This document shows, piece after piece, positions 1-64,000 of a DNA stretch of 64,000 nucleotides. Origin of the DNA: an uncultured bacterium (lineage in GTDB: Bacteria; Patescibacteriota; Patescibacteriia; 2-12-FULL-60-25). A program made the translations under genes and the position numbers. The notes below the pieces were generated by a model, which was not told the origin of the DNA, ran no database searches, and saw only the letters and a list, made by a program, of their open reading frames with translations. The stretch covers positions 1,090 through 65,089 of the forward strand of contig CALFEO010000002.1 in the NCBI GenBank assembly GCA_937949995.1. The letters run 5' to 3'. The first letter of the stretch is position 1. Every line of letters starts with the position of its first letter.

Positions 1-55
1 TCTATGTTCAAGGTTCTCTTGATTTTCAACGCTTAAATTGCTATCATCTCCCCAG

Positions 56-742
56 ATGACCCTCTACATTCCCGTCCTCACCATCCCATCCGAACCGCTT
101 TCAGCACTTGGCTTGGCGGCTTTTATTATATTGGGCATTTCCATCATAATCTTCACATTTTTCTGGATTTGGGCACTCATCCACGCTTACCGCACTCCGC
201 GCGCGCCCTTTAGCCAACGCCTGCTTTGGAGCCTATGCATCCTCATAAATCCCACGGCCACAGTGTGGTACTGGTGCGTTTGGCAACGCTGGGCCTTTTG
301 GACACTGTTCACCCCGCTAATCGGCATTTTTATTGCCCTGCCATTTGTTATCCGCTCACTAATGAGCAAAGCCGATGCCACCTTGCTAACCAATTCACTC
401 TTCGCTTTGGGCAGTAACGCTTTGGTCATCTTTTTTGCAGTCCTGCTCATCTTTCCGGTCATCCTGCGCCTCATGGCCATTCTCCACCTCACCAAAAGCA
501 AAGAAATCCCGGCCATCGAAAAAAACGACTGGGTCGTTACATTGGCTTTACCATCAATCGGTTACGGCGTCGCCCTATTCTACACGGTCCGCTATCTGCG
601 CACTTGGGCTTTTGCCGGCATCGCTTGGCTCATCCTGCTCACCATTGTTTCCAAAATCATGTTCATGAACATCCTCCCCGAAATAGTCCTATCCGGCGAG
701 GAACGCCGCGAAGAATACAAAGCAACTAAAATAACTGAATGA
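56..742 (+). CDS. multi-pass membrane protein, unknown function
   Basis: Track ORF 38..742 opens at TTG; first ATG at 56 (MTLYIPV). Several long hydrophobic, Trp-rich segments; no diagnostic motif. Confidence 0.5.
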   Translation: MTLYIPVLTIPSEPLSALGLAAFIILGISIIIFTFFWIWALIHAYRTPRAPFSQRLLWSLCILINPTATVWYWCVWQRWAFWTLFTPLIGIFIALPFVIRSLMSKADATLLTNSLFALGSNALVIFFAVLLIFPVILRLMAILHLTKSKEIPAIEKNDWVVTLALPSIGYGVALFYTVRYLRTWAFAGIAWLILLTIVSKIMFMNILPEIVLSGEERREEYKATKITE

Positions 743-771
743 ACCGTGTTACTTTGGTATTAACTCACTCT

Positions 772-868
772 AAGTCTCTCTCTTAAAGCAAGAGAGAGAC
801 TTGTTAACCAAGTTCACTTAAGTCAACTTGGCATTTTAAAACCCCCACTCTTGTTTGAAGAGAGGGGG
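772..868. terminator. two stem-loops between convergent genes (bidirectional terminator region)
   Basis: Perfect 13-bp stem aagtctctctctt/aagagagagactt (772-802) and 11-bp stem cccccactctt/aagagaggggg (842-868, one mismatch) between the 3' ends of 56..742(+) and 903..1253(-). Confidence 0.55.
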
Positions 869-902
869 TAGGGGGTGAGTTAAAACCGGAGAACAATGTT
901 GT

Positions 903-1253
903 TCATTCCTCTTCCGCGAAATCCGTTAACTTCAAAGTTTCTCTTTCTGATTGCAAAACGAGGTCTTCGAGTTCTTCCAATTCTTCCAGCGCGTCTTTTT
1001 CCAAATCTTTAAAACTTGATTCTTCATCAATTTCTTCTTCGTCGTCTTCATCCTCTTCTTCATCCTCATCCAAAACAGCCAATTCCGGATCATCAATTAA
1101 ACCCGGATCTTCTTCTGCCAACTCATCATCATCTTCTTCCTCATCCTCATCCAAAACATGCATGCCCGGGGCAATCATGTCTTCCTCTTCTTCTTCGTAG
1201 CCTTGCGGATCCCAGTCATCGGCGGGACCCAGTGTGTATGGAAGTGTTACCAT
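903..1253 (-). CDS. extremely acidic small protein (roughly half Asp/Glu), unknown function
   Basis: ATG-initiated 116-aa ORF; long DEDEEEDDDE runs. The + strand ORF 1016..1255 is the low-complexity mirror image. Confidence 0.55.
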   Translation of the reverse strand: MVTLPYTLGPADDWDPQGYEEEEEDMIAPGMHVLDEDEEEDDDELAEEDPGLIDDPELAVLDEDEEEDEDDEEEIDEESSFKDLEKDALEELEELEDLVLQSERETLKLTDFAEEE

Positions 1254-1387
1254 AAATTTTTTTGTTCATTTAGAGCTTTTAATTGGTTTTCGCCAACATA
1301 ACAAATACGTTTTTATGAGACAAGTGGATAACCCAACCATTAAGACAAAAGACTAAAGTATCAAGTTTATCACGAGTAGCCAAGTAA

Positions 1388-1417
1388 CTCTTGATGAACT
1401 TTAATCTTGATGAACTT
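1388..1417. repeat. family A word-repeat (cttgatgaac)
   Basis: ctcttgatgaactttaatcttgatgaacttg; the same word recurs at 2531-2616, 49450-49545, 56975-57228, 60421-60560 and 63456-63588. Confidence 0.7.
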
Positions 1418-1469
1418 GTACCTCTCCTTAATTGCTTAGATATTTATATTGCTGTAATATAAGTTAACT

Positions 1470-2531
1470 ATGGAACTCTCACTCCTTCTTTTTATTGCCT
1501 TAATTGGCGTATTTGCCATCCTCGCAATCGGCCTTGCCATCGTTTTATGGAAACTGATGGCCATCGAAAAGCAATCTCAAACTCCCATGGAATCGCAAAC
1601 TTTGCTTTTGATGCAGCAACAATTATCCCAGATGCAAAAAGAAGTCAATGACCGTCTCGGTGAGTCTCACAATGCCTTCCGTGACCAGCATAAAAGCGTA
1701 ACCAACACGGTTCGCGAGGTATCCGAGCGCATGGCCAAGGTTGAGGAGATTTCACGCCAAGTGCTCAACGAAACCGGCGAATTGCAAAAACTGCAACAAA
1801 TCCTAAAAAACCCCAAACAAAGAGGAGTTTTGGGCGAATATTTCCTCGAAACGTTACTTAAAAACATCCTCCCGCCCGAAAATTTCCAGATGCAATACCG
1901 CTTCGAAGATGGTGAGATTGTGGACGCGGCCGTATTTATCAAAGAAAAGATTGTGCCCGTGGACTCCAAATTCAGCCTCGAAAACTACAATCGCTGGGCC
2001 AATGCCACAGAACCGGCCGAACGCGATGCTCTGGAAAAAGTTTTTATCAACGACCTCAAAAAACGCGTTCAAGAAACTTCCAAATATATCCGCCCCAAAG
2101 AAAATACCATGGATTTTGCCTTCATGTTCATCCCTCACGAAGCCATCTATTTTGATTTGCTTAACAATAAAATCGGAGAAGGGGAGGATGCGGAAAACAT
2201 CATCCATCGCGCGGCCGCCAAATATCATGTGCTCATCGTCTCGCCAACATCTTTCCTCGCCTACCTCCAAACCGTCCTGCAAGGATTGCGAGCGTTGCAA
2301 ATCGAAGAACAAGCCAAAGAAATCATCAAACGCGTCGGCGAGCTCGGCCGTCACCTCGGCAAATACGACCAACACATGCAAAGCCTCGGCAAAAACCTGG
2401 GCACAGCCGTTAACCAATACAACCTCGGCTACAAAGAATTCGCCAAAATCGACAAAGACGTCCTCCGCATCACCGGCGAAGCCCAAGGTATCGATCCTTT
2501 GGCCATCGAACAACCGAACACTCAAGTATAA
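1470..2531 (+). CDS. rmuC: DNA recombination protein RmuC
   Basis: N-terminal TM helix, long coiled coil, then GVLGEYFLETLLKNILP...VDAAVFI...VPVDSKF core typical of the RmuC family. Confidence 0.85.
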   Translation: MELSLLLFIALIGVFAILAIGLAIVLWKLMAIEKQSQTPMESQTLLLMQQQLSQMQKEVNDRLGESHNAFRDQHKSVTNTVREVSERMAKVEEISRQVLNETGELQKLQQILKNPKQRGVLGEYFLETLLKNILPPENFQMQYRFEDGEIVDAAVFIKEKIVPVDSKFSLENYNRWANATEPAERDALEKVFINDLKKRVQETSKYIRPKENTMDFAFMFIPHEAIYFDLLNNKIGEGEDAENIIHRAAAKYHVLIVSPTSFLAYLQTVLQGLRALQIEEQAKEIIKRVGELGRHLGKYDQHMQSLGKNLGTAVNQYNLGYKEFAKIDKDVLRITGEAQGIDPLAIEQPNTQV

Positions 2532-2616
2532 AGTTACAAGTTCATCAAGTCCAAAGTTCATCAAGAGTAACTTTAGCATCTCTTGATGAACTTTAATCTT
2601 TAAACTTGATAAACTC
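2531..2616. repeat. family A word-repeat hairpin (gttcatcaag / cttgatgaac)
   Basis: aagttcatcaag x2 followed by the inverted ctcttgatgaact and cttgataaact; sits between rmuC and the next gene. Confidence 0.7.
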
Positions 2617-2621
2617 CTGAT

Positions 2622-3245
2622 ATGCTAAGCACCTCCCGTCAAACACTCATCAAACTGTCTCTCGGTGGAATTTTTTGCGTTGCGACATTTATTTTCAGTG
2701 TAATCTTTTACGTTCGCACATCCAACTTGGATAAAATCGTTAACGTCGACAATGTTCCTCAAGCACAAGCCATAATCATCCTCGGTGCATCCTTAAAACC
2801 CGACGGCACCCCATCCGACGCGCTTAAAGATCGCCTCATCCGCGGAGCCGAGCTTTTCCAAGCCGGTAAAGCTCCCACAATCCTCATCACCGGCGACGGC
2901 GGTCTCAATCGCACCGACGAGATAACAGCCATGCGAAACTTTTTACTAAACCTGCAGATACCAGATCAATCCATCATCGAAGATCGCGAAGGCTATCGCA
3001 CCTACGAAAGTTGCAAACGCGCCAAACAAGAGTTCAATATCGACAACGCCATCATCGTCACTCAACAATTCCACCTTGTCCGCGCCCTCTACATCTGCAA
3101 CGCCCTGGACGTAGATTCCACAGGCATCGCCTCAGACCTTCAAACCTACGAAAAAATCAACTTCTTCACCCTCCGCGACTGGCTCGCCAGCTTCAAAGCC
3201 TGGATCGACGTAAACATTTGGGAACCGAAATCACCGGTCAACTAA
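2622..3245 (+). CDS. DUF218 / SanA(YdcF)-like membrane-anchored protein
   Basis: N-terminal TM helix, then IIILGASLKPDGTPSDALKDRL...ILITGDGG, the DUF218 signature. Confidence 0.75.
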   Translation: MLSTSRQTLIKLSLGGIFCVATFIFSVIFYVRTSNLDKIVNVDNVPQAQAIIILGASLKPDGTPSDALKDRLIRGAELFQAGKAPTILITGDGGLNRTDEITAMRNFLLNLQIPDQSIIEDREGYRTYESCKRAKQEFNIDNAIIVTQQFHLVRALYICNALDVDSTGIASDLQTYEKINFFTLRDWLASFKAWIDVNIWEPKSPVN

Positions 3246-3260
3246 CTGCGCCATCAACAG

Positions 3261-3444
3261 CAATTCCAAATGCCAAACCTACAGTAATTCCAAATGCCAA
3301 ATTATGAATGCCAAACTTACGGCAATCCCAAATGCCAAATGACGAATGCCAAATATCGGTAACCCTGCGGGTTTTAAATTAATATATAATTAAGATAGCG
3401 TAGCGATACAATAATTTGGCATTAGGCATTAGTCATTTGGCATT
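3261..3444. repeat. family C word-repeat element (aatgccaaat arms around a unique core)
   Basis: Reiterated (c)caaatgccaaa words at 3261-3354, core atcggtaaccctgcgggttttaa...agcgtagcgatacaat, inverted arm atttggcattaggcattagtcatttggcatt (3414-3444). A second copy is at 54181-54342. Confidence 0.75.
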
Positions 3445-3459
3445 AAAAGTTTTTTCAAC

Positions 3460-3530
3460 ATTCTTAATTCTCTTGACCCTCGAAGCTTCAGCGAAGTGGG
3501 TTAATTCTTAATTCATAATTTTTAATTTTT
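3460..3530. repeat. family B word-repeat (attcttaattcataatt) flanking a small GC hairpin
   Basis: attcttaattc ... gaccctcgaagcttcagcgaagtgggtt ... aattcttaattcataatt. The same words occur at 6395-6426, 39441-39474 and 49867-50022. Confidence 0.7.
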
Positions 3531-3545
3531 ATTATTTTATTTCCC

Positions 3546-4262
3546 ATGTCTCTAAGCAATCTCCGCGCCGAACTCAAACAGAACGCCGACCCGAAACAGG
3601 CTACGATTTTGCGTGGGTTTTTTAAGACCGGAAAAGGGGAATATGGCGAAGGTGATATCTTCTTGGGCATCAAAGTCCCAATTCAGCGCGCAATCGCTAA
3701 AAACTACCAAAATTTGCCTCTGGCGGATCTTTTAAAACTACTCCACAGTAAAATCCACGAAGAACGCTTCACAGCCCTCGTGCTCATGGTAAATCTATAC
3801 CAAAAAGGGGATAACGCGCTCAAAAAACAAATCTACGAAGCTTATCTCGCGGACAGCGAATGGATCAACAATTGGGACTTGGTCGACACATCAACCCCGC
3901 AAATCGTCGGCGATTACCTCTGCAACTTCGGTGACGTTAGAGCCCTCGACAAACTCGCCGAATCAAATCTCCTCTGGGATCGCCGTATTGCCATACTCGC
4001 GACTTTTACCTTCATCCGCAACAACAACTTCAAACCCACGCTAAAAATCGCAAAGATACTCCTCCGCGACAATCACGACCTGATCCACAAAGCCGTAGGC
4101 TGGATGCTTCGCGAGGTCGGCAAAAAAGATATCAAAATCCTCAAAGAATTTTTAAACGATCATGCACACGAGATGCCTCGCACAACTTTAAGATACGCAA
4201 TTGAAAAACTAAACCGCCACGAACGCGATCAGTATCTAAAAGGACACATTGACACACCGTAA
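3546..4262 (+). CDS. DNA alkylation repair protein (AlkD/AlkC-like HEAT-repeat family)
   Basis: LRAELKQNADPKQA..LRGFFKTGKGEYGEGDIFLGIKVP..R, then NNWDLVD and WMLRE motifs typical of this family. Confidence 0.8.
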   Translation: MSLSNLRAELKQNADPKQATILRGFFKTGKGEYGEGDIFLGIKVPIQRAIAKNYQNLPLADLLKLLHSKIHEERFTALVLMVNLYQKGDNALKKQIYEAYLADSEWINNWDLVDTSTPQIVGDYLCNFGDVRALDKLAESNLLWDRRIAILATFTFIRNNNFKPTLKIAKILLRDNHDLIHKAVGWMLREVGKKDIKILKEFLNDHAHEMPRTTLRYAIEKLNRHERDQYLKGHIDTP

Positions 4263-4307
4263 GAATAGGCATAATCTTCGTGCGGAACCTTCAAAAAGAG
4301 GTGTTTC

Positions 4308-5060
4308 ATGGAAACGGAAACAACCGAAACACAACAAAACAATCAACCCGGCTGTAAAGGTTGTTTGAATATTCTTTTCATCTTTCAATTCCCCATAACT
4401 CTAATTGTGGCCGGCATCTTTTTTCCGGAAACCATACCGTTTAAAATCTTCGGGTTTTGGAACACATCAAAAGCCGTAGATGGCATTATTGCCGGCCTGC
4501 CGATGTTGCTTTGGACTTTGGTTGTCAATTTCATTGGTCAATTCGTCATCCGCAAACTCATCGAGCGCAACCCGGAGATGAAAGAAGCCAATGATGAAAG
4601 AATTGCCCAATCCTTGGCATCTCATCCGGGATACTTGCTAATAACATCGGTTTTTGAAGAAGTGGCTTTTCGATGGGTTATGTTTTTGGGCGGCATACCC
4701 TTGCTCAAAATAATAAACCACTTGTTCTTCGGCTTTGCCGGAATCGGAATTTTTGAAAGATTGCATATCTACATCATCGGCCCCATAGCCGATTTTACAA
4801 CCTTCGGTTATCTGCACAACTTTCTTTTTCACGAACACGGCTGGGCGGTGGGCGCATCACTTTTATCATCCAATGCGGTTTTTCGGGACGGCCACAAATA
4901 TCAAGGCTGGTTCGGCTATTTTAACGCTTGGTTCGCAGGCATGTACGTTTTCTACATAGCCTTAAATTACAGCCTGCTTTCCGCAATCGCCATCCACATA
5001 GCTGGCAATTACACCGCCCTGATCTTGATTCGTTTGTACGAACGTTTTCGCGAAGACTAA
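4308..5060 (+). CDS. CPBP (CAAX/Abi-type) intramembrane metalloprotease
   Basis: Multi-TM protein with the EEVAFRW (EExxxR) motif and a C-terminal HIAGN motif; SD aaagaggtg upstream. Confidence 0.75.
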   Translation: METETTETQQNNQPGCKGCLNILFIFQFPITLIVAGIFFPETIPFKIFGFWNTSKAVDGIIAGLPMLLWTLVVNFIGQFVIRKLIERNPEMKEANDERIAQSLASHPGYLLITSVFEEVAFRWVMFLGGIPLLKIINHLFFGFAGIGIFERLHIYIIGPIADFTTFGYLHNFLFHEHGWAVGASLLSSNAVFRDGHKYQGWFGYFNAWFAGMYVFYIALNYSLLSAIAIHIAGNYTALILIRLYERFRED

Positions 5061-5207
5061 TACTCAAAAATGGCTTTAAATAGCCATTTTTTTAGATGGC
5101 CTTTTAAACACGACATGCATGCGCCATATTGACATAACTTGATAATTATGCTAACCTGAGCAATTGTTACTCCAAAAACATCGGCAACCAATACAGAGGA
5201 GAAAAAC

Positions 5208-6125
5208 ATGTATCGAGCTCTTTTCACATCTTTTTGCTTCGTTCTGATGTCCAAAGCGTCAATCTCGTTTGCCCAAACTCCGACATCAACGTCGCCTTCC
5301 GCTAAAGCAATCGGCACCGGCCCCTGGGCTGATGGGCTCACGCACGTCATGCAAGGCACAGACGTCGGCCGTGGCTGTTTGGAAGTCCAAGATTTTCAAA
5401 TCGTAAGCGGCAAAGCACTCTATGCCTGTCTCACGCTCGAAGATCAACGCTACCACGTTGTCCACGATACCGAGATTGACTCAAGAGGATATTCAAGAAT
5501 CGAAAATCTCAAAATCTCCTCCGACGGTAAAGTCGAATACAGGGGATATGAAGGCGAAGAACGCTGCTACGTCAGTGATACCGGGGCGAACTGCTCAAGC
5601 GGTCCAACACTCGAAGGCAGAAAGGATCGCCTCGAGTACATCCCATTACCGGAAAGCGTACCGGAGCCCACCCCGGCGCTTCCCAAATCCCTTACCGGCG
5701 GCAAAACGATCACTGATTACAAGGTTGTCAACAACCAGCCGCTCTGGGTTGATTGTGACGAAGGCACCACCCAATGCCGCATGCGATGGAACGGTCATGC
5801 GGAAGGTAAGATGTTTTATCGCATCCTTTGGGAGAACGTTCTCACAGACGCAGATCAGGTCGCATATATCGCTCTTACAGCCAAAGAAGGCGACATGAAA
5901 GTCATCTGGGGGCAGAGCGAAGGCGAACCCTTCAACAGAATCTGGGGATTCGATATGTTGAATCGCCAGCCCATCTACGTTGGCGAGCATGCCAACAGCC
6001 TTAACTACCTAGTCCGCGGGAGGCAAAAGGAAGCTTTTCGCTCAATCGACGTGTTGAAGATTGAGGACGGCAAAGTGTTCCTGGTAGGGAGCAAGGATCC
6101 CGCCCCCGGCAAAAGCCCAATCTGA
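5208..6125 (+). CDS. secreted protein, unknown function
   Basis: Signal-peptide-like N-terminus (FCFVLMSKASISFAQ), Cys-containing soluble domain, SD agagga. Confidence 0.5.
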   Translation: MYRALFTSFCFVLMSKASISFAQTPTSTSPSAKAIGTGPWADGLTHVMQGTDVGRGCLEVQDFQIVSGKALYACLTLEDQRYHVVHDTEIDSRGYSRIENLKISSDGKVEYRGYEGEERCYVSDTGANCSSGPTLEGRKDRLEYIPLPESVPEPTPALPKSLTGGKTITDYKVVNNQPLWVDCDEGTTQCRMRWNGHAEGKMFYRILWENVLTDADQVAYIALTAKEGDMKVIWGQSEGEPFNRIWGFDMLNRQPIYVGEHANSLNYLVRGRQKEAFRSIDVLKIEDGKVFLVGSKDPAPGKSPI

Positions 6126-6394
6126 TCTCACTCGAGATCAGCCAAGCCTGCAAATCGCATTCTCGCGGTCTGTGGGCTATTTTTTTACCCAATTGCCAAC
6201 CGTACTTTATTCTTTATTATCCCGCACCCATATTTATAATTATTTGTATGCGGGACCCCGCCCCAGGCGGTGGTTTATAATTTATTATTTTTATAGATAT
6301 ATTTTACGACTCATCACATTCTCCCCACACCCCTTAGAGTAGAGTAGCAATCACTTTTCATAAATATATAAATCATCGCGCCAGCGATTCCATC

Positions 6395-6426
6395 ATTCTT
6401 AATTCATAATTCTAAATTCATAATTT
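6395..6426. repeat. family B word-repeat
   Basis: attcttaattcataattctaaattcataattt followed by hairpin ttcccgtagggga. This is the last host-type repeat before the prophage. Confidence 0.7.
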
Positions 6427-6570
6427 GGTTTTTTTCCCGTAGGGGAAAAATCTTAAAATCACAAACCGGAGCCGAAGCGAAAAATTAATTTAGAGATTAT
6501 CAGAAACAGGAAAGTTGAAGTTCAGCCGGAGTTAAACTAGTGTCAAAAGCTAATTTAGATCACAATATGT

Positions 6571-6588
6571 AGCGTCGCACAATATATG
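6571..6588. other. putative attL core
   Basis: agcgtcgcacaatatatg, identical to 38067-38084. Confidence 0.65.
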
Positions 6589-6629
6589 ATTATTGGAGCC
6601 GTCGAGTAATCTAATTTAAGCCAAAAAAC

Positions 6630-6656
6630 AACCCAACAACACAGTTGGGTTTTTTG
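6630..6656. terminator. intrinsic terminator (bidirectional shape)
   Basis: aacccaac-aacaca-gttgggtt followed by T-run and preceded by A-run. In a circularised phage genome it would follow the right-end genes. Confidence 0.6.
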
Positions 6657-6668
6657 ATACCAGCCTAT

Positions 6669-6761
6669 GCCCTCGATACGGAGGTCGGAATCCCAACCCC
6701 GCTAATACCACGATGTTGCAAGCATGGAACATCGACAGCGGTCAGGCCTCCATATCGGGGC
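6669..6761 (+). promoter_or_regulatory. long imperfect hairpin upstream of the first prophage gene
   Basis: gccctcgatacggaggtc (6669-6686) pairs with ggcctccatatcggggc (6745-6761): 17 pairs, one bulge, one mismatch. An inner hairpin gatgtt..aacatc is also present. Confidence 0.4.
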
Positions 6762-6805
6762 AACACCCCTTTAATACTTATTGCGGTTAATCCGCGTTTA
6801 GGCTT

Positions 6806-7555
6806 ATGACAAACAAAATAATTAAAAGCGAACCTCAGAGTATGGCTCCCGCGGGGGCTATCAATCCCGAGGTTCTAATAGCGCAAGCAATCGCCAAAAA
6901 GGTGCCTGTAGACACCATGGAAAGATTGCTTGCCATGCGCAAAGACTTGCGGGCCGAGCAGGCCAAGGAGGCATACGACATAGCTATGGCGGACTTCCAA
7001 GCCGAATGTCCGCAGATACAGAAGACCACGGAGGTCAAAACTAAGACCGGTAAGGTCGCCTATAAATACGCGCCTATCGAGGCAATCGTCGAGCAGGTTA
7101 AAAAACTGCTCAAAAATAACGGGTTTAGTTATTCGGTGAAGACAGAGACCAAGGAGACCGGAGTCAAATCAACTTGCGTGGTCAAGCACATTGCCGGCCA
7201 TTCCGAAGAGTTTAGCTTTGAGGTTCCGCTCGGTAATAAAACGGAGATTATGTCAGCCAGTCAAGTGGTGGCGGCCGCTCTCACCTTCGCCAAACGATAC
7301 GCCTTTTGCAACGCTTTCGGGATCATGACCGCCGATGAAGATACGGACGCAGTCATCGAACCCGAGAAACCCGCACCCTCGAAAACAGAAGAACCCCCGC
7401 AGGCCGTAATCATGAGACTCATGCGCTCCCACGGCTTACAGCCCAACACTAACACCAAGGAATCCTGGCAAAAAGCGGTGAAGGACGCGGTAGGTATGGA
7501 GCTAATCGAAGCTAATTACCCCGCAATCATTCAAGCATTAACCATTCCCCAATAA
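6806..7555 (+). CDS. ERF-family single-strand annealing recombinase
   Basis: KYAPIEAIVEQVKKLL..NGF...FAKRYAFCNAFGI..DEDTDA pattern typical of the Erf superfamily. Confidence 0.7.
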   Translation: MTNKIIKSEPQSMAPAGAINPEVLIAQAIAKKVPVDTMERLLAMRKDLRAEQAKEAYDIAMADFQAECPQIQKTTEVKTKTGKVAYKYAPIEAIVEQVKKLLKNNGFSYSVKTETKETGVKSTCVVKHIAGHSEEFSFEVPLGNKTEIMSASQVVAAALTFAKRYAFCNAFGIMTADEDTDAVIEPEKPAPSKTEEPPQAVIMRLMRSHGLQPNTNTKESWQKAVKDAVGMELIEANYPAIIQALTIPQ

Positions 7556-7556
7556 T

Positions 7557-8204
7557 ATGCCTACCCCAAGAGCCAACGTAAAAATCGCACCCTCTTCCAA
7601 GGAAATGGAAGAAATCAACCGCATAAACGATGAAGCGGAAAAAATCATCGCCAAGGCCAAAGAGATTGCCGACGTGCAAACTCCAGAGGCCGAAGTCAGA
7701 GCCGCCGAGTTTCTGAAACAAATCAAAATGCGCGTGGACATCGCGGAGACGGCCAGAAAAAAGCTGGTTCAACCTCTAAATGACCACGTCAAGATGATAA
7801 ATGACGAATTTAAGAAGACCACAGTACCGCTTAAAGACGCAGATTTGCTGGTACGGCGAGGAATGACCACATACAGGAATAGCGTCGTTTTCAAGGAAGC
7901 GGAGGCCAAGAGACTGCAAATTGAGGCCGAGGCTAAGGTCGCAGTACGCATGGGAGACTCGGACAAAATCACCGAGCTCGCGGAAGAACATGCCGAAGCT
8001 TCTTTAGCGGCTCCGAGACAAGTTCAATCCCAAAGCGGCAAGGCCAGATTCCGCAAAGTATGGAGGTTCGAGATCCAAGACCTTAATGAGTTACCGGACG
8101 ATTACTGGATCCCCGACGAGAAAAAAATCAAAGCCGTGGTTGACGCCGGTATCCAAATCAAAGGCGTGAAGTCATGGCAAGAAGAAATACCAATGATCAT
8201 CTAA
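7557..8204 (+). CDS. coiled-coil phage protein next to Erf (possibly Gp157/DUF1351-like)
   Basis: Lys/Glu-rich coiled coil; C-terminus RFRKVWRFEIQDLNELPDDYWIPDEKKIKAVV. The family assignment is tentative. Confidence 0.45.
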   Translation: MPTPRANVKIAPSSKEMEEINRINDEAEKIIAKAKEIADVQTPEAEVRAAEFLKQIKMRVDIAETARKKLVQPLNDHVKMINDEFKKTTVPLKDADLLVRRGMTTYRNSVVFKEAEAKRLQIEAEAKVAVRMGDSDKITELAEEHAEASLAAPRQVQSQSGKARFRKVWRFEIQDLNELPDDYWIPDEKKIKAVVDAGIQIKGVKSWQEEIPMII

Positions 8205-8899
8205 CCGCGCTTGCGCGTGAAGAACAGGGCACGTGGAACGCAAAAACAAATATGTCAGTCAGAAACACAAAGGGACGATACGCAAAAAACCAAGCACATC
8301 GTACCGTCCCAATCCTCGCCGCGCTTTTCGTAGCGACACTCATCGCCTACTTGTTCCATGCCAACGGAATCAGGGCGGTGGAAATAATTAACGAACCTAA
8401 TATCCAGTATGGGAACGAGTACCTTATCGAATCAGCAACATCAACTTTTAAGCTCGATTCGTCAAACCTTTGGCGAAATAAAAGAGCTCCAGCGCAAACA
8501 GCAGACACTGATAGAACATGCGTACATTCAGACGGACTTGTTGAGTGCTTCGATCGGATTGAAACCCGAGACTATTTCAGAGACCAAGATCTCCAAGAGA
8601 GAGATTCCGGTCAAGATAATCGAATAACGGCCTCTATCACAGAATACTCAAGAGCCGACTCTTGCCACAACGTAGTCAATGGCAAGTGCCTCATGGCCTC
8701 AGGCAAGCCCGTATACGAGGGCGCCGTAGCCTGCCCGAAGAATATCCCTCTTGGCACCAAAGTACGCATTAACGGTCAGGTTTACACTTGTGAAGACCGC
8801 ACGGCGGATTGGGTGCAAAGAAGAAATGGTCCGACATTCGATATATTCGTTGAGCAAAATCCCAGTGGAAAGTTCCTTACAGAAGTTGAAATTTTATGA
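8174..8899 (+). CDS. membrane-anchored 3D-domain (MltA/RlpA-like) cell-wall protein
   Basis: One TM helix (VPILAALFVATLIAYLF); C-terminus GKPVYEGAVACPKNIPLGTKVRINGQVYTCEDRTADW...FDIF matches the 3D-domain pattern. An alternative start is ATG 8252. Confidence 0.6.
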   Translation: MARRNTNDHLTALAREEQGTWNAKTNMSVRNTKGRYAKNQAHRTVPILAALFVATLIAYLFHANGIRAVEIINEPNIQYGNEYLIESATSTFKLDSSNLWRNKRAPAQTADTDRTCVHSDGLVECFDRIETRDYFRDQDLQERDSGQDNRITASITEYSRADSCHNVVNGKCLMASGKPVYEGAVACPKNIPLGTKVRINGQVYTCEDRTADWVQRRNGPTFDIFVEQNPSGKFLTEVEIL

Positions 8900-9138
8900 C
8901 AATCGCTGAGCAAATGGTCAACCTGCGGTATATGGAAGCGCGAAAAATGGGACAGATTCGCGAGCTCCTTTTTCTCAAGAAAATATTCGTAGGCTGGCGG
9001 GACGATTCACTGCATGACACAGAGACACTCAACGCAGTCATCAGAATCGTCAGCTTCCAAATAGACAGAAAATACAAAGACCTCAAGATAATCCGTGATG
9101 ATTTGATGGATTTAAGCCTCGCGGACTTAAAAAAATGA
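8896..9138 (+). CDS. hypothetical phage protein
   Basis: ATG ORF overlapping the upstream stop (translational coupling); no motif recognised. Confidence 0.45.
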   Translation: MTIAEQMVNLRYMEARKMGQIRELLFLKKIFVGWRDDSLHDTETLNAVIRIVSFQIDRKYKDLKIIRDDLMDLSLADLKK

Positions 9139-9223
9139 CCCTCACTGCCTTGCCCGTAAGTACGAAGCCGGAGGCCATAACGGCCGGTAGGTTAGGAAAG
9201 CGGCAAGGTGGTGATAACTCAAT

Positions 9224-10090
9224 ATGCCTAAAACGACTGAACTAAAAATCAGAGATACCAGACACAGAGAAACCTTTGTCATGGATGATGAGTTTTTGAA
9301 CGGGTATTCGGCTGTGTGCGGTATCTATGCAACCGGCGTGTACATGGCTTTATGCCGGCACGCAAATCGAGAGCAAGAAGCATGGCCGAGCATTGAGTCA
9401 TTAGCCGAAAAGCTGGGGATCAATCGTAAAACAGTAATGAGCGGAATTAAAAAATTAGAGGAGTGGGGAGTGATAACGAAAGAAACCGCAAGGAACACAT
9501 CCGGCAAATACGACAATGCGGTTTACACCCTGCTTGATAGATCGGTTTGGAAGCCCCTACCGAGTCCGTCAGAGGGACACGGCAAAGCCCCTACCGAGTC
9601 CGTCAGAGGGACACGGCACCAAGTCCGTCTGGTACCACAGCCAAGTCCGTCTCAGTCCCAAAACCAAGTCCGTGTGGCGGACCATAAGGTAACACAGGGA
9701 GAAGGTAACACAGAGGAAGGTAATACCCCCCTACCCCCCACAGGGGGAATCGTGGCACAGCCACAGGGGGGAATCGACCAAAGCTATTTCGATAATCCAA
9801 GACAGGAAATCCAAATCATCGGACTCTATGCCCAAGCCAAGAAGTGCGTTTTTGAAAATATCGAGCAAGCTCAAAGCTTTGTCCGGCGCAATTTATTGCC
9901 GGCTCGTAACCTCAAAGGCTACCGCCACGAGCGAATTCACGAGGTCATGAACTACCTCGCCAACAACGCAAACTTCAAGTGGACGCTTGAGACCGTGGCC
10001 AAGTACATCGACGAAGACCTGGCGCGAAATAACAAAAACTCTATTCCCACAATCCAAATTGAAAAACTAATCAGAGTCGAAGAATTATGA
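9224..10090 (+). CDS. winged-helix replication initiator-like protein
   Basis: N-terminal wHTH (WPSIESLAEKLGINRKTVMSGIKKLEEWGVI) as in phage O/DnaD-like initiators. The low-complexity middle is encoded by DNA repeats. Confidence 0.55.
   Translation: MPKTTELKIRDTRHRETFVMDDEFLNGYSAVCGIYATGVYMALCRHANREQEAWPSIESLAEKLGINRKTVMSGIKKLEEWGVITKETARNTSGKYDNAVYTLLDRSVWKPLPSPSEGHGKAPTESVRGTRHQVRLVPQPSPSQSQNQVRVADHKVTQGEGNTEEGNTPLPPTGGIVAQPQGGIDQSYFDNPRQEIQIIGLYAQAKKCVFENIEQAQSFVRRNLLPARNLKGYRHERIHEVMNYLANNANFKWTLETVAKYIDEDLARNNKNSIPTIQIEKLIRVEEL
9551..9780. repeat. iteron cluster (candidate phage origin) inside the initiator gene
   Basis: 34-bp unit x2 (9553, 9587); agtccgt core x5 (9563, 9597, 9622, 9644, 9667); aaggtaacacag x2; cacaggggg(g)aatcg x2. 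Confidence 0.6.
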
Positions 10091-10647
10091 GCTACACGCT
10101 GAAATATTTAATCAACGGCCGTAAGAAAATCGTTTCCTTGAACGATTGGCAAGCGAGTCAAATGCAAGCTGAGCTGGCCAGAGAGGGCACGCACATCAAC
10201 ATCGGCGAAGACACGGCACAAAAAAAACATGTCGAGATTGAAAAAGACTCGGAGACGCAAGTAAAAAAAGGCGACTTGCGCACCGAACTCAACCGCGCCG
10301 CCAACTTCTGCAAGATTTGCAACCGCAGGGGATTCATCCTCATGGCAGACGGGCAAATGCACCCCTGCAAGTGTCAAATCGCCGTTAAACAAGCTCACGG
10401 CAAGGACGGATACGATTACAGCCTCTACGGCGACGAAAACGTCAAAACGGACGTTAAACTCCTTGAGCCGGACAAAGCCGAAATCCCGAAACTCGATGAT
10501 ATGCAAATCAGAGCCGGAATGATTCGAGCGATCAAATCCGCAATCGACGCCAACCCCAATCTCAATCCAAGTCAATTTTTTAACTCAATCATCGAGCGGT
10601 ACGCAATCGCTCCCGAGGAGGTCAAACTCCCGACTAATGCGTGGTAA
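10087..10647 (+). CDS. hypothetical phage protein with Cys cluster
   Basis: CKICNRRG...HPCKC (4 Cys) suggests a small zinc-binding element; otherwise unassigned. Confidence 0.45.
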   Translation: MSYTLKYLINGRKKIVSLNDWQASQMQAELAREGTHINIGEDTAQKKHVEIEKDSETQVKKGDLRTELNRAANFCKICNRRGFILMADGQMHPCKCQIAVKQAHGKDGYDYSLYGDENVKTDVKLLEPDKAEIPKLDDMQIRAGMIRAIKSAIDANPNLNPSQFFNSIIERYAIAPEEVKLPTNAW

Positions 10648-10649
10648 AT

Positions 10650-10886
10650 ATGCAACAAATCTCACAAATAATCATCAGCGAGGAATACTCAAAAACCCTT
10701 GATGAAGCTCGCAGGGCTTACGTGAAGTTGGAAATAGACGAGCGATTCGTTCAGCGCAAAGCCTTTGGCGATTCCAAGGCACAGGAGGCTTTGGCACAAC
10801 TCAAACACAAGAAGCAAGTGCAGAAAGAAGCGATTGAGTTCTTGGAGGAAAAGCAAGCCGAAGCTGAGACATGGAAGCTCGACTAA
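10650..10886 (+). CDS. hypothetical coiled-coil phage protein
   Basis: Track ORF starts at GTG 10641; first ATG at 10650, just after the upstream stop. Confidence 0.4.
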   Translation: MQQISQIIISEEYSKTLDEARRAYVKLEIDERFVQRKAFGDSKAQEALAQLKHKKQVQKEAIEFLEEKQAEAETWKLD

Positions 10887-11149
10887 CAGCCAGAGCGCAA
10901 AGCTGTGAATACTGCGGGAGGTGGTGTGATTCAGGGGAGTACGTCATCCACCACCTCTACCAGCGGTCATTGCGTCCGGACCTAATCGACGATCCAAAAA
11001 ACAAAATTACGCTTTGCGGGATGTGCCACAAGCTGGCGCATGACAACCGGAAAATTGAACTTTATTTAATCGCAACTTTCTATGGAAAAACCAGATTATC
11101 TCGAACGGGTAATGCCGTGGACGACGAACGAGGACTTGAAGATTTTTGA
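10871..11149 (+). CDS. HNH endonuclease
   Basis: CEYCGRW...HH...ITLCGMCHKLAH: a complete HNH/zinc-finger motif. HNH genes commonly accompany HK97-type packaging modules. Confidence 0.8.
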   Translation: MEARLTARAQSCEYCGRWCDSGEYVIHHLYQRSLRPDLIDDPKNKITLCGMCHKLAHDNRKIELYLIATFYGKTRLSRTGNAVDDERGLEDF

Positions 11150-11477
11150 GAACGTCGACCTTATCAGGCAAGCCATACGAGCCAATAACGGGATCCTGAT
11201 ACCGCAAGAGAATACCAGAGCACTGGCAATCATGAGCAACTTCTACCGAATCATGTGCGAGAAAGCAGGCAAAGCCAAAGCAATGAGGGATGAGTACTTT
11301 GCCGAGCTCCTAAAGCAAGACATGGCTATAGGGCGGGCAGAGGGATTATCCAAGGGTTCAGAGTTTGGCCAAAAGCGCACTTACTACCAAGCCGTAGCGG
11401 ACGGATACCTCGAAGTCATTAACGCACTTAAAAAAATCAATGAATATCACGAAAACACCGCCAAAGGACTGTTTTAG
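11082..11477 (+). CDS. hypothetical phage protein
   Basis: ATG at 11082 (or 11112) overlapping the HNH 3' end; helical; no motif. Confidence 0.45.
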   Translation: MEKPDYLERVMPWTTNEDLKIFENVDLIRQAIRANNGILIPQENTRALAIMSNFYRIMCEKAGKAKAMRDEYFAELLKQDMAIGRAEGLSKGSEFGQKRTYYQAVADGYLEVINALKKINEYHENTAKGLF

Positions 11478-11553
11478 TCCTCTTGGCCGCCGGCGAAAGA
11501 ACCGCGGAACAGGGCGGTTATAAACCAAGTATTTGCCGGTAGCAGAGAGGATT

Positions 11554-11970
11554 ATGAGAGGAGGAATCAATTATTTTAAGCTCGGATATTCCGATACCTA
11601 CAAGGCGAAGTATATCCGCGCCCCAATCAATCCGACTTGGCCGGCACCCTTAAAATCACTCTTAAAACGGCTTGACGATGTACTCGAAGACTTTCACCGC
11701 TATAAGCACTACAAATGCGAGAAAATGGCAGAATCGCGCCTCAAGGAAGCCGATAGACTCACTATTCACCTGCTCATGTATCAAGAGCAGATAAGAACTT
11801 TCAATATGACCGTATGCCTATCACCCCGTATTTTGCAGGCCGTGCAATGTTCCAAGTGCCACGTCAGAGTCATCCCAGAGCCGGAATGGGATAACGACGG
11901 GATCAACTGGAACATCATCGGCGCGCATTGTCCGCTTTGTCAAAGTAAATTAAAGATTGAGGAAAAATAA
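11554..11970 (+). CDS. hypothetical phage protein with C-terminal zinc ribbon
   Basis: Track start 11533 is TTG; ATG 11554 has SD agagagg. CSKCH...CPLC motif. Confidence 0.5.
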   Translation: MRGGINYFKLGYSDTYKAKYIRAPINPTWPAPLKSLLKRLDDVLEDFHRYKHYKCEKMAESRLKEADRLTIHLLMYQEQIRTFNMTVCLSPRILQAVQCSKCHVRVIPEPEWDNDGINWNIIGAHCPLCQSKLKIEEK

Positions 11971-12039
11971 TTATGCAAATGACCAAAAAACAAGCAACTC
12001 CCGAGCAAGTAGAAAAGTGGTTTGTAAATAAAATATGAT

Positions 12040-12198
12040 ATGCCATGGATTCGAAAGTCGGACGGCGGATATGAATGGAAAAAGGGCAATAATAGACCGA
12101 GGGTGTATCGTAAGATGATCAACGTCGTATACACGAAAAACAAGGTTGTGGACAATTCACCCGCCAAAAAGCAGACAAGCAGTAGACTGCAAGCATAA
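12040..12198 (+). CDS. possible small basic protein (52 aa)
   Basis: Below the track threshold. ATG overlaps the stop of a 21-codon ORF (11973-12038). Lys/Arg-rich. Confidence 0.25.
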   Translation: MPWIRKSDGGYEWKKGNNRPRVYRKMINVVYTKNKVVDNSPAKKQTSSRLQA

Positions 12199-12215
12199 TA
12201 CTTAAGACTATCAAT

Positions 12216-12524
12216 ATGGGATACCCTAAAAGAACCTTAGACGCTATCGTAGCCGCCTTGTCTGGCGCAGTAGCCGCCGCCGCAATAACCACGCTTATTG
12301 CCGTTACAGGAACGTTTACAAATCTGAACGTGTACGGAACAGCAAACCTCAAAGACGTAAATGCTACGGGAACAGTGGCAATCGTAGGCACTCTTTCACA
12401 AGGAGAAGCCAGCTCAACCAATTACGTATACTTCGGCACAGCAGACGGGTGCGGAGCCATGGTATTCGCGGCCAGCGGAACCACACCGACACTCACCCCG
12501 ACATCGACAAGCTTTTGCAATTAG
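12216..12524 (+). CDS. small N-terminally hydrophobic fibre-like protein with Cys...CN C-terminal module
   Basis: Hydrophobic N-terminus (AIVAALSGAVAAAAITTLIAV). The last ~41 aa align with the C-terminus of 23039..23956 (GEAxSTxY..G..DGC....F..S.T.PT..PTSTSxCN). Confidence 0.55.
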   Translation: MGYPKRTLDAIVAALSGAVAAAAITTLIAVTGTFTNLNVYGTANLKDVNATGTVAIVGTLSQGEASSTNYVYFGTADGCGAMVFAASGTTPTLTPTSTSFCN

Positions 12525-12531
12525 ACAACAA

Positions 12532-12604
12532 GTCTCCCCGCCCCTCACCGAAAGGTGGGGATCAAATGGAATCCTCTTATCATTGCGATAAGGGGCGGGG
12601 AGAC
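12532..12604 (+). promoter_or_regulatory. 14-bp stem structure forming the tRNA 5' leader / terminator of the upstream gene
   Basis: gtctccccgcccct (12532-12545) pairs perfectly with aggggcggggagac (12591-12604). A competing hairpin ccc(t)cacc-GAAA-ggtgggg overlaps the 5' arm. Confidence 0.45.
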
Positions 12605-12608
12605 TCAT

Positions 12609-12684
12609 CGCGCCGTAGAGCAGACAGCAGCTCGCTTGCCTCATAAGCAAGAGGTCGTGGGTGCAAGTCCCACCGGTGCCACCA
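12609..12684 (+). tRNA. tRNA-Met (anticodon CAT), phage-encoded, with encoded CCA
   Basis: Manual cloverleaf: acceptor cgcgccg/cggtgcc (C1xC72 unpaired), D stem gagc/gctc, anticodon stem cttgc/gcaag, loop ctCATaa, variable aggtc, T stem gtggg/cccac, then A-CCA. Confidence 0.75.
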
Positions 12685-12782
12685 ATGGTAATTAAGGCCT
12701 AAAACCAAAATTGCCAGTACATCCCAACCTGATGTGCATAAATCCCGCCTCACAAGGGCGGTTTTATGTATGGTTAGAGTAT

Positions 12783-13286
12783 ATGGCACGAAAGAAAAAA
12801 AAGCCTCTAAAAGCCTCTAAAGCACCTAAAAAGCCAGCACATCGTCCAACGAGCTGGAAGAAGGAATACAATGACGCAATCGTCAAGTTTTTTAGTGAAG
12901 AGCCATTAAGACTATTTTTTGATAAAGTCAACAAACCTCATCTGGTGGCAAATAAACCGCCTACGTTTGAGAAATTCGCTGACAAGATTGGTGTCTGTGT
13001 TGACTCGATGAACGAGTGGCAAAAGGAAGAGAATAAGAAAAAATACCCTGGGTTTTCCGAATCTTACGCGCGCGCGAAGCAATTACAGAAGGATTTTCTT
13101 ATGGCTATCGGCTCCACGAACGCAGGCAATGCGAGCTTTTGCATTTTCATGCTCAAGAACAATCACGGCATGAGAGACAAGACCGAAGTTGACCAGAACG
13201 TCAAAATCGACAACCTGCAAGATGTAATCAATCAAGCCTATGAGCAAGCCGACAATTCAGGAAATGCTAAAGACATGGCAGAATAG
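12783..13286 (+). CDS. terminase small subunit
   Basis: ATG 12783 (MARKKKKPL). Basic N-terminus, HTH-like region, FMLKNNHGMRDK motif typical of small terminase subunits; directly upstream of TerL. Confidence 0.65.
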   Translation: MARKKKKPLKASKAPKKPAHRPTSWKKEYNDAIVKFFSEEPLRLFFDKVNKPHLVANKPPTFEKFADKIGVCVDSMNEWQKEENKKKYPGFSESYARAKQLQKDFLMAIGSTNAGNASFCIFMLKNNHGMRDKTEVDQNVKIDNLQDVINQAYEQADNSGNAKDMAE

Positions 13287-14619
13287 GCCAGATGTCTTTT
13301 TTCGCACTCTCTGGCCGGACATTGTGATGTGGGACAAATTAGAAGAGGTATGTAATTCGGTGGTCAATCATCGGCGAACATCTATTCGTTCCGGTCATGG
13401 CATAGGTAAAACGTGGGTTCTGGCACGTCTGGCTATTTGGTTTTTAACTTGCTTCAAGCCTTCAATCGTCCTTACCACGGCACCAACCGGCAGACAGGTG
13501 GAAAAGTTACTCTGGGGTGAATTGCATACGGCATATAACAGCTCGAAGATTCCTTTGGGGGGTAAATTGCTTAATACGCAATGGAAGATATCGGAGAACA
13601 ACTACGCTATAGGTTTCGCAACCAACGAATCACTCGATCAAAGAGAGTTCGGCTCCACCAAACTACAAGGCTTCCACTCTCCCAATTTGCTGATACTTCT
13701 TGATGAGGCGGCAGGTATACCGCAGGAAATCTACACGGCTATCAGCTCGCTTATTACAGGCGAGAATAATCGTGTCGTGGCCATCGGCAATCCTACCAGT
13801 CCCACCGGACCATTTTTTGAAACATTCAAAAGCTCAATTTGGCATAACATCAATATCTCCTGCTTCGATCATCCCAATGTTAAGACCGGCAAGACGGTTA
13901 TTCCAGGGGCTGTAACACGGGAATGGCTGGAAGAGCGCAGAGAGGAATGGGGAGAGAACACTCCGCTTTGGGAGGCGAAGGTTTTGGGCAACTTCCCGAA
14001 AGAGGGGGCTGATACTCTGATACCGCTTACATGGATTGAAAATGCAATCAACAACGTCAATAAGATTGAGCCGGCGGGTAAGAGGGTTGTGGGGGCTGAT
14101 ATTGCGAGATATGGAGAGGATGAGACTGTGAGATACAAAGGCACCGGCAAGTTTTTTGATTTTATCGAGGCGACGAGAAAAGAGGGCACTATGCAGACAG
14201 CCGGACATCTTATTGCCGACAAGAGAGACCATAATGCCGAAATCATTGCGGTTGATGACACCGGAGTAGGTGGAGGCGTAACCGACAGGTTGAATGAACT
14301 TGGTGAGCCGGTACTTCCCATTAACTTTGGAGCCGGCGCAAAGGACGTAGAACGCTTTGCCAACCTCAAAGCCGAGATATTTTGGCTGTTGCGCGAGAGC
14401 TTGCGTAAGACAGAGTGCCGGCTTCCTGACGATGACAAGCTCAAAAATCAGCTAGCAAGCATAAAATTTAAGTATACGTCCAAAGGACAGATACAGATCG
14501 AATCCAAAGACGACATGAAAAAGCGCGGGCTTAAATCACCCGACAGAGCTGACGCACTGGCCATAACTCATTACGCAGTCGATTCCTACACCTTGCCCGA
14601 ACTCTTGTGGATAGGTTGA
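13240..14619 (+). CDS. terminase large subunit
   Basis: Walker A SGHGIGKT, Walker B LLILLDEAAG, C-terminal RNaseH-like nuclease region (VGADIARYGEDETV...VDDTGVGGGV). Confidence 0.9.
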   Translation: MSKPTIQEMLKTWQNRPDVFFRTLWPDIVMWDKLEEVCNSVVNHRRTSIRSGHGIGKTWVLARLAIWFLTCFKPSIVLTTAPTGRQVEKLLWGELHTAYNSSKIPLGGKLLNTQWKISENNYAIGFATNESLDQREFGSTKLQGFHSPNLLILLDEAAGIPQEIYTAISSLITGENNRVVAIGNPTSPTGPFFETFKSSIWHNINISCFDHPNVKTGKTVIPGAVTREWLEERREEWGENTPLWEAKVLGNFPKEGADTLIPLTWIENAINNVNKIEPAGKRVVGADIARYGEDETVRYKGTGKFFDFIEATRKEGTMQTAGHLIADKRDHNAEIIAVDDTGVGGGVTDRLNELGEPVLPINFGAGAKDVERFANLKAEIFWLLRESLRKTECRLPDDDKLKNQLASIKFKYTSKGQIQIESKDDMKKRGLKSPDRADALAITHYAVDSYTLPELLWIG

Positions 14620-14654
14620 GCTTCTAAAATATGAATTATGCGAATCTGTAGAGA

Positions 14655-16718
14655 ATGAAACTCGTCCATAGATTCAAAGACGCTTTCGACGTCTTAACCA
14701 ACAAAAAAAGCCTTTTGCCGGCTTCGGAGATTATCGGCGCATTTTTCGGCGATTCAGGCGATAAAGGCAAGGTATACGGTTGGCAATACAAAGCCAGCCG
14801 TCTTTTAGCTGAGGAAGTAGGCTCGATTCCCTTGCACCTCTATCAAGTTAAGAATGACGCTTCATGGGATGAGATAGACACTCACCCGCTCTTGGAGCTG
14901 TTAGAGAGACCGAATCCCGACCAAATCAAATCCGAGCTCATAGAGACATTATCAATGCACCTCGACTTTTACGGCAACGCTTACATCTACCTCGAAAAAC
15001 AGGGCAATAAGATTACCGGCCTGCACGCCCTGCACCCGAGCGGAATCAAGGTGGAGAGAACAGGATTCCCCGCGACAGTAAGCTCATACCGCTACACCTA
15101 CAACGAAATCAACAACAAGCGCATAGAACGCAATGACATTATCCATATCCGTGAGACCAATCCGGATGACCCGCTTAAAGGTAAGGGTCCGATAGAGGCG
15201 GTCTATGACTCTGTGTATCTCGACAAGCAATCACGTATATGGAACAAGGCATTTTTCAAGAACTCGGCCAGACCCGACCTCTACCTCAAAACCAAATACA
15301 CATCCAGAGCGCAGACCGAATCCCTTAAGGCGCAGTTTGAAGACGCACACAGAGGCGCAACCAATGCCGGACGCATTGCCGTCTTGCCCGAGGGAGTGGA
15401 GCCCGAATCCGCAGGCTGGAACCAGAAAGATATTGATTTCGTGGAACAACTTCGCTTTACCCGCGATGACATCCTTTCGGCTCTCCGGACTCCGCATGTG
15501 GTGCTGGGACTTGGAGCGGGTGAGAACCTGAACCGCGCGACCGCTGAAACTACTGACTATGTTTACGCGCTCCGCACAATCAAACCTCGAATAAAGAGAA
15601 TCGTCGCATACTTGAACGCTTATCTGCTCCCAAGATTCGGCGAGAGGTTGATTTTGGATTTTGATGATCCCGTTCCCGAGAATGAGGATATGGCTATCCG
15701 CAAGCGTCAAGCTTCTTTGGGCAACGCTCCCTATCAGAGTATTAACGAGGTGCGCGACGAAATGGGATTACAGCCAATCAAAAACGGCGACTCTGTCATG
15801 GGCCCGTTCAACCTTGCTCCCATAGGACAGACGCAAGACAAAAAAACTCCGCAGAAAAACATTTCGCAGAGAATCCACAAAGCAATCAACGACCAGAATA
15901 AGCTTGATGATAAAGTGAACAAGGTCGTCGGTGGAGTGATTAAAAGTCTCGAGGCGAGAATGGAGAAGCAAACCGAAGACATGAAGGAAGCGGAATGGAA
16001 GACTTTTGTTTCAAGAGTTCAGCCATACGAGAATCAAGCGCAAAAATTCATGAGTGATTACTCCGAGGCGATGACTGAGCGGGCCGTTACCGCCTTGGAG
16101 GAAGAAATGAAGGCCGTGGGAGCTAAAGACCTCCTGGACAAAGACGATGAAATGGGAATAATCATCGAGGGTTTTGAGCCTATCATGGCCGAGCTTATGG
16201 CAGTTGAGGGGGCCTATATAGCCGAAACCGTCGGCGGTGAGTTTGTAGCTACCGACCCAGTACAAGAAGCAATCAAGCAAAGCGTGCGGTTAATGGCCGA
16301 CTCATTCACGGAAACAACCATGGAATTGCTGGAAAACCAGCTAAATGAGGGCATTTCAGCGGGGGAGGGGATAGGGGAGCTGGCCAAGCGTATTCGTGAA
16401 ATAGGGGAGTTTTCCAGCCAATCCAGAGCCAAAACCGTGGCGCGTACCGAGAGTTACCGCATAGCCAATAAGGCGGCCAAAGAGGCTTATATCCAGTCGA
16501 GCATTGAGGAACTGATTTGGTACACGGCAGGCGACGAAAGAGTGTGCGAATTTTGCGGACCGATGGACGGCAAAGTTGTAAAAACAACCGAAGTATTTTT
16601 CAAGCTTGGCGATGAAGTGCAAGGCTCTAAGGGCGGGAAAATGCAGGTTAAATATTCTGACATCGAGGGCGGAGCGTTACACAGTAATTGCAGATGTCAG
16701 ATTCGCGCGAACGTTTAA
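14655..16718 (+). CDS. portal protein fused to a Mu F / SPP1 gp7-like head-morphogenesis domain
   Basis: HK97-type portal N-terminal ~420 aa (HPLLELLERPNP...), then C-terminal ARTESYRIAN...WYTAGDERVCEFCGPMDGKVV...HSNCRCQI (Mu F domain). Confidence 0.85.
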   Translation: MKLVHRFKDAFDVLTNKKSLLPASEIIGAFFGDSGDKGKVYGWQYKASRLLAEEVGSIPLHLYQVKNDASWDEIDTHPLLELLERPNPDQIKSELIETLSMHLDFYGNAYIYLEKQGNKITGLHALHPSGIKVERTGFPATVSSYRYTYNEINNKRIERNDIIHIRETNPDDPLKGKGPIEAVYDSVYLDKQSRIWNKAFFKNSARPDLYLKTKYTSRAQTESLKAQFEDAHRGATNAGRIAVLPEGVEPESAGWNQKDIDFVEQLRFTRDDILSALRTPHVVLGLGAGENLNRATAETTDYVYALRTIKPRIKRIVAYLNAYLLPRFGERLILDFDDPVPENEDMAIRKRQASLGNAPYQSINEVRDEMGLQPIKNGDSVMGPFNLAPIGQTQDKKTPQKNISQRIHKAINDQNKLDDKVNKVVGGVIKSLEARMEKQTEDMKEAEWKTFVSRVQPYENQAQKFMSDYSEAMTERAVTALEEEMKAVGAKDLLDKDDEMGIIIEGFEPIMAELMAVEGAYIAETVGGEFVATDPVQEAIKQSVRLMADSFTETTMELLENQLNEGISAGEGIGELAKRIREIGEFSSQSRAKTVARTESYRIANKAAKEAYIQSSIEELIWYTAGDERVCEFCGPMDGKVVKTTEVFFKLGDEVQGSKGGKMQVKYSDIEGGALHSNCRCQIRANV

Positions 16719-16768
16719 TGTGGATAAAACACTCTTAATCAGCAACAAAAATCGTATCCTTGAATCAT

Positions 16769-17827
16769 ATGAAAAAAGAAATAATTTCGCTTAAAGCGTC
16801 AATCCAAGAAGTGAACGGGAAAATGACCATTGTAGCCTCGGACGAGACAGTGGACAGATCCGGCGAAGTGGTTCGCGCACGGCAATGGGACTTGAGCAAT
16901 TTCCTGAAATCACCGCGCTTGCTGGTTGACCACGATTACTCTGTTAAGAGTATCGTCGGCAAAGCCGTAAACGCCAGAGTCGAAAACGCCAAGCTGTTGT
17001 TTGAGCCTCTGTACCACGATATAACCGAACTTGCGCGCCAAGTTAAGGAAATGGTAGACCAGGGTTTTTTAGACACCGTATCGGTCGGTTTTATTCGTAA
17101 GGGAGAGGGTAATAACGTGGTCAATGAATTGCTGGAAATAAGTTTTGTCGCCGTTCCTGCCAATCCCAATGCGCGGGTGCTTGCAGTCAAGGATATTGGA
17201 GCAGATGACGAAAGAGCAATCAAGGAGTTTATTGATGACGAAAACTTTGATGATGAGGATGAGATTATTGAGGAAGCCGAGCAAGAAGATGATGAGGTAG
17301 AGGAAAAGGGCGTAATAGATGACACGCTCAATGAAGCAAAGAACAAACGAAACGAAAAGTACAAACTGTTTGATCCGATATATTACAGGTTTTGGGATTT
17401 TTGCGACGCTTACATGAACGCAAACGTTGAGCCGGAGAGATTAAAGGAGTTTTGGGATGATTTCGTTGCCGGCGTGAACTCCATACTTGCGAGCGGAGAG
17501 CGGACTAACAAGACAATCAAAGCCATAGCCATGGAATACATCCAAGCCAAAGGATTGGAAGTTAAAAGCGGAAAGGTTTTATCCGGCAAGAACAAGGAGA
17601 AAGTTAGCGGCGCGATTGAATCAATGAAACAAGCTACCGGCGCCTTGCAGAGCGTTTTAGACGCCTCTGAGGGTTCCGATGAGAGTAAATCTCAAAAACA
17701 AAGGTCGAGTGGCGCAGGGTCTGATGTAGAGGCTATGGAGCAGTTTCTACTACTCAAGAAGGCTTTGCGCGCCGTCAATACGGCAACCTCAGAAGCTCTG
17801 GCTAAATCAAAAACTCTTAACAAGTAA
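16769..17827 (+). CDS. prohead protease (HK97/S78 family) with C-terminal scaffold-like extension
   Basis: Track start is TTG; ATG at 16769. ASDETVDRSGEVV...LLVDHD...VSVGF...EISFVAVPANPNA, then an acidic/coiled-coil tail. Confidence 0.85.
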   Translation: MKKEIISLKASIQEVNGKMTIVASDETVDRSGEVVRARQWDLSNFLKSPRLLVDHDYSVKSIVGKAVNARVENAKLLFEPLYHDITELARQVKEMVDQGFLDTVSVGFIRKGEGNNVVNELLEISFVAVPANPNARVLAVKDIGADDERAIKEFIDDENFDDEDEIIEEAEQEDDEVEEKGVIDDTLNEAKNKRNEKYKLFDPIYYRFWDFCDAYMNANVEPERLKEFWDDFVAGVNSILASGERTNKTIKAIAMEYIQAKGLEVKSGKVLSGKNKEKVSGAIESMKQATGALQSVLDASEGSDESKSQKQRSSGAGSDVEAMEQFLLLKKALRAVNTATSEALAKSKTLNK

Positions 17828-17832
17828 AAATT

Positions 17833-19044
17833 ATGGATTTCGCAGAATTACAAAAAGCCCTCGTTGAGGAAACTCAAAAAGGCATGGAAACCATTAAGTC
17901 CGAAATGGATAACTTAATGGCGGAACGCATGAAGACTCTGGTCGGCGAAGAACGCGCCAACATCACAAAGGAGATCGTACAAACACTACGCGCAGAGCGC
18001 GCTGTTTTGGGATATGATAAGACCGGATTATCCAAAGAACAGAAAAAGGCTTTTGCCGAGACCGTTAAAGCCGTTGCTTTCGGTGCAATTGTCAAAGCCA
18101 ACGAAGAACTCATCTCCGAGTCTGACGCTCGGGGCGGGTACTTGATTCCGGTCGAAGTTGCCGGCGCCATTCTCCGCATTGCGGCCAGCGTTGGCATCGT
18201 CATGAGCCAAGCACGTCCTTGGACCATGAACACGGATGAATTGGATATTCCCAGCTATACCGGTTCTTTCTTGGAAGGTGAATATTTGGGCGTAAACGCC
18301 GCGGGTTCTTTAACCGGCGTAACGTTCACCATGGCTCGTTTATTGTCTAAAAAGTGGCAGTTGGCCTTTGCCATGGGCAATGACTTGCTCCAAGACGCCA
18401 ATCAGGATGTAGCGGATTGGTTGCTCGCCTTAGCCGGCGAAGCTCTTGCCAACCAAATTGACAAGCAGGCTTTCGCAGGCACGGGCGCGCCGTTCGTTGG
18501 TTTGTTGAATGACTCGAACGTAACCGTGCAAACACTCGCAAGCGGTAAAGATACCTTTGCCGAGTACGATGTGGTGGAAGATTCATCGGACGCCATTGCC
18601 AACATTGAGGAATCGATGTTAGACGGCGCTGCGTTCTACTTCTCCCGCACAGTTTGGGCCAAGTTGCGCGTGCAAAAGGATGACGCAGGCAGTTATGTTC
18701 TGCCGTCCGTAGGCGCTCCCAGCTCGGGCTTGCTCGCCATGTATCAAACCGGCGGCGGTCCCAAACCGGCCGGTGAGATCTTGGGCTTCCCTGTCTTCAC
18801 TTGCCGACACTTGCCGGCTAACAGCGCAACGGCTGTAAGCACCAAGTTCGGTGTGTTCGGCAACATGAAAGCCTTTGCCTTCGGCAACCGCGGACAGATG
18901 AGCGTGGAGAAGTTCACCTCGGGTACATTCGGTTCCAAGGAAATCGCCTTGGCCGACCAGGTTGGCATGGTTATCAAGCACCGCCACGCTGTGGTCAATG
19001 CTTTACCGGCCGCCTTCAACGTCATTAAGACAGCAGCCTCCTAA
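17833..19044 (+). CDS. major capsid protein (HK97 fold)
   Basis: N-terminal delta-domain-like coiled coil, then GGYLIP.EVAGAILR and the rest of the Phage_capsid pattern; lies after the protease. Confidence 0.9.
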   Translation: MDFAELQKALVEETQKGMETIKSEMDNLMAERMKTLVGEERANITKEIVQTLRAERAVLGYDKTGLSKEQKKAFAETVKAVAFGAIVKANEELISESDARGGYLIPVEVAGAILRIAASVGIVMSQARPWTMNTDELDIPSYTGSFLEGEYLGVNAAGSLTGVTFTMARLLSKKWQLAFAMGNDLLQDANQDVADWLLALAGEALANQIDKQAFAGTGAPFVGLLNDSNVTVQTLASGKDTFAEYDVVEDSSDAIANIEESMLDGAAFYFSRTVWAKLRVQKDDAGSYVLPSVGAPSSGLLAMYQTGGGPKPAGEILGFPVFTCRHLPANSATAVSTKFGVFGNMKAFAFGNRGQMSVEKFTSGTFGSKEIALADQVGMVIKHRHAVVNALPAAFNVIKTAAS

Positions 19045-19085
19045 TTCAAATAACGGGGGCGTCTTCGGGCGCCCCTTAGAGAACT

Positions 19086-19391
19086 ATGCCTAAATACAAA
19101 GTTTTACTCCCCATTGGTTGGAGTGGCAGGCATGAGGCAGGCGAGATTGTCGAAATGCCCGAAGAAGCAGCCAAGGCTTTCGGATCCGAGTATTTGACCT
19201 CGGTTGAAGAAATCGAAGAGGAAGAAATCAAGGTGGAAGCCGAAATAGAAGAGGAAGAAATTAAAGATGAACTCGACGATTTGGAACGTGAAGAACTCAA
19301 GGACCTTATTAAAAACGAGGGACTGGAAGTAAAAATCACAAACCTCACCGACGATGAAATTCGCTCGGCTATCCGCGAAGCTCGTAAATAA
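19086..19391 (+). CDS. small acidic head-associated protein with C-terminal HeH/Rho_N-like motif
   Basis: EELKDLIKNEGLEVKITNLTDDEIRSAI resembles a helix-extension-helix motif; lies after the capsid gene. Confidence 0.45.
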   Translation: MPKYKVLLPIGWSGRHEAGEIVEMPEEAAKAFGSEYLTSVEEIEEEEIKVEAEIEEEEIKDELDDLEREELKDLIKNEGLEVKITNLTDDEIRSAIREARK

Positions 19392-19410
19392 TTCACTAAA
19401 TTGAAAAACT

Positions 19411-19818
19411 ATGAAAGTTGCAGAAAATATCGGAGTCGCACAATCTCTCGTCCCCGCAGTCCGTACAATCGACACCGAAGGAACAGGAGTAGACACCATG
19501 GGCTTTGATGAGCTCGTGGCTGTTATTGATGTAGGTGCATTGGATCTTACAAATACCGACGAAACCTATACCGTGAAGCTCCAAGAGGGCGCAACCTCCA
19601 CTCCGACAACGGATATTACAGGCGCCAGCGTCTCAATCACCGCGGCCAACTCGCAAAAGTTGATTCGCGTCAAAGGATTGGGTACAGGCTCGCGCTTGCG
19701 CTATATCCGCGCTTACTTGGACGTGGACGGCACAACCCCGTCAATCGCCTTGAATGTTACCTTTATCATGGGCGGCGCAAAGTGGAATCCTCCGGAATCG
19801 CTGGACGCTGACGTCTAG
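19411..19818 (+). CDS. hypothetical head structural/decoration protein
   Basis: Position in the head module; beta-rich composition; no motif. Confidence 0.45.
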   Translation: MKVAENIGVAQSLVPAVRTIDTEGTGVDTMGFDELVAVIDVGALDLTNTDETYTVKLQEGATSTPTTDITGASVSITAANSQKLIRVKGLGTGSRLRYIRAYLDVDGTTPSIALNVTFIMGGAKWNPPESLDADV

Positions 19819-19858
19819 CCATGTGCCTTTGACAGTCTCTTAGAGGCTGTCAATCCTT

Positions 19859-20461
19859 ATGGCTCTGACTTCATACGCATTGACCACCGTGGCGCGCGTT
19901 AAGACTCGTGCGGGCATTTCGGTTTCCACCTTTGACACATTGCTCGAAGCGCTGATTTGCGCCGTTACGGATTGGGTGGAGAGCTATTGCGACCGCAGAT
20001 TTGTATTAACGCAGTACACCAATGAAGTTTATTCGGGGGACGGGCAAAGGTTTGTTGTCTTAAAGCAAGCCCCAATCACAGAGCTGACATCAGCACAGTA
20101 CAGAGTGGGAACGCCTGACAATCCAACGTGGACTGATTTTCTAGCGAGTGAGTATGAAATCGTGGGAGACGGAAGCTCGGGGATGATACGTATCTACAAT
20201 TCCGCGCCTCACGGTACGAACAACCTGCGCTTTACATACAAGGCAGGCTATACGCTTAATTTGACCACTATCACGAGCAATAACCTGCCACTCGACTTAG
20301 TTGACCTAGTGGAAAGAATCGTCGTTAAAAGCTTCAAAAAACGCCAATCAGAGGGTAAGTCAAGTGAGACGGCGGGGGAAGCGCAGGTAACTTGGGATAA
20401 AGAATTTAGCAAAGAGGATTATTTGACGCTTAACCGCCATAAACGGGTGTTTTTAGGCTGA
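19859..20461 (+). CDS. head-tail connector (gp6-like)
   Basis: LTTVARVKTRAGIS...FDTLLEALICAVTDWVESYCDRRF is the typical gp6-like N-terminus. Confidence 0.7.
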   Translation: MALTSYALTTVARVKTRAGISVSTFDTLLEALICAVTDWVESYCDRRFVLTQYTNEVYSGDGQRFVVLKQAPITELTSAQYRVGTPDNPTWTDFLASEYEIVGDGSSGMIRIYNSAPHGTNNLRFTYKAGYTLNLTTITSNNLPLDLVDLVERIVVKSFKKRQSEGKSSETAGEAQVTWDKEFSKEDYLTLNRHKRVFLG

Positions 20462-20462
20462 T

Positions 20463-20852
20463 ATGGCAAACATTACGATCAAGATTGAGGGGCTGGACGC
20501 TTTACGGGGTGCTTTTAGAAAGTTTCCCTCCATTTCAGAGAAGTACCTGCAAAAAGGAATCGATAGAAGCATTGCGATAATTCATAATCTATCCGCGAGG
20601 CAAAAAGGAATCGTACCCGTTCTTACAGGCAATTTATCAGACAGTTTTTCAAAGGGTATCAGACTGGAACGCTTAAAAGGAAGTATTCGGCCGACCGCAA
20701 AATACGCCAAGTCCGTAAATGACGGCACGCGCAAAATGAAACCGCGCAGATACATGGAAAAGCTGGCAGAAACAGCCACGCCGAAGATACAGAAAGAGTT
20801 TGATCAAGCCGTAGAGGGCTTAGTCAACGAAATCGCTAAACAAGCCAAGTAG
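20463..20852 (+). CDS. HK97 gp10-family head-tail adaptor
   Basis: VPVLTGNLSDSF motif and size; gene order. Confidence 0.7.
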   Translation: MANITIKIEGLDALRGAFRKFPSISEKYLQKGIDRSIAIIHNLSARQKGIVPVLTGNLSDSFSKGIRLERLKGSIRPTAKYAKSVNDGTRKMKPRRYMEKLAETATPKIQKEFDQAVEGLVNEIAKQAK

Positions 20853-20853
20853 T

Positions 20854-21291
20854 ATGTCATTCGTATCACTCAGAGCCAAAATCAAGGCCATGCTGGACGC
20901 CAGAAAGACCGCCACTATCTTGGGGGAGGTTTTTGACGGGGAGCAGGATCAACAGAACATGGAGATCTCGGCTTATCCCGTGGCAGAGTTACGACGCACA
21001 CAAAGCGAGGGGGATTTTTTCACCAACAAAGAAGATATCGTTTCATACGATTTTGACATCATCATCTACGCCGAAATGACTGACCAGGGAGCGAGCGCGG
21101 CTGAAAAGCAGTTAGACGCCGTACTCGATGACTTGCTTTATCAATTCGCCAAAGACCGCACACTCACAGGCACGGCGGACGCAGGCGTTGACCCTGGCGT
21201 AACAAACGGCGGGATAATCGAGTGGAGAGGCAAACCGCATTACGTATCAATCCTCCGACTGCGGTGCAAAAAAATACTGGACTTGACCTAG
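20854..21291 (+). CDS. putative tail completion/terminator protein
   Basis: Assigned from gene order and size only. Confidence 0.4.
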   Translation: MSFVSLRAKIKAMLDARKTATILGEVFDGEQDQQNMEISAYPVAELRRTQSEGDFFTNKEDIVSYDFDIIIYAEMTDQGASAAEKQLDAVLDDLLYQFAKDRTLTGTADAGVDPGVTNGGIIEWRGKPHYVSILRLRCKKILDLT

Positions 21292-21342
21292 CTGTGGATA
21301 TTACGGGCTTGTCGGGGGAGTAATTCGCTACGATGAAACCAT

Positions 21343-21528
21343 ATGATGAAAGAAGCCCAAAACAAGAAAATCTCGAGCGCGCCTCAATCAAAAAGCGAGG
21401 CAAAGCGCTTGGAGGTGCAAAAAGAGACTCTGCAAGAGTTTTATTTTAGTGCCACGGAAGAACGAGGACCCGTAACTATTAAAGCGACTTCACTTGATGA
21501 GGCGCGTAAAAAATATAATCAATTATGA
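21343..21528 (+). CDS. small hypothetical protein
   Basis: 61-aa ATG ORF overlapping the next start; weak support. Confidence 0.3.
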   Translation: MMKEAQNKKISSAPQSKSEAKRLEVQKETLQEFYFSATEERGPVTIKATSLDEARKKYNQL

Positions 21529-22757
21529 GCAAAATCATCGGTTCACGCCTCGACTTTGGCGTAGCAAAAGAAACAACCCGCGGAACAGCCAACGCTCCGT
21601 CTTATTGGTTGCGCCCCATGGACATTTCCGTGGATGAGAAAGTCATGCGGTCTATGGATGAAGGACGCAGGAATTTAATCGAGGACAGCATAGACTCACA
21701 AGTAGTCGGCAAATTCGCTGAGGGTGAGTTTACGGTTGCTCTTCGAGACAAATCTCTCGGCTTATTGTTCTACAACATCTTCGGGGCTGTATCCTCGGCC
21801 GTTAAAGGCGGTGAGGCGGTAGTTTATGAGCATACCTACACTGTCTATCAAAGCAATCAACATCAATCGCTCTGTGTGCACGTTAAAGAGGCAAATTCGG
21901 GTAAGGATTACGCTTTGGCCATGCTCGACTCCATGGAGCTATCAGTTGAACTGGAACGCCATGCAACGGCACAATTCGGCTTTAGAGCGAAGACCGGAGG
22001 GCTGGCGACTCTTGGCGCGTTTACGGTAACAATCGCCAATCCGGCTGTTGTTACTCTCACCGGCCACGGTTTAGTTACCGGCGACGCGGTTACGCTTGCA
22101 ACCACCGGAGCATTACCTACCGGACTCACGGCCGGCACCACTTATTACGTCGTCTATGTTACGGCTGATACCTTTAGCTTGGCGACTTCGCTGGCCAATG
22201 CTCTGGCAGGCACCAAGATTGAAACCACCGGCACGCAGTCAGGAACGCATACCGCGACCCTAGCCTCACGTTACGCCGCTTACGTAGCTGAAAACGTCTT
22301 TTTGCCGACTCACGCAAGCGTTAAATTCGCAACCAATCAAGCCGGACTCGACGCGGCCAGCGCAATCAACGTGAGATCTTGCGTAGTTAAGGTTAATAAA
22401 AACATTGAGGATGACAGAGCCTTAGGAAACGTCAATCAGGTGGACATCGTAAACAAAACCTTTTCCGTGGACGGCGAGATTGAGCTGGTCTACAACGATC
22501 AAACCTACGTTACGCAGATGTTGGACAACACAACCAAAGCCCTGCGCTTAAAACTCACCAACAGCGACGTAACTATCGGCACAGCCTCTAATCCGGACAT
22601 CCAAATTGACTTAAACAAAGTCCTGCTCGAAGAAGTAACGCGAGACCTTTCCAAAGACGGCGTGGTTACGCAAGTTTTGGCTTTCAAGGCGTTTTTCTCT
22701 GAAACGGACAGCAAAATGGTACAAGTCATTTTAACCAACCTAGCCACCTCTTACTAA
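21525..22757 (+). CDS. major tail protein with an inserted domain
   Basis: Position after the connectors; tail-tube-like N and C parts. Central insert TLTGHGLVTGDAVTLATTGALPTGLTAGTTYYVVYVTADTFSLA. Confidence 0.55.
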   Translation: MSKIIGSRLDFGVAKETTRGTANAPSYWLRPMDISVDEKVMRSMDEGRRNLIEDSIDSQVVGKFAEGEFTVALRDKSLGLLFYNIFGAVSSAVKGGEAVVYEHTYTVYQSNQHQSLCVHVKEANSGKDYALAMLDSMELSVELERHATAQFGFRAKTGGLATLGAFTVTIANPAVVTLTGHGLVTGDAVTLATTGALPTGLTAGTTYYVVYVTADTFSLATSLANALAGTKIETTGTQSGTHTATLASRYAAYVAENVFLPTHASVKFATNQAGLDAASAINVRSCVVKVNKNIEDDRALGNVNQVDIVNKTFSVDGEIELVYNDQTYVTQMLDNTTKALRLKLTNSDVTIGTASNPDIQIDLNKVLLEEVTRDLSKDGVVTQVLAFKAFFSETDSKMVQVILTNLATSY

Positions 22758-22758
22758 T

Positions 22759-23037
22759 ATGTATCGCAGACCGACCATACTTAACAAAACCCTGACATTG
22801 GCTGATACGGAATATAGTCAGGTCATTCCGGATGACACAACAAAGCTCGTCATCAAGAGCCGCTCGTTCGGAAATCTTAAAATCGCTTTTGTGGCAACCG
22901 AAAGCGGCACAAATTACCTCACCATCCCGTCGGGAAGTACGGGATACGCGCTGGATGCCGTACACCTCAAGGATTTAACTTTGTACGTGCAAAGCGATGT
23001 CGCGGGTGATGTGTGCGAGATTCTTTGCTGGAAATAA
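22759..23037 (+). CDS. hypothetical small beta-rich protein
   Basis: ATG 1 nt after the upstream stop; no motif. Confidence 0.4.
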   Translation: MYRRPTILNKTLTLADTEYSQVIPDDTTKLVIKSRSFGNLKIAFVATESGTNYLTIPSGSTGYALDAVHLKDLTLYVQSDVAGDVCEILCWK

Positions 23038-23038
23038 T

Positions 23039-23956
23039 ATGCAAATACGAAATATTGTTTTAGGTGCTTTAGCCGCCTTTATCACCACGCTGGGCGTAGC
23101 CGCATGGGCAACCGCGCAAGTAGGCTCAATCAGCTTATTTAAGCTGGTCGGAGGCACTGCTATACAGCCGATAAGGGACACATTTACCATTGGATCCAAT
23201 GCAGAACGTATAGCGCATGGATATTTTGATAATTTGACGGCAACGACAGCCACAATCACAGGCATTTCCGCAGGCGACATCTTGCCTAGTGCAAATAATA
23301 CTTATGATGTGGGGGCCTATGGCTCAGCTTGGAAAGATATTTATGCAAGTGGAACGGTCTTAACAAATTCTTTAAGTATTGATAATGGCTCAGTCGGCAC
23401 ACCAAGTTTGTATTTCGCAAGCGACCCTAATACAGGTATTTGGAAACATAATACTGATACTTTAGGTATTCAATCGGGAGGCTCTAGGGCAATGATTTTT
23501 GGAACGGCTAGTAATCTTTCCTATCATGACTTAAACCCAGATACTACCAGCGCGCGCGACTTGGGTGCTACTTCACTTCATTGGGCAGAATTACACGCAG
23601 ACGACATTTACGGCTACGGCACGCTTTATACAGGCTCACGCCAATTTACAGAGGCGACAGAGGCGTCATTCTTACAAGCGGATAATCAGCCTTGTAACAA
23701 CGGATCGGGCGAACAATGCTCACTTCACTATGATATTGATAGCGAATACATGCTAAAGCTGTATGCAGAGGGTGATGGAGCGGGTGGAATACAAAATAAG
23801 TCAATCAATCTGTACCCAGAAACTTTGAGAGTAGGTGAGGCAAACTCAACATCATATATGTTTATTGGAGCTGGAGATGGGTGTATGGAGCTTGCTTTTA
23901 CAACCAGTTCAACTTTTCCAACCGCTAGTCCAACCAGTACTTCACTTTGTAATTAG
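23039..23956 (+). CDS. N-terminally anchored tail-fibre-like protein with Cys...CN C-terminal module
   Basis: ATG 23039. TM/signal-like IVLGALAAFITTLGVAAWATA; fibre repeat PSANNTYDVGAYGSAWKDIYASG; C-terminus matches 12216..12524. Confidence 0.6.
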   Translation: MQIRNIVLGALAAFITTLGVAAWATAQVGSISLFKLVGGTAIQPIRDTFTIGSNAERIAHGYFDNLTATTATITGISAGDILPSANNTYDVGAYGSAWKDIYASGTVLTNSLSIDNGSVGTPSLYFASDPNTGIWKHNTDTLGIQSGGSRAMIFGTASNLSYHDLNPDTTSARDLGATSLHWAELHADDIYGYGTLYTGSRQFTEATEASFLQADNQPCNNGSGEQCSLHYDIDSEYMLKLYAEGDGAGGIQNKSINLYPETLRVGEANSTSYMFIGAGDGCMELAFTTSSTFPTASPTSTSLCN

Positions 23957-23957
23957 T

Positions 23958-24584
23958 ATGAATACCTTCAAAGATTTAACTAACAAAAAGTTTGGCAGAT
24001 GGACTGTAAAGTCTATCGCTGGGCAGAATAATCGAAAGAAATATCTTTGGAATTGCATTTGTGATTGCGGAACAGAAAAAATTATAATGTCAACAAGTTT
24101 AATCAGCGGGAATAGCAAGAGCTGCGGTTGTTATCAAAAAGAAGTGGTGACAAGACATGGATTATTTAGCCATCCATTAGCACATGTTCATAGAAGCATG
24201 ATGGACAGGTGCTATAACGATAGATGCCCATCCTATAAAGATTATGGGGCTAGAGGCATTGAAGTGTGTGAAAGATGGAAAGATGTCAAAAATTTTGTGG
24301 CTGATTTAGAAAAATCTTACTTAACGGCTAAAAAGAATGGCGGTTATATATCTCTAGATAGGATTAACAATAATAAGAGTTACAGCCCTACAAATACCAG
24401 ATGGGCTGACAGAAAAACACAGCAGAATAATAGGAGAACTAACCATTTTATCCAGTTCGAGGGTATTGAATTAACAATTGCCCAATGGGCAGATAGGCAA
24501 TGTATGAAACGAGAAACTTTAGTCAGTAGATTAAGAAACAATTGGCCTATTGAAAAAGCCTTAACACAGCCAGTTAAAGTATGA
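23958..24584 (+). CDS. Cys-rich DNA-binding-type protein (AP2/homing-endonuclease-associated family, tentative)
   Basis: ATG 23958. FGRWTV...YLWNCICDCG...SCGC, then YGARGIEVCERW and RWADRKTQQNNRR, a pattern common in phage freestanding DNA-binding/HNH-associated genes. Confidence 0.45.
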   Translation: MNTFKDLTNKKFGRWTVKSIAGQNNRKKYLWNCICDCGTEKIIMSTSLISGNSKSCGCYQKEVVTRHGLFSHPLAHVHRSMMDRCYNDRCPSYKDYGARGIEVCERWKDVKNFVADLEKSYLTAKKNGGYISLDRINNNKSYSPTNTRWADRKTQQNNRRTNHFIQFEGIELTIAQWADRQCMKRETLVSRLRNNWPIEKALTQPVKV

Positions 24585-25891
24585 TTAAGAAATTTTTTAT
24601 TAGCTTTCTAGCCCTTACAACAATCCTCTCAATGACGGGGAGCGTTTTTGCGCTTGGCACATTTAAGGATGGGGAGAAGCAGTTGTTGACAGATGGCGAC
24701 ATGGAAGCGGCGGGTATTTCGTGGGCATCAGGTGGTGCGGCGACATTATCAAAGTCAACGGATTTGCCCCATTCGGGAAATAAGGCATTGCGGGCGACAT
24801 ATAGTGGCTCGGCTACGGCATATATTTATATCACTCCAACAGGGATGACTCCCGGAGAAACGTATAAATTGGGCGTTTGGACTCGCACGGATGGAACGGC
24901 TACGATGAGGTTCCAGGACGGGGTGGTTTGGTTTGGAATCGGCCCGGTTGCTCCCACGGAATGGACATATTATGAGGCCGTAGTAACAGCGGGGGGCAGT
25001 AGCTTGTATTGGGAGGTTACTTTTGGTGGCGGCACATGGGCAGAGATTGATGATGTTGTTTTTACCGAATACAAAGGCGAAACGCTTAATGCGGAGAAGC
25101 AGGTTTTAGTTAATGGTGATTTAGAAATTGGGGCAACCACCGGATGGATTGCTGGAGCAAGTGCGACATTGACGGCAGATACGACCAGCCCATTCGACGG
25201 TACTTACAGCCTTAAAGTTGCTCACAATGGAACAAACTCACCCTACGCTTACCAGGCTGTTAGCGCGGCTACTAAATATCATGTTACTGGAGTAGCCTCC
25301 GGTGACGGCACTTTTGCCCCAAATATTCGAGACCATGGCGGTACTCTGTTTTGGACGGGTACAAATAGTACAAGCTGGCAATATTTTGATTTGACGTATA
25401 CCTCTGTTGGTTCAAGGCTTGATTTTGTTTGCGGAGCAACAGGGGCAGGCTATTGCAAATTTGATAACGTAACAGTTACCAAATACAAAGGCGAAACGCT
25501 TAATGCGGAGAAGCAGATCATGGCGGACGGGGATATGGAGGCGAGCGGAACCACAGCATGGACGGCAAATCTTTCCTCAACGCCGTCTAAGGTTGCTGGC
25601 TATTATGGTGTTGGTCTGCAAACCGTCGCCGGCTCAAATACCAACTATACGGGGCAAACGGCTACTGTCAGCGGTAGTAGATATAAGGTTTCAGGTTATT
25701 ACAGGGTTACAGGTGGTGGCGGCAATGCTGTTATAAGAAGCACTACGTCAATAGTCGCTACGCTTGGCAATCTTGCAACGTGGACATATTTCAGCGCGGA
25801 ATTTACGGCTGTAAGCAGTTTTTGGGGCGTTGGAGCAAGTCTTAACGGGACAACAGTGCAATGGGACGAACTAACATTGACACGATTATAA
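24581..25891 (+). CDS. secreted protein with three carbohydrate-binding-module-like repeats
   Basis: Signal peptide (FFISFLALTTILSMTGSVFA). Three ~138-aa repeats each opening with (E)KQ.L.(D/N)GD(M/L)E, as in CBM4/9-type modules. Identical 35-nt DNA at 25068 and 25482. Confidence 0.55.
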   Translation: MIKKFFISFLALTTILSMTGSVFALGTFKDGEKQLLTDGDMEAAGISWASGGAATLSKSTDLPHSGNKALRATYSGSATAYIYITPTGMTPGETYKLGVWTRTDGTATMRFQDGVVWFGIGPVAPTEWTYYEAVVTAGGSSLYWEVTFGGGTWAEIDDVVFTEYKGETLNAEKQVLVNGDLEIGATTGWIAGASATLTADTTSPFDGTYSLKVAHNGTNSPYAYQAVSAATKYHVTGVASGDGTFAPNIRDHGGTLFWTGTNSTSWQYFDLTYTSVGSRLDFVCGATGAGYCKFDNVTVTKYKGETLNAEKQIMADGDMEASGTTAWTANLSSTPSKVAGYYGVGLQTVAGSNTNYTGQTATVSGSRYKVSGYYRVTGGGGNAVIRSTTSIVATLGNLATWTYFSAEFTAVSSFWGVGASLNGTTVQWDELTLTRL

Positions 25892-25929
25892 AGAGGAAAT
25901 TAACAGCAACACATCTAAAATTGACTAAT

Positions 25930-26343
25930 ATGGATAGTAAAAAAGCATTGATTGGAGCAGGAACAGTAGCGGCTGTCGCAACAGGCGTGTGGCTTACGGT
26001 ATCCGAGCCTAAGGAAGTACCGCTTACAGCAACTAAAGACCAAGAGGCTTACAAGACCACATTGCAAACCTGCGATTCTAAGGGCTTAAACTGCCGTGTA
26101 TTGACCAAAGACGAGTACATGGGGCTTAGAGCCTATTACGCAGGAAAAGTGGACGCTACGGGGCATTTTACGGGTTCATGGCAGGATTTGCAGACGTATA
26201 TCCAATTAGTCAATGAGGATGCCAAAGCGAAAGACGAGCCTGTAATTTCAGGAGAGTTTAAGGATGGTGTAATCATCGAAAAAATAAATGAAAGATTAAA
26301 ACCTAAAGTAATCGAAGTAACACCTAAAGAAATAACCAAATAA
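25930..26343 (+). CDS. N-terminally membrane-anchored protein, unknown function
   Basis: ATG 25930. TM helix ALIGAGTVAAVATGVWLTV, then a soluble domain. Confidence 0.45.
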   Translation: MDSKKALIGAGTVAAVATGVWLTVSEPKEVPLTATKDQEAYKTTLQTCDSKGLNCRVLTKDEYMGLRAYYAGKVDATGHFTGSWQDLQTYIQLVNEDAKAKDEPVISGEFKDGVIIEKINERLKPKVIEVTPKEITK

Positions 26344-26351
26344 GAGGGGAT

Positions 26352-26612
26352 ATGAGCAATGAGAATCAATTTATCGACATGCTGAAAGCGCACACTGAAA
26401 ATGAGGAGCGCAGATTTAACGCCATAGAACACGGCATCGAAACGATAAAAAACAATCATCTCGCTCATATTGAAGAAGACATCTCGGACATTCAAAAGAA
26501 GCAATCAACACACTCATCCGACATAGGTTGGATAAAGTGGCTGGTTACAACAACGCTCGGAGCTGTGATAGTGGGAATCATATCCGCAGTGTTGGCTTTA
26601 ATTCTTAAGTAG
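26352..26612 (+). CDS. XhlA-like lysis-associated membrane protein
   Basis: Coiled-coil N-terminus plus a single C-terminal TM helix (WLVTTTLGAVIVGIISAVLALIL); SD agagggg; precedes the holin. Confidence 0.45.
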   Translation: MSNENQFIDMLKAHTENEERRFNAIEHGIETIKNNHLAHIEEDISDIQKKQSTHSSDIGWIKWLVTTTLGAVIVGIISAVLALILK

Positions 26613-26617
26613 GTAAT

Positions 26618-26911
26618 ATGGATACATTTATTCAAATTTTAAGTACATTGTTGCTGATAGCCGGTGGAGCCGGTGGAGTCTGGGGAGCTACGGAGATCGT
26701 CAAGCGATCAAAAAACATTCCTTGGATCAACGAAGGTAATAAGCCGGCTTTGCGTGCAACCGCCGCCGCATTTTCCGCCCTAGCTGTCGTTTTTCTCGGT
26801 TTAGTCTCCGGAAGTCTCACGCCGGAAAGCGTTCAGGATGTTTTTGTGAAAATCTTAGAAGCTGGAATTATTTGGGCGGGCGCACACGGAATGCACAAAC
26901 TAAACAAATAA
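26618..26911 (+). CDS. holin
   Basis: 97 aa, 2-3 TM helices, charged C-terminus; lies in the lysis cassette. Confidence 0.55.
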   Translation: MDTFIQILSTLLLIAGGAGGVWGATEIVKRSKNIPWINEGNKPALRATAAAFSALAVVFLGLVSGSLTPESVQDVFVKILEAGIIWAGAHGMHKLNK

Positions 26912-27010
26912 CAGATATCTTGAGCCTCTTTGGGGCGTTTTAGGGCGGTACAATTCGTACCTTCCATGCAGACATGCATGTTCATCACCGCCCGCGCCAT
27001 GGAGGTTGAA

Positions 27011-27187
27011 ATGGCAAAAAGCAAAAGGAAGAAGCACCAGCTGGCTGAAATCGCCAGAATGGAACTTGAAAATGGACAGGTTGTGATTACACCTGTTGAA
27101 AAGGAGGAGAAAATCAGTATCAAGGAGGCTTTCCGCCGAGGACAGCGAAAGCCCAAACTGCTCATTAAAAGCTCACATGGAGGATGA
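27011..27187 (+). CDS. small basic protein (58 aa)
   Basis: GGAGG 5 nt upstream of ATG 27011 (MAKSKRKK). Confidence 0.4.
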   Translation: MAKSKRKKHQLAEIARMELENGQVVITPVEKEEKISIKEAFRRGQRKPKLLIKSSHGG

Positions 27188-27188
27188 C

Positions 27189-27392
27189 ATGCGCAAGAAG
27201 TGCTTGAGTTGCGGTAAGGACTGGATTGAGGGAAAACCCGATGACGGGCTCATCTCTCACGGGATATGCTCCGAGCGTTGCGGGCGATTGCTGGAACTTT
27301 GGAGCTATACGAACAGAAACATCTCACTGCGGGATTTTGCAAGAGAAAGGATGGACAATGAAAACCTACCTTCAACACCGCCCCTCTGTTGA
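27189..27392 (+). CDS. small 4-Cys zinc-ribbon protein (67 aa)
   Basis: GGAGG at 27179-27183, ATG 27189. CLSCG...HGICSERC. Confidence 0.45.
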   Translation: MRKKCLSCGKDWIEGKPDDGLISHGICSERCGRLLELWSYTNRNISLRDFARERMDNENLPSTPPLC

Positions 27393-27591
27393 CGTAACCA
27401 TTCTGGATACTCAACGCCGTCCACTGCGCTTCACTATGAAACGTCTCGCCATGCTTCGAGACCTGCAGGTGGAGTTTCCCGAGCTCCCCGTTTACTGCGA
27501 AGTGAACGGAGAGCACAAACATGTACCTCTTGAGGCAATCGAACTATGGGACATGGGTATCCTCATGATCCGCAATACGAGCGCCGCTTAA
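27358..27591 (+). CDS. small hypothetical protein (77 aa)
   Basis: ATG 27358 overlapping the previous gene; followed by a cluster of GC hairpins (27596-27700). Confidence 0.4.
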   Translation: MKTYLQHRPSVDVTILDTQRRPLRFTMKRLAMLRDLQVEFPELPVYCEVNGEHKHVPLEAIELWDMGILMIRNTSAA

Positions 27592-27728
27592 CCTTGCCGA
27601 CGGATTCCACATCTGTCGGCCTCCCACCGAGAACATAGTTGGGAAGCTCGGCGGGCGTAACTCGTTCCACGCCCCTGTCGACGGGTGGGGCCCCACCCTT
27701 ATCGACGCTAATTCATAACTCAAACAGT

Positions 27729-28031
27729 ATGGATAAAGAGAATATCGTTAAGTTGTATGCCGCTTATTTGGGCTGTAATGCCGACGTAGCCGAGGGACAG
27801 GTGAATTTTCACCTCGAGGGCGGAGGCGCTTTAGACTCGCGTTTAGTTGACCTTGAGGTCTCCATGAACGGCGAGGACAGCGTTCTAAAGCCTTTGCGCG
27901 ACGCTTATTATGCCGTTAAAGGCATGGAAGCCCCGCCGTTATCACTGACCGTTGAGACGGCTGATAATTACGAGATTGAGAAGCTCAAAACAGCTCTAAA
28001 ATCGCTCGCACCCTCCGAGAGTGCCGATTAA
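27729..28031 (+). CDS. hypothetical protein
   Basis: First ATG of track ORF 27639..28031; acidic, no motif. Confidence 0.4.
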   Translation: MDKENIVKLYAAYLGCNADVAEGQVNFHLEGGGALDSRLVDLEVSMNGEDSVLKPLRDAYYAVKGMEAPPLSLTVETADNYEIEKLKTALKSLAPSESAD

Positions 28032-28141
28032 TCTCAATCTACGGAATCATCCCGTCTTTCATCGCTGAAAGGCTGGAGAGGATGACGCTTTAGTCGTGTT
28101 CCGTTCCCGCTTAGATACTCAGTCTAGGCGGAGGCGAGAAT

Positions 28142-28723
28142 ATGAAAAAACTATTTATTGACTTAGGCCACAGCCTAAAATACCCGGGCGCGTACGGACA
28201 TAAAACCGAGGTCCAATGGTCCCGTTGGATTTGGGGCTACTTGCACCACATGCTTGACGCGCAGGTGGACAATGCGGGTAATAAGAAATGGGAAATATTG
28301 CTGGTACCGGACAAGTTCGTTACGGATTGGTCGAGCAATCGCAACCTCATCAACCGCATAAACTGGATTAACGCGCGCAGTAAGACATGGCGCGATTATC
28401 TGCTCTCTATTCATGGAAACTGGGCCGGCAGAGACTTTGTTCGCGGTGTTACAACCGTTTACATGGGTGGGAGTAAAGTGGCTCAAAGTGAAGCATATGA
28501 GATGAGCAAGGCCTATTCCGAAGTTACCGGTGTACCGATTTGGAACGGCGGGGCTTTTGACGATAGAGATTCACGCTTCGGCCGTGTTGGCATGGTACGC
28601 GACACTAATCCGCTCGCCTTGCTCATTGAAGCCGGCTTTGTTACTTCCAAGGAAGACATGGACGTCGACGCACGCAAGGCGGCCGAGGGGATAGCCAAAT
28701 ACTTCGATTGTATAGATTTTTGA
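28142..28723 (+). CDS. N-acetylmuramoyl-L-alanine amidase (Amidase_3-type endolysin)
   Basis: IDLGHS, SIHGNW and ALLIEAGFVTSKED motifs; SD ggagg. Confidence 0.85.
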   Translation: MKKLFIDLGHSLKYPGAYGHKTEVQWSRWIWGYLHHMLDAQVDNAGNKKWEILLVPDKFVTDWSSNRNLINRINWINARSKTWRDYLLSIHGNWAGRDFVRGVTTVYMGGSKVAQSEAYEMSKAYSEVTGVPIWNGGAFDDRDSRFGRVGMVRDTNPLALLIEAGFVTSKEDMDVDARKAAEGIAKYFDCIDF

Positions 28724-28773
28724 AAAATGTATAGGTTTGGACGTGAATATGAACGATTTTGCGTGTTTTATTA

Positions 28774-28802
28774 TTGACTGGCGTCACTTTGTATTGTAAA
28801 AT
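28774..28802 (+). promoter_or_regulatory. sigma70-like promoter
   Basis: TTGACT - 17 nt - TAAAAT. Confidence 0.45.
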
Positions 28803-28808
28803 ACCTAC

Positions 28809-28987
28809 ATTCATTGAAAATCTAGCTTTTGTTTCAAGCCAAAAGCAAGCAATGTTGCCTAGCACTCCAAAAGGCGACCATCAAAAGGAGCTATCCCGCT
28901 GAACCGTTAAGGTTTGTCGGGTGCTTGAACACTTGCCGACTACACCATGAGAGTAGAAGGCGGGATAGTTGCTTTTGGTGGTTTTTC
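28809..28987 (+). ncRNA. candidate structured RNA / leader closed by a 22-position stem plus U-tract
   Basis: ccatcaaaaggagctatcccgc (28878-28899) pairs with gcgggatagttgcttttggtgg (28960-28981): 1 mismatch, 2 GU. Followed by TTTTT. An upstream hairpin gcttttg..caaaagc is present. No ORF. Confidence 0.4.
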
Positions 28988-29081
28988 TTATCCTTCGTTG
29001 GTTAGACGGATCGCACGTTCTGGCTGTCCATAACACCACGTGCAATCCGGCGAACTATAACGGCCGGTAAGATAACAAGCT

Positions 29082-29255
29082 ATGCTAATTTGCAGGGCTT
29101 GGATCACTGTTAACGGGGAACGCCTCTATGCCAGCGACTACGGTCGCAAAGCATTTTGCTGGGATTCTTCAAAGGAAGCGCAAGCTATCTGGAGAGCCAA
29201 GCTAAAACGAAAAGGCCGCCGTAAACAGCGACCCGCCAAACTAACAAAAGTGTAA
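29082..29255 (+). CDS. possible small basic protein (57 aa)
   Basis: MLICRAWITVNGERLYASDYGRKAFCW...KLKRKGRRKQRPAKLTKV. Below the track threshold; no clear SD; followed by a terminator. Confidence 0.3.
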   Translation: MLICRAWITVNGERLYASDYGRKAFCWDSSKEAQAIWRAKLKRKGRRKQRPAKLTKV

Positions 29256-29271
29256 AAACTTTTACCAAATT

Positions 29272-29292
29272 CCCCATTACCGTGGGGTTTTT
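29272..29292 (+). terminator. intrinsic terminator
   Basis: cccca-ttaccg-tgggg followed by ttttt. Confidence 0.6.
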
Positions 29293-29447
29293 GGTTTCTT
29301 AGCAATATATTGCAATATTGTCAAGCGTCCCCATTATACCACAAAAAATCATTCGCTTTTTGTTCTATTTAGCCCGTTTGTGGACAACCTCAAGGTCTCA
29401 GACGGGCTTTTTGCTACTTTGACAATATAATCATTAACTAAACCTAT

Positions 29448-29792
29448 ATGGAGCGAGAAACACGCACAATCACAGCCCCTAGCGGCAAAGAGGTGGTCAT
29501 GAAGACTTATCTAACCCCTCGAGAATTGCGGGAAATTAAGAAGATTTACGTTAATTTGGTGCAATCAGCACCGCGCCCGGGCGAGAGCGTCAAGCTGGTG
29601 GGAGTAGGGGACGCGCAAGAGCAAGCCGAGAACAAACTCATCGAGCTATCTGTTACCTCATACGACGGATCCGCTGAGGATGTTCTTAACCGCTTACTGG
29701 ACGGCAATCCACAAGAGGGCAATGCCGAGGATTACGACTTTGTGCTGGAAAAAGCCAACGAGCTGAACGCCCCTTTGCAGACAGCGAAATAG
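29448..29792 (+). CDS. tail assembly chaperone (gpG-like, 0-frame product)
   Basis: 114-aa acidic protein immediately upstream of the tape-measure region; carries the frameshift signal near its 3' end. Confidence 0.65.
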   Translation: MERETRTITAPSGKEVVMKTYLTPRELREIKKIYVNLVQSAPRPGESVKLVGVGDAQEQAENKLIELSVTSYDGSAEDVLNRLLDGNPQEGNAEDYDFVLEKANELNAPLQTAK

Positions 29793-29980
29793 CCAAGGAC
29801 TGGGCACGCTATTTCGCGGGGAGAGGACAGCCCACGGATGAGATGATCATTGCACTCGTTTGCCGTGAGATGAAGTGGACGCATGACGAGTACATGAATC
29901 AACCTCTGCCATTCATCAATCAGGTGATTTCGATGATAAGCGAGGAGGCAAAATACAATAATCGCAAGTACAAAAAATAA
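29448..29980 (+). CDS. tail assembly chaperone, -1 frameshift extension product (gpGT-like)
   Basis: The -1 frame is open from before 29771 to TAA 29978-29980 and encodes ...DWARYFAGRGQPTDEMIIALVCREMKWTHDEYMNQPLPFINQVISMISEE. It has no start codon of its own. Confidence 0.6.
29771..29817 (+). promoter_or_regulatory. -1 programmed ribosomal frameshift signal
   Basis: Slippery heptamer C CCT TTG (29771-29777, 0-frame codons CCT TTG), 6-nt spacer, then a perfect 10-bp stem gcgaaatagc/gctatttcgc (29784-29817). Confidence 0.65.
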
Positions 29981-30023
29981 AAATGCCCGCTTACTTTTGA
30001 GAGACAGCGAGCATTACCAAAAT

Positions 30024-30203
30024 ATGAACTTCAATACTAAGATAATAGACAAACTTTACAAGCTTGTCAAATCAGATATGTGCGATGAAAAACTCTCAAA
30101 TCTACCATGGCAAAAATGGCTAAAAGTGTTCGGATTTAAGGCGGGCATGGGCTTGGTTTTCGCAATTTCACTTTGCGCAATAATTTGGTTTATCAAACAC
30201 TGA
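30024..30203 (+). CDS. small protein with C-terminal TM helix
   Basis: Track start is TTG 29997; ATG at 30024. GMGLVFAISLCAIIWFI. Confidence 0.35.
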   Translation: MNFNTKIIDKLYKLVKSDMCDEKLSNLPWQKWLKVFGFKAGMGLVFAISLCAIIWFIKH

Positions 30204-30204
30204 T

Positions 30205-31809
30205 ATGGCCGACACTAAGCTAAGCATAATCGTTCAAGCGAAAGACCAAGCGTCTAAGGACATTGAACGTCTTAATGGGAAACTTGGCAGTCTTGGCAAG
30301 GGTTTTGCGGCAGTTGGAACGGTAGCAACCGCAACAACCGCAGCGATTGCCGTTGCGGCAACAGGCGTTGGAATTTTAGGTTACAACGCAATTAAAGCGG
30401 CCAGTGAATTGGAACAGCAAAGAGTTGCATTTGAGACAATGCTGGGAAGTGCGGAAAAAGCGGGGGAGTTTATTAAAGATTTAACCAACTTTGCCAAATC
30501 AACACCTTTCGAACTTAAGGGCCTTGAAAATGCATCGAAATCTTTACTTGCTTACGGATTTGCACAAGAGGAGATTTTGCCAAACCTAAAGTCATTGGGA
30601 GATATTGCTTCCGGTGTCGGCATGGAGAAACTGCCGAATCTTATCCTTGCTTTTGGCCAAGTTAAGGCGGCAACAAAGCTGACGGGCATGGAACTGCGTC
30701 AATTCACCGAGGCCGGCGTCCCATTACTTGATCAACTGGCAAAGCAAATGAATAAACCGGTATCAGAAATTCAAGCAATGGTATCGGCCGGAGAGATTGG
30801 TTTTCCAGCTGTTCAAGCGGCGCTGGCCGCACTTACTGGCGAGGGGGGCAGATTTAACAACCTCATGGAGAATCAATCAAAAACCTTTGGAGGCATGGTG
30901 TCTAATCTTAAAGATTCTTGGGATTTATTTTTACGTGGAGCCGGTGAGCCATTACTGGATTGGGCCAAGGCGATCATCGAAAAATTAATTTTTATTACGA
31001 ATAATGTACTCCCTCCCTTAGTTACAAGATTGGATGAGTTTATCAAATCTATAAATACAAATTTTCCAACACTCGACGGACTGAAAAATAAATTTGCCGA
31101 AATCTCAAAAAAGATTGAGGAGAAAACGGGGTTAATATCTCAACTCAAGGAAGCATGGGATCGCGTAGCAACTAAAATCACCAATGAACTCATGCCTGCA
31201 CTTCAAGAGCTTTGGGTAGCAATGCAACCGTACATGCCTTTATTGGAACTTTTTGCGCAGATCATACTCGGTGTTGTCGTTTTAGCTTTGAAGATTTTTG
31301 TAGAGGTTGTAACTACCCTAATCGAAAAATTTATCGGGTTTGTTACATGGATCACCAAAACCGAAACCGCTTTACTCGAAAGATTGCAGCCGGCCATTGG
31401 TATTATGCAAGCAGTGCTTGGTGCTCTAAGCAATTCCATTCAGTGGGTTATCGATAAATTCAATGGCATGGTTTCTGCTGCAAATGCCGCCTATGAAGCG
31501 GCCCAAAGAGCGGCCAGTTTGGTGGGGAGAGTAGGCTCAGCTGTAGCAACCGGTGGAATCTCAGAGGTTGTTAGAGCTGTAACGCACCAAGCGTCAGGTG
31601 GAATTGTAACCAGTCCAACCCATATCTTGGCTGGTGAAGAAGGGCCGGAGGCTATTATTCCGCTTAACAGATTAGCAGGCGCAGGAGGCAACGGGGTGAA
31701 TATCTACATCACCGGCGGCTCTTTTGTCGGCGTAGATAATAGCGAAGTTGCGCGAATTTTAGGCGATAGAATTATCAAGCAATTACAGATGACTCATCGC
31801 CTTGGTTAA
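30205..31809 (+). CDS. tail tape measure protein
   Basis: Conserved TMP core (FETMLGSAEKAGEFIKDLTNFAKSTPFEL...LAYGF...LGDIASG...QVKAATKLTGMELRQFTEAGVPLL), hydrophobic and coiled-coil segments. Confidence 0.85.
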   Translation: MADTKLSIIVQAKDQASKDIERLNGKLGSLGKGFAAVGTVATATTAAIAVAATGVGILGYNAIKAASELEQQRVAFETMLGSAEKAGEFIKDLTNFAKSTPFELKGLENASKSLLAYGFAQEEILPNLKSLGDIASGVGMEKLPNLILAFGQVKAATKLTGMELRQFTEAGVPLLDQLAKQMNKPVSEIQAMVSAGEIGFPAVQAALAALTGEGGRFNNLMENQSKTFGGMVSNLKDSWDLFLRGAGEPLLDWAKAIIEKLIFITNNVLPPLVTRLDEFIKSINTNFPTLDGLKNKFAEISKKIEEKTGLISQLKEAWDRVATKITNELMPALQELWVAMQPYMPLLELFAQIILGVVVLALKIFVEVVTTLIEKFIGFVTWITKTETALLERLQPAIGIMQAVLGALSNSIQWVIDKFNGMVSAANAAYEAAQRAASLVGRVGSAVATGGISEVVRAVTHQASGGIVTSPTHILAGEEGPEAIIPLNRLAGAGGNGVNIYITGGSFVGVDNSEVARILGDRIIKQLQMTHRLG

Positions 31810-31826
31810 TTCGTGGTATAGTAGGA

Positions 31827-31856
31827 TTGACAAAAATCTTAATTTGTGTTAGTAAT
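31827..31856 (+). promoter_or_regulatory. sigma70-like promoter for the moron gene
   Basis: TTGACA - 17 nt - TAGTAA(T). The box TTGACAAAA(A)TCTTAA recurs at 37239. Confidence 0.4.
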
Positions 31857-31864
31857 CAACCACT

Positions 31865-32515
31865 ATGACACACGAAAGGAACGAGACCGAGGCTAAAAAG
31901 CCTTGGTATAAAACCGTGTTGGGAATTTTATTTATCATTTTTACTTTTCCCTTAACGCTACCGCCGGTATTGCTGTACGTTATTTGGGTAAAGAGCAAGC
32001 AGGATCAGATCGTGAAAATCATCTTAACGGCTCTGATCGCTATCGTGACGCTTGTGATTTGGATTCCGGCGCTGTCTGACAATCAGACTCAAACGGACTC
32101 CAATGCACTCCGTCAGACTCCAACAGACTCCGTGACAGAGTCTACCTCACAGGAAAAGGCTGAAAACATTGACGAAAGCGAACTCCAACCGACTCCGGAA
32201 CCGAGTCCGAAGCAAAAAGAATGGGTTAATGTCTTTGAGGTGACAGCTAATTCCAGCAAGCAAAGCGAAACGTTTCACCTAAACGGCGGTCAACAAAAAA
32301 TCATCTACAAAACAGTTGGGGATGATTATACGATGTGCGCTATCTACGTTATGGATGAGGGTACAAGCTTAGACGAAAATGGTGGATTTCCGGTGGTCAT
32401 GATTGACGGAAGTCAGGAAGACGAAACCATGATGAGAAAATCCGCCGGTGATTATTACATGGATTTGAGCATCGCTAATGGTTCTTGCATCGTTGAATTG
32501 CAGGAATATAGATAG
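31865..32515 (+). CDS. membrane protein moron (2-3 TM helices, S/T/P/E linker, extracytoplasmic domain)
   Basis: Own promoter and strong terminator; inserted between the TMP and distal tail genes; not a virion-type sequence. Confidence 0.55.
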   Translation: MTHERNETEAKKPWYKTVLGILFIIFTFPLTLPPVLLYVIWVKSKQDQIVKIILTALIAIVTLVIWIPALSDNQTQTDSNALRQTPTDSVTESTSQEKAENIDESELQPTPEPSPKQKEWVNVFEVTANSSKQSETFHLNGGQQKIIYKTVGDDYTMCAIYVMDEGTSLDENGGFPVVMIDGSQEDETMMRKSAGDYYMDLSIANGSCIVELQEYR

Positions 32516-32535
32516 CCTACAATCCTGTTAATAAA

Positions 32536-32558
32536 AGACCCCCACACGGGGGTTTTTT
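32536..32558 (+). terminator. intrinsic terminator
   Basis: accccc-acac-gggggt followed by ttttt. Confidence 0.75.
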
Positions 32559-32659
32559 GTTTGTGGATAATCAAAGCCTCTCAAAACAGCAACCTGATAT
32601 TCTCACAATATCCTTTGCTGTACTTGCAAAGGGTGGCAACAAAATGATTTAATAAGCTC

Positions 32660-32748
32660 AATCCGTTCAAGCGGCGAGCGCATTTAATCAGGCAAGGGAA
32701 ACCTTGTCGGGAGGAAACTCCCTGCGTTGCCATTTGAACGGATTTTTT
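32660..32748 (+). ncRNA. candidate ~90-nt structured sRNA with two GAAA-capped hairpins
   Basis: Closing stem aatccgttcaa/ttgaacggatt (32660-32670 / 32734-32744) plus T-run. Inner hairpins caagg-GAAA-ccttg (32693-32706) and gggag-GAAA-ctccc (32709-32722). Possible promoter TTGCAA(32624)-18-TTTAAT. Confidence 0.4.
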
Positions 32749-33108
32749 AGTCCGTTAATGGCAAATAACAGACGCATTTGCGCCTTAGTTTAGAATTGCC
32801 CGTTTATAGTCGACAGACTTGTACGTAACAAGAACGCGCCGGAATTTCCCAAAGCCGTTAATAGGGTTCACTACCTTATGGGCAGAGCTTCAGAGGGGAT
32901 ACAGGATCCACCGCCGTCCTCCCCGACCTGCTTTGCTCGTAAGATAAAAATACAAAACTCCCCTTGTGAGGGAGTCTCATAACCGCCTAACCTGCGTGTT
33001 AGGTAAAAACCTAATACCCCTCTACCTTAGCAGGGAAAAGGCGGTTTTGTCCAGTTCCTTTGTTGATAACAACACCTTGCTCAAGGCTGTTTTTGTTACG
33101 CTTATTCC

Positions 33109-35097
33109 ATGATCACCGTAACAATCGCCGGAATAGACAGAACCAGCTCGATAGATTGGCAGTCTTTGACTATTCAGCAGGTAGCTACCTCAGAGGTGGA
33201 TACTGCGAGCTTCAAAATCAAGCTGTACGGCACGAAAACCTATCAGCCGGCTATCGGCGAGGAAGTTCTCATCCTAGACGACGCTACAGCTATTTTTGGC
33301 GGTACAATCGTGCGTATATCCAATACAGTGGAAGCCGGCGGGCTTACCAGCCTCAATATCGAGTGTGCGAGCCACGAAAGAACGCTCGACCGCTATCTTG
33401 TGGCCAGGGAAATCCAAAACAAGGATATTTTTTACTGCCTTAATACGCTGGTGGCGGAGTTCGTCAATCGCACAAAAAAGGTGATTGCCTCCATGGAAGA
33501 CTCGGAAACATGGACTAATGAAGACGGCTCGACCACGCAAAACACAACCGCAGGGCAGTACATCCTTGAGACGCAAAGCGAGAAGTTTACGGCCACGGCC
33601 GGCAATACAGCCACCGCGAGATGTGAGCGTTCTTTGGATTTGACTGTCTTTGATAACGGTTTAGCCTCGGATGATGATGACTGGATTACGCTTTGGTACT
33701 ACGTGGATAATCCCAATAACTTTGCCAGCTTGCGGTTGCGCTTAACCATAGACGCGGCCGGCACGTACACGAATTACTACGAAACCACAATTTTAAGCAC
33801 TCCAAGGACAGGCTGGAACCAAGCTAAAATCGCCAAATCCGCTTTTACAGAAACCGGCACGCCGGCTTGGGCGAGCATTACCTATCTGCAAATCCAAGCT
33901 ACGGCCGGAGCGGGCGGTACGGTGAACGTGAGCGTTGACGATATTCGCCTCATAAGCGCGGATACGGGCTTTACTCAACAAGGAGTAAAAGACGCGAGCC
34001 GAACTTTGGGAAGCGTTAAATTCAACTATGAGCAGATGAGCCAAGCGGTGAAGCAAATCGCCGAAGCCGTGGCGTATGAGTGGTATATCGACGCATACAG
34101 GGATATTAACCTCTATGAGCCGTCAGGCAACCCTGCGCCGTTTTCTTTGACCGATACCAGCCAAAACTTTGTTTGGAACAGCTTGGAACTCGACGACGAC
34201 CTCACCAATATCCGCAATCAGGTGTATGTGAGAGGGGGAGAGTACGAGGGAAGCTCGGTAACTGAAAGCATGACCGCGGACGGGCAACAACTCCACTTTC
34301 CCACGCCATACAAGATGAAAGACGTGAGCGTTACGGTAGCGACCGTGGCCAAGACCGTGGGAGTCGATAACTTGAACGATCCCGCTGATTACGATTGCTT
34401 GTACAACTACATGGAGAAAACGCTCAAATTCAAGAGCGCGACCAAGCCCTCATCCGGTCAGGTGGTGGCGATTACGGGTACTCCCATGATTCCGGTCATC
34501 ATCAAGAAGTATGACGCGACGTCAGTGGCGCAATATGGCGTTTTTGAGCACTTAATCGTAGATAAGAGCATTATCACCCTCCAAGGGGGGAGAGACCGCG
34601 CTGCGGCTGAATTAAGCGCGTACAGGAACGAGATAACCGAAGGGAGCTTTGAGACCACGACCTCGGGACTCATCGCAGGTCAGACAATCAGCATAAACAT
34701 CACCGCAAGGGGGATAAGCGATACGTACAGGATTAAGAGCATAAACTTTCAAGCCAAAAGCCCGAGCGAGTTTACCTACAAAATCAGGCTCGTAACCACA
34801 CGCACCTTTGGCATAATCGAGTACCTGCTTGACGCTCTCAAAAAAGACCGCAAGCAGATTGACCTTAATGACTTCGAGGTTACGGATTTGGTGCAAGACA
34901 TCCGCGAGACCATTACTGTTACCGACGTCTGGACGGAAATGCCGAGGAATACGATAAGCGAAGAGGCGACCGTGGAAGAAGTTACGCAGGATAATCTGGA
35001 CTTTGGTTATGAGTGGGTTTTGGGCCCGTACGTCCCCACAGACATCGCGACCGATAAGAAAAGGGTGTTTATAACCAATGGGGGGAGATTGATTTAA
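33109..35097 (+). CDS. distal tail / baseplate-type structural protein
   Basis: N-terminus ITVTIAGIDRTSSIDWQSLTIQQ...DTASFKI...GEEVLILDD...IFGGTIV is typical of siphovirus tail proteins downstream of the TMP; 662 aa. Confidence 0.55.
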   Translation: MITVTIAGIDRTSSIDWQSLTIQQVATSEVDTASFKIKLYGTKTYQPAIGEEVLILDDATAIFGGTIVRISNTVEAGGLTSLNIECASHERTLDRYLVAREIQNKDIFYCLNTLVAEFVNRTKKVIASMEDSETWTNEDGSTTQNTTAGQYILETQSEKFTATAGNTATARCERSLDLTVFDNGLASDDDDWITLWYYVDNPNNFASLRLRLTIDAAGTYTNYYETTILSTPRTGWNQAKIAKSAFTETGTPAWASITYLQIQATAGAGGTVNVSVDDIRLISADTGFTQQGVKDASRTLGSVKFNYEQMSQAVKQIAEAVAYEWYIDAYRDINLYEPSGNPAPFSLTDTSQNFVWNSLELDDDLTNIRNQVYVRGGEYEGSSVTESMTADGQQLHFPTPYKMKDVSVTVATVAKTVGVDNLNDPADYDCLYNYMEKTLKFKSATKPSSGQVVAITGTPMIPVIIKKYDATSVAQYGVFEHLIVDKSIITLQGGRDRAAAELSAYRNEITEGSFETTTSGLIAGQTISINITARGISDTYRIKSINFQAKSPSEFTYKIRLVTTRTFGIIEYLLDALKKDRKQIDLNDFEVTDLVQDIRETITVTDVWTEMPRNTISEEATVEEVTQDNLDFGYEWVLGPYVPTDIATDKKRVFITNGGRLI

Positions 35098-35113
35098 TTG
35101 CTATATTGCTTTT

Positions 35114-35572
35114 ATGGACATTAAGGACAAAGTTAAATGCGCAGGCAAAGTTACCGTAACCGTACGTGATGAGAACGGGAATATTGTTGATTGGGATGTT
35201 TATTACAACGTGGTTACGATTGCCGGACGCGCGAAAATCTTGGAGGCTCTAACTTCGCCCGATGTTGATATTCAGGTCAATAAGGTGGCTTTAGGCTCGG
35301 GAACGACAGCGCCGTCCGAGAATGACACAACTCTCGAAACCGAAACATACCGCAACAATATCGCCTCATCCGTGTGGGATGACAACGTAGGCTATTTTAC
35401 GGGGCATTTTACGCTAACCGAAGTCTCGGGCACATTCCGCGAAATCGGGCTGTTTATTCAAGGCGCAGGGGATCCGGATACGGGCACACTCTTATCGCAC
35501 GTCGCCATTAACAAAACCAAAACAACATCGCAATCCTTGGATGTTGACTGGGAAATCACTCTCTCAATATGA
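35114..35572 (+). CDS. tail-collar-fibre-like domain protein (paralog 1)
   Basis: ALGSGTTAPSENDTTLETETYRN...FREIGLFI...DTGTLLSHV.I.KT...SL.V.WEITL. A paralog lies at 36648..37235. Confidence 0.5.
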   Translation: MDIKDKVKCAGKVTVTVRDENGNIVDWDVYYNVVTIAGRAKILEALTSPDVDIQVNKVALGSGTTAPSENDTTLETETYRNNIASSVWDDNVGYFTGHFTLTEVSGTFREIGLFIQGAGDPDTGTLLSHVAINKTKTTSQSLDVDWEITLSI

Positions 35573-36651
35573 CCTATCCTAATATTTGGGCTATTGCCGA
35601 CCAGGTGGACGCCGCGGATTTGAATGACTCAATATACAATCCGGCTTATACGTACGGCGAGAGCATTGTGGCCGGTGATGGATTGTATCTCAAAGCCTCG
35701 GACGGGAAAGTCTATAAAGCGGACGCGGATGTTCTAGCGCACGTTAAAGCATTTGTCGGCGTTGCCATTGAGGCGGGAAGTGCAGACGACGTTAAACGTA
35801 TTCTCGGACCAGGGAAAATGACAACCGGATTAAGCGGTCTCACGGCGGGAAGTCCGGTGTATCTATCCAACACAGCCGGAGGATTCAGCGCGACCGCGGG
35901 CACAATCAAGCTTGCTGTAGGTGTAGCGGTAAGTACAACCGCGTTTATTTTGATTATTCCAAATTTTGACCAGATTGCAGACTTTGCGGAACGAAACCTC
36001 GGCCAAGGAACCTCTGGGGAAGCTTTGGCTGTCGGTGAGGCCGGCTATCTCAAAGCCTCGGACGGCAAGATTTACAAGACAGACGCGGACGCGGATGAGT
36101 CGACATATTCTTTTATTGGAATTATTCAAAGTCCGGCGTCAGGCGCGGATGAAACAATTCTGTACACTAAACCAGGGGGTACGGCTGTTGGATTAACCGG
36201 TCTCACGGCCGGCGAATATCTCTTTTTATCGGGCACTGCCGGAGCCTTGGCCAATACGCCCCATGCCACACGTTACGCTAAAGTAGCGCAAGCCAAATCC
36301 ACAACCAGCGTCAGAGTTTTGGAGCCGAAGTTTATTCGTAGAGGCTCGCAATCTGTTTCGACGAACACGGATTACGTGCAAACCTGCGGATTTTATCCTG
36401 CGAAAATACACATCAGAGCAATCCTTACTTCTACAAAACGCTGGTCTCTCGGTAACGATTCCAATGACATCGCTTTTTTAAGCGACACAACCTTGGGATA
36501 TTCATCGAGTCACGCGTGGTGCGTCGGAGCAACAGCAGCCTTAAATAGGGGTACTGTCAGTGCAAAAAGCCAAACCGGCTTTACCCTAACATCAGTTAAT
36601 CGCGACGCCAGTGATGTTTATACCGTGTACTGGGAAGCTGAAAGTCTATGA
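35569..36651 (+). CDS. fibre/receptor-binding candidate with internal duplication
   Basis: Two ~110-aa repeats (GDGLYLKASDGKVYKADAD...GLSGLTAGSPVYLSNTAGG / GEAGYLKASDGKIYKTDAD...GLTGLTAGEYLFLSGTAGA). Confidence 0.5.
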   Translation: MTYPNIWAIADQVDAADLNDSIYNPAYTYGESIVAGDGLYLKASDGKVYKADADVLAHVKAFVGVAIEAGSADDVKRILGPGKMTTGLSGLTAGSPVYLSNTAGGFSATAGTIKLAVGVAVSTTAFILIIPNFDQIADFAERNLGQGTSGEALAVGEAGYLKASDGKIYKTDADADESTYSFIGIIQSPASGADETILYTKPGGTAVGLTGLTAGEYLFLSGTAGALANTPHATRYAKVAQAKSTTSVRVLEPKFIRRGSQSVSTNTDYVQTCGFYPAKIHIRAILTSTKRWSLGNDSNDIAFLSDTTLGYSSSHAWCVGATAALNRGTVSAKSQTGFTLTSVNRDASDVYTVYWEAESL

Positions 36652-37235
36652 TCACATTACAAGTCAAAGAACACCTCAATATCAAGACCGTCTATACGGC
36701 CACAATTTGTGATTTCACGAAAGCAATCGCGGAATATTACACATTGCTCAACTTCTTGAAGAAGCCACTCCCTAAGGGCAAAAACGGGCGCGAGAGGCAC
36801 CGGATGATGTATCAACACCTCAAAGACGCATATCACAAGGCGGCGGCCGTCAGGGTGGAGAAATACGTCAATCTCGCCCCTACGGCGGGGAGAGCTGTAA
36901 TAGCGCAGAGGTTATCGAACATCACCACCTACACGGGGATACTCAATTATGCGGCTTTGGGGGATGATACAACCGTGCCAACCAACGGAGATACCACTTT
37001 GGGCAACGAAACATATCGTCAGACCATTACCAGCCAAAACGCGGTTAATAATCTAAGCTACCAATCGGTTTTTATTCCGGCTGGCACAGCCACGGGAACG
37101 CACAAAGAAGCCGGATTGTTTATTGACGGCGCGGCGGGTGCTGATACAGGGCAATTATTCAGCCACGTGAATATTGACATCACGAAAAGCGCGCAAAACT
37201 CTTTGACGCTGGACATTGAAATCACACTGGCCTAG
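36648..37235 (+). CDS. tail-collar-fibre-like domain protein (paralog 2)
   Basis: ALGDDTTVPTNGDTTLGNETYRQ...HKEAGLFI...DTGQLFSHVNIDITKS..NSLTLDIEITL. Confidence 0.5.
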   Translation: MITLQVKEHLNIKTVYTATICDFTKAIAEYYTLLNFLKKPLPKGKNGRERHRMMYQHLKDAYHKAAAVRVEKYVNLAPTAGRAVIAQRLSNITTYTGILNYAALGDDTTVPTNGDTTLGNETYRQTITSQNAVNNLSYQSVFIPAGTATGTHKEAGLFIDGAAGADTGQLFSHVNIDITKSAQNSLTLDIEITLA

Positions 37236-37238
37236 CCC

Positions 37239-37417
37239 TTGACAAAATCTTAAAACTGCGTAAGGTGAATTCAGGTATTAGCGGTGATAACACTTGTGCT
37301 CTACGGAGCGTCGTCTGATTGACGATCTTGCGGACAAGTGTCTGATAAACTGCTAAGATTGTTCTGCCGTTTGACCGGTGGAAGCCCGCAAGCTGATACC
37401 GTTTAAGCGGCTTTTTT
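37239..37417 (+). promoter_or_regulatory. promoter, structured leader and terminator abutting the next start codon (attenuator-like)
   Basis: TTGACA(37239)-16-TAAGGT. Stems cacttgt/acaagtg and gtcgtc/gacgat. Terminator aagcccgc...gcggctt plus TTTTT (37382-37417), 5 nt before ATG 37423. Confidence 0.35.
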
Positions 37418-37422
37418 ATTAT

Positions 37423-37755
37423 ATGAAACTGCAAAATCTTTACTATGAAGAGGGCTTGGACGAAATAGCCATGCTTCATAACCCCAGAGGAGGGAAGCCC
37501 ATGGAAATAGGCTCGCGGACGTGGCTTAAAGACCGCGACCAGCAAATCGAGGAAGTCAAAGAATTTAGCCGTTACATGTACCATTTGGGGTACTGCACTT
37601 GCGGGCGGAGGATAGTGATAGGCGATAAGAGGGCACAGTTAATTGTCAACGCATTGGCAAAAAAGGGGATTGTCCACAGGCGACAAGGCACTCCGATTCG
37701 TGCTATGCTGGCAAAAGCGATATATAATCCACAGACAGGCGAAAACGGATATTGA
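37423..37755 (+). CDS. hypothetical protein (110 aa)
   Basis: First ATG of track ORF 37378 (GTG). MKLQNLYYEEGLDEIAML...CTCGRR; no motif. Confidence 0.45.
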   Translation: MKLQNLYYEEGLDEIAMLHNPRGGKPMEIGSRTWLKDRDQQIEEVKEFSRYMYHLGYCTCGRRIVIGDKRAQLIVNALAKKGIVHRRQGTPIRAMLAKAIYNPQTGENGY

Positions 37756-37802
37756 TAAATCGCTGAAATTAGCTAAATATAAAGACTCTTGACAGACGAA
37801 CT

Positions 37803-37976
37803 ATGACATGGCATAATGATAACAAGATAAGCGAGGCACAACACAAACAAAGAATTGAAGCAGGGAAGCGGGGAGGCATAGCGGTTGAAAAGAAATACGG
37901 ACCGAACTACTTTTCCATGATTCGCAGGGGAAGGAAGCCAAAGCAGGAACTTTTGACAAATCAAGATAAAGCATAG
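37803..37976 (+). CDS. possible small KGG-motif-like protein (57 aa)
   Basis: GKRGGIAVEKKYGPNYFSMIRRGRK resembles stress-protein KGG repeats. Below the track threshold; no SD. Confidence 0.3.
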   Translation: MTWHNDNKISEAQHKQRIEAGKRGGIAVEKKYGPNYFSMIRRGRKPKQELLTNQDKA

Positions 37977-38002
37977 GTTGGGAAGTTTTTGTTAAGTTAG
38001 AC

Positions 38003-38017
38003 GCGTCGCACAATATA
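38003..38017. other. third, partial copy of the att core
   Basis: gcgtcgcacaatata (15 of 18 nt), 50 bp upstream of attR and separated from it by hairpin ctcatgatc...gatcatgag (38031-38068). Confidence 0.55.
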
Positions 38018-38066
38018 CCGTATTTGTCGCCTCATGATCCGCTTTGGTAAGCGAAAGATGATCATG

Positions 38067-38084
38067 AGCGTCGCACAATATATG
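38067..38084. other. putative attR core
   Basis: agcgtcgcacaatatatg, identical to 6571-6588. Confidence 0.65.
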
Positions 38085-38270
38085 TTATAAGACCCATCGT
38101 GTAGATAATTTCGCTTAATGAAGCAAAATCAGCTAATCTTAGCCAACGATAGTCTTATAACATATCGTGGATTTTACAACACTTTCAATTCCCTTCAATC
38201 GTCGTAAAATCCACTCCAAGCAACACGGTCTGCTTTCGTTTATAGCCTATGGCTATAAACGTAAACTTAA

Positions 38271-38312
38271 GTAACCAGCTAGTGGCTGGAAGCTGGTAGC
38301 TAGTAGCTTTTT
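38271..38312. repeat. family D word-repeat (gctagt/gctggt)
   Basis: agctagtggctggaagctggtagctagtagc plus T-run. The first host-type repeat after the prophage. Relatives at 48871-48922, 56033-56077 and 57781-57816. Confidence 0.65.
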
Positions 38313-38455
38313 TGGCTTATTTAAGCTAAAAAATAAAACAAGCCTCAAAATTGCGTTCTAAGCGCCGCCACCCCTTCCCAGGTCTTATGTGACCTGTAAC
38401 TCGATAAAAAATGTCAGATACTACGTTTAACGTTTGACGTTAGACATTCGACGAT

Positions 38456-39304
38456 TCATTTGTAATAGATCCTCCCCGGTATCCTTACATCTACATATTC
38501 TTGAATATCATCCCAAGCCGGTTTGGTTTGAATAAATTGCCTTAAAGTATCAATTTGCGCTTCTAAAGAAATATCTTCATCCATAATCACATCTTTATTT
38601 TCTTTCAAAATAATATGCAATATGCCGGGTTCACTATCATTTATCTGTATCGCTTTAAACCAAATACCTGAATTACGTAATTTTTCGGCCAAATCAAGCC
38701 ATCCTCGAACTATATTTGTGTCCGTATACTTTAAACCGATTTCATAATCGGTTGAAGTTGGCATAATAACAAAAATTTCTTTTAGAGAATCAACGGGAAC
38801 GGAACTTGATAAAAATTCTCGTGTTGTTGAAACTGTAGTTTGATCCGCATAGTCTGTGATCACGCCATAATCATCAACGATATATATTTTGTTTCTTGTC
38901 ACCAAAATCACACTCCTCTGCCGTTCCTTAATCTTGAGTCGTAAAATATTTGGATATATTTTGTCCACAACGGCCGATTCAATAAAAAATGTGTTCATTA
39001 GATGATCTTCCACATTTTGTTCATCAATCAAAAATATATTTCGCTTATCCTTTATCCAGCTCTCTCTTGCATCCAAAAACTTACCTATCTCCCCTGTTAC
39101 CGCATCTCTTTCCAGTACAGTCAAAGCATTAACCTCATATTCCCCTACTGAAAAATATCCCGAAAAAAATACAAACCAAAAACCTGCAATAATGATAAAC
39201 AAAACAAACAAAAAATAAGCGAGCCAAGGCCGCGGCTTTTGCCTGCCTCCCCTCCCCTTCAAAACCCCCTCCTCTATATTACCCTCCCGCTTTTTAAAAA
39301 ACAT
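38456..39304 (-). CDS. FtsQ/DivIB-like cell division protein (POTRA domain)
   Basis: N-terminal TM helix, then YFSVGEYEV...IFLIDEQNVEDHL...IESAVVDKIYPNILRLKIKERQ. Confidence 0.65.
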   Translation of the reverse strand: MFFKKREGNIEEGVLKGRGGRQKPRPWLAYFLFVLFIIIAGFWFVFFSGYFSVGEYEVNALTVLERDAVTGEIGKFLDARESWIKDKRNIFLIDEQNVEDHLMNTFFIESAVVDKIYPNILRLKIKERQRSVILVTRNKIYIVDDYGVITDYADQTTVSTTREFLSSSVPVDSLKEIFVIMPTSTDYEIGLKYTDTNIVRGWLDLAEKLRNSGIWFKAIQINDSEPGILHIILKENKDVIMDEDISLEAQIDTLRQFIQTKPAWDDIQEYVDVRIPGRIYYK

Positions 39305-39315
39305 ATACAGTTACA

Positions 39316-39424
39316 GTACGAATTACGAATCTGCGCGAATTACGAATCTGTAATTCAGCTATCATTTTATCCCAAGGGATAAAATGTAAACCATTCGTAA
39401 TTCGCGCAGATTCGTAATTCGTAC
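39316..39424. repeat. 32-bp perfect inverted repeat (family E, tacgaat words) around a small hairpin
   Basis: gtacgaattacgaatctgcgcgaattacgaat (39316-39347) is the exact reverse complement of 39393-39424. The centre holds ttttatccc-aa-gggataaaa (39365-39384). Confidence 0.85.
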
Positions 39425-39480
39425 CGTCAATCCGTACCGTAAATTCATAATTCTTAATTCATAATTCTTAATTATGTATT

Positions 39481-40500
39481 CTATAGTTTCCTCCTCCATT
39501 TCCTGATCCTCTCAACAACATAATTAAGATAATACTTTGGCGATATCGCGTAATCCTGTGCATGCAAATAAGCCTCTTCAAAACCGCCAAAACCCTTTTT
39601 AAATAGGGATAAACCGGCCCAAGGATGCTTTGGTTTATCAGGCGGAGCGATACCCCAAAAGTTATAATATTTACACCCTCGCCGCTTAGCCTCTTGTATC
39701 AATCGCCACTGTAACAATTGCGATGTTGGCACATTACCCGTATGCAACGAAGCTCCGTGATGATAGTAAGCTCCGCCGCCATCAAAAACAATCAAAGCTC
39801 CGGAAACAACCTTATCTTCATAAAGCGCGAAACCCAGAACCGCTTTATTGTTCACATTAAAAACTTCAAATTCCTTTTTTAAAAACTCTTTCGAAAAAGG
39901 TGTAAATTTTTGTCTCTGTACCGTCTCTTTATACAAATCCCAAAATCTTTCCACGTCATCAATATTATTTGATATTTCAATTTTAACACCATCTTTTTCA
40001 CCCTTGCGAATCGCATGTCTTGTCGTCTTTCGCATGTCTTGCAGTATCTGCTCATCATCTCGATTTATATCAATCATCCACGACAATTCCGGGTGTTGAT
40101 GTATGGGCGCATTTCGAAATCCCATTTTAGCGAACAAATCAGAATATTGCTGTTCATTCGGTAACAAAGTACATAATCGTACAAATGAACAACTTTTGTA
40201 CTCATCCACATCTTTCAACCTCTGCATCAATGAACCAATGCATTGCTCATAATCCAAGAAGTTTGTAACCAACGGCCCATGCGGACACAACAAAAAAGAT
40301 CCTCTTTTGGCTTTATGAAAAATAACCTGTGCCAATCCGATCAACTCTTCATCTTTATAAAATCCCCACCGATAAACCTTATGTCCGTTCAAGCTGTTAA
40401 ATTCTCCCCAACTCCAAGATTGCAAAAATGAATGCGGCTGTAAATCATGTATCTTGGACTCCCAAATTTCTTGATTATTTATCTCTTGTGTTTTTATCAT
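39481..40500 (-). CDS. FemAB-family peptidoglycan interpeptide-bridge peptidyltransferase
   Basis: FLQSWSWGEF..., two GNAT-like halves, YYHHGAS and YNFWGI motifs. Confidence 0.8.
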   Translation of the reverse strand: MIKTQEINNQEIWESKIHDLQPHSFLQSWSWGEFNSLNGHKVYRWGFYKDEELIGLAQVIFHKAKRGSFLLCPHGPLVTNFLDYEQCIGSLMQRLKDVDEYKSCSFVRLCTLLPNEQQYSDLFAKMGFRNAPIHQHPELSWMIDINRDDEQILQDMRKTTRHAIRKGEKDGVKIEISNNIDDVERFWDLYKETVQRQKFTPFSKEFLKKEFEVFNVNNKAVLGFALYEDKVVSGALIVFDGGGAYYHHGASLHTGNVPTSQLLQWRLIQEAKRRGCKYYNFWGIAPPDKPKHPWAGLSLFKKGFGGFEEAYLHAQDYAISPKYYLNYVVERIRKWRRKL

Positions 40501-41737
40501 AAAAACTTTTTACGAGCTTAGTGATTCTAAGAGCATCATTTTCGGTAATTCCAATATGAGTTGGCAAATTAACCGATCTTTCGGCTTGCGCCTCGGCATT
40601 CGGGCAACTGCCTTTTTCGTAACCTATTTTTTCATAAACGACTCCTTTTGGAGCTATAGCTTGCCTATACCAATCACCCAGCAAAACCCCTTCGGATTTT
40701 GCATAACTCAACAACCCATCCGGATCAGCAACACTCAAAAAATATCTCAAATACCCGGACAGAGCTCCACTCAAACTCTTTTGCGTAACCAAATTCAGAC
40801 CGGACAACTCTTCATCATATAAAGCACCCAGCCTCCGTCTATTTTCCAAAAATTTGGGTAATTTCAACAATTGAAAGTAAGCCAATTCAGCCAAAACATT
40901 ATTTAGTTTATGTGAAGTAAAACCCGGTTTACCGGCACAACGCTCTTCCGGATAAACGGCTTTAGCGATCAATCCGCCCTTCTTTGATAACTCGATGATT
41001 ATCTTGCCAATCGGACCTATACCGTACAATAATTTTGCCACACTGAAGATTATTGGATGCAATAACTGCTTAATGGTCCAAACATTTCCAACCATTGGCA
41101 AGTCTTCGTATAAATCACTTAATCGCTGTGCCGCCTCGGCATCTTTAACAGCGACTGCACCCCCAAAAACAGCCGACACAACCTTATCACGCCCAAAGCT
41201 GAAGATTGATGCATCTCCAAACGAACCGAGCGTCTTACCGTTAAATTCAGCTCCCAAACCATGCGCGCAATCTTCTATTACCAACAATCCAAATTCCCGA
41301 GCAAATTCCATCACCCTCTCCATATCCGCAGGATTACCAAAAGTATGTTGCACAACAATCGCTTTTGTTTTATCGGTTACTTTGCTTCTCGCATCCTCTA
41401 AAGAAATATTCAAAGTCGCACCGTCAATATCAACAAAAACCGGCTTGGCCTTTGTCCATAAAACCGAATTGGGTACCGCAACACAAGTATAAGCCTGCAC
41501 TAAAACTTCATCACCCTCTCCTATTTTCAAACTCTGCAGGGCTAATAACAAACCCGTTCTTCCACTCTCGGTTAAAAACACATTTTCATAACCCGAGTAA
41601 TCCCCTAACCAATCGTTAACTTTTTGAATGTATGCTCCTCGATTCCACTTCCACGGCTTAAACAATAAACAAAGTGCTCTGAAAACATCATCTTTTTCAG
41701 CATTTGGAGACAAACTTGTAAAAAGGATTTTCTTCAT
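40475..41737 (-). CDS. DegT/DnrJ/EryC1/StrS-family PLP-dependent aminotransferase
   Basis: EVLVQAYTCVA, VIEDCAHGLGA and SFGRDKVVS (PLP lysine) motifs. Confidence 0.85.
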   Translation of the reverse strand: MKKILFTSLSPNAEKDDVFRALCLLFKPWKWNRGAYIQKVNDWLGDYSGYENVFLTESGRTGLLLALQSLKIGEGDEVLVQAYTCVAVPNSVLWTKAKPVFVDIDGATLNISLEDARSKVTDKTKAIVVQHTFGNPADMERVMEFAREFGLLVIEDCAHGLGAEFNGKTLGSFGDASIFSFGRDKVVSAVFGGAVAVKDAEAAQRLSDLYEDLPMVGNVWTIKQLLHPIIFSVAKLLYGIGPIGKIIIELSKKGGLIAKAVYPEERCAGKPGFTSHKLNNVLAELAYFQLLKLPKFLENRRRLGALYDEELSGLNLVTQKSLSGALSGYLRYFLSVADPDGLLSYAKSEGVLLGDWYRQAIAPKGVVYEKIGYEKGSCPNAEAQAERSVNLPTHIGITENDALRITKLVKSFYDKNTRDK

Positions 41738-42672
41738 AACCTTTTTATCGATAAATTCAATTCCGCACGCAAATCCGGATCATGCGGTAATAAATACGGA
41801 TGTTGCAACAAATCAATTTTAATTTCTTGACCGTTAATTATAAATGGCAAACAACAACCGAAAGAAAAAACAATTCGGTCGCTTCCCAAATATCCAAAAG
41901 CTCCTGATTTTTTAGTTCTCCCTTGTTTAGCCAAATGTTCTACCGACGGATCCAAAGGCACGACACGCCCATCCGGTAATTTAACTTCAAGCCAAGCGTG
42001 CATGGCGCTTGTATCATAGCCGGCCCAAAAACCGGATACGATTCTGGCCTCCATGCCGTTATGAAAAGCCAAAGCTCCCAATAAACTGTCAAATCCCCCG
42101 CAATCAACTTTTTCCAAACTTAATGCTTGTAAAGCGGTATACAAACCGGGTATGGGATTGCCATAATCCAACTTTTCGACCACCTTGTCATTGAGACAGC
42201 GTAATTTGTCCAAAACATCGTCAAATTCTTTTTTGCAATCAAATTCATGATAATCATTGCTGTTTACTGTAAAATTTACATGTTTGCATAGATGCGATTT
42301 AAACAAATCATCTCGTATTGATGTGACGCGAGGAATCACCTTAACCTCAAAATTGATAACGGAATCCCGATAGCCTTGAGCATCCACCGCATCTCTGAAT
42401 AAAGCAGCCGAATTACCGTAGGCGTTATCTTTTAAAAAAACAAAATTCGCAGGCTCGAAAATCGGCTGTTTGATTATCGTTTGATAATGAGTTTCCTGGG
42501 GAATGGGTAAAACCAATTGATAATCCCTCTTTACAGCCGAATCATTTACCACTCTTACTCGATATTTAACCGAATATACCTGCTCCCTTGTATAAAAAGG
42601 AAATTTTAATTTTTCAGATATTTTTCTGCGCCAATATGCCAGTGAATTTTTTTTCATTCGGCCGCTTTCCAT
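41734..42672 (-). CDS. transglutaminase-like cysteine protease-fold protein
   Basis: Track start is TTG; ATG at 42672 (or 42657). VDCGGFDSL...HAWLEVKLPDGRVVPLDPS gives a Cys-His-Asp arrangement. Confidence 0.65.
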   Translation of the reverse strand: MESGRMKKNSLAYWRRKISEKLKFPFYTREQVYSVKYRVRVVNDSAVKRDYQLVLPIPQETHYQTIIKQPIFEPANFVFLKDNAYGNSAALFRDAVDAQGYRDSVINFEVKVIPRVTSIRDDLFKSHLCKHVNFTVNSNDYHEFDCKKEFDDVLDKLRCLNDKVVEKLDYGNPIPGLYTALQALSLEKVDCGGFDSLLGALAFHNGMEARIVSGFWAGYDTSAMHAWLEVKLPDGRVVPLDPSVEHLAKQGRTKKSGAFGYLGSDRIVFSFGCCLPFIINGQEIKIDLLQHPYLLPHDPDLRAELNLSIKRL

Positions 42673-42674
42673 AA

Positions 42675-43931
42675 TCAACCTATGGCATCAAAACCGCAAT
42701 ACGGAATCAAAACATCGGGTATTTTAATGGTTCCATCCTCTTGCTGCCAATTCTCCAATATGGCGATCATGGCTCTGGGAGTTGCTACCACTGTTCCGTT
42801 TAAAGTATGAACCAAGCCTTTATTTCCTTCGTTATCTTTATACTTTATATTCAATCCGCGCGCTTGATAATCTATGCAATTCGAAGTTGATGTGACTTCT
42901 CCATATGCTCCCTTGCCTTCATTTCTGCCCCACATCCACGCCTCAATATCATACCTGCGGTAATCCGAAGCACCCAAATCACCCGTCGCGCAATCAACCA
43001 CTTGATACGGAATTCCCAAGCTTTGCCAAAATCTTTCTTCCAAAGATAAAAACTCGGCATGAATGGCTTCAGATTGTTCGGGCAATGCAAAAGCGAACAT
43101 TTCGACTTTGGAAAATTGGTGCACTCTGTATAAACCATATGACTCTCGCCCGTAAGAACCGGATTCGGTTCTGAAACAATGCGAAAAAGCTACGTATTTT
43201 TTGGGTAATTCCGCCGCATGCAATGTTTCATTCATATGATAACCCAACATTGTGATTTCCGAAGTTCCCACCAAAGCCAAATCTGTTCCATCAATGTAAT
43301 AAACATTCTTCTCCGGACCTCTGGGCAAAAACCCTTTACCCAACAAAACCTCTTCCTTGGCCAAATCCGGAGTTGTAATAAACTCAAAACCCTCGCGCAT
43401 CGCAAAATCAACTCCGTAACGAATCAAAGCCTGCTCCAAAACGGCCAATTTATTTTTCAAAAAATAAAACTTGGCTCCAACAACCTTTGAACCTCGTTCA
43501 AAATCAATCAAATCATGTTTTTCCGATAACTGCAGATGATTTAACGGCTTTTCAATTTTAACCGGTTCGCCAAATGTTTTTATTACCGCATTATCCTCAT
43601 CTCCATTACCCAAAGGAACTTCCCGATGAGTCATGTTGGGGATTCTTCTCAACAAATCATCCCTTTTTTCAATCAAGCTTGATAATTTTTCTTCTTTTTC
43701 CGCAATCTCACCTTTCAACTCTTTGCCTCTTGCGATTACCGCCTCTTCCGGAGGATTCCCCTGGGCCGAAAGCTTATTGCGTTCTGATCTTAAAACCTCA
43801 ATCTCTTGCAATAAATTCGTATAATCTTGATCCAGTTTCAATAACCCATCAATATCAACATCCGCACGTCTTGCTGTGCAATTATTTTTTACTGCATCAG
43901 GATTCTCGCGTAAATATTTAATATCAATCAT
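42675..43931 (-). CDS. serS: seryl-tRNA synthetase
   Basis: MIDIKYLRENPD start (ATG 43931, just after the greA stop), coiled-coil arm, class II motifs (FRTESGS.GR...RVHQF, GTVVATPR). Confidence 0.9.
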   Translation of the reverse strand: MIDIKYLRENPDAVKNNCTARRADVDIDGLLKLDQDYTNLLQEIEVLRSERNKLSAQGNPPEEAVIARGKELKGEIAEKEEKLSSLIEKRDDLLRRIPNMTHREVPLGNGDEDNAVIKTFGEPVKIEKPLNHLQLSEKHDLIDFERGSKVVGAKFYFLKNKLAVLEQALIRYGVDFAMREGFEFITTPDLAKEEVLLGKGFLPRGPEKNVYYIDGTDLALVGTSEITMLGYHMNETLHAAELPKKYVAFSHCFRTESGSYGRESYGLYRVHQFSKVEMFAFALPEQSEAIHAEFLSLEERFWQSLGIPYQVVDCATGDLGASDYRRYDIEAWMWGRNEGKGAYGEVTSTSNCIDYQARGLNIKYKDNEGNKGLVHTLNGTVVATPRAMIAILENWQQEDGTIKIPDVLIPYCGFDAIG

Positions 43932-43935
43932 AAAA

Positions 43936-44400
43936 TTATTTAATTGCTTTGATTGTAAATTGCTGTATTCCTCCGGGAGTTTTAAACTCAACCTCTTCGT
44001 TCACTTTTGCTCCCAAAAAAGCCTGTCCCATCGGCGACTCATTGGATATTAAACCATTAATCGGATCAGCCTCCGCCGAACCGACAATTTTGTAAGTTTT
44101 TAATCCTGAAGCTGATTCAACCTCAACCGAAGAACCGATGCGCACAATATCGGAACTCGCGGATTCATCTATAATCGCAACATTTTTCAATATCTCTTCA
44201 ATTTCACGGATTCTGCCCTGAATGAAACCCATTTCATCTTTGGCGCTGTGATATTCCGCATTCTCTTTCAGATCACCCAAGGCCTTTGCTGATTCGATGC
44301 GTTCCGAAGTTTCTCGTACACGTACGGTTTTTAATATATGCAACTCTTCTTTGAGTTTATCCAAGCCCTCTTGGCTGAAATAATGTATTTGCTGTGTCAT
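43936..44400 (-). CDS. greA: transcription elongation factor GreA
   Basis: GDLKENAEYHSAKDEMGFIQGRIREIE and the C-terminal FKBP-like domain. Confidence 0.9.
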   Translation of the reverse strand: MTQQIHYFSQEGLDKLKEELHILKTVRVRETSERIESAKALGDLKENAEYHSAKDEMGFIQGRIREIEEILKNVAIIDESASSDIVRIGSSVEVESASGLKTYKIVGSAEADPINGLISNESPMGQAFLGAKVNEEVEFKTPGGIQQFTIKAIK

Positions 44401-44498
44401 ATAAACAAGACGAAAACACGCAAGAACCCTGCGTTAATGATTTATTTATTTCGTTAACAAAGTATAGTAACAAAAAATATGCCTGTCAAACCGATCAT

Positions 44499-46448
44499 TC
44501 ATTTTTGCAGCTGATACCAAGCATTTAAAATATCCCGTGTAACCGGGATGGCGGTTTCCGAACCCTCAATCCCCTCTTCCAATAAAACAGTCACCGTAAT
44601 CTGCGGATTATTATAGGGAGCAAAACAAGTGAACCAAGCATGATTCGGCATATCCGCTCGCCATTGAGCCGTACCTGTTTTACCGGCTATTTCAATGGGC
44701 ATATTAAGCAATCCTCTGCCGGATCCGTATAAAACGGTATCTCTCATTCCGGCTCTGACAATATCAATGGCGCCCGCTTCAGCCACCGTCTGATCCGGTA
44801 ATTGCATAGGGTGCTTCAATTTATATTCATCATAAGCTTCTCTATTCAACACCAAATGCGGACGAATTCTCTTACCTCCATTGGCAATTACCGCCGTTGC
44901 CGCCGTAATCTGCAGCGGAGTAACCAATAAATCCCCTTGTCCTATTGAATAATTATAAGTATCTCCGATATACCAACGTTCATTTCGTTTTTGCACGCGC
45001 CATTCCGGCGTAGGAACCAGACCCGCGTTTTCCCCAAAAATATCCAGCCCCAGCTGCGAACCGAAACCGAAAACATTCAACCACTCGGCCATACGTTCCG
45101 CACCCATTCCTTTAAATGATTCGGTACCTCCTCCGATTGTGTAAAAAAAAGTATTTACAGACCAAGCTATCGCCGATCTTACGTTTGTCAAACCATGCCC
45201 TCCGGGTTTCCAATCCGGAAACAATCTGGCGCCAACCCAAATGCCACCGGTTGACATGATTTTTGTGTTCGCGCTAATTATGCCATCAGCTAAAGCCGCA
45301 ACTGCATATATCGGCTTAATTGTAGATCCTGAAGGATACAAACCGGCCCAAGCCCTTGGAACGAGCGGCGTATTGGTATCATTTAATAAAGCTCCGTACA
45401 CCGTGCTGGAAACTTTACCCGAAAAAGCATTATTATCATAAGCCGGCCATGATACTATGGCCAAAATTTGACCGTCATTTGGATCCATTGCAATTGCCGT
45501 AGCTCGACTTATTCCTTCATTTTCAACAATCGCTTTCTTAATCGCATCCTCCGCGGCTTTTTGTAATTTTAAATCTATGGTCAATTCCAAAACTTTTCCG
45601 CTGATCGGATCAGTCTCTTGTACTGAACGAATCTTTTTGCCGTATGCATCGACTTCAACAACCCTCTCACCTCTCAAACCCCTCAACCAAAACTCATAAG
45701 ATGCTTCTATGCCCGTTTTTCCAATCATATCGGTTCGCAAATATCCGTTGTCTTTTTTTTCGGCATACTGCTCCGGAGAGATACTGCCGACATACCCAAG
45801 CACATGAGACAAAGATGGAATCGCCTCCGAATATCTGTATTTTCGCTTTAAACCGTTAATAACAGAAATTGCATTGGATTCCGACAAAGCGATTTTCAAA
45901 GCTATCGCTTGCTCATAGGGAATATCTCTAACCAAATACACGGATTTATCCCACTCGCCCGCCGCAGATATTATTTGATTGATTTCCGCCAAATCCGTAC
46001 CTGTAATTCTTGCCACATGACCTAAAACTTCACGTCGATCCAATTCTTCCGCAGGCAAATCCAACGGCTGTACAATAACGTCAAAGGTTGATTCGTTTTC
46101 AGCCAAAGCCAAACCGTTTCTGTCTACGATAACGCCCCTTGGAGGATTTGTCATTTCATAACGGTAACGATTTGCATCGGCTTTGGCTTGATAATAATCA
46201 TGTTTGATTGATTGCAGCCAAAAAGCACGCAAGATCAATAAAAATACAACCGCGATCATTAACATTCCGGCTATAATAAATCTGCTCAAAGGAATCGCCG
46301 TGCCTAAAAAAATAGGTCTGTCGGTAATTTTTGTGGCATCTTCTTCATACATTATTTCCGCGGCCACCTGTCCTTCGCTTTTAACCGAAACCTTCAAGCC
46401 GTATGGGCTTTCTTCGGGCCATGCGAATAATTTGCTTTTAAGATCCAT
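44499..46448 (-). CDS. mrdA: penicillin-binding protein 2 (elongasome transpeptidase)
   Basis: N-terminal TM helix, dimerisation domain, SGSTIKP, SVN and KTGTA motifs; adjacent to mreBCD. Confidence 0.85.
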   Translation of the reverse strand: MDLKSKLFAWPEESPYGLKVSVKSEGQVAAEIMYEEDATKITDRPIFLGTAIPLSRFIIAGMLMIAVVFLLILRAFWLQSIKHDYYQAKADANRYRYEMTNPPRGVIVDRNGLALAENESTFDVIVQPLDLPAEELDRREVLGHVARITGTDLAEINQIISAAGEWDKSVYLVRDIPYEQAIALKIALSESNAISVINGLKRKYRYSEAIPSLSHVLGYVGSISPEQYAEKKDNGYLRTDMIGKTGIEASYEFWLRGLRGERVVEVDAYGKKIRSVQETDPISGKVLELTIDLKLQKAAEDAIKKAIVENEGISRATAIAMDPNDGQILAIVSWPAYDNNAFSGKVSSTVYGALLNDTNTPLVPRAWAGLYPSGSTIKPIYAVAALADGIISANTKIMSTGGIWVGARLFPDWKPGGHGLTNVRSAIAWSVNTFFYTIGGGTESFKGMGAERMAEWLNVFGFGSQLGLDIFGENAGLVPTPEWRVQKRNERWYIGDTYNYSIGQGDLLVTPLQITAATAVIANGGKRIRPHLVLNREAYDEYKLKHPMQLPDQTVAEAGAIDIVRAGMRDTVLYGSGRGLLNMPIEIAGKTGTAQWRADMPNHAWFTCFAPYNNPQITVTVLLEEGIEGSETAIPVTRDILNAWYQLQK

Positions 46449-46974
46449 ATCGCCCTTTTTCGAATGGAATAAAAGTTAAAAAACGCTTGGTTAACAAAGT
46501 AACCGCTAAAAATAAAACTGAAATCGTAAACAAATCAATCAAAACGATTGGAATCATAAAAACAGCCGGTTCCGTAATAAATAATCTCCCCATTAAATAA
46601 TTGAATATTATGTAAGTCAAAATAATCATCAATCCGTCAAACAGCCGAGCCGTTAATACTAAAAGCCAAGATCCGTACAAAGATTTGTTTGTAATTGCGT
46701 ATTCTTGCACCATATCGATGATTAAAGCGGCAAGCAGCCATCTTGCCGTAATAAAACCCGAAGGAGTGGCCGCTATCAAATCCACGACAATCCCCGAAAC
46801 AGCCGCCGTCAAATACGCCGCCTGCGGTCTCTTCAATAAAAAACAAAATACCAAAAAAGGAATCGTTGGTCTGAAAAAAATAAAATACCCCGGCAATGAA
46901 CCCAGCATACTGGCTTCATAATACCCCAAAGCCAAAGCGGCTCCGGTAACCGCAATGTAAGAAGTTATTCGCAT
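46438..46974 (-). CDS. mreD: rod shape-determining protein MreD
   Basis: Small polytopic membrane protein between mreC and the PBP2 gene. Confidence 0.6.
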   Translation of the reverse strand: MRITSYIAVTGAALALGYYEASMLGSLPGYFIFFRPTIPFLVFCFLLKRPQAAYLTAAVSGIVVDLIAATPSGFITARWLLAALIIDMVQEYAITNKSLYGSWLLVLTARLFDGLMIILTYIIFNYLMGRLFITEPAVFMIPIVLIDLFTISVLFLAVTLLTKRFLTFIPFEKGRYGS

Positions 46975-46976
46975 AG

Positions 46977-47789
46977 TTATTCGGGTTTCAATACTTTAGG
47001 CAGTAAAACCGCAACTATATTCAAATATGCTGTTTGCACTACGGGCTCAATGTTCGCTTCTTTAAAAGGATCGGTTGATTCATCCCGTATTTGATTAATC
47101 ATACCCACAACCAAATCCGGCGGTATTTTTTCTTCAGTTCCCGAGGTAACCAAAATATCATTTACTTCAATCTCCTCTTCTTGCGGTATAAGCGTGGCTA
47201 AAGCCGTACCGTTGCCTTTGCCTTCCACCAATCCTATCAGCCTATGCTGGCCTGCCAAAGAAATGGCTACTCTGCTGGCGGGATCCGTCGTTAAAGTTAC
47301 AACCGCGGTTCTATCGAAAATTTTGGTAATTTTTCCAACATAAATACCGTCTCCGAAAATCACCGCCATTCCCGTTTCCAGACCGTTTTTCGAACCTCTG
47401 TCTATCATAAAAAAACCGCGCTCCGGCTGAACTGAACGACTGATGATATTGGCCACCACCGCCTCATAACCTTGCTGCTCCGCAAAACCCAACTTACGTC
47501 TCAATACTTCATTCTCCTCTTTTAAAGCATGCAACTGAACATAATCAACACTCAAATGCTGAATTTGCCGGTACAATTCATCTATCTGTTCCAAATAATC
47601 GGCATTTCCGGCCGCATGTTTTGCTTCTCTGCTGACAACAACTCCCGCTCTGGTTGCCAAAGACCCCAAAGGCGACAGCAATCTTCTGGCATAATCCTCC
47701 ACAGGATAAATGATTTTTGTTAAATGCAACAATAAAACGGCCAGAATAATTCCAAAAATAATCACTCCCGTTTTAATTTGTCTGGTCAT
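46977..47789 (-). CDS. mreC: rod shape-determining protein MreC
   Basis: ATG 47789 (MTRQIKTG). TM helix, coiled coil, beta-barrel region (VITGGLGGIFP-like GKITKIF...). Confidence 0.8.
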   Translation of the reverse strand: MTRQIKTGVIIFGIILAVLLLHLTKIIYPVEDYARRLLSPLGSLATRAGVVVSREAKHAAGNADYLEQIDELYRQIQHLSVDYVQLHALKEENEVLRRKLGFAEQQGYEAVVANIISRSVQPERGFFMIDRGSKNGLETGMAVIFGDGIYVGKITKIFDRTAVVTLTTDPASRVAISLAGQHRLIGLVEGKGNGTALATLIPQEEEIEVNDILVTSGTEEKIPPDLVVGMINQIRDESTDPFKEANIEPVVQTAYLNIVAVLLPKVLKPE

Positions 47790-47794
47790 AAAAA

Positions 47795-48841
47795 TCAAAT
47801 AATCCTGTCCGAACTCGGTAAAGTGATATCAGCCAATAATTCCGGAGATTCCAATAACATTCCGGCGCCTCTGGCCACAGTTGTAATGGGATCCTCAACC
47901 ACCCTGACGGGTATTCCGGTTTGATCATGTATGGCTTGATCCATTCCTCTTAATAAAGCGCCTCCACCGGTTAAAATAATTCCCCTCTTATAGATGTCGG
48001 CCACCAACTCCGGCGGAGTAATTTCCAAAATGGATTTGATATGTTCAACAATGGATCTTACCGATCTGGCTATAGCCTCTCGTATTTGACCGTCCGTAAC
48101 AAAAATTTCTCTCGGCAAACCGGATAACAAATCACGTCCGCGCATGGAAACCTCCAATCTTTCTGTAAGTGGAATCGCTGAACCGACTGCTATCTTAACT
48201 TCTTCGGCAACGCGCTCTCCAAGCAATAAATTAAAAACATCCCTGGCATACTGAATAATATTTCTATTCATCTCATCGCCGGCAATCGGAATCGATTTTG
48301 CGGTTACTATTCCATTTAAAGAAATTACCGCAATTTCCGTAGTACCTCCACCAATATCGACTATCATATTTCCCACCGGCTCTGTAATCGGCAAACCTAT
48401 CCCGATGGCGGCTGCCAAAGGTTTTTCAACCAACATGAATTGGTAAGCTCCTGCCGACATAACAACATCTCCAACAGCCTTTCTTTCCACCTCTGTAACA
48501 TCAAGAGGGACACCAATCACCACTCTTGGTCTCGGTATAAACAATCTGTACTCACGATTAATTTTTTGAAAAAAATATTTAAGCATCTTTTCCACGACTT
48601 CATAATCCGAAATGATGCCTCTTTGCATGGGTCGTGACATGGTAACATGCTGCGGCGTCTTCCCTAGCATGGATTTTGCCTCATGCCCGATGGAAAGCAC
48701 TTGTCCGTTACGATTGTTAATGGCTACCACCGAGGGCTCGTGCACCACGATACCTCTTCCTTGCGCGTACAACAAAGTCGTGGACGTACCCAAGTCCAAT
48801 CCTATGTCTGTCGAAAATCTGTTTAACAATCTGTCGATCAT
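47795..48841 (-). CDS. mreB: rod shape-determining protein MreB
   Basis: ATG 48841 (MIDRLLNRFSTDIGLDLGTS). Actin-fold phosphate and adenosine motifs (DIGGGTTEIAV, ILTGGGALLRG). Confidence 0.9.
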   Translation of the reverse strand: MIDRLLNRFSTDIGLDLGTSTTLLYAQGRGIVVHEPSVVAINNRNGQVLSIGHEAKSMLGKTPQHVTMSRPMQRGIISDYEVVEKMLKYFFQKINREYRLFIPRPRVVIGVPLDVTEVERKAVGDVVMSAGAYQFMLVEKPLAAAIGIGLPITEPVGNMIVDIGGGTTEIAVISLNGIVTAKSIPIAGDEMNRNIIQYARDVFNLLLGERVAEEVKIAVGSAIPLTERLEVSMRGRDLLSGLPREIFVTDGQIREAIARSVRSIVEHIKSILEITPPELVADIYKRGIILTGGGALLRGMDQAIHDQTGIPVRVVEDPITTVARGAGMLLESPELLADITLPSSDRII

Positions 48842-48870
48842 AGCTGTAAGTCTGGCATAAGTTGCCAATA

Positions 48871-48922
48871 GCCAGTAGCTAGTAGCTAGTAGCTAGCAGC
48901 TAGTAGCTAGCAGCTAGCAGCT
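48871..48922. repeat. family D word-repeat (gctagtagctagcagc)
   Basis: (agct agt/agc)n tract directly upstream of mreB. Confidence 0.7.
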
Positions 48923-49012
48923 TGTATTTACTCATACTAAAAAACATCCTACAAGTGGATATCGTATACTTAGTGTCAAAATCAAGCCAATTGTTATGAG
49001 TATAAAAATGAC

Positions 49013-49402
49013 TCAACGCCGCTGGGCATCAATAAACACTAAAAATAAATACTCCAAACCTACCACGACCAATAAAAACGCCACCAGCGTATACCATCTT
49101 AGCCAATCATTCGCGGAAAAAATCAAAGTTATAACCGCAACAGACGAAAGCAAGAGCGCATGCCTGAAGGATACTCTAACCTCTTTAACCAACATTTCAT
49201 TTCTTTTACGAAAGCCTATCCTGTAAATCAAACCCAATAAAGTTATCATGCCGACCAAAGCTAAAAACAAAGTCACGAAGAAAAAAACCTTACCCAAAAT
49301 GCCGGCTTCATCAGGATTTACGGTTTGTAAGATAATAATCCAAGCCACCCAGGCCAAACCTGTTCCCAATCCCATTAATATCGCATACCACTTAAAACTC
49401 AT
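49013..49402 (-). CDS. small 4-TM membrane protein
   Basis: ATG ORF, four hydrophobic helices. The conserved promoter module lies immediately upstream. Confidence 0.5.
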   Translation of the reverse strand: MSFKWYAILMGLGTGLAWVAWIIILQTVNPDEAGILGKVFFFVTLFLALVGMITLLGLIYRIGFRKRNEMLVKEVRVSFRHALLLSSVAVITLIFSANDWLRWYTLVAFLLVVVGLEYLFLVFIDAQRR

Positions 49403-49409
49403 AACTCAA

Positions 49410-49456
49410 AACATTATAACATAAATACAAACAGTCGTAACGTCACAACAGATGAG
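49410..49456 (-). promoter_or_regulatory. conserved 47-nt promoter module (copy 1), near-leaderless
   Basis: 44 of 47 nt identical to 63415-63461. On the minus strand it reads ...GTTATAATGTT, with TATAAT ending ~10 nt before the ATG. Confidence 0.5.
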
Positions 49457-49545
49457 TTCATCAAGTATAAAGTAACAAGTTCCTCAAGAGCAACCAAAAG
49501 TACTCTTGATAAACTTTAGACTTTATGAACTTTCATCTTAGTCGG
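49450..49545. repeat. family A word-repeat hairpin
   Basis: gagttcatcaag...gttcctcaagag...ctcttgataaact...ttatgaactt. Confidence 0.65.
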
Positions 49546-49854
49546 TTAGTATCCCTTCATCTTCACATCAATTTTATAAACAACTCTTTTTCCCAATTGA
49601 TAATTCAAGGAATTCATGAAATCTATTCTTTCCACCTTCAAAGTCTGCACAGCCGCTGATGAACTTGATACCGCACGCAGTGTTCCTCCATCATTAAAAG
49701 CGTAAAAATTTATTTTTGACGCCATATCCTCTCCCCATCTCTGAATCAACAGTTTGACCGCTGAATCCAAAACCCGCTGAGCTGTAATTTGCTGAGCTAT
49801 TCCCGCTTTTTCAATGGTTTTGGGAATAATCGACTTCAAAGATTGCCAAGGCAT
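49546..49854 (-). CDS. DUF721 (DciA-like) protein
   Basis: ~100 aa. ...A.RV...W......A...........G.L.V.V.SS.......L....I...LN pattern of DUF721. Confidence 0.6.
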   Translation of the reverse strand: MPWQSLKSIIPKTIEKAGIAQQITAQRVLDSAVKLLIQRWGEDMASKINFYAFNDGGTLRAVSSSSAAVQTLKVERIDFMNSLNYQLGKRVVYKIDVKMKGY

Positions 49855-49866
49855 ACATACTGAACC

Positions 49867-50022
49867 AAATTATGAATTATGAATTATGAATTATGAATTT
49901 TGGAATCGAGCAAAGCTCGATATTCGAAATATATATTAATACCGAAGACCAGCTCAACTGGTCGAAGGCTGCATTAATTCTTAATTCTTAATTCTTAATT
50001 CATAATTCATAATTCATAATTT
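49867..50022. repeat. family B element: 26-bp perfect inverted arms (attatga/tcataat words) around two small hairpins
   Basis: 49867-49892 is the reverse complement of 49997-50022. The centre has atcgagc-aaa-gctcgat and gaccag-ctcaa-ctggtc. Confidence 0.8.
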
Positions 50023-50032
50023 GTGCGTGTGT

Positions 50033-52978
50033 CTATTTCCTATATTCGCAGATGTGTTTAAAATCACAAAATTTGCATAAAAACATCGAAGGCGTTGCCG
50101 GAAAAGATGATTTGATTATTTCATCCATCCTGTCCACCAGTGCCTCTTGAAATTTTATCTTATCCATTCCTTCCAGCAAAGGCACGTCCTCCATCACTTT
50201 TGATCTTACGAAAGAATATGCAAGACGTTTAACCGTAAGTCCTCGAGCCTCTGATGCCAGCTGATACAACCACAACTGTTCTTTATCCGTAAGCTCGGCT
50301 TTTTTGCCCTCTTGCCACTCTCCGGTTTTATAATCGATAATCGCAATCCCGCCCAAAACATCATCAATTCTATCTATTTTACCTTTAATGGAATGCTCTC
50401 CCAATCGCCAATCAAAACCTTGTTCCAAAGCTCTCACTTTTGGAGGGTTGGCGGTACATTCTTCCACAAAATATTTTACCGCTTTTCTCCCCTCTTCGAA
50501 ATATTCATCATGTAAATCTCTGCTTGTATACCAAGCATCAATCCAACTCTCCTCATATATCTTCAAAGCTTCATCCATGCTGACTGTAAAACCGGTTGTT
50601 TGTTGTATTTGAGGTACGCTATCAAATAAACTCACTTGTCTTACTCCGCTTCTTTCCAAATGTCTCGCCAAAATCAATTGCAAAGTCAAATGAATCGATT
50701 GCCCGAAACTTTTTTGATAAGAACCCAAAACCGGTATGCGATAAATATGCGCAAACTTATATTGCATGGGACAGTTTTTATAAGCCACCAATTGCGTAAA
50801 CGAAAATCTGCGTTTTAAAGGAAACACTTCCCGCCACGCTTCCGCCTCCAAAGCCCCGATTTTCGGTGCTTCCAACCCGTGCATATCTACCGCCTCTCTG
50901 GCCGGCGCCATCGGAACTTCCAACCCCGCTTCCGCAAAAAAAGCCGAAGGTTTTTTATCCCTTGCTCCACCATACGATTTGGCCCCGGTCAACACCAAAC
51001 GCCTTTTGGCGCGGGTCATCGCCACATAAAACAATCTCCTCTCCTCTTCAATATGCGCATCCCCTTCTTGCAATCTCTCTTGCACCAAACCATCAGGCAA
51101 AGCGATAGACTCCGATCTTTTGCGAGTTGGAAATCTCTGATCAACGAGCGACACCAAATACACCGTATCAAACTCAAGACCTTTCGAAGCATGCACCGTC
51201 ATTACTCTAACCATATCCGGCCCGCCTTCAGCATCTTGATGCAATGCGCCTTGCTCCCCGCTCTCAATCTCCATTCTCAATTCCTCTACAAACTCTTTCA
51301 AATTAGGCGCATTCGTGGAATATTCGTATCGTCTGATCCTGGAAACAAATTCATTCAACAGTGCTATTGATTCAACCTTATCTTTTTCCGGCTGTTTTAA
51401 AAGATAAGCCAAATAACCCGTCTGCTCCAACGCCGTATGCAAAACCGTTAATGGCGTATCTCTCCGGGCCGTCTCCGCCAATTTTTCTAAATTGCTTGCT
51501 AATTTTTCAAATCTTTTTACAACATCGGGATCTTCTTTTAAAAACAGCCTGACTTGCGGTAAAGCCTCGTAAAAAGTTATTCCCTTACGTTCCGAATATT
51601 TTAATAATTGCATGATACCGGCATAAGAAATCGGATAACTGGGCAGATGCAGCAATCGCCAAATAACCGAATTATCATGCGGACGAACAATCGAGGTCAT
51701 AAGAGCGATTACATCCAAAATAACAGGTTTGGTATAAAGTCCGCGCAAAGCGAAAAATTTATACGGCACACCGCGCCTTTCCAATGCCTGCACAAACGGA
51801 ACCGCGTCATCATTGGATCTGACCAAAATCGCATTATCGCTCCATGCCAGCTTTTCCGAATGTCTGTTCGCAATATCATCCGCCACCCATTCAGCCTCTT
51901 GTTGCACACTCGCATCCCAATGCACCAAGACTTGAGCTCCCGAACCCCGAAAAGCTTTAAGCTCTTTCTTAAGACCCTGATCCGCAAGCGATACTTCCAA
52001 TCGATTTGGATTATTCTTGGTTATCAAACAATAAGCCGTATCCAAAACTTCTTGATGCGATCTGTAATTATCAATCAAAGCGACTGTGGCGGTATCTTTA
52101 TAATCATCTTTAAACTGCAAAATGTTCGCCAAAGACGCTCCGCGAAATTTATAAATAGCCTGATCATCATCACCCACCACGGTGATATTCCGATCCGGCT
52201 CTGCCAAGAGCTTTATCAGCTCATACTGAGCCCAATTGGTATCCTGAAACTCATCAACCAGCAGATACTTAAACTGCCTGCGGTATTGATCCAAAACCGC
52301 CGGCCTCTCTTTAAACAATCTTAAAGTCTCCATGATCAAATCCCCAAAATCCAACACACCCTCATCACGCAAAATCTTTTGATAAGCCGCGTAAACATCC
52401 GCCAACTCTTTCAATCTCTTCTTCTCTCCCAAAACAATCTCCGTGTCACCATCCAATTTTACATTTTCCGCAAACTCAACATATCTATCCGGAGTTATTC
52501 CCTCATCTTTGGCTCTCGAGATATGCCTCAATAAAGCTTGCAAAAACTTAACCGGATTTCCAAGCGGTCGATAATAATCCAATGGCAATTCATCAAATCT
52601 GCGCTTCAACATCAGCCAAGCATCCGTATCGCTGACCAATCTGAATGTATTGGGAATCCCAATCTCCAATCCATGCGCTTCCAAAATTCTTTGGCATAAA
52701 CCATGAAAAGTATGAATCCAAAAATCATAAGTCCCTATGGGTAACATTTCCAATACCCTATCCTCCATTTCTTGCGCCGCTTTTTCTGTAAAAGTTACCG
52801 CTGCGATTTGTTCCGTGGTTAAACCTTTTTCTTGCATTAACCATACGCATCTCTTGGTTAAAACGGTTGTCTTGCCCGTGCCGGCTCCCGCCACGATTAA
52901 AAGCGGCCCCGTTTCATGGGTTACCGCTTTCTTTTGAGCTTCATTTAAATTTTCAAGAAGATTTTCCATGACCGACAT
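50033..52978 (-). CDS. UvrD/PcrA-type helicase fused to a C-terminal PD-(D/E)XK (Cas4/AddB-like, 4-Cys) nuclease
   Basis: AGAGTGKT Walker A, DEFQDT, helicase motifs. C-terminus: YKNCPMQYKF...IDRID...IIDYKTG...CKFCDFKHIC. Confidence 0.85.
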   Translation of the reverse strand: MSVMENLLENLNEAQKKAVTHETGPLLIVAGAGTGKTTVLTKRCVWLMQEKGLTTEQIAAVTFTEKAAQEMEDRVLEMLPIGTYDFWIHTFHGLCQRILEAHGLEIGIPNTFRLVSDTDAWLMLKRRFDELPLDYYRPLGNPVKFLQALLRHISRAKDEGITPDRYVEFAENVKLDGDTEIVLGEKKRLKELADVYAAYQKILRDEGVLDFGDLIMETLRLFKERPAVLDQYRRQFKYLLVDEFQDTNWAQYELIKLLAEPDRNITVVGDDDQAIYKFRGASLANILQFKDDYKDTATVALIDNYRSHQEVLDTAYCLITKNNPNRLEVSLADQGLKKELKAFRGSGAQVLVHWDASVQQEAEWVADDIANRHSEKLAWSDNAILVRSNDDAVPFVQALERRGVPYKFFALRGLYTKPVILDVIALMTSIVRPHDNSVIWRLLHLPSYPISYAGIMQLLKYSERKGITFYEALPQVRLFLKEDPDVVKRFEKLASNLEKLAETARRDTPLTVLHTALEQTGYLAYLLKQPEKDKVESIALLNEFVSRIRRYEYSTNAPNLKEFVEELRMEIESGEQGALHQDAEGGPDMVRVMTVHASKGLEFDTVYLVSLVDQRFPTRKRSESIALPDGLVQERLQEGDAHIEEERRLFYVAMTRAKRRLVLTGAKSYGGARDKKPSAFFAEAGLEVPMAPAREAVDMHGLEAPKIGALEAEAWREVFPLKRRFSFTQLVAYKNCPMQYKFAHIYRIPVLGSYQKSFGQSIHLTLQLILARHLERSGVRQVSLFDSVPQIQQTTGFTVSMDEALKIYEESWIDAWYTSRDLHDEYFEEGRKAVKYFVEECTANPPKVRALEQGFDWRLGEHSIKGKIDRIDDVLGGIAIIDYKTGEWQEGKKAELTDKEQLWLYQLASEARGLTVKRLAYSFVRSKVMEDVPLLEGMDKIKFQEALVDRMDEIIKSSFPATPSMFLCKFCDFKHICEYRK

Positions 52979-53033
52979 CTTAACTCACCGTCCGATCTTT
53001 AGCCAGAGATTGACTGACCTTCAATTTTACACG

Positions 53034-54167
53034 CTAGATGCCTCCCTTTGTAATAGCATCGCGAATTCTTTGCATCAACTCCAAATAAAACCTGATATTA
53101 ATCAAAGTTACAAGACGGTAAGCCAACATTTCATCAACACTGAACAGATGCCTGACGTATCCCAAGGTATAACGCTCCAATTCTTCATCAAAACTTGTTT
53201 CGATCACTCCCCTTGATTGCAATAGCGGTGTTTGATCTTTGCTGAATTTTTCATTAGTAACATGTACCGTCTCGTAAAAATCTTGTTTATTCAAATCATC
53301 ATGTAAAAAACGATACATCAAACCATGCCGTGCATTCCTGGTCGGTATCACACAATCCATCATATCAACTCCTCTTTTTACATATGCGACTATCTCGTGA
53401 GGTTTGGCTCCGCCCATAAAATAACGCGGTTTATCGTTCGGTAAAACCAAATCCAAAACTTCCACAACTTTACAAGCTTCATCAAACGGTTCCCCCACTG
53501 ACAAACCGCCGATAGCATAACCATCAAAACCTATATCCACCAATTCCTTGGCATGCGCGATTCTACGAACTTCATCCGTCGCTCCTTGATTGATGCCGAA
53601 TAATTTTGCCTTGGGATTATTTGATGTATCAAGATTGTATACAAAAGTCTCCTTACATCGCCTTGCCCATCTCGTTGTACGGGCAATTGATTCGTCCAAC
53701 TGATCTTCCGTATAATCCGGCGGCGTACACTCATCAAAAACCATAACTATATCTGACCCCAAAGTCTGTTGCACTTTCATCGAAAGCTCGGGCGTTAGCA
53801 CATGCTTGGATCCATCAATATGCGAGGCAAACTCCGCTCCCTCTTCCGCAATCTTCCTCATCTTCGACAACGAAAAAACCTGATAACCTCCGGAATCAGT
53901 AAGAATCGGTTTCTCCCAACTCATAAACTTATGCAAACCCTTAAACGATTCAATAACTTCCATCCCCGGCCTCAAATAAAGATGATAAGTATTTGATAAT
54001 AAAATCTGCGCGCCCAACTTTTCCATATCTTGCGAAGATAAAGTCTTCACCGCCGCCTTGGTCGCAATCGGCATAAAAAAAGGCGTCTGTAAAACCCCAT
54101 GCGCAGTCTCCAACTCCCCCCTCCGAGCTTTAGACTTTTCCGATTTTATTATCAGTTTGAAAGACAT
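53034..54167 (-). CDS. tgt: tRNA-guanine transglycosylase
   Basis: RRGELETAHGVLQTPFFMPIATKAAVK, DSGGYQVFSL, zinc-site region. Confidence 0.9.
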   Translation of the reverse strand: MSFKLIIKSEKSKARRGELETAHGVLQTPFFMPIATKAAVKTLSSQDMEKLGAQILLSNTYHLYLRPGMEVIESFKGLHKFMSWEKPILTDSGGYQVFSLSKMRKIAEEGAEFASHIDGSKHVLTPELSMKVQQTLGSDIVMVFDECTPPDYTEDQLDESIARTTRWARRCKETFVYNLDTSNNPKAKLFGINQGATDEVRRIAHAKELVDIGFDGYAIGGLSVGEPFDEACKVVEVLDLVLPNDKPRYFMGGAKPHEIVAYVKRGVDMMDCVIPTRNARHGLMYRFLHDDLNKQDFYETVHVTNEKFSKDQTPLLQSRGVIETSFDEELERYTLGYVRHLFSVDEMLAYRLVTLINIRFYLELMQRIRDAITKGGI

Positions 54168-54180
54168 ATACTTTTATTAA

Positions 54181-54342
54181 TGCCAAATGCCAAATGACGA
54201 ATGCCAAATATCGGTAACCCTGCGGGTTTTAATTTATATAAATTATATAAGCGTAGCGATACAATCATTTTACACTATGCATTATTCATTATGCATTAAT
54301 GGTACGCAATACAATAAGCTGGCATTCGTCATTTGGCATTTG
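54181..54342. repeat. family C word-repeat element (second copy)
   Basis: 54186-54232 is identical to 3331-3377 (47 nt); agcgtagcgatacaat is also shared; inverted arm tggcattcgtcatttggcatt. Confidence 0.8.
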
Positions 54343-54348
54343 TATTGA

Positions 54349-55920
54349 TTAAGGTTGAAGCTCGTCTTTTTTCTCTTTAGCGAACGTAAACCACTCTTCC
54401 AAAAGCGACAAAAATATTTTATACGGCGCTTCAAAAATAAAATCAAAGAAAAACAAAAAAATATTTATCTTGCTGATGGATAAAGACAACCATCTCCCCG
54501 CCCGCAAAATGGGTATCGAAAAGAAATCAATAACCGATTGTCTTAACGTAACCTTATCGTCAATAACAAAAAATTCTCTGGCATTTAATCTGATTCTGAA
54601 GGCAAAAAAACTTACCAAGCATAAAAAGAACAAAAATATCAAAGTGGAAACCCATGTAAAAGATATGTATTCGAGTATCAAGCTTATCATGCCGAAAGAA
54701 ACCACGAAAGTCAGCATATACACCAAGGTCAACATCAAACTGGCAATGGCGGATCGTTTGATTGGCACCGAAATGACACGCGTCTCCGGCTTAACTTCAT
54801 TTAACAATTCATCCAAAGCGGTCTTGATTCTTGTTGTATTCTCCGGACCCGGAACTCTGATAAATAAACCGACAATAAACATCAACGCCGCCGGAAAAAG
54901 CAAATTTATTATTAACGGTCGATAATGAATTTGCGCGTATAATAACCATTCAACCGGAGCTTCCAAAACCAAAGCTAATACCATTTTGGTTAAAAACAAA
55001 TATATCATGGCTCGAATCGTAGCTCTGCGGACTTTTGTCTTGGTATTTTTATATCTCTCATCGGCAACCATGGCCACTGAATGTTTTAAAGTTTCACTAT
55101 CCTGAAGTAAAGAATTGATATTCTCCGGTTTCTTTAAAATGGCTGTCGACATCATATTTAACGCCACGGACCAAGGTTTGATCACGCGTTGAAACTTCAA
55201 ATTCAACGGATGTCTTAACTGCAACTTGATTCTGCGTTCAACCGCGACCAATCTTTCGGCTATCGGCCTGGGATTATCCATCCAATTTTGCGGAGCCAGC
55301 CACTCAGGCAAGAACGCTCGCAGTAATTTGTAACCCAATATTTCATCATCGGCTTTATTTAATGTCCTGTAGCAAGCCAAGTATGTCTGCAATTGCACTT
55401 CCGAATCATCCATTTGCGAACCTCTGACTTTTACGGATTCATTTATCTTATCGTATAAAAACGACACTAAAGCTTTTTCTCTTGAAGAATCAACCAGCAA
55501 ATCTTCAATCTCAACCGTAACCATGGATCTGACCCAATCCAAATGCGCTTCCGACCCCGCGTTTACATGCGTAATCAATTGCAATTTGTAAATCCTCCAA
55601 GATACATCATCAATAGATGATTGAGGCATTACTCCATTGGGCAAATACCTTGCGCCAATCAATTCCTTAATCAATCTCTCTGCAATCACACGCGGATCTT
55701 TTTCCAATAACAACAGACGTTTTAATATTCGCAATATCGCCGCCTTTCTGATTAAATGCTCATCTTTATAGTCAACCGCATTCCGTATTTTTTCGTAAAT
55801 AAAAGCAAACCGGCTGATAGCCGCATGTACTGTAATATTCTCCTCTCCTTCATGCATTTCTTTGCTTTGTAGAGGGAAAATTTCCATTATTCTCTGAATT
55901 TCACGCTTCGAATAAGCCAT
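54349..55920 (-). CDS. large polytopic membrane protein, unknown function
   Basis: Track start is GTG; ATG 55920 (MAYSKREIQ). Soluble helical N-terminal half and a C-terminal half with ~6 TM helices. Confidence 0.5.
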   Translation of the reverse strand: MAYSKREIQRIMEIFPLQSKEMHEGEENITVHAAISRFAFIYEKIRNAVDYKDEHLIRKAAILRILKRLLLLEKDPRVIAERLIKELIGARYLPNGVMPQSSIDDVSWRIYKLQLITHVNAGSEAHLDWVRSMVTVEIEDLLVDSSREKALVSFLYDKINESVKVRGSQMDDSEVQLQTYLACYRTLNKADDEILGYKLLRAFLPEWLAPQNWMDNPRPIAERLVAVERRIKLQLRHPLNLKFQRVIKPWSVALNMMSTAILKKPENINSLLQDSETLKHSVAMVADERYKNTKTKVRRATIRAMIYLFLTKMVLALVLEAPVEWLLYAQIHYRPLIINLLFPAALMFIVGLFIRVPGPENTTRIKTALDELLNEVKPETRVISVPIKRSAIASLMLTLVYMLTFVVSFGMISLILEYISFTWVSTLIFLFFLCLVSFFAFRIRLNAREFFVIDDKVTLRQSVIDFFSIPILRAGRWLSLSISKINIFLFFFDFIFEAPYKIFLSLLEEWFTFAKEKKDELQP

Positions 55921-56032
55921 AATATTTACTTGCGCTATTAACACTACTGCAAAACTCGCATTTTGACCAGCTCTCAGCCTCTACACAAAAACCGCATTTT
56001 ACATTAATATAACCAAACAGCCTATTTGTTTG

Positions 56033-56077
56033 ACTAGCGGCTAGCAGCTAGTGGCTAGTGGCTAGCAGCTAGTGGCT
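56033..56077. repeat. family D word-repeat
   Basis: actagcggctagcagctagtggctagtggctagcagctagtggc. Confidence 0.7.
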
Positions 56078-56084
56078 TAAAAAT

Positions 56085-56348
56085 ATGTGGCTCGCATTAC
56101 TCATCGCTATATTGATTCTCGGCTTCGCTTTTCTAATCAAACGATTCGAAGAAAACACCCGTGAACTTAAAAAAACCTTTTTTATCATAATCGGTTTATT
56201 TTTTATTTTATACATCGGCGCCACTATTTTTATTTCCTACCGTTTAAACGTTTACAGCGCCGAATCCATTCCCTCGTTACAAAATAATGACAGCATCAAA
56301 ATAATCAACGACTCTTTCCAACCCATCGACCTAACCACAAAACCATGA
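56085..56348 (+). CDS. small 2-TM membrane protein
   Basis: ATG ORF, two hydrophobic helices. Confidence 0.4.
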   Translation: MWLALLIAILILGFAFLIKRFEENTRELKKTFFIIIGLFFILYIGATIFISYRLNVYSAESIPSLQNNDSIKIINDSFQPIDLTTKP

Positions 56349-56486
56349 TAACAACGTAACGCGTTTTTAACGTTTATAACATTCTTAACGGGTTCTGATG
56401 TCTAAATGCTACCGCTAAACTCGTTATAAACTTTATGAACGCTACGAACAAAAATGGTTATAAACTCAACCAGAGGCTGAAATATT

Positions 56487-56912
56487 ATGCAAACCGAACA
56501 CTTCGCAATACAACTCAACAAACAAGAAGCTCTTGAATGTCTTCATGCCTTATTAATGCAAGCATTGGTAGACGAAGAGGTGCGCTCTCAAAAAGGTTTG
56601 GAGCCGCCGGAATTATCATCAATCATCACTCGTCTCATAACCATTTTAGGCTGTACCGATCAAGCTGCGGAAACCGAAACCGACAAGGCCGGTGAAGAAC
56701 TTTGGGAATACAGCTGGTATGCATTTACCAATGAATGGGCTTGGCACCGCGCCAAACAGGATGCCTTGAAGGATCAAAAAACATCAAAGAAAAAGAATCC
56801 GTCGACTTCGGTTGATTATCAAAAAATCGCCGAAAAACTCTACAACACCCGTTTCGAAAAATATGTCGCCGAACTCAATATGAAACCAACCAAAATCAAT
56901 AAACATAAGTAG
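56487..56912 (+). CDS. hypothetical protein
   Basis: ATG with SD agagg; helical, Trp-rich (WEYSWYAFTNEWAWHR). Confidence 0.45.
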   Translation: MQTEHFAIQLNKQEALECLHALLMQALVDEEVRSQKGLEPPELSSIITRLITILGCTDQAAETETDKAGEELWEYSWYAFTNEWAWHRAKQDALKDQKTSKKKNPSTSVDYQKIAEKLYNTRFEKYVAELNMKPTKINKHK

Positions 56913-56974
56913 TAACTTAAAAGCCAAGTCGTAACGACGTAACGTTCATAACGTTTATAACGAGATAAGTAATA

Positions 56975-57228
56975 ATATAGATTAAAGTTCATCAAGACTA
57001 AGTAACAAGTTCATCAAGACTAAAGTTCATCAAGAGCAACCTATGCTTCTCTTGATGAACTTGTTACTTTTAACTTGATAAACTCTTAAGTTGCTCTTGA
57101 TGAACTTGTTGCTTTTAACTTGATAAACTCTTAAGTTACTCTTGATGAACTTGTTGCTTTTAACTTGATAAACTCTTAAGTTGCTCTTGATGAACTTGTT
57201 ACTTTTGACTTGATGAACTTATTCTAAG
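56975..57228. repeat. family A: inverted arms plus a 45-bp tandem array (4 units)
   Basis: Units start at 57049, 57094, 57139 and 57184 (ctcttgatgaacttgttRcttttaacttgataaactcttaagttR). The upstream copies (aaagttcatcaagag) are inverted, giving a 12-bp stem at ~57026-57060. Confidence 0.85.
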
Positions 57229-57780
57229 ATGAAGCCGAAAATCCTCCTCCACGCTTGTTGCGGTGTTTGCAGTGCATTGGTCCCCGAAAGGCTGATGCCT
57301 GATTTTGAAGTTTCCATTTACTACGAAAATTCCAACATTTATCCTTCCGAAGAATTTTACCTCCGTCAAGAAGCTGCTCGTTTCATGGCTGATTCTTTTA
57401 AACTGCCTTTCATCGAAGCCCCTTATGAACCGACCGAATGGTACAAAGCGGTTCGAGGACTTCGTAATGAACCCGAGCGCGGCAAACGTTGCGATAAATG
57501 CATCTTTCATCGCTTGGATAAAACTTTTGAGTTCGCCAAAAACCATGATTTTAATTGTGTAGCCACCACCCTTTCCGTCAGCCGTCGCAAGGATGTTAAT
57601 CAAATCAATAAAATCGGCTATGCATTGGCCGAAAAGTATGGAATTGAATTCATCGGCAAAGATTGGAAAAAACAAGAGGGTGAAAAAATCTCCCAAAAAC
57701 GCGCCAAAGAAGCCGGCATCTACCGCCAAAACTACTGTGGCTGTATCTACTCAAAATTATCCGGTATCTCCGATGATTGA
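57229..57780 (+). CDS. queH: epoxyqueuosine reductase QueH (DUF208)
   Basis: LLHACCGVCS...YYENSNIYP.EEF..R...C..C...R...YCGC pattern. Confidence 0.85.
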   Translation: MKPKILLHACCGVCSALVPERLMPDFEVSIYYENSNIYPSEEFYLRQEAARFMADSFKLPFIEAPYEPTEWYKAVRGLRNEPERGKRCDKCIFHRLDKTFEFAKNHDFNCVATTLSVSRRKDVNQINKIGYALAEKYGIEFIGKDWKKQEGEKISQKRAKEAGIYRQNYCGCIYSKLSGISDD

Positions 57781-57816
57781 AGCTAGCAGCTAGTGGCCAG
57801 CAGCTGGCAGCTCTAG
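57781..57816. repeat. family D word-repeat
   Basis: agctagcagctagtggccagcagctggcagctctag between convergent queH and the L,D-transpeptidase gene. Confidence 0.65.
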
Positions 57817-58745
57817 TAGACAAGCACCGGCACCCCCTCATCCGCCCATCTGTACACCCACTTCATATTATCCAAATTCACATTTACACACCCATGGCTC
57901 ATCGGCCTGCCGAAATTATTATGCCAGTAAGCATAATGAATATAAGTGTGGCGATAAATCAATAAATTATAAGGCACCGGACCCAAATCATAATTTTCCG
58001 GATGATTTAAACCATAGCTCCAAGCATATACAACCACCGGCCTTTTGCTTAAAACACTGTGTAAGCCTTTCTTTGTCCAATAGCCGGTTCTTCCGCTGGA
58101 AATCAAAAAAGTATTGATCAATTTTCCATTCTCATAGGCCCGCAATCTTTGTTCTTTAAGGTTAACGGTAATATGCTTGCCGCTCGTCGTGGAAGCAAAT
58201 TCAGCTTGTGGAAATTCCGCTCCTTTGGGATCCTCAATTACATATTCATAATCCGAATAATGGATGGGATATTCATATAACTGCTTGCTTTCGACTTCAA
58301 TCGCGCCTTTGATGTATTCCAAAATATCCTCTGTCGATTTTAATGCTTGTCTTTTATAAGCTCTTTTTTGTACATGCCAAAGCAATGTCGGGTTGTTTGA
58401 GTCATGCACTATTCCCATCAAACCTATTCTGTACCGTTTTGAAATTTCAACTTCCGTACCGGCCTCGGGAACAGCCAAAATTTCCGGCCATGTTTTAATT
58501 TGAGCTAAACTCAAAAGCCGCTCAAACAACTTATCATCTTTTGCACTGATCTGATATCTCCGCGATTCTACCGGATCTATATACCAAATTCTGCCCGTTT
58601 CTTTTTCTTTAACAAAATCACCTGCCAAATCTCCACTCGAATAAGTCCAAGCCCTGGCTTCGGCTGATTCAACCGCACCGATCAAACCAAACGCAAAAAC
58701 AGCAGTAACGGCAACCGTGATGCTTAAATATCTTGATAACTTCAT
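57813..58745 (-). CDS. L,D-transpeptidase (YkuD domain)
   Basis: ATG 58745 (MKLSRYL, signal/TM). C-terminus: ...RTGYWTKKG...IHYAYWHNNFGRPMSHGCVNV. Confidence 0.8.
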   Translation of the reverse strand: MKLSRYLSITVAVTAVFAFGLIGAVESAEARAWTYSSGDLAGDFVKEKETGRIWYIDPVESRRYQISAKDDKLFERLLSLAQIKTWPEILAVPEAGTEVEISKRYRIGLMGIVHDSNNPTLLWHVQKRAYKRQALKSTEDILEYIKGAIEVESKQLYEYPIHYSDYEYVIEDPKGAEFPQAEFASTTSGKHITVNLKEQRLRAYENGKLINTFLISSGRTGYWTKKGLHSVLSKRPVVVYAWSYGLNHPENYDLGPVPYNLLIYRHTYIHYAYWHNNFGRPMSHGCVNVNLDNMKWVYRWADEGVPVLVY

Positions 58746-58921
58746 ATTGCCGATATTATACAAAAAGACATTGCCGCTGTCTAATAAACAATAGCTTAAT
58801 AATAAAACAATAATCAATCATCTGGACAATTAACATATCTTATTGTACAATTCCGCCCGTCTTAATTCTTAAACAACAAAATTAATCATTAATCGGTCTT
58901 TTCAACTTTGTTGGAAAAAAT

Positions 58922-60334
58922 ATGAACAAAAAACTCTTTTTGTTATCAATTTTTGCATTATTTATACCATTTGCCGTTCGAGCCGCGGAGCATGCTTCAA
59001 ACGGATCCGACGCGCACGGAACCAGCCACGCTGTTATAGCGCTTGCATTTGTTTCTCTGGTTGTCGTATTGGCTAAAATGGCCGGTTCAATCGCGGAAAA
59101 ATTCAACCAAGTCTCAGTTCTGGGCGAATTACTGTTGGGCGTTTTATTGGGTATTCCTGTTTTATTCGGCATCTATTTTTTCGATAATTTCAAAACCGAC
59201 GAATTAGTGCTTTTATTTTCCGAATTTGCCGTAATTCTCTTACTGTTCCAAACCGGCCTTGAATCCGATTTACACAAAATGAGCAAAGTCGGGGTACCCG
59301 CCATGCTGGTGGCTGTTATCGGCGTGATAGCACCCTTCCTCTTGGGCATGTATGTTGTCGGCCCTTGGCTGATGCCCGGATTATCAACCAACGCCTACTT
59401 GTTCTTGGGTGCAACCTTAACCGCTACTTCCGTTGGTATTACGGCGCGCGTTTTCAAGGATCTTAAAATGCTTCAATCGCGCAATTCGCAAATAGTATTG
59501 GGTGCGGCGGTGATTGACGATGTTTTGGGTTTGTTGATTTTAGCTGTTGTTGCGGCCATGGTTACCGCCGGTCATGTCAGTGCCGGTCAAGTAGCTTGGA
59601 TTGCCGGCAAAGCCATTGTCTTCCTGGGTCTATCAATCGCTCTCGGCCGAGTCTTGGCGCCTCATATCGGCACCGTCCTTTCAAAAGTTAGAGCAGATAT
59701 AGGCATGAAAATGGCCATGGCTCTATTATTTTGCTTGGGCTATGCATATCTCGCCACTTTGGTTGGATTGGCGCCCATAGTCGGTGCTTTTGCGGCCGGT
59801 TTATTGCTGGACCCTGTCCATTTTCACCGCTTCCGCTCCCCTCGCCTTATTCGCGACATCGAATCATCCATTGAAAAATGCCAAGAGCAAGATACTAAAG
59901 CTTGTTTACTTGAAGCTGTCGAAAAACACCGTCATCGACATATTGAAGATCTTATCGAAGGTATCGCCCAATGGATAGTTCCCGTCTTCTTTGTCATCAC
60001 CGGCCTGCAAGTCAATCTTTCGGTTTTGGCCAATGTCAATGTTTTATTGGTTGCTTTGGGCCTAACCGTGGCCGCCATAATCGGAAAACTCGTGGCCGGT
60101 TTCGCGGCAGGCAAAGGAACAAGCTGGCTGGCGGTTGGCGTTGGCATGATACCCCGCGGCGAAGTGGGCTTAATCTTCGCCAATGTGGGCAAAGCCTTGG
60201 GAGTGGTCAACGATGAGGCTTTTGCCGCCATTGTCATCATGATAATTATTACCACAATCTTTACTCCCATGGTTTTGCCGATGGTCGCCAGAATGAATTC
60301 CAAAAAACCCGCCGAGCAAACCGCATCCGCATAA
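58922..60334 (+). CDS. cation:proton antiporter (CPA2/Kef-type Na+/H+ exchanger family)
   Basis: ~12 TM helices; LLLFQTGLESD and ATSVGITARV motifs. Confidence 0.85.
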   Translation: MNKKLFLLSIFALFIPFAVRAAEHASNGSDAHGTSHAVIALAFVSLVVVLAKMAGSIAEKFNQVSVLGELLLGVLLGIPVLFGIYFFDNFKTDELVLLFSEFAVILLLFQTGLESDLHKMSKVGVPAMLVAVIGVIAPFLLGMYVVGPWLMPGLSTNAYLFLGATLTATSVGITARVFKDLKMLQSRNSQIVLGAAVIDDVLGLLILAVVAAMVTAGHVSAGQVAWIAGKAIVFLGLSIALGRVLAPHIGTVLSKVRADIGMKMAMALLFCLGYAYLATLVGLAPIVGAFAAGLLLDPVHFHRFRSPRLIRDIESSIEKCQEQDTKACLLEAVEKHRHRHIEDLIEGIAQWIVPVFFVITGLQVNLSVLANVNVLLVALGLTVAAIIGKLVAGFAAGKGTSWLAVGVGMIPRGEVGLIFANVGKALGVVNDEAFAAIVIMIIITTIFTPMVLPMVARMNSKKPAEQTASA

Positions 60335-60420
60335 CAAAAAAATGATCGGAACAAAAATCCCCGCATACCGGGGATTTTAATTTAATTAATGCTTCTCGAG
60401 CTATTGACATTATCTCAATT

Positions 60421-60560
60421 ATAAGTTCATCAAGTTTAAAGTTCATCAAGAGAAGCTTAAGTAACTCTTGATGAACTTTAGACTTTCAACTTGATGAACT
60501 ACTTTTGTTACTCTTGACGAACTTTTTACTTTTAACTTGATGAACTTATTATTCCCGCGC
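60421..60560. repeat. family A word-repeat hairpin
   Basis: aagttcatcaag x2, then ctcttgatgaact, cttgatgaact, ctcttgacgaact, cttgatgaact. Confidence 0.7.
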
Positions 60561-60563
60561 CGT

Positions 60564-61274
60564 TCAAAAATTAATTTGTTTAATCTTCTCAAAAAGAGGC
60601 TGATACAAATCTTCTTTAACATCAATATCCAATTCATGTTTATTGATTTTATCGGTAAACAGAACTTCCGCGCCCGATATTAAGGCCAATGGCCTCTGTT
60701 CCGCCACTTCTCCCATGCACAATACCGCGCCCATAGCCAAACTATCCGCAACATCAACGCGCGAATATTTGATAATTCTGCCAAAAATATCTTTTTTACC
60801 GATATAATTGCGCACGCCCTTAAATCCGGCGTAGCCCAGAGAAACCCCCACAATACCCGCCCTAAGAGGCAAATATCTGCTGTCGGTAATCAAAACACCC
60901 AATTTCGTTAATCTGTGCTTAGCAATTAGATACTTACGAATTTGATGCGCCGTCTTATAACTGTCTTTCGGCAATAAAATCGTCATTCCATTGGCATTGG
61001 AGCGATCCAACCCGGCCGAAGACATCACGGTATTATCCTTGATTGTTAACCAAGTATACTTGGTCTTCATGGCATATTGACTTTCGGCTTTAATAACTTT
61101 CACTCTTTGATTTTCATCATCGATCCGCATCACTCTTCCCTCAGCCAATGCCGCAATTTTCGAAGTTATTACAATAATATCCCCATCATTGATTTTTTTA
61201 ATGTTTTTCGTGATAAAATCAATCAAACTTTCATTAGCTTTAAAAACACCTGTCTTAATAGCCTGTATTTTCAT
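60564..61274 (-). CDS. CofE-like (F420-0:gamma-glutamyl ligase fold) protein, copy 2
   Basis: VITSKIAALAEGRV...LLPKDS...ITDSRYLPLRAGIVGVSLGYAGF. Confidence 0.65.
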   Translation of the reverse strand: MKIQAIKTGVFKANESLIDFITKNIKKINDGDIIVITSKIAALAEGRVMRIDDENQRVKVIKAESQYAMKTKYTWLTIKDNTVMSSAGLDRSNANGMTILLPKDSYKTAHQIRKYLIAKHRLTKLGVLITDSRYLPLRAGIVGVSLGYAGFKGVRNYIGKKDIFGRIIKYSRVDVADSLAMGAVLCMGEVAEQRPLALISGAEVLFTDKINKHELDIDVKEDLYQPLFEKIKQINF

Positions 61275-62008
61275 ATTTCAAAATGTCTTTTGCCTTTTAT
61301 CAATCTGATTTTTTTTATTTTTTCAAACAGTGGTTGATATCGATCATCCTTCACATCAATCAACAGTTCTTTCTTATTGATTTTGTCAATAAATTTAACC
61401 TCGGCATCTTCAATTATCGCCAACGGACGCCTTTCAGACCCTTCGCCCATGGCTAAAACCGCAATCCCCGCCAAACTATCGGCGACATCGGTTCGGGCTG
61501 ATTTTATGGGTCTGCCAAAAATATCATTTTTACCTTTATGAAATTCCAAACCCCTAAAACCGGCATAACCCAAAGCCACACCGGTAATACCGGCTCTAAG
61601 AGGCAGTAAACGACTGTCAGTGATAATAACTCCGATTTTTTTCAACTTATACCGCTTCATCAATTTTTTACGCAATTCAGCCGCCGTTTGGAAACTGTCT
61701 TTCGGCAATAAAATCAATTTACCCTGCGCATTGGATTCATCCACTCCCGCTGCCGACATAACCATTCCTTCACGAATTGTAAGCCAAGCATATTTTGTAC
61801 GCATGGCGTATTGACTCTCTTGTTTTATAATCTTTTCTTTAGTGAATTCATCCGTTATCAACACCGTGCGCCTTTCCGCCAGAGAAACAATTTTTTGTGT
61901 TACAGCCAATATCGACCCTTCTTTGATTGTTTTTATATTTGATTCAATAAAAAAAGCCAAATCATCGCCTTCTTTAAAAATATTGGTCTTTATGGGCATT
62001 ATTATCAT
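61271..62008 (-). CDS. CofE-like (F420-0:gamma-glutamyl ligase fold) protein, copy 1
   Basis: Paralog of 60564..61274 (AVTQKIVSLAERR...LLPKDS...ITDSRLLPLRAGITGVALGYAGF). The stop overlaps the downstream start. Confidence 0.65.
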   Translation of the reverse strand: MIIMPIKTNIFKEGDDLAFFIESNIKTIKEGSILAVTQKIVSLAERRTVLITDEFTKEKIIKQESQYAMRTKYAWLTIREGMVMSAAGVDESNAQGKLILLPKDSFQTAAELRKKLMKRYKLKKIGVIITDSRLLPLRAGITGVALGYAGFRGLEFHKGKNDIFGRPIKSARTDVADSLAGIAVLAMGEGSERRPLAIIEDAEVKFIDKINKKELLIDVKDDRYQPLFEKIKKIRLIKGKRHFEI

Positions 62009-62053
62009 TAAGTATAATTAGACCCTTTTATAAAAATACTGTCAATCAGTCAT

Positions 62054-63406
62054 TTAAGCAAACAACAGCAGTGTCGTAAAACCTATTACAAACAATGTGT
62101 GCGCAATAACCGAAACTCGCTGAACATGAACCTTGATCAAAATCTTCATCAACAGAGCCGCCAGTAAAAACATTATCACGTAAACATAGACCCTTTTAAC
62201 CTTATCATTCAAATTATCAATACTGAAAAAACCAAACAATTTCATTTCTTTGGATTTAGCCTCGCTGAAGATAAAGAAATCCTGTACTGATAAATCGGGC
62301 GCAACTATTACCGCCGGCTGTACACTCGTACCTCCTTGTTCATCCCTAATCACCACCTGCATCGACTCACCGTTTTTATTATAATGTGATGACCCGGCAA
62401 TCTCACCCTTCCAAACTTCTTCACCTGTTTCCTTTTTCAGATCCACCCACTCTGAACCCATTTGCACCGCAACGGTTTTCGCGTCATCGGTTGCAACCGT
62501 AACTTCATATGTTCCTTTTTCCACTTTGGGAGTTACTTGCGTTTGAACCTTCTCCGTCACATCCACTTTAGCAATAACATCGCTTTCTTCTCCAAAACTG
62601 ATACTTTCCGATGGCGGAACACTGTCATCTGTGGCTGAATTTATTAAAACCTTTTCCATCTGTATTTGTTCTTCCTCGTTTTGTTTCAGAACCGTTACAC
62701 CTGTGGTTGTATTTTCCGTTGGATCCGTTTGATTGATTGTCGTGGGCGCCACTAAAGATTCTACCGGTGGATCCGGTTCTTTGGGTCTGCCAAAAAACTG
62801 CACTACAATCGTTGATGGATAACCGTCATATTCACCGTTAACAACCCCCACACCTATTTCCGTAAATTCCGCTTTCACTATATTGGCTCTATGAGTCGGA
62901 CTCGCCAACCATCCATCATGTACTCCTTCGGCGGTTGTGTAATGAATTGCCAAATTTTCGCCGGCTTTTTCGTAAGCATAACCTTGCGAGCGAATAAAAT
63001 ACCAAGGAGTCAAACCCTCTGGGCTATTATGGGCAAAATATTGCTTATCAAGCATGTCTTTGGCTTTGGCTTGAGCCGCGGCCGTCAACTTTCCATTCTG
63101 TGTCAAACTCGGCAACCCCAGATTTGTACGAGTTTGATTGGTCAGCATGATAACATTTCCCGCCGTAATGGAACTTGAATACAAACTTGCCGATGGCAGA
63201 GCGATTGGAGCCGTAACCGCCAAAATCTTTAATAGCAAAATAATTACACTATAACCCAAAAGCACGTTATGTTTTAAAACGTGTGGAACATGATTATTGC
63301 CTTCGTGAGGGATAAAATGATCCCAAAAATGCTTATGAACTCGCCTCACGACTCTAACTGCAATTTGTCTTTTTCTTTTCCCCGCAACCTTTTTCTTAGC
63401 CTTCAT
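62054..63406 (-). CDS. membrane-anchored CAP/SCP-domain protein
   Basis: Track start is TTG; ATG 63406 (MKAKKK). Basic N-terminus, TM helix, CAP domain (YFAHNSPEG.TPW...AGENLA...GW..S..H..N), C-terminal TM helix. Confidence 0.7.
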   Translation of the reverse strand: MKAKKKVAGKRKRQIAVRVVRRVHKHFWDHFIPHEGNNHVPHVLKHNVLLGYSVIILLLKILAVTAPIALPSASLYSSSITAGNVIMLTNQTRTNLGLPSLTQNGKLTAAAQAKAKDMLDKQYFAHNSPEGLTPWYFIRSQGYAYEKAGENLAIHYTTAEGVHDGWLASPTHRANIVKAEFTEIGVGVVNGEYDGYPSTIVVQFFGRPKEPDPPVESLVAPTTINQTDPTENTTTGVTVLKQNEEEQIQMEKVLINSATDDSVPPSESISFGEESDVIAKVDVTEKVQTQVTPKVEKGTYEVTVATDDAKTVAVQMGSEWVDLKKETGEEVWKGEIAGSSHYNKNGESMQVVIRDEQGGTSVQPAVIVAPDLSVQDFFIFSEAKSKEMKLFGFFSIDNLNDKVKRVYVYVIMFLLAALLMKILIKVHVQRVSVIAHTLFVIGFTTLLLFA

Positions 63407-63414
63407 AAACCGCA

Positions 63415-63461
63415 AACATTATAACATAAACACCAAAAGTCGTAACGTCACAACAGATGAG
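63415..63461 (-). promoter_or_regulatory. conserved 47-nt promoter module (copy 2)
   Basis: See 49410-49456. TATAAT on the minus strand lies ~10 nt before ATG 63406. Confidence 0.5.
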
Positions 63462-63588
63462 TACATCAAGTTAAAAGTAAAAAGTTCGTCAAGAGTAACT
63501 TGAGTAACTCTTGACTTGTCCCGCGAAGCCTTTGAGGCGTAGTGGGATGAACTTTAAACTTGATAAACTTTAAACTGTGTTAGATAAG
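63456..63588. repeat. family A word-repeat region
   Basis: gagtacatcaag, gttcgtcaagag, ctcttgac, gatgaactttaaacttgataaact. Confidence 0.6.
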
Positions 63589-64000
63589 TTATCTCCTTCT
63601 CTGTCTTGCTCTTCTTGGTTTTGATACTCTTCTTTCCGGTGCTGCGGACTGTGTTACCGGCAAATCAGGCACGGTTGAAACCGGCAAATACGAACGAGTA
63701 AACGCTTCAATCGCCTCAACTTCTTTACGCTGATCAGGCGAAGCTATGGAAATGGCTCTCCCTTCTTCACCGGCACGCCCGGTTCGTCCTATACGATGAA
63801 CATAATCCTCGGCATGTTCCGGCAAATCATAATTTACAACCAGCTCGATTCCTTTTACATCCAATCCGCGCGCCGCGATATCCGTGGCGACCAAAACCCT
63901 ATATTTACCGCTTTTAAACCCATCCAATGCCTCTCTTCTTTGAGCTAATGATCTGTCTGAATGTATTTCCGCCGCCGTATGATGTATTTTTTTCAAAACT
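63589..64000 (-). CDS. DEAD-box RNA helicase, C-terminal part (gene continues beyond the window)
   Basis: HSDRSLAQRREALDGFKSGKYRVLVATDIAARGLDV...VVNYDLP...YVHRIGRTGRAG (motifs V and VI), basic tail. Confidence 0.85.
   Translation of the reverse strand, partial: VLKKIHHTAAEIHSDRSLAQRREALDGFKSGKYRVLVATDIAARGLDVKGIELVVNYDLPEHAEDYVHRIGRTGRAGEEGRAISIASPDQRKEVEAIEAFTRSYLPVSTVPDLPVTQSAAPERRVSKPRRARQRRR

Follow-up and report, generated by a model that had tools for sequence, protein, structure and literature searches.

The window, the whole stretch of 64,000 nucleotides that was analysed, carries a siphovirus-type prophage of Patescibacteria in which an accessory cassette of 613 nt (28762-29374, + strand) lies between the amidase gene of the lysis functions on one side and the chaperone-like and tail genes on the other. 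A first-pass annotation of the gap at 28724-29447 had described a self-contained, moron-like unit with its own transcription signals, and every element that it listed was found no more than 1-2 nt from the position it gave. As it stated, the gap contains no + strand open reading frame (ORF) of 60 or more amino acids; the + strand ORFs measure 47, 58, 33, 57 and 34 amino acids. It had overlooked a second hairpin at 29371-29408, the loop-loop pairing and four-way junction of the RNA, the family to which the ORF belongs and the antisense unit.

The breakpoints of the alignment between the window and a close relative, L050, delimit the cassette as an indel unit: the alignment stops at 28761 and restarts at 29375, and in L050 only 107 nt separate the amidase gene from the chaperone-like gene. 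In a second close relative, L048, 47 nt stand in place of 28762-29098, so that this relative lacks promoter and RNA as well as the ORF's start codon. The third, L049, has kept the entire cassette. The corresponding slot of L005 is occupied by an ImmA-like gene instead. The RNA together with the ORF recurs in other Patescibacteria phages in unrelated surroundings, between divergent gene blocks in L007 and adjoining the integrase gene in L042, and the usual neighbours of genes of the ORF family are integrase, ImmA or Xre genes. The complete, half-deleted and empty forms, the occupant of the slot in L005 and the neighbours of the family argue that the cassette is a mobile and dispensable accessory unit, a moron, as judged by genome comparison. 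It is inserted between genes that are adjacent in a related phage (L050), and its own promoter and terminator are present as consensus matches only (promoter 10/12 in the window and 12/12 in L049; terminator stem 29272-29287). The moron-like structure proposed at first is thus upheld by the polymorphism among L049, L048 and L050 and by the unrelated contexts in L007 and L042. A DNA search of 50,697 isolated phage genomes gave no match.

The second hairpin, followed by a U-run (29371-29413, + strand; arms 29371-29380 / 29399-29408 by repeat search), sits at or just beyond the right edge of the cassette. A shortened form of it is found in L050 almost directly after the amidase gene. It probably represents the original terminator of the lysis genes and not a component of the cassette.

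The structured RNA and its transcription signals

The sigma-70-type promoter TTGACT-17-TAAAAT, described earlier at 28774-28802 (+ strand), was recovered with 10/12 matches in the consensus scan. Promoter-like sites in the 3-kb region are not more frequent than expected by chance (5 vs 3.6), so the match alone is weak. Its homologue in L049, TTGACA-17-TATAAT, is perfect (12/12), and the distance from the -10 element to the first hairpin of the RNA, P0a, is 22-23 nt in both. L007 and L042 have only weak sense promoters.

The RNA is 165 nt long (28825-28987) and begins with a 5' hairpin. A four-way junction comes next; the helix that closes it has 23 bp and is followed by U5. The loops of the 5' hairpin and of an inner hairpin, P3, are complementary to each other, which gives a loop-loop, or kissing, pairing of 6-7 bp. 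The 5' hairpin P0a (28825-28846, + strand) has the stem GCUUUUG / CAAAAGC and the loop UUCAAG, the 5' half of the loop-loop pairing; its stem has compensatory changes at 6 of 7 positions across the four sequences. Hairpin P0b (28857-28875, + strand; GCCU / AGGC) is variable. It is GCCC/GGGC, and so compensated, in L007 and a longer hairpin in L042, and is not part of the core, since L049 lacks it.

The closing helix P1 was located by repeat search at 28877-28982 (+ strand; arms 28877-28899 / 28960-28982). It was first described with 22 positions and is in fact one pair longer; it encloses 60 nt and is followed by U5, as claimed. Double changes occur in 8 of its 23 pairs, 93.5% of cells are paired, and position 5 is an invariant U-G wobble. 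Inside it, hairpin P2 (28902-28914, + strand; AACC / GGUU) has one stem position with a compensatory change and a loop that reads GUUAA in the window, GUAA in L007 and UUCG in L042. Hairpin P3 (28916-28940, + strand) presents the apical loop CUUGAA (28924-28929), the 3' half of the loop-loop pairing. Its block GUGCU..AACAC is the most conserved part of the RNA, the loop covaries with that of P0a, and the outer stem, with 55% of its cells paired, is badly aligned in the model-fitted alignment. Hairpin P4 (28941-28955, + strand) is variable, its stem position being retained while the sequence changes; the loop is GAAA in L007 and L049, and 58% of cells are paired in the same alignment. The junction nucleotides are conserved across the homologues. 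The U-tract immediately after P1 (28983-28987, + strand) is a putative intrinsic terminator or attenuator. All four homologues have 4-5 U at this place, and P1 with its U-tract has the look of a terminator in each of them. The 3' arm of P1 and U5 (28960-28987) are located 95 nt upstream of the ORF, and the DNA homology to L007 stops at 28989, beside the U-tract.

Four distinct homologues (the window, L007, L042 and L049) were available for the analysis of covariation. The DNA similarity of L007 and L011 to the window is limited to 28829-28989. The + strand folds with an energy of -55 kcal/mol (z = -6.2) and the - strand with -40.9 kcal/mol (z = -4.3); the G-U pairs of the long stem are specific to the + strand. 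A covariance model built without L049 scores the + strand at 157-196 bits vs 25-31 bits for the - strand and gives L049 91 bits. Of the cells in the model alignment, 86.5% are paired vs 37-48% in slid controls, pairs with double changes number 18 vs 3-5, and none of 500 shuffles reached the observed covariation value. Compensated changes occur in five helices as well as in the loop-loop pairing, which is perfectly complementary in all four sequences (the loop pairs being UUCAAG/CUUGAA, UUCAUAG/CUAUGAA and UUAGUAG/CUACUAA), with three positions compensated and one paired insertion or deletion. The fold z-score, the confined homology, the model scores, the covariation and the loop complementarity together argue strongly that the RNA is real and is read on the + strand. 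The comparison with related phages proposed at the outset has thus found both the RNA pairing and the ORF conserved in relatives.

The Rfam search proposed with it, which was to include ROOL, GOLLD and toxin-antitoxin RNAs, assigned the RNA to none of these and to no other family. At the gathering score of Rfam 15 the sole passing match in the whole window is a tRNA at 12609, outside the gap; with E values up to 10 the best match inside the gap has E = 2.9, and 13 related loci gave no match with E values up to 0.1. ARAGORN predicted neither a tRNA nor a tmRNA within the gap. A tRNA-like or Y-RNA-like junction was considered and rejected, as neither the order of the helices nor the size of the loops agrees with it and the tRNA and YrlA models have no match. 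Attenuation by an upstream ORF was likewise rejected for this RNA class: a possible 16-codon upstream ORF (28855-28902), lying over the 5' arm of P1, is not conserved, its ATG being ATT in L007 and none being seen in frame in L042. In the ImmA-linked class a tiny upstream ORF with a good Shine-Dalgarno sequence is present.

Exact-pattern scans of viral contigs (four scans), metagenome contigs (one) and genome contigs (one) found L007/L011 and L042/L046 only, besides chance matches. The latter include three palindromic ones from the first viral scan (L008-L010) and 21 in the genome contigs, a number equal to the chance expectation; the covariance model matches none of the 21 at the pattern position, and its sole match among them (17 bits) lies elsewhere in L017. 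The covariance model R1 does not pick up the architecturally similar leaders of L043, L040, L038, L055 and L051, and many members of the ORF family have quite different leaders, or none of the window's RNA class.

A multi-helix RNA with aptamer-like complexity and conserved junction nucleotides could be a riboswitch-like sensor, in which a ligand, a tRNA or a protein would choose between the P1 terminator and an antiterminator pairing. A candidate for the latter exists: a segment immediately downstream of P0a could base-pair with the central part of P1's 3' arm, the match extending over 10 nt in the window (P < 0.001) and over 7 nt in L042 (P = 0.02). This anti-P1 pairing would be mutually exclusive with P0a, hence also with the loop-loop pairing. 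It is not significant in L007 or L049, however, and the switching helices of known riboswitches are much less stable than the 23-bp closing helix. The gene downstream is non-metabolic, and no Rfam riboswitch matches. Sensing of this kind is thus quite improbable.

Between the RNA and the ORF lies the 5'-UTR hairpin D2 (29008-29048, + strand). This further stem, GGATCGCACGT / ACGTGCAATCC, had been placed near 29010-29050, and its arms are located at 29008-29018 / 29038-29048. In L049 it has one compensatory change, from A-U to G-C, and retains the identical C-A mismatch. The sense-strand terminator reported at 29272-29292 (+ strand) is confirmed as a 6-bp G+C-rich stem (29272-29287) followed by TTTTT, and it is conserved in L049.

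The small basic protein and the predicted antisense unit

The 57-codon ORF (29082-29255, + strand) encodes, as first described, a very basic protein of 57 aa (pI 10.8), and it has hundreds of homologues. A word-indexed search with the ORF alone was empty, and the family surfaced only by exhaustive phmmer, which gave 20 matches at E < 1e-3. A profile search extended it to at least 583 small basic proteins with a median of 51 aa, spread from Bacillales to Patescibacteria and characterized by the motif 'ICRxWITxxGxRxYAxxxGxKAFC[FW]'. The N-terminus, MLICR, agrees with the starts of many members. An AlphaFold2 model has a mean pLDDT of 82, and 94 across residues 1-30, and consists of four short strands and a charged helix; the tail is K/R-rich and helical. 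These homologues, the shared start and the pLDDT of the model show that the ORF is real.

No match to the protein came from Pfam, PHROG, NCBIfam, PADLOC, PDB or fold searches; with PDB and BFVD as targets, neither profile nor fold searching was informative, and tblastn with the family consensus against isolated phage genomes gave marginal matches only (E >= 0.2). It has no hydrophobic segment (GRAVY -0.78; Kyte-Doolittle 17-residue maximum 0.56, family maximum 1.12).

A plain account of the gap would be that its hairpins only terminate transcription or insulate the lysis operon from the tail operon, or that it is a decayed protein gene, and that the small ORF is spurious. Two operons do flank the gap, the number of terminator-like sites in the region does not exceed that in shuffled sequence (5 vs 3.7), and the ORF has no Shine-Dalgarno sequence. 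A Shine-Dalgarno sequence is also missing, however, from most genes of the phage and the host; nor is any reading frame maintained through the RNA, where an insertion or deletion puts L007 out of frame with the window. Compensated changes in five RNA helices and in the loop-loop pairing, together with the size and confidently predicted fold of the protein family, contradict this account, which is therefore most improbable.

A second transcription unit is predicted on the opposite strand. Its promoter is an extended -10 element, TGGTATAAT (reverse complement of 29333-29341, - strand), which was detected by consensus scan; it stands alone, a good -35 element being absent, and is conserved in L049 and L048. 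The predicted terminator (29204-29234, - strand) lies within the codons of the K/R tail of the ORF and consists of a 9-bp hairpin (29234-29213) followed by a U-run. It has a G-U pair where the + strand equivalent has an A-C mismatch.

Recurrence of the unit was assessed in 15 independent loci, which have common ancestry in the ORF and not in the flanks. Equivalent - strand promoters are situated 50-134 nt past the stop codon in 8 of the 15, those of L042, L043 and L040 with 11/12 matches, and in 9 the ORF's final 60 nt contain the end of a - strand terminator. Both signals occur together in 8 of the 15 loci vs a background of ~0.13% per locus (rough P ~4e-20), where the background rate is taken from the same loci and the scans are our own consensus scans. 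The ImmA-linked, Bacillales-type members of the family have no antisense unit. The signals predict a - strand RNA of ~120 nt overlapping the 3' end of the ORF. In the window this predicted RNA (29326 to 29200) folds with z = -3.1, and z-scores of -3.1 and -3.4 were obtained for predicted antisense RNAs. Pairing of the antisense RNA with the 5' UTR is no better than in shuffled controls.

Proposed control of the small gene

The sequence evidence covers the anatomy of the locus, the covariation of the RNA, the ORF family, the polymorphism of the cassette and the recurrence of the antisense signals. The functions suggested at first, those of an RNA-based regulator, an RNA-antitoxin pair or an anti-defence element, are candidates. 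The reading we prefer, with an even chance of being correct, is that the cassette is a moron whose small protein is restrained by premature termination and by an antisense RNA. The sigma-70-type promoter would drive the 165-nt leader RNA, which would fold into the four-way junction and be locked by the 6-7-bp kissing pairing with the 5' hairpin. The closing helix P1 and the U-tract would act as an intrinsic terminator, so that most transcripts would end as a stable RNA of ~175 nt, and read-through alone would reach the D2 hairpin and the 57-codon gene. The convergent promoter, ~78 nt past the stop codon, would drive the ~120-nt antisense RNA, which would run across the sense terminator into the ORF's final ~50 nt and stop in the codons of the K/R tail. 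By pairing with the 3' end of the mRNA it may lower stability or translation. A potent small protein, toxin-like or a regulator of lysogeny, would thus be kept near-silent in the lysogen by two brakes at the RNA level. We infer the existence of the three transcripts, termination at P1 and the U-tract and the action of the antisense RNA on the mRNA from the arrangement of the signals.

Three observations run against parts of this proposal. Efficient termination at P1 would leave expression of the ORF without a clear route. The conserved four-way junction with its loop-loop pairing exceeds the needs of a simple attenuator, and the structured RNA may accordingly have a further function beyond attenuation. 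Known type I toxins are mostly hydrophobic, and the absence of a hydrophobic segment from the protein speaks against a typical toxin.

The surplus complexity can be accommodated if the RNA is the main product, that is, a free-standing small RNA that acts in trans or serves as the RNA partner or antitoxin of the basic protein, the ORF being expressed by read-through. The order of promoter, RNA, terminator and ORF is the type III toxin-antitoxin layout, the junction and the loop-loop pairing are more complex than a terminator requires, and the modelled K/R-rich helical tail of the protein would suit nucleic-acid binding. The segment from the promoter spacer to the U-tract, moreover, acts as an exchangeable unit of its own between the window and L049: the RNA segment is 55-65% identical and the ORF and flanks are 85-96% identical, a difference which suggests that RNA and ORF may be separable modules. 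The same exchange tells against a dedicated pair, for the RNA allele has been swapped while the protein is not correspondingly changed, which disfavours tight co-evolution of the two. Tandem repeats are absent, the 57-aa protein has no match to ToxN/AbiQ or to defence models, and many family members have leaders of another kind, or none of this class. We consider it unlikely that the RNA is the main product.

It is possible, although we lean against it, that the 165-nt RNA is the founder of a new class in phages of the candidate phyla radiation (CPR), is more than a terminator, and forms with the ORF and the antisense RNA an undescribed module of three components. Extra roles that would fall within such a class are the sensing of a factor or service as RNA partner or antitoxin of the 'ICRxWIT' protein.

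The analysis yields three defined parts: a structured RNA, supported by covariation, that is new to Rfam; an unannotated protein family with at least 583 small basic members, spread from Bacillales to Patescibacteria; and a recurrent predicted antisense arrangement around this family. To our knowledge, gene regulation, toxin-antitoxin systems and defence-type modules are almost wholly uncharted in Patescibacteria and their phages, and the cassette would be a candidate for the first RNA-controlled module there if the proposed control is true. The close relatives with a full, half-deleted or missing cassette constitute a natural experiment, and the covarying loop-loop pairing is a handle for mutate-and-compensate tests.

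Likeness to known systems

The predicted layout suggests, by analogy, prophage type I toxin-antitoxin loci and lambda cII/OOP. Type I systems of Firmicutes prophages, such as txpA/RatA and bsrG/SR4 of Bacillus subtilis and the phiCD630 loci of Clostridioides difficile, have been reviewed (PMC6563280, PMC7699646). The cassette resembles them in its prophage ORF of fewer than 60 aa (57 aa; family median 51 aa), the predicted convergent cis-antisense RNA over the 3' end of the mRNA, the structured 5' UTR, the charged lysine-rich C-terminal tail and the patchy, dispensable distribution. It differs in that its protein lacks any hydrophobic or transmembrane segment and resembles no known toxin, and in that the ORF is preceded by a large conserved junction RNA, which has a loop-loop pairing and a putative terminator of its own. 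According to PMC12390103, type I systems were known only from Proteobacteria, Firmicutes and Tenericutes, whereas the host phylum here is Patescibacteria.

With the type III systems ToxIN, CptIN and TenpIN, which are phage- or plasmid-borne, the cassette shares the succession of promoter, structured RNA, putative intrinsic terminator and protein gene; this is the order found in ToxIN. Identity with ToxIN was rejected on its defining features: Tandem Repeats Finder (28600-29500, minimum score 30) found no tandem repeats, and the protein is not of the ToxN/AbiQ type, having 57 aa vs ~170 aa for an endoribonuclease of that type and no Pfam or PADLOC match. The cassette has in addition the predicted antisense unit.

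In lambda cII/OOP and P22 ant/sar, as predicted here, a short convergent antisense RNA covers the 3' end of a small phage gene, and members of the ORF family stand in lysogeny modules, adjoining integrase, ImmA and Xre genes. There is no similarity of sequence or fold, however, the cassette of the window is placed in the late region, and those systems have no counterpart of the structured 5' RNA. The cobalamin, lysine and purine riboswitches likewise combine a multi-helix junction and a covarying loop-loop contact upstream of a putative terminator; the present RNA differs from them in lacking an Rfam match, in its 23-bp closing helix and in the phage small-protein gene downstream. Like the phage morons bor and lom of lambda, the cassette is an extra transcription unit between genes that are adjacent in L050, but whereas classical morons are simple protein genes, here the protein gene is accompanied by a structured RNA that covaries and by a predicted antisense RNA.

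Prophage setting and cassette anatomy

The prophage in the window is of siphovirus type, is encoded on the + strand and adjoins host genes of lower G+C from about 38.4 kb. The 90%-identity clusters that hold its tape measure and capsid proteins include NCBI 'Patescibacteria group bacterium' proteins, and the host is identified from sequence as a Patescibacteria MAG. The terminase (13240), portal (14655), capsid (17833) and tail tube (21525-22757) genes lie in this order on the + strand; a short distance before the terminase genes, still inside the prophage, lies a tRNA-Met gene (anticodon CAT, 12609-12684). An insert of about 6.7 kb (22759-29447), containing + strand HNH endonuclease, carbohydrate-binding-domain protein and holin-like genes, the amidase gene (28142-28723, +) and the cassette, separates the tail tube gene from the chaperone-like ORF (29448-29792, +) and the tape measure gene (30205, +), which is followed by the distal tail genes. 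Siphoviruses do not usually have a lysis module amid their tail genes. The order amidase, cargo, chaperone, tape measure is common to this phage and a more distant one (L005). The chaperone-like ORF may have an alternative start at an internal ATG near 29499 (MKTY...), preceded by GAGGTGG; gene callers make it 97 aa long in the close relatives L048 and L049, versus 114 aa.

The 724-nt gap directly after the amidase gene lacks a + strand ORF of at least 60 aa, and the elements which the first-pass annotation had placed there are present. They comprise the promoter TTGACT-17-TAAAAT (28774-28802; score 10/12), a long stem with 23-nt arms (28877-28899 and 28960-28982) that encloses 60 nt and is followed by U5, a second stem (29008-29018 and 29038-29048), the 57-codon ORF (29082-29255) and a terminator (stem 29272-29287). 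The observation holds up, and there is more to the locus than was at first described.

The cassette (28762-29374) had been called moron-like, a view borne out by its presence/absence polymorphism in three close relatives whose flanking DNA is 83-91% identical. The full cassette is present in L049. L048 has 47 nt in place of 28762-29098, so that promoter, RNA, 5' UTR and start codon are gone and a start-less ORF remnant is left. L050 lacks 28762-29374 altogether and has, about 40 nt past its amidase gene, a shortened version of the 29371-29408 hairpin. Because of this, the hairpin is most plausibly the original terminator behind the lysis genes, the cassette lying between the amidase stop codon and the hairpin. 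L005 has an ImmA-like gene and a gene for a membrane protein at this position. When the window is compared with L049, the stretch that begins at the promoter spacer and ends with the P1 3' arm shows only 55-65% identity, versus 85-96% in the flanks and ORF; the RNA unit must therefore either have been swapped or be changing much more rapidly than the sequence around it. By these comparisons the cassette is an accessory, mobile and dispensable prophage unit.

Several further features were seen at the cassette edges. L048 (2447-2493) retains the -35 region (gttattgacagg), and a 26-nt hairpin insertion (AACTATCCGGAATTTCTGGATAGTTT) has been gained just upstream. A 26-nt direct repeat (29284-29309 and 29404-29429; 73% identity, 120 nt apart) is common to the tails of the two + strand terminators, its copies ending in TTAGCAATATA and TTGACAATATA, and a 10-nt inverted repeat (ATATTGTCAA and TTGACAATAT) occupies 29315-29324 and 29419-29428. 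These repeats could be a module-junction sequence or an operator. A 14-nt inverted repeat (28755-28768 and 29458-29471), with arms that are 93% complementary, encloses the entire gap; the left arm is located at the left edge of the cassette and the right arm within the first codons of the 114-aa ORF.

A new class of structured RNA

The long stem has a folding energy of -55 kcal/mol, with z = -6.2 on the + strand versus -4.3 on the - strand. An Rfam search, suggested in the first-pass annotation, matched no family within the gap, whether at the gathering score or with E allowed up to 10. The suggested search for homology and covariation in relatives was productive. A pattern derived from the stem found a true homologue at L007, which represents the same phage as L011, a locus on a metagenome contig of 1.36 Mb. 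DNA similarity between L007 and the window is limited to 28829-28989 (162 nt, 85% identity), a span that starts within the first hairpin and reaches the U-tract. Two other versions were reached via the small ORF and the relatives of the phage: L042 (the same phage as L046) adjoins an integrase in a Patescibacteria MAG, and the L049 RNA sits in the same amidase-to-chaperone slot of a related prophage. A covariance model of the window, L007 and L042 sequences, with L049 left out, gives 157-196 bits on the + strand versus 25-31 bits on the - strand, and the unseen L049 scores 91 bits. In the model alignment 86.5% of cells pair, versus 37-48% with slid partners, and 18 pairs show double-sided changes versus 3-5 in slid controls (0/500 shuffles reach the observed value); both counts lean towards structure because the alignment was fitted to it. 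In a hand-curated table, compensatory changes occur at 6/7 positions of the 5' hairpin P0a, at 8/23 positions of the closing helix P1, where a U-G wobble is invariant, and at 1/4 positions of P2.

In every sequence the P0a loop and the apical P3 loop are perfect complements: UUCAAG and CUUGAA in the window and L007, UUCAUAG and CUAUGAA in L042, UUAGUAG and CUACUAA in L049. Compensated changes occur at three positions, and an indel in one loop has its counterpart in the other, a signature of a loop-loop (kissing) interaction. On this evidence the RNA consists of a 5' hairpin and a four-way junction (P1 to P4), one arm of which the hairpin kisses. The P2 and P4 loops are GNRA or UUCG tetraloops in several members, and a U-tract lies directly 3' of P1 in 4/4 sequences. 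An alternative pairing that would break P0a and lower P1 is significant in the window and L042, as might be expected if the RNA were a riboswitch-like sensor, which it may be; the same pairing is not significant in L007 and L049. The RNA is a new structured class, conserved and strand-specific, and rare so far, the four distinct sequences all coming from Patescibacteria genomes or one metagenome (3300029288).

Leaders of other loci with small-protein family members (L043 2700-3000, L055 2150-2330, L040 2250-2400 and L038 2290-2400) are unrelated in sequence and alike in architecture, with a 22-35-bp closing helix round a multibranch core and then a U-run; the L043 leader also has a 5' hairpin whose loop, UUGGUCG, is complementary to AGACCAU in its interior. 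These four leaders may be distantly related to the window RNA, but the covariance model finds no match in them.

The small protein and a convergent antisense unit

A word-indexed search with the small ORF alone gave no match; exhaustive phmmer returned 20 small proteins and a profile search 583. The family shares the core ICR[PA]WITxxGxRIYAxxxGKKAFC[FW], followed by a charged, often lysine-rich tail; the proteins are basic, with a median pI of 9.7, and lack hydrophobic segments. Its members come from Bacillales, Patescibacteria and other groups, are all annotated 'hypothetical', and are encoded next to tyrosine or serine integrases, ImmA/IrrE peptidases or Xre repressors, in many cases at the end of a prophage. 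The small protein has no match in Pfam, PHROG, NCBIfam or PADLOC and no sequence match in PDB. AlphaFold2 confidently predicts a small fold, with pLDDT 94 for the first 30 residues, that comprises four short strands plus a helix at the C-terminus and for which no informative structural neighbour was found. Most phage and host genes in the window lack a Shine-Dalgarno sequence, so its absence before the small ORF is no argument against the ORF, which we take as real from its family membership. In several host genes (38000-64000) a TATAAT-like box, as seen before 49402 and 63415, lies no more than about 10 nt from the start codon; this and the general lack of Shine-Dalgarno sequences suggest that leaderless or short-leader mRNAs are frequent in the Patescibacteria host. 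The same host region encodes a 981-aa PcrA/UvrD-type helicase (50033-52978, - strand), of which residues 858-978 match a Cas4-type nuclease model (E = 2e-8), resembling an AddA-like fusion.

Four ImmA/Xre-linked loci (L033, L034, L035 and L037) carry a tiny ORF (M..NKKSPCRGPT.., 15-17 codons, strong Shine-Dalgarno) about 130-230 nt upstream of the small ORF, which is at 2501 in each. The tiny ORF overlaps the 5' arm of a long-range stem with a terminal U-run, an arrangement reminiscent of leader-peptide attenuation. Three of these loci (L033-L035) have an AGUCGC upstream (GUCGC in L035) whose complement, GCGACU (GCGAC in L035), lies within or next to the terminator hairpin that follows the ORF.

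A predicted antisense unit converges on the ORF. On the - strand, an extended -10 (TGGTATAAT, the reverse complement of 29333-29341) lies 78 nt beyond the stop codon, and a 9-bp terminator hairpin with a U-run (29234-29213) falls within the K/R-rich tail codons. Minus-strand promoters paired with terminators at the ORF 3' end recur in L042 (TTGACA-17-TAAAAT with TG, 11/12; 11-bp stem), L043 (11/12; 7 bp), L051 (10/12; 11 bp), L036 (10/12; 10 bp) and L040 (11/12; 11 bp). Both signals are in the expected intervals at 8/15 independent loci; a background of 0.13% per locus, taken from the same loci, gives a binomial P of ~4e-20, which is rough because it comes from our own consensus scan. The putative convergent unit is a new finding. 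The predicted antisense RNAs are ~120 nt long (fold z = -3.1 and -3.4), and no extra complementarity to the 5' UTR was found. By our reading of the folds, the unit mostly accompanies leaders that have a long closing helix and U-run; the ImmA-linked, Bacillales-type loci are without it.

Proposed control and comparison with known systems

The sequences establish how the cassette is built, that the RNA covaries, that the ORF belongs to a family, that the unit comes and goes among relatives and that the antisense signals recur; the control described next is inferred. The closing helix and U5 would terminate most sense transcripts, the P1 3' arm zipping from the top of the helix while leaving the polymerase and finishing at the U-tract. 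Alternatively, the RNA may itself be the main product, either a trans-acting small RNA or an RNA partner of the protein. If the RNA is a terminating leader, the ORF would be carried by read-through transcripts. The antisense RNA would pair with the 3' end of the mRNA.

The small protein would be under a double brake, a logic known from lambda cII/OOP. The same logic operates in prophage type I toxin-antitoxin loci (PMC6563280, PMC7699646). A type III system was rejected because both tandem repeats and a ToxN-like protein are absent. Type I toxins are usually hydrophobic, whereas the cassette protein is not. Membership in either known family fails on defining features; the cassette, a dispensable unit, joins an RNA to a large uncharacterised family of small proteins and to a predicted antisense RNA.

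Follow-up and report, generated by a model that had tools for sequence, protein, structure and literature searches.

A probable noncoding insertion with a candidate small RNA in a variable slot of a Patescibacteria prophage

The gap between a moron gene and a distal tail gene in this prophage is, judged from its sequence, a real and well-delimited feature, novel in sequence and ordinary in kind – accessory noncoding cargo at a phage recombination hotspot. Comparison with related phage sequences indicates that the gap is very probably an insertion in a variable cargo slot. The fuller reading preferred here is that it is an ORF-less, moron-type accessory insertion carrying one or more sRNA genes in a hypervariable slot of a Patescibacteria prophage, and this appears to have an even chance of being right. 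On structure prediction, the gap probably encodes at least one small RNA of ca. 90 nt. All positions below are those of the window, the whole stretch of 64,000 nucleotides that was analysed.

A siphovirus-like prophage of ca. 32 kb occupies the window from roughly 5 to 38 kb. Its genes include an ERF recombinase, a tRNA-Met (12609), terminase, portal, capsid, tube, endolysin, tape-measure protein (TMP) and tail proteins, and host genes, including an ftsQ-like gene and FemAB, lie beyond it. The slot studied here follows the TMP gene. A 55-nt spacer (31810–31864) separates TMP from the moron CDS and contains a promoter-like site on the plus strand (TTGACA-18-AGTAAT, 31827–31856). This spacer is 100% identical across the window and two relatives, L001 and L030, while the adjoining coding DNA is 85–93% identical to that of the same two relatives. 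The moron CDS itself (31865–32515, plus strand, outside the gap) encodes a protein of 216 aa with a low-complexity linker, a C-terminal domain of ca. 100 aa, and hydrophobic N-terminal stretches that, judged by eye, are probably membrane-spanning. The protein had no match in Pfam or PHROG and no relatives in IMG/VR (0 matches); homologues of its C-terminal domain are found at varying positions among phages and prophages. The moron gene is followed by a predicted intrinsic terminator, T1 (ACCCCC-ACAC-GGGGGT and six T, 32538–32558), which is bidirectional in form owing to an A-tract upstream.

The right border of the slot is the gene for a distal tail protein of 662 aa (33109–35097, plus strand). 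Its counterpart in L001, a Patescibacteria MAG, has 97% identity, and 40-odd more distant homologues come from viral contigs of 30–35 kb and from Patescibacteria/Paceibacterota MAGs. A look-up of the exact sequences of the window's tail protein, TMP and a 152-aa protein found no record.

Between the end of the moron CDS at 32515 and the tail gene at 33109 there is no credible ORF. The preliminary description of this DNA had stated that no ORF exceeds about 35 codons. That limit is too low – the longest gap ORFs have 50, 48 and 42 codons, among them one of 50 aa on the minus strand (32581–32733) and one of 48 aa on the plus strand (32966–33112) – but the gap is noncoding as described, in that none of these ORFs looks coding. 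The small ORFs are not hydrophobic, and a type I toxin-antitoxin system was rejected on that ground. A decayed protein-coding gene, or one hidden by an alternative genetic code, is extremely unlikely. Relatives do carry genes in the slot, and UGA is recoded in some relatives of the Patescibacteria, both of which speak for such a gene. Against it, reading TGA or TAG as sense revealed no hidden gene in the gap, and table 11 gives a normal reading of every neighbouring gene. Stop-free stretches reach at most ca. 62 codons in the standard code versus ca. 108 when recoded, and the latter stretch crosses two structured elements, unit A and hairpin C. A tblastn search of the gap with the slot proteins of five relatives (L001, L025, L022, L002 and L026) gave nothing below E = 0.7. 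A decayed CDS had been named earlier as the alternative to noncoding RNA; in no relative is the homologous region an intact protein gene, and no remnant of a slot gene was detected in the gap.

The noncoding RNA proposed for the gap could be assigned to no known family by covariance-model scan. At the gathering threshold, the 4227 models of Rfam 15 matched the window only at the tRNA-Met at 12609. Allowing E-values up to 10 added only weak, terminator-driven matches, the best of which had 21.5 bits against a gathering score of 47. The relatives had no Rfam match. A blastn search for similar phage DNA in INPHARED likewise came back empty. The gap sequence is considered novel because no known family matched it. 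A template repeat of a diversity-generating (DGR) type was also considered and rejected, with no direct repeat linking the gap to nearby genes; no RT domain was found in the flanking ORFs scanned (31865–37235 and their neighbours).

Related phages differ greatly in what they carry at this position. In most of them TMP directly adjoins the tail gene (L003, L004, L007, L009, L010, L013–L021 and L027), and the TMP-tail junction is therefore an insertion hotspot. Other relatives have a small ORF that is HNH-like by eye (L022/23), an ORF of 74–77 aa (L002/L026), reverse-strand genes whose products have a cysteine-rich N-terminus, zinc-ribbon-like by eye (L001, L008 and L024/25), or a C-rich spacer of 200 nt (L005/6/11). 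A link between the gap and the CCACTCCCC-rich spacers of L005/L006/L011 was rejected, as the window shows no enrichment of this motif and no relation between the folds was seen.

Five contigs (L001, L030, L081, L082 and L083) have the TMP, moron and tail genes of the window. Three of these, L081–83, come from three samples and show a basal genotype, in which the moron gene is followed by its terminator, a 50-nt leader and the ATG of the tail gene, for an intergenic region of 97 nt. In L030, a reverse-strand gene of 195 aa with a hydrophobic N-terminus follows the moron gene, and then 150 nt. In L001, the moron gene is followed by a reverse-strand gene of 191 aa, a strong promoter, a terminator and a noncoding insert of ca. 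305 bp; the promoter (TTGACA-17-CATAAT, 3542–3570 of L001) precedes a hairpin RNA of ca. 55 nt and the terminator, which is identical in sequence to the basal moron terminator of L081. The window has ca. 490 bp of noncoding DNA after its moron terminator. The cassette is dispensable for the phage, because L030 and L081–83 exist without it. The window's moron allele also occurs on two short contigs, independent of each other, that stop at 32604–32608, which fits population-level variation starting there. L028 (sample SRR3330210) and L029 (ERZ724083) have this allele too, and the loci of related phages stem from the Hainich aquifer series among other metagenomes. That the gap is an insertion relative to a basal genotype, in a hypervariable accessory slot, had escaped the preliminary description.

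The insert is flanked by an imperfect direct repeat of ca. 40 bp. Both copies begin with the 3' arm of a GC-rich hairpin and continue with a T-run, TTTGTKGATAAY and CTCAA. The left copy, J1 (32548–32584, plus strand), has TTTGTGGATAAT between T-run and CTCAA, and the right copy, J3 (33040–33084, plus strand), has TTTGTTGATAAC. The similarity of J1 to J3, of J1 to the single junction of L081, and of J1 to the J1 of L001 was in each case reached by 0 of 500 shuffles. J3 also matches the single junction of L081, in an alignment that pairs AAAAGGCGGTTTT with AACAGACGGGTTT, and the same junction duplication is found in L001. Since J1 and J3 match the single junction of L081, the right end of the insert, consisting of J3 and the hairpin B2, rebuilds the original terminator and leader in front of the tail gene.

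Between the repeats, the window and L001 have little in common. Local alignment of the two interiors scored at the shuffle mean, global alignment gave z = 2.5, and nhmmer found nothing. Because the interiors cannot be aligned while the flanks are 85–93% identical, they are exchanged alleles and not orthologues inherited vertically. Orthology of the interiors was rejected; only one element, hairpin C, was recovered in both, and by covariance model alone.

The gap is no different from its surroundings in base composition (GC of 0.42–0.48, versus 0.40–0.53 in the flanks), and it stands out in predicted structure. The whole gap folds with z = −7.2, and in a sliding scan of all 64 kb with 100-nt windows, those starting at 32951 and 32651 ranked 2nd and 3rd of 1278. 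The dense structure reported earlier is thus beyond chance. The region 32751–32850 is unstructured (z about 0), and the signal is confined to two or three separate modules.

One large structured RNA across most of the gap is very unlikely. The z-score of the whole-gap fold could be taken as evidence for it, as could the minimum free energy (MFE) fold, in which 32824–32840 pairs with 33085–33100. However, the separate modules with the unstructured stretch between them argue against a single RNA, and internal terminators would interrupt it, on the plus strand at 32748 and on the minus strand at 32941–32981. The long-range helices of the MFE folds differ between the window and L001, with no shared closing helix, and neither GOLLD, ROOL nor any other large-RNA family of Rfam matched in the gap. 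A long-range pair had been proposed between aaaacagc (32583) and gctgtttt (given as 33083); the 8-nt complement is present (32583/33087), but ca. 2 such are expected by chance in 550 nt, and the pair is absent from the MFE fold and not conserved. Of the earlier proposal of one large or several small noncoding RNAs, the second half is the better supported, with an sRNA-like unit A and a hairpin C kept in L001. One large RNA is improbable because the modules of the region form a mosaic in which terminators face in opposite directions.

Unit A (32660–32748, plus strand) is a candidate sRNA of ca. 90 nt, supported by fold statistics. Its predicted structure has 33 bp in total – a closing stem of 12 bp including a G.U pair, helices of 3 bp and 6 bp, an internal loop of 8 nt, and an apical part in which two hairpins, of 7 and 5 bp and each capped by GAAA, lie side by side. 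None of 200 shuffles folded as well as unit A, which has an MFE of −48.6 kcal/mol (z = −7.2), and the centroid structure is the same as the MFE structure. The plus strand is favoured over the minus strand (−48.6 versus −37.2 kcal/mol), as it likewise is by the G.U pairs and the GAAA loops. The closing stem together with a U-run (T-run at 32743–32748) forms a predicted intrinsic terminator (32733–32748). The preliminary description had this fold right in its main parts, namely the two GAAA hairpins, the AGCGCA/UGCGUU helix (described there as gcgca/tgcg), and the closing stem followed by a T-run. Its stem sizes need correction, with 12 bp in place of 11 for the closing stem and 7 in place of 5 for the first GAAA hairpin; the 5 bp given for the second is correct.

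A promoter-like site, P_A, lies directly upstream of unit A (TTGCAA-18-TGaTTTAAT, 32624–32653, plus strand). The site had been noted before as TTGCAA-18-TTTAAT; it is present, has a TG two bases upstream that makes it an extended −10 site, and is the best plus-strand promoter-like site in 31780–33200 by a relaxed score, although the consensus used may not be that of Patescibacteria. It failed a strict consensus scan because the near-invariant A at position 2 of the −10 element is missing. The start predicted from P_A is ca. 32660, the first base of the unit A stem. Compactly folded, preceded by a promoter-like site and ending in a predicted intrinsic terminator, unit A has, as modelled, the anatomy of a self-contained sRNA gene. 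The odds that it is in fact transcribed into a stable sRNA are put at about even.

Unit A had no second copy in the window or in 34 loci searched with a single-sequence covariance model, and an exact/degenerate search of IMG/VR for its core gave 0 matches.

The first element of the distal part of the gap is hairpin C (32875–32943, plus strand), which has an outer stem of 14 bp, an internal loop, a GGGGA/UCCCC helix, a small apical helix, and a conserved CCCCGACYUG at its 3' end. It is the sole interior element recognisably common to the window and L001. A covariance model of hairpin C (32872–32946) had one match other than itself in 664 kb, at 3745–3815 of L001, with 17 bits and an E-value of 0.39 over the whole search space. 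The match lies within the L001 insert, in the syntenic position and on the same strand. The two sequences have 19 of the 23 pairs in common, including 8 in which both bases differ; of the other pairs, 2 are disrupted and 2 coincide with gaps. These compensatory changes point to conservation of the structure, which is suggestive and not proof, because the alignment was fitted by the model and involves two sequences only. The core motif of hairpin C was found 45 times in IMG/VR. These matches are attributed to chance, because none scored above 13.3 bits with the hairpin C model (17 for L001).

Two further hairpins follow. B1 (32941–32981) is a predicted intrinsic terminator on the minus strand, with a 13-bp stem, the loop CACAA and the tail UUUUUAUCUU; the stem includes four G.U pairs that exist on the minus strand only. 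The hairpin described earlier as actccc/gggagt does exist on the plus strand (actcccc/gggagt, 32958–32976), but it is better read as part of this minus-strand terminator. The central TCACAAG of B1 is also found in a plus-strand terminator at 12745–12761. B2 (32981–33046, plus strand) is a long irregular hairpin, AACCGCC ... GGCGGUU followed by UUUUGU, and is terminator-like; the aaccgcc/ggcggtt pairing had been reported and is indeed present. The 3' arm and T-run of B2 are at the position that the moron terminator has in the basal genotype. By eye, B2 also contains sites resembling attC cores (GCCTAAC/GTTAGGT), and these were rejected, being just 6 nt apart, which is too close, and having no integrase. 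Module B had no match elsewhere, whether in 34 loci with a single-sequence covariance model, in the relatives or in IMG/VR. The last part of the gap is a conserved leader of the tail gene (33058–33108, plus strand) that is common to L001, L030 and L081–83. It is 88% identical to that of L001 over 51 nt, and the similarity to L030 covers the last ca. 35 nt; an exact/degenerate search of IMG/VR gave 0 matches to it.

No promoter-like site was seen on the plus strand between 32750 and 33108, where the gap meets the tail gene, so transcription of the tail gene would have to read through T1 and unit A. This is one of the observations in favour of a cis-acting leader, in which P_A and unit A would yield a transcript that is terminated close to its promoter and controls the distal tail genes. 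Such control would be like that of lambda PR'-6S RNA-tR' or of the RNA-based antitermination of HK022 put, with a structured leader of ca. 360 nt that tunes how the tail gene is read through, processed or translated. In L001 there is a comparable arrangement of promoter, ca. 55-nt hairpin RNA and terminator, at a similar distance from the ATG of the tail gene (370 nt from the terminator end, versus 359 nt in the window), and an operon broken by terminators needs either read-through or a restart. This explanation is nevertheless unlikely. The same tail gene is expressed in the basal genotype, where nothing but the moron terminator and a 50-nt leader stands before it, and L030 has a different 150 nt there; because both do without it, such a leader is not required. 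The terminator in L001 has the very sequence of the basal moron terminator, no antiterminator gene is adjacent, and a promoter that feeds directly into a very stable terminator would give little expression of the tail genes.

A recombination scar is the other explanation to consider – the gap would be nonfunctional debris of repeated gain and loss of cassettes, with its hairpins being orphan terminators and duplicated junctions. This is possible, though somewhat unlikely. Three terminator-like hairpins are each followed by junction-like sequence (T1/J1, A/J2 and B2/J3), as fits a pile-up of cassette ends. B1, a minus-strand terminator, serves no gene, and no promoter-like site for it was seen on that strand; relatives have reverse-strand genes in the slot. 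Neither unit A nor module B was found outside this genome, and the dispensability of the cassette also suits a scar. However, unit A is more elaborate than a terminator, with its 33 bp, two GAAA loops and a predicted start at the base of its stem, and the fold of hairpin C has been kept through 8 double changes. No remnant of any slot gene of the relatives was detected, a 32-kb phage rarely retains 0.5 kb of junk, and L001 keeps a comparable noncoding insert of ca. 305 bp.

If the gap is instead an accessory insertion with sRNA genes, as preferred here, the following history and function can be proposed. Cassettes would enter the slot via recombination at the terminator/junction sequence. Unit A would be an independent plus-strand transcription unit, read from a sigma-70-like extended −10 promoter with a start at ca. 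32660, and its own closing stem and U-run would end the transcript to give a stable, nearly fully paired sRNA of ca. 90 nt. The distal ca. 300 nt, with hairpin C, B1 and B2, would be a second, older noncoding module, in which hairpin C may be under structural selection. Late tail transcription would read through the terminators in the gap, as it would already read through the moron terminator in the basal genotype. The sRNA or sRNAs might act in trans as accessory regulators expressed in the lysogen, like sRNAs at the moron sites of lambdoid prophages; such a trans-acting function is speculation by analogy.

A more far-reaching version of the proposal is quite doubtful. Cassettes with RNA as their only cargo would occupy the slot and pass between Patescibacteria phages through recombination at the terminator and TTTGTKGATAAY junction. 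Unit A would found a new class of structured, phage-borne sRNAs expressed in lysogens of this phylum (for example a decoy, a sponge, or an exclusion or anti-defence RNA), and hairpin C would be a conserved site for processing or protein binding.

To our knowledge, next to nothing has been established about phage biology and RNA regulation in Patescibacteria (CPR). If transcribed, unit A would rank among the earliest candidates for small RNAs encoded by prophages in this phylum. The preferred reading, if true, would mean that the moron slots of phages can hold RNA-only cargo, inserted via a recognisable terminator-junction repeat. Without transcription, the region amounts to a recombination scar of the ordinary kind. 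The practical yield is modest, consisting of a defined 89-nt candidate sRNA, a conserved hairpin, and a mapped hotspot at which at least five alternative kinds of cargo occur.

Several known systems resemble parts of the gap. The gap is like lambda PR'-6S RNA-tR' in its predicted layout, with a promoter (here a promoter-like site) that would give a short transcript, constitutively terminated, ahead of late genes. However, the gap is in the middle of an operon, between a moron and a tail gene, and does not head the late operon. It adjoins no Q-like gene, its neighbours being TMP and a membrane protein, and close relatives express the same genes without having the module. Unit A, an imperfect palindrome of ca. 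89 bp with 16-nt inverted ends inside an insert flanked by direct repeats, is also reminiscent of the MITE-like elements of the Correia/ERIC type. It differs from them in being single-copy – blastn, nhmmer and a covariance model found no second copy in the 64-kb window or in 83 related and unrelated loci, and a multi-copy MITE was rejected – and its repeats are ca. 40 bp of terminator/junction sequence, not a short target duplication.

Morons of lambdoid phages were reportedly described by Juhala et al. in 2000. The gap is like a lambdoid moron in being extra DNA between genes that are adjacent in related phages, in having its own promoter-like site and its own predicted intrinsic terminator, and in being mosaic and exchangeable between close relatives. 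It also adjoins a classical protein-coding moron in the tail operon. Unlike such morons, it has no ORF, so that its presumed product is RNA, and its base composition is the same as that of its flanks. The gap also agrees with the broader concept of a moron, as reviewed in PMC3594210.

Among described systems, the nearest analogue of the gap is found in lambdoid prophages of EHEC, where convergent sRNAs separate a moron CDS from the conserved ORF that comes next (Tree et al. 2014, PMC4104026); the link is one of resemblance and not of homology. The gap has no sequence or Rfam similarity to the AsxR/AgvB-type pairs, in the sense that no Rfam family at all matched it and not by direct comparison. 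Those sRNAs have 51–60 nt and bind Hfq, whereas unit A has ca. 90 nt and is almost fully paired. The gap is in the middle of a tail operon, not downstream of PR', its host is a Patescibacterium, and no minus-strand promoter was found in it. The similarity is one of arrangement. As in the AsxR/AgvB-type pairs, the units of the gap have a moron CDS on one side and a conserved phage ORF on the other, the plus-strand unit A faces the predicted minus-strand terminator B1 in what would be a convergent layout, and the content of the slot varies among related prophages.

The 55-nt spacer between the tape-measure protein (TMP) gene and the moron, the 216-aa CDS downstream of it, is found at 31810–31864 in the window, at 2191–2245 in the related locus L001 and at 4946–5000 in the related locus L030. 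The spacer includes a TTGACA-18-AGTAAT sequence and is 100% identical in all three, while the flanking coding DNA is merely 85–93% identical. The moron gene itself is a mosaic – identity is ca. 86% over the first 180 nt and 69% over the whole gene. Two independently assembled contigs, L028 and L029, each have the identical moron and end at positions corresponding to 32608 and 32604 of the window, respectively, ca. 15 nt upstream of the promoter-like site of the candidate sRNA at 32660–32748. The two ends are only 4 nt apart, which suggests that the assembly graph branches there at the strain level.

Two terminators of the prophage have a central TCACAAG in common, on opposite strands: CCGCC-TCACAAG-GGCGG at 12745–12761 (plus strand) and CTCCC-TCACAAG-GGGAG at 32951–32981 (minus strand). 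A second back-to-back pair of terminator-like hairpins, at 29213–29287 (29234–29213 on the minus strand, 29272–29287 on the plus strand), is a further interruption of the late region. It is found in the 725 bp, poor in ORFs, that separate the endolysin gene (28142–28723) from a 114-aa ORF upstream of the TMP gene.

Strong inverted repeats were also found among the host genes. The top predicted structure of the entire window is at 60424–60500 (z = −8.2, 100-nt window 60401), a near-perfect inverted repeat of ca. 29 bp made up of repeated AAGTTCATCAAG units, with more direct copies downstream. Convergent host ORFs border it, and it looks like an array of operators or iterons, or else like a terminator that works in both directions. 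Another inverted repeat, of 35 nt and 97% complementary, with ATTCGTAATTCG-like units, is found at 39313–39427 between an ftsQ-like gene (38456–39304) and a FemAB gene (39481–40500), both on the minus strand. It encloses a second, 10-bp hairpin, and the predicted folding energy is −64.7 kcal/mol (z = −13.8).

The junction between the TMP gene and the distal tail gene has varied contents among the related loci. Three more distant relatives have an ORF-free spacer of ca. 200 nt there (2189–2394 in L005, 2405–2610 in L006 and 2291–2473 in L011), with three copies of CACTCC(C/T)C on the plus strand and a GGGGGAGTGGGG complement. The motif was not enriched elsewhere in these loci or in the window, the spacers had no Rfam match, and their folding gave z-scores of −0.95 and −2.9.

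In L001 (2874–3449), L025 (3224–3922) and L008 (ca. 4252–4930), the same hotspot is occupied by a family of minus-strand cargo genes encoding proteins of 190–232 aa, with 32% identity between those of L001 and L025 (E = 6e-31). The N-terminal CxxC...CxxC of these proteins looks like a zinc ribbon. The L001 gene appears to be leaderless, downstream of TGnTATAAT. At the right end of this reverse-gene cassette (3542–3631), a near-consensus promoter, TTGACA-17-CATAAT, is predicted to precede a two-hairpin RNA of ca. 55 nt, possibly a further small transcript that ends at a terminator; this terminator has the same sequence as the moron terminator of the related loci L081–83. In L022 (4755–4995) and L023 (ca. 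3440–3680), the junction encodes a small ORF with Cys and His motifs that, judged by eye, look HNH-like. If this ORF is a free-standing homing endonuclease, it would fit the TMP-tail junction as a target of mobile elements.
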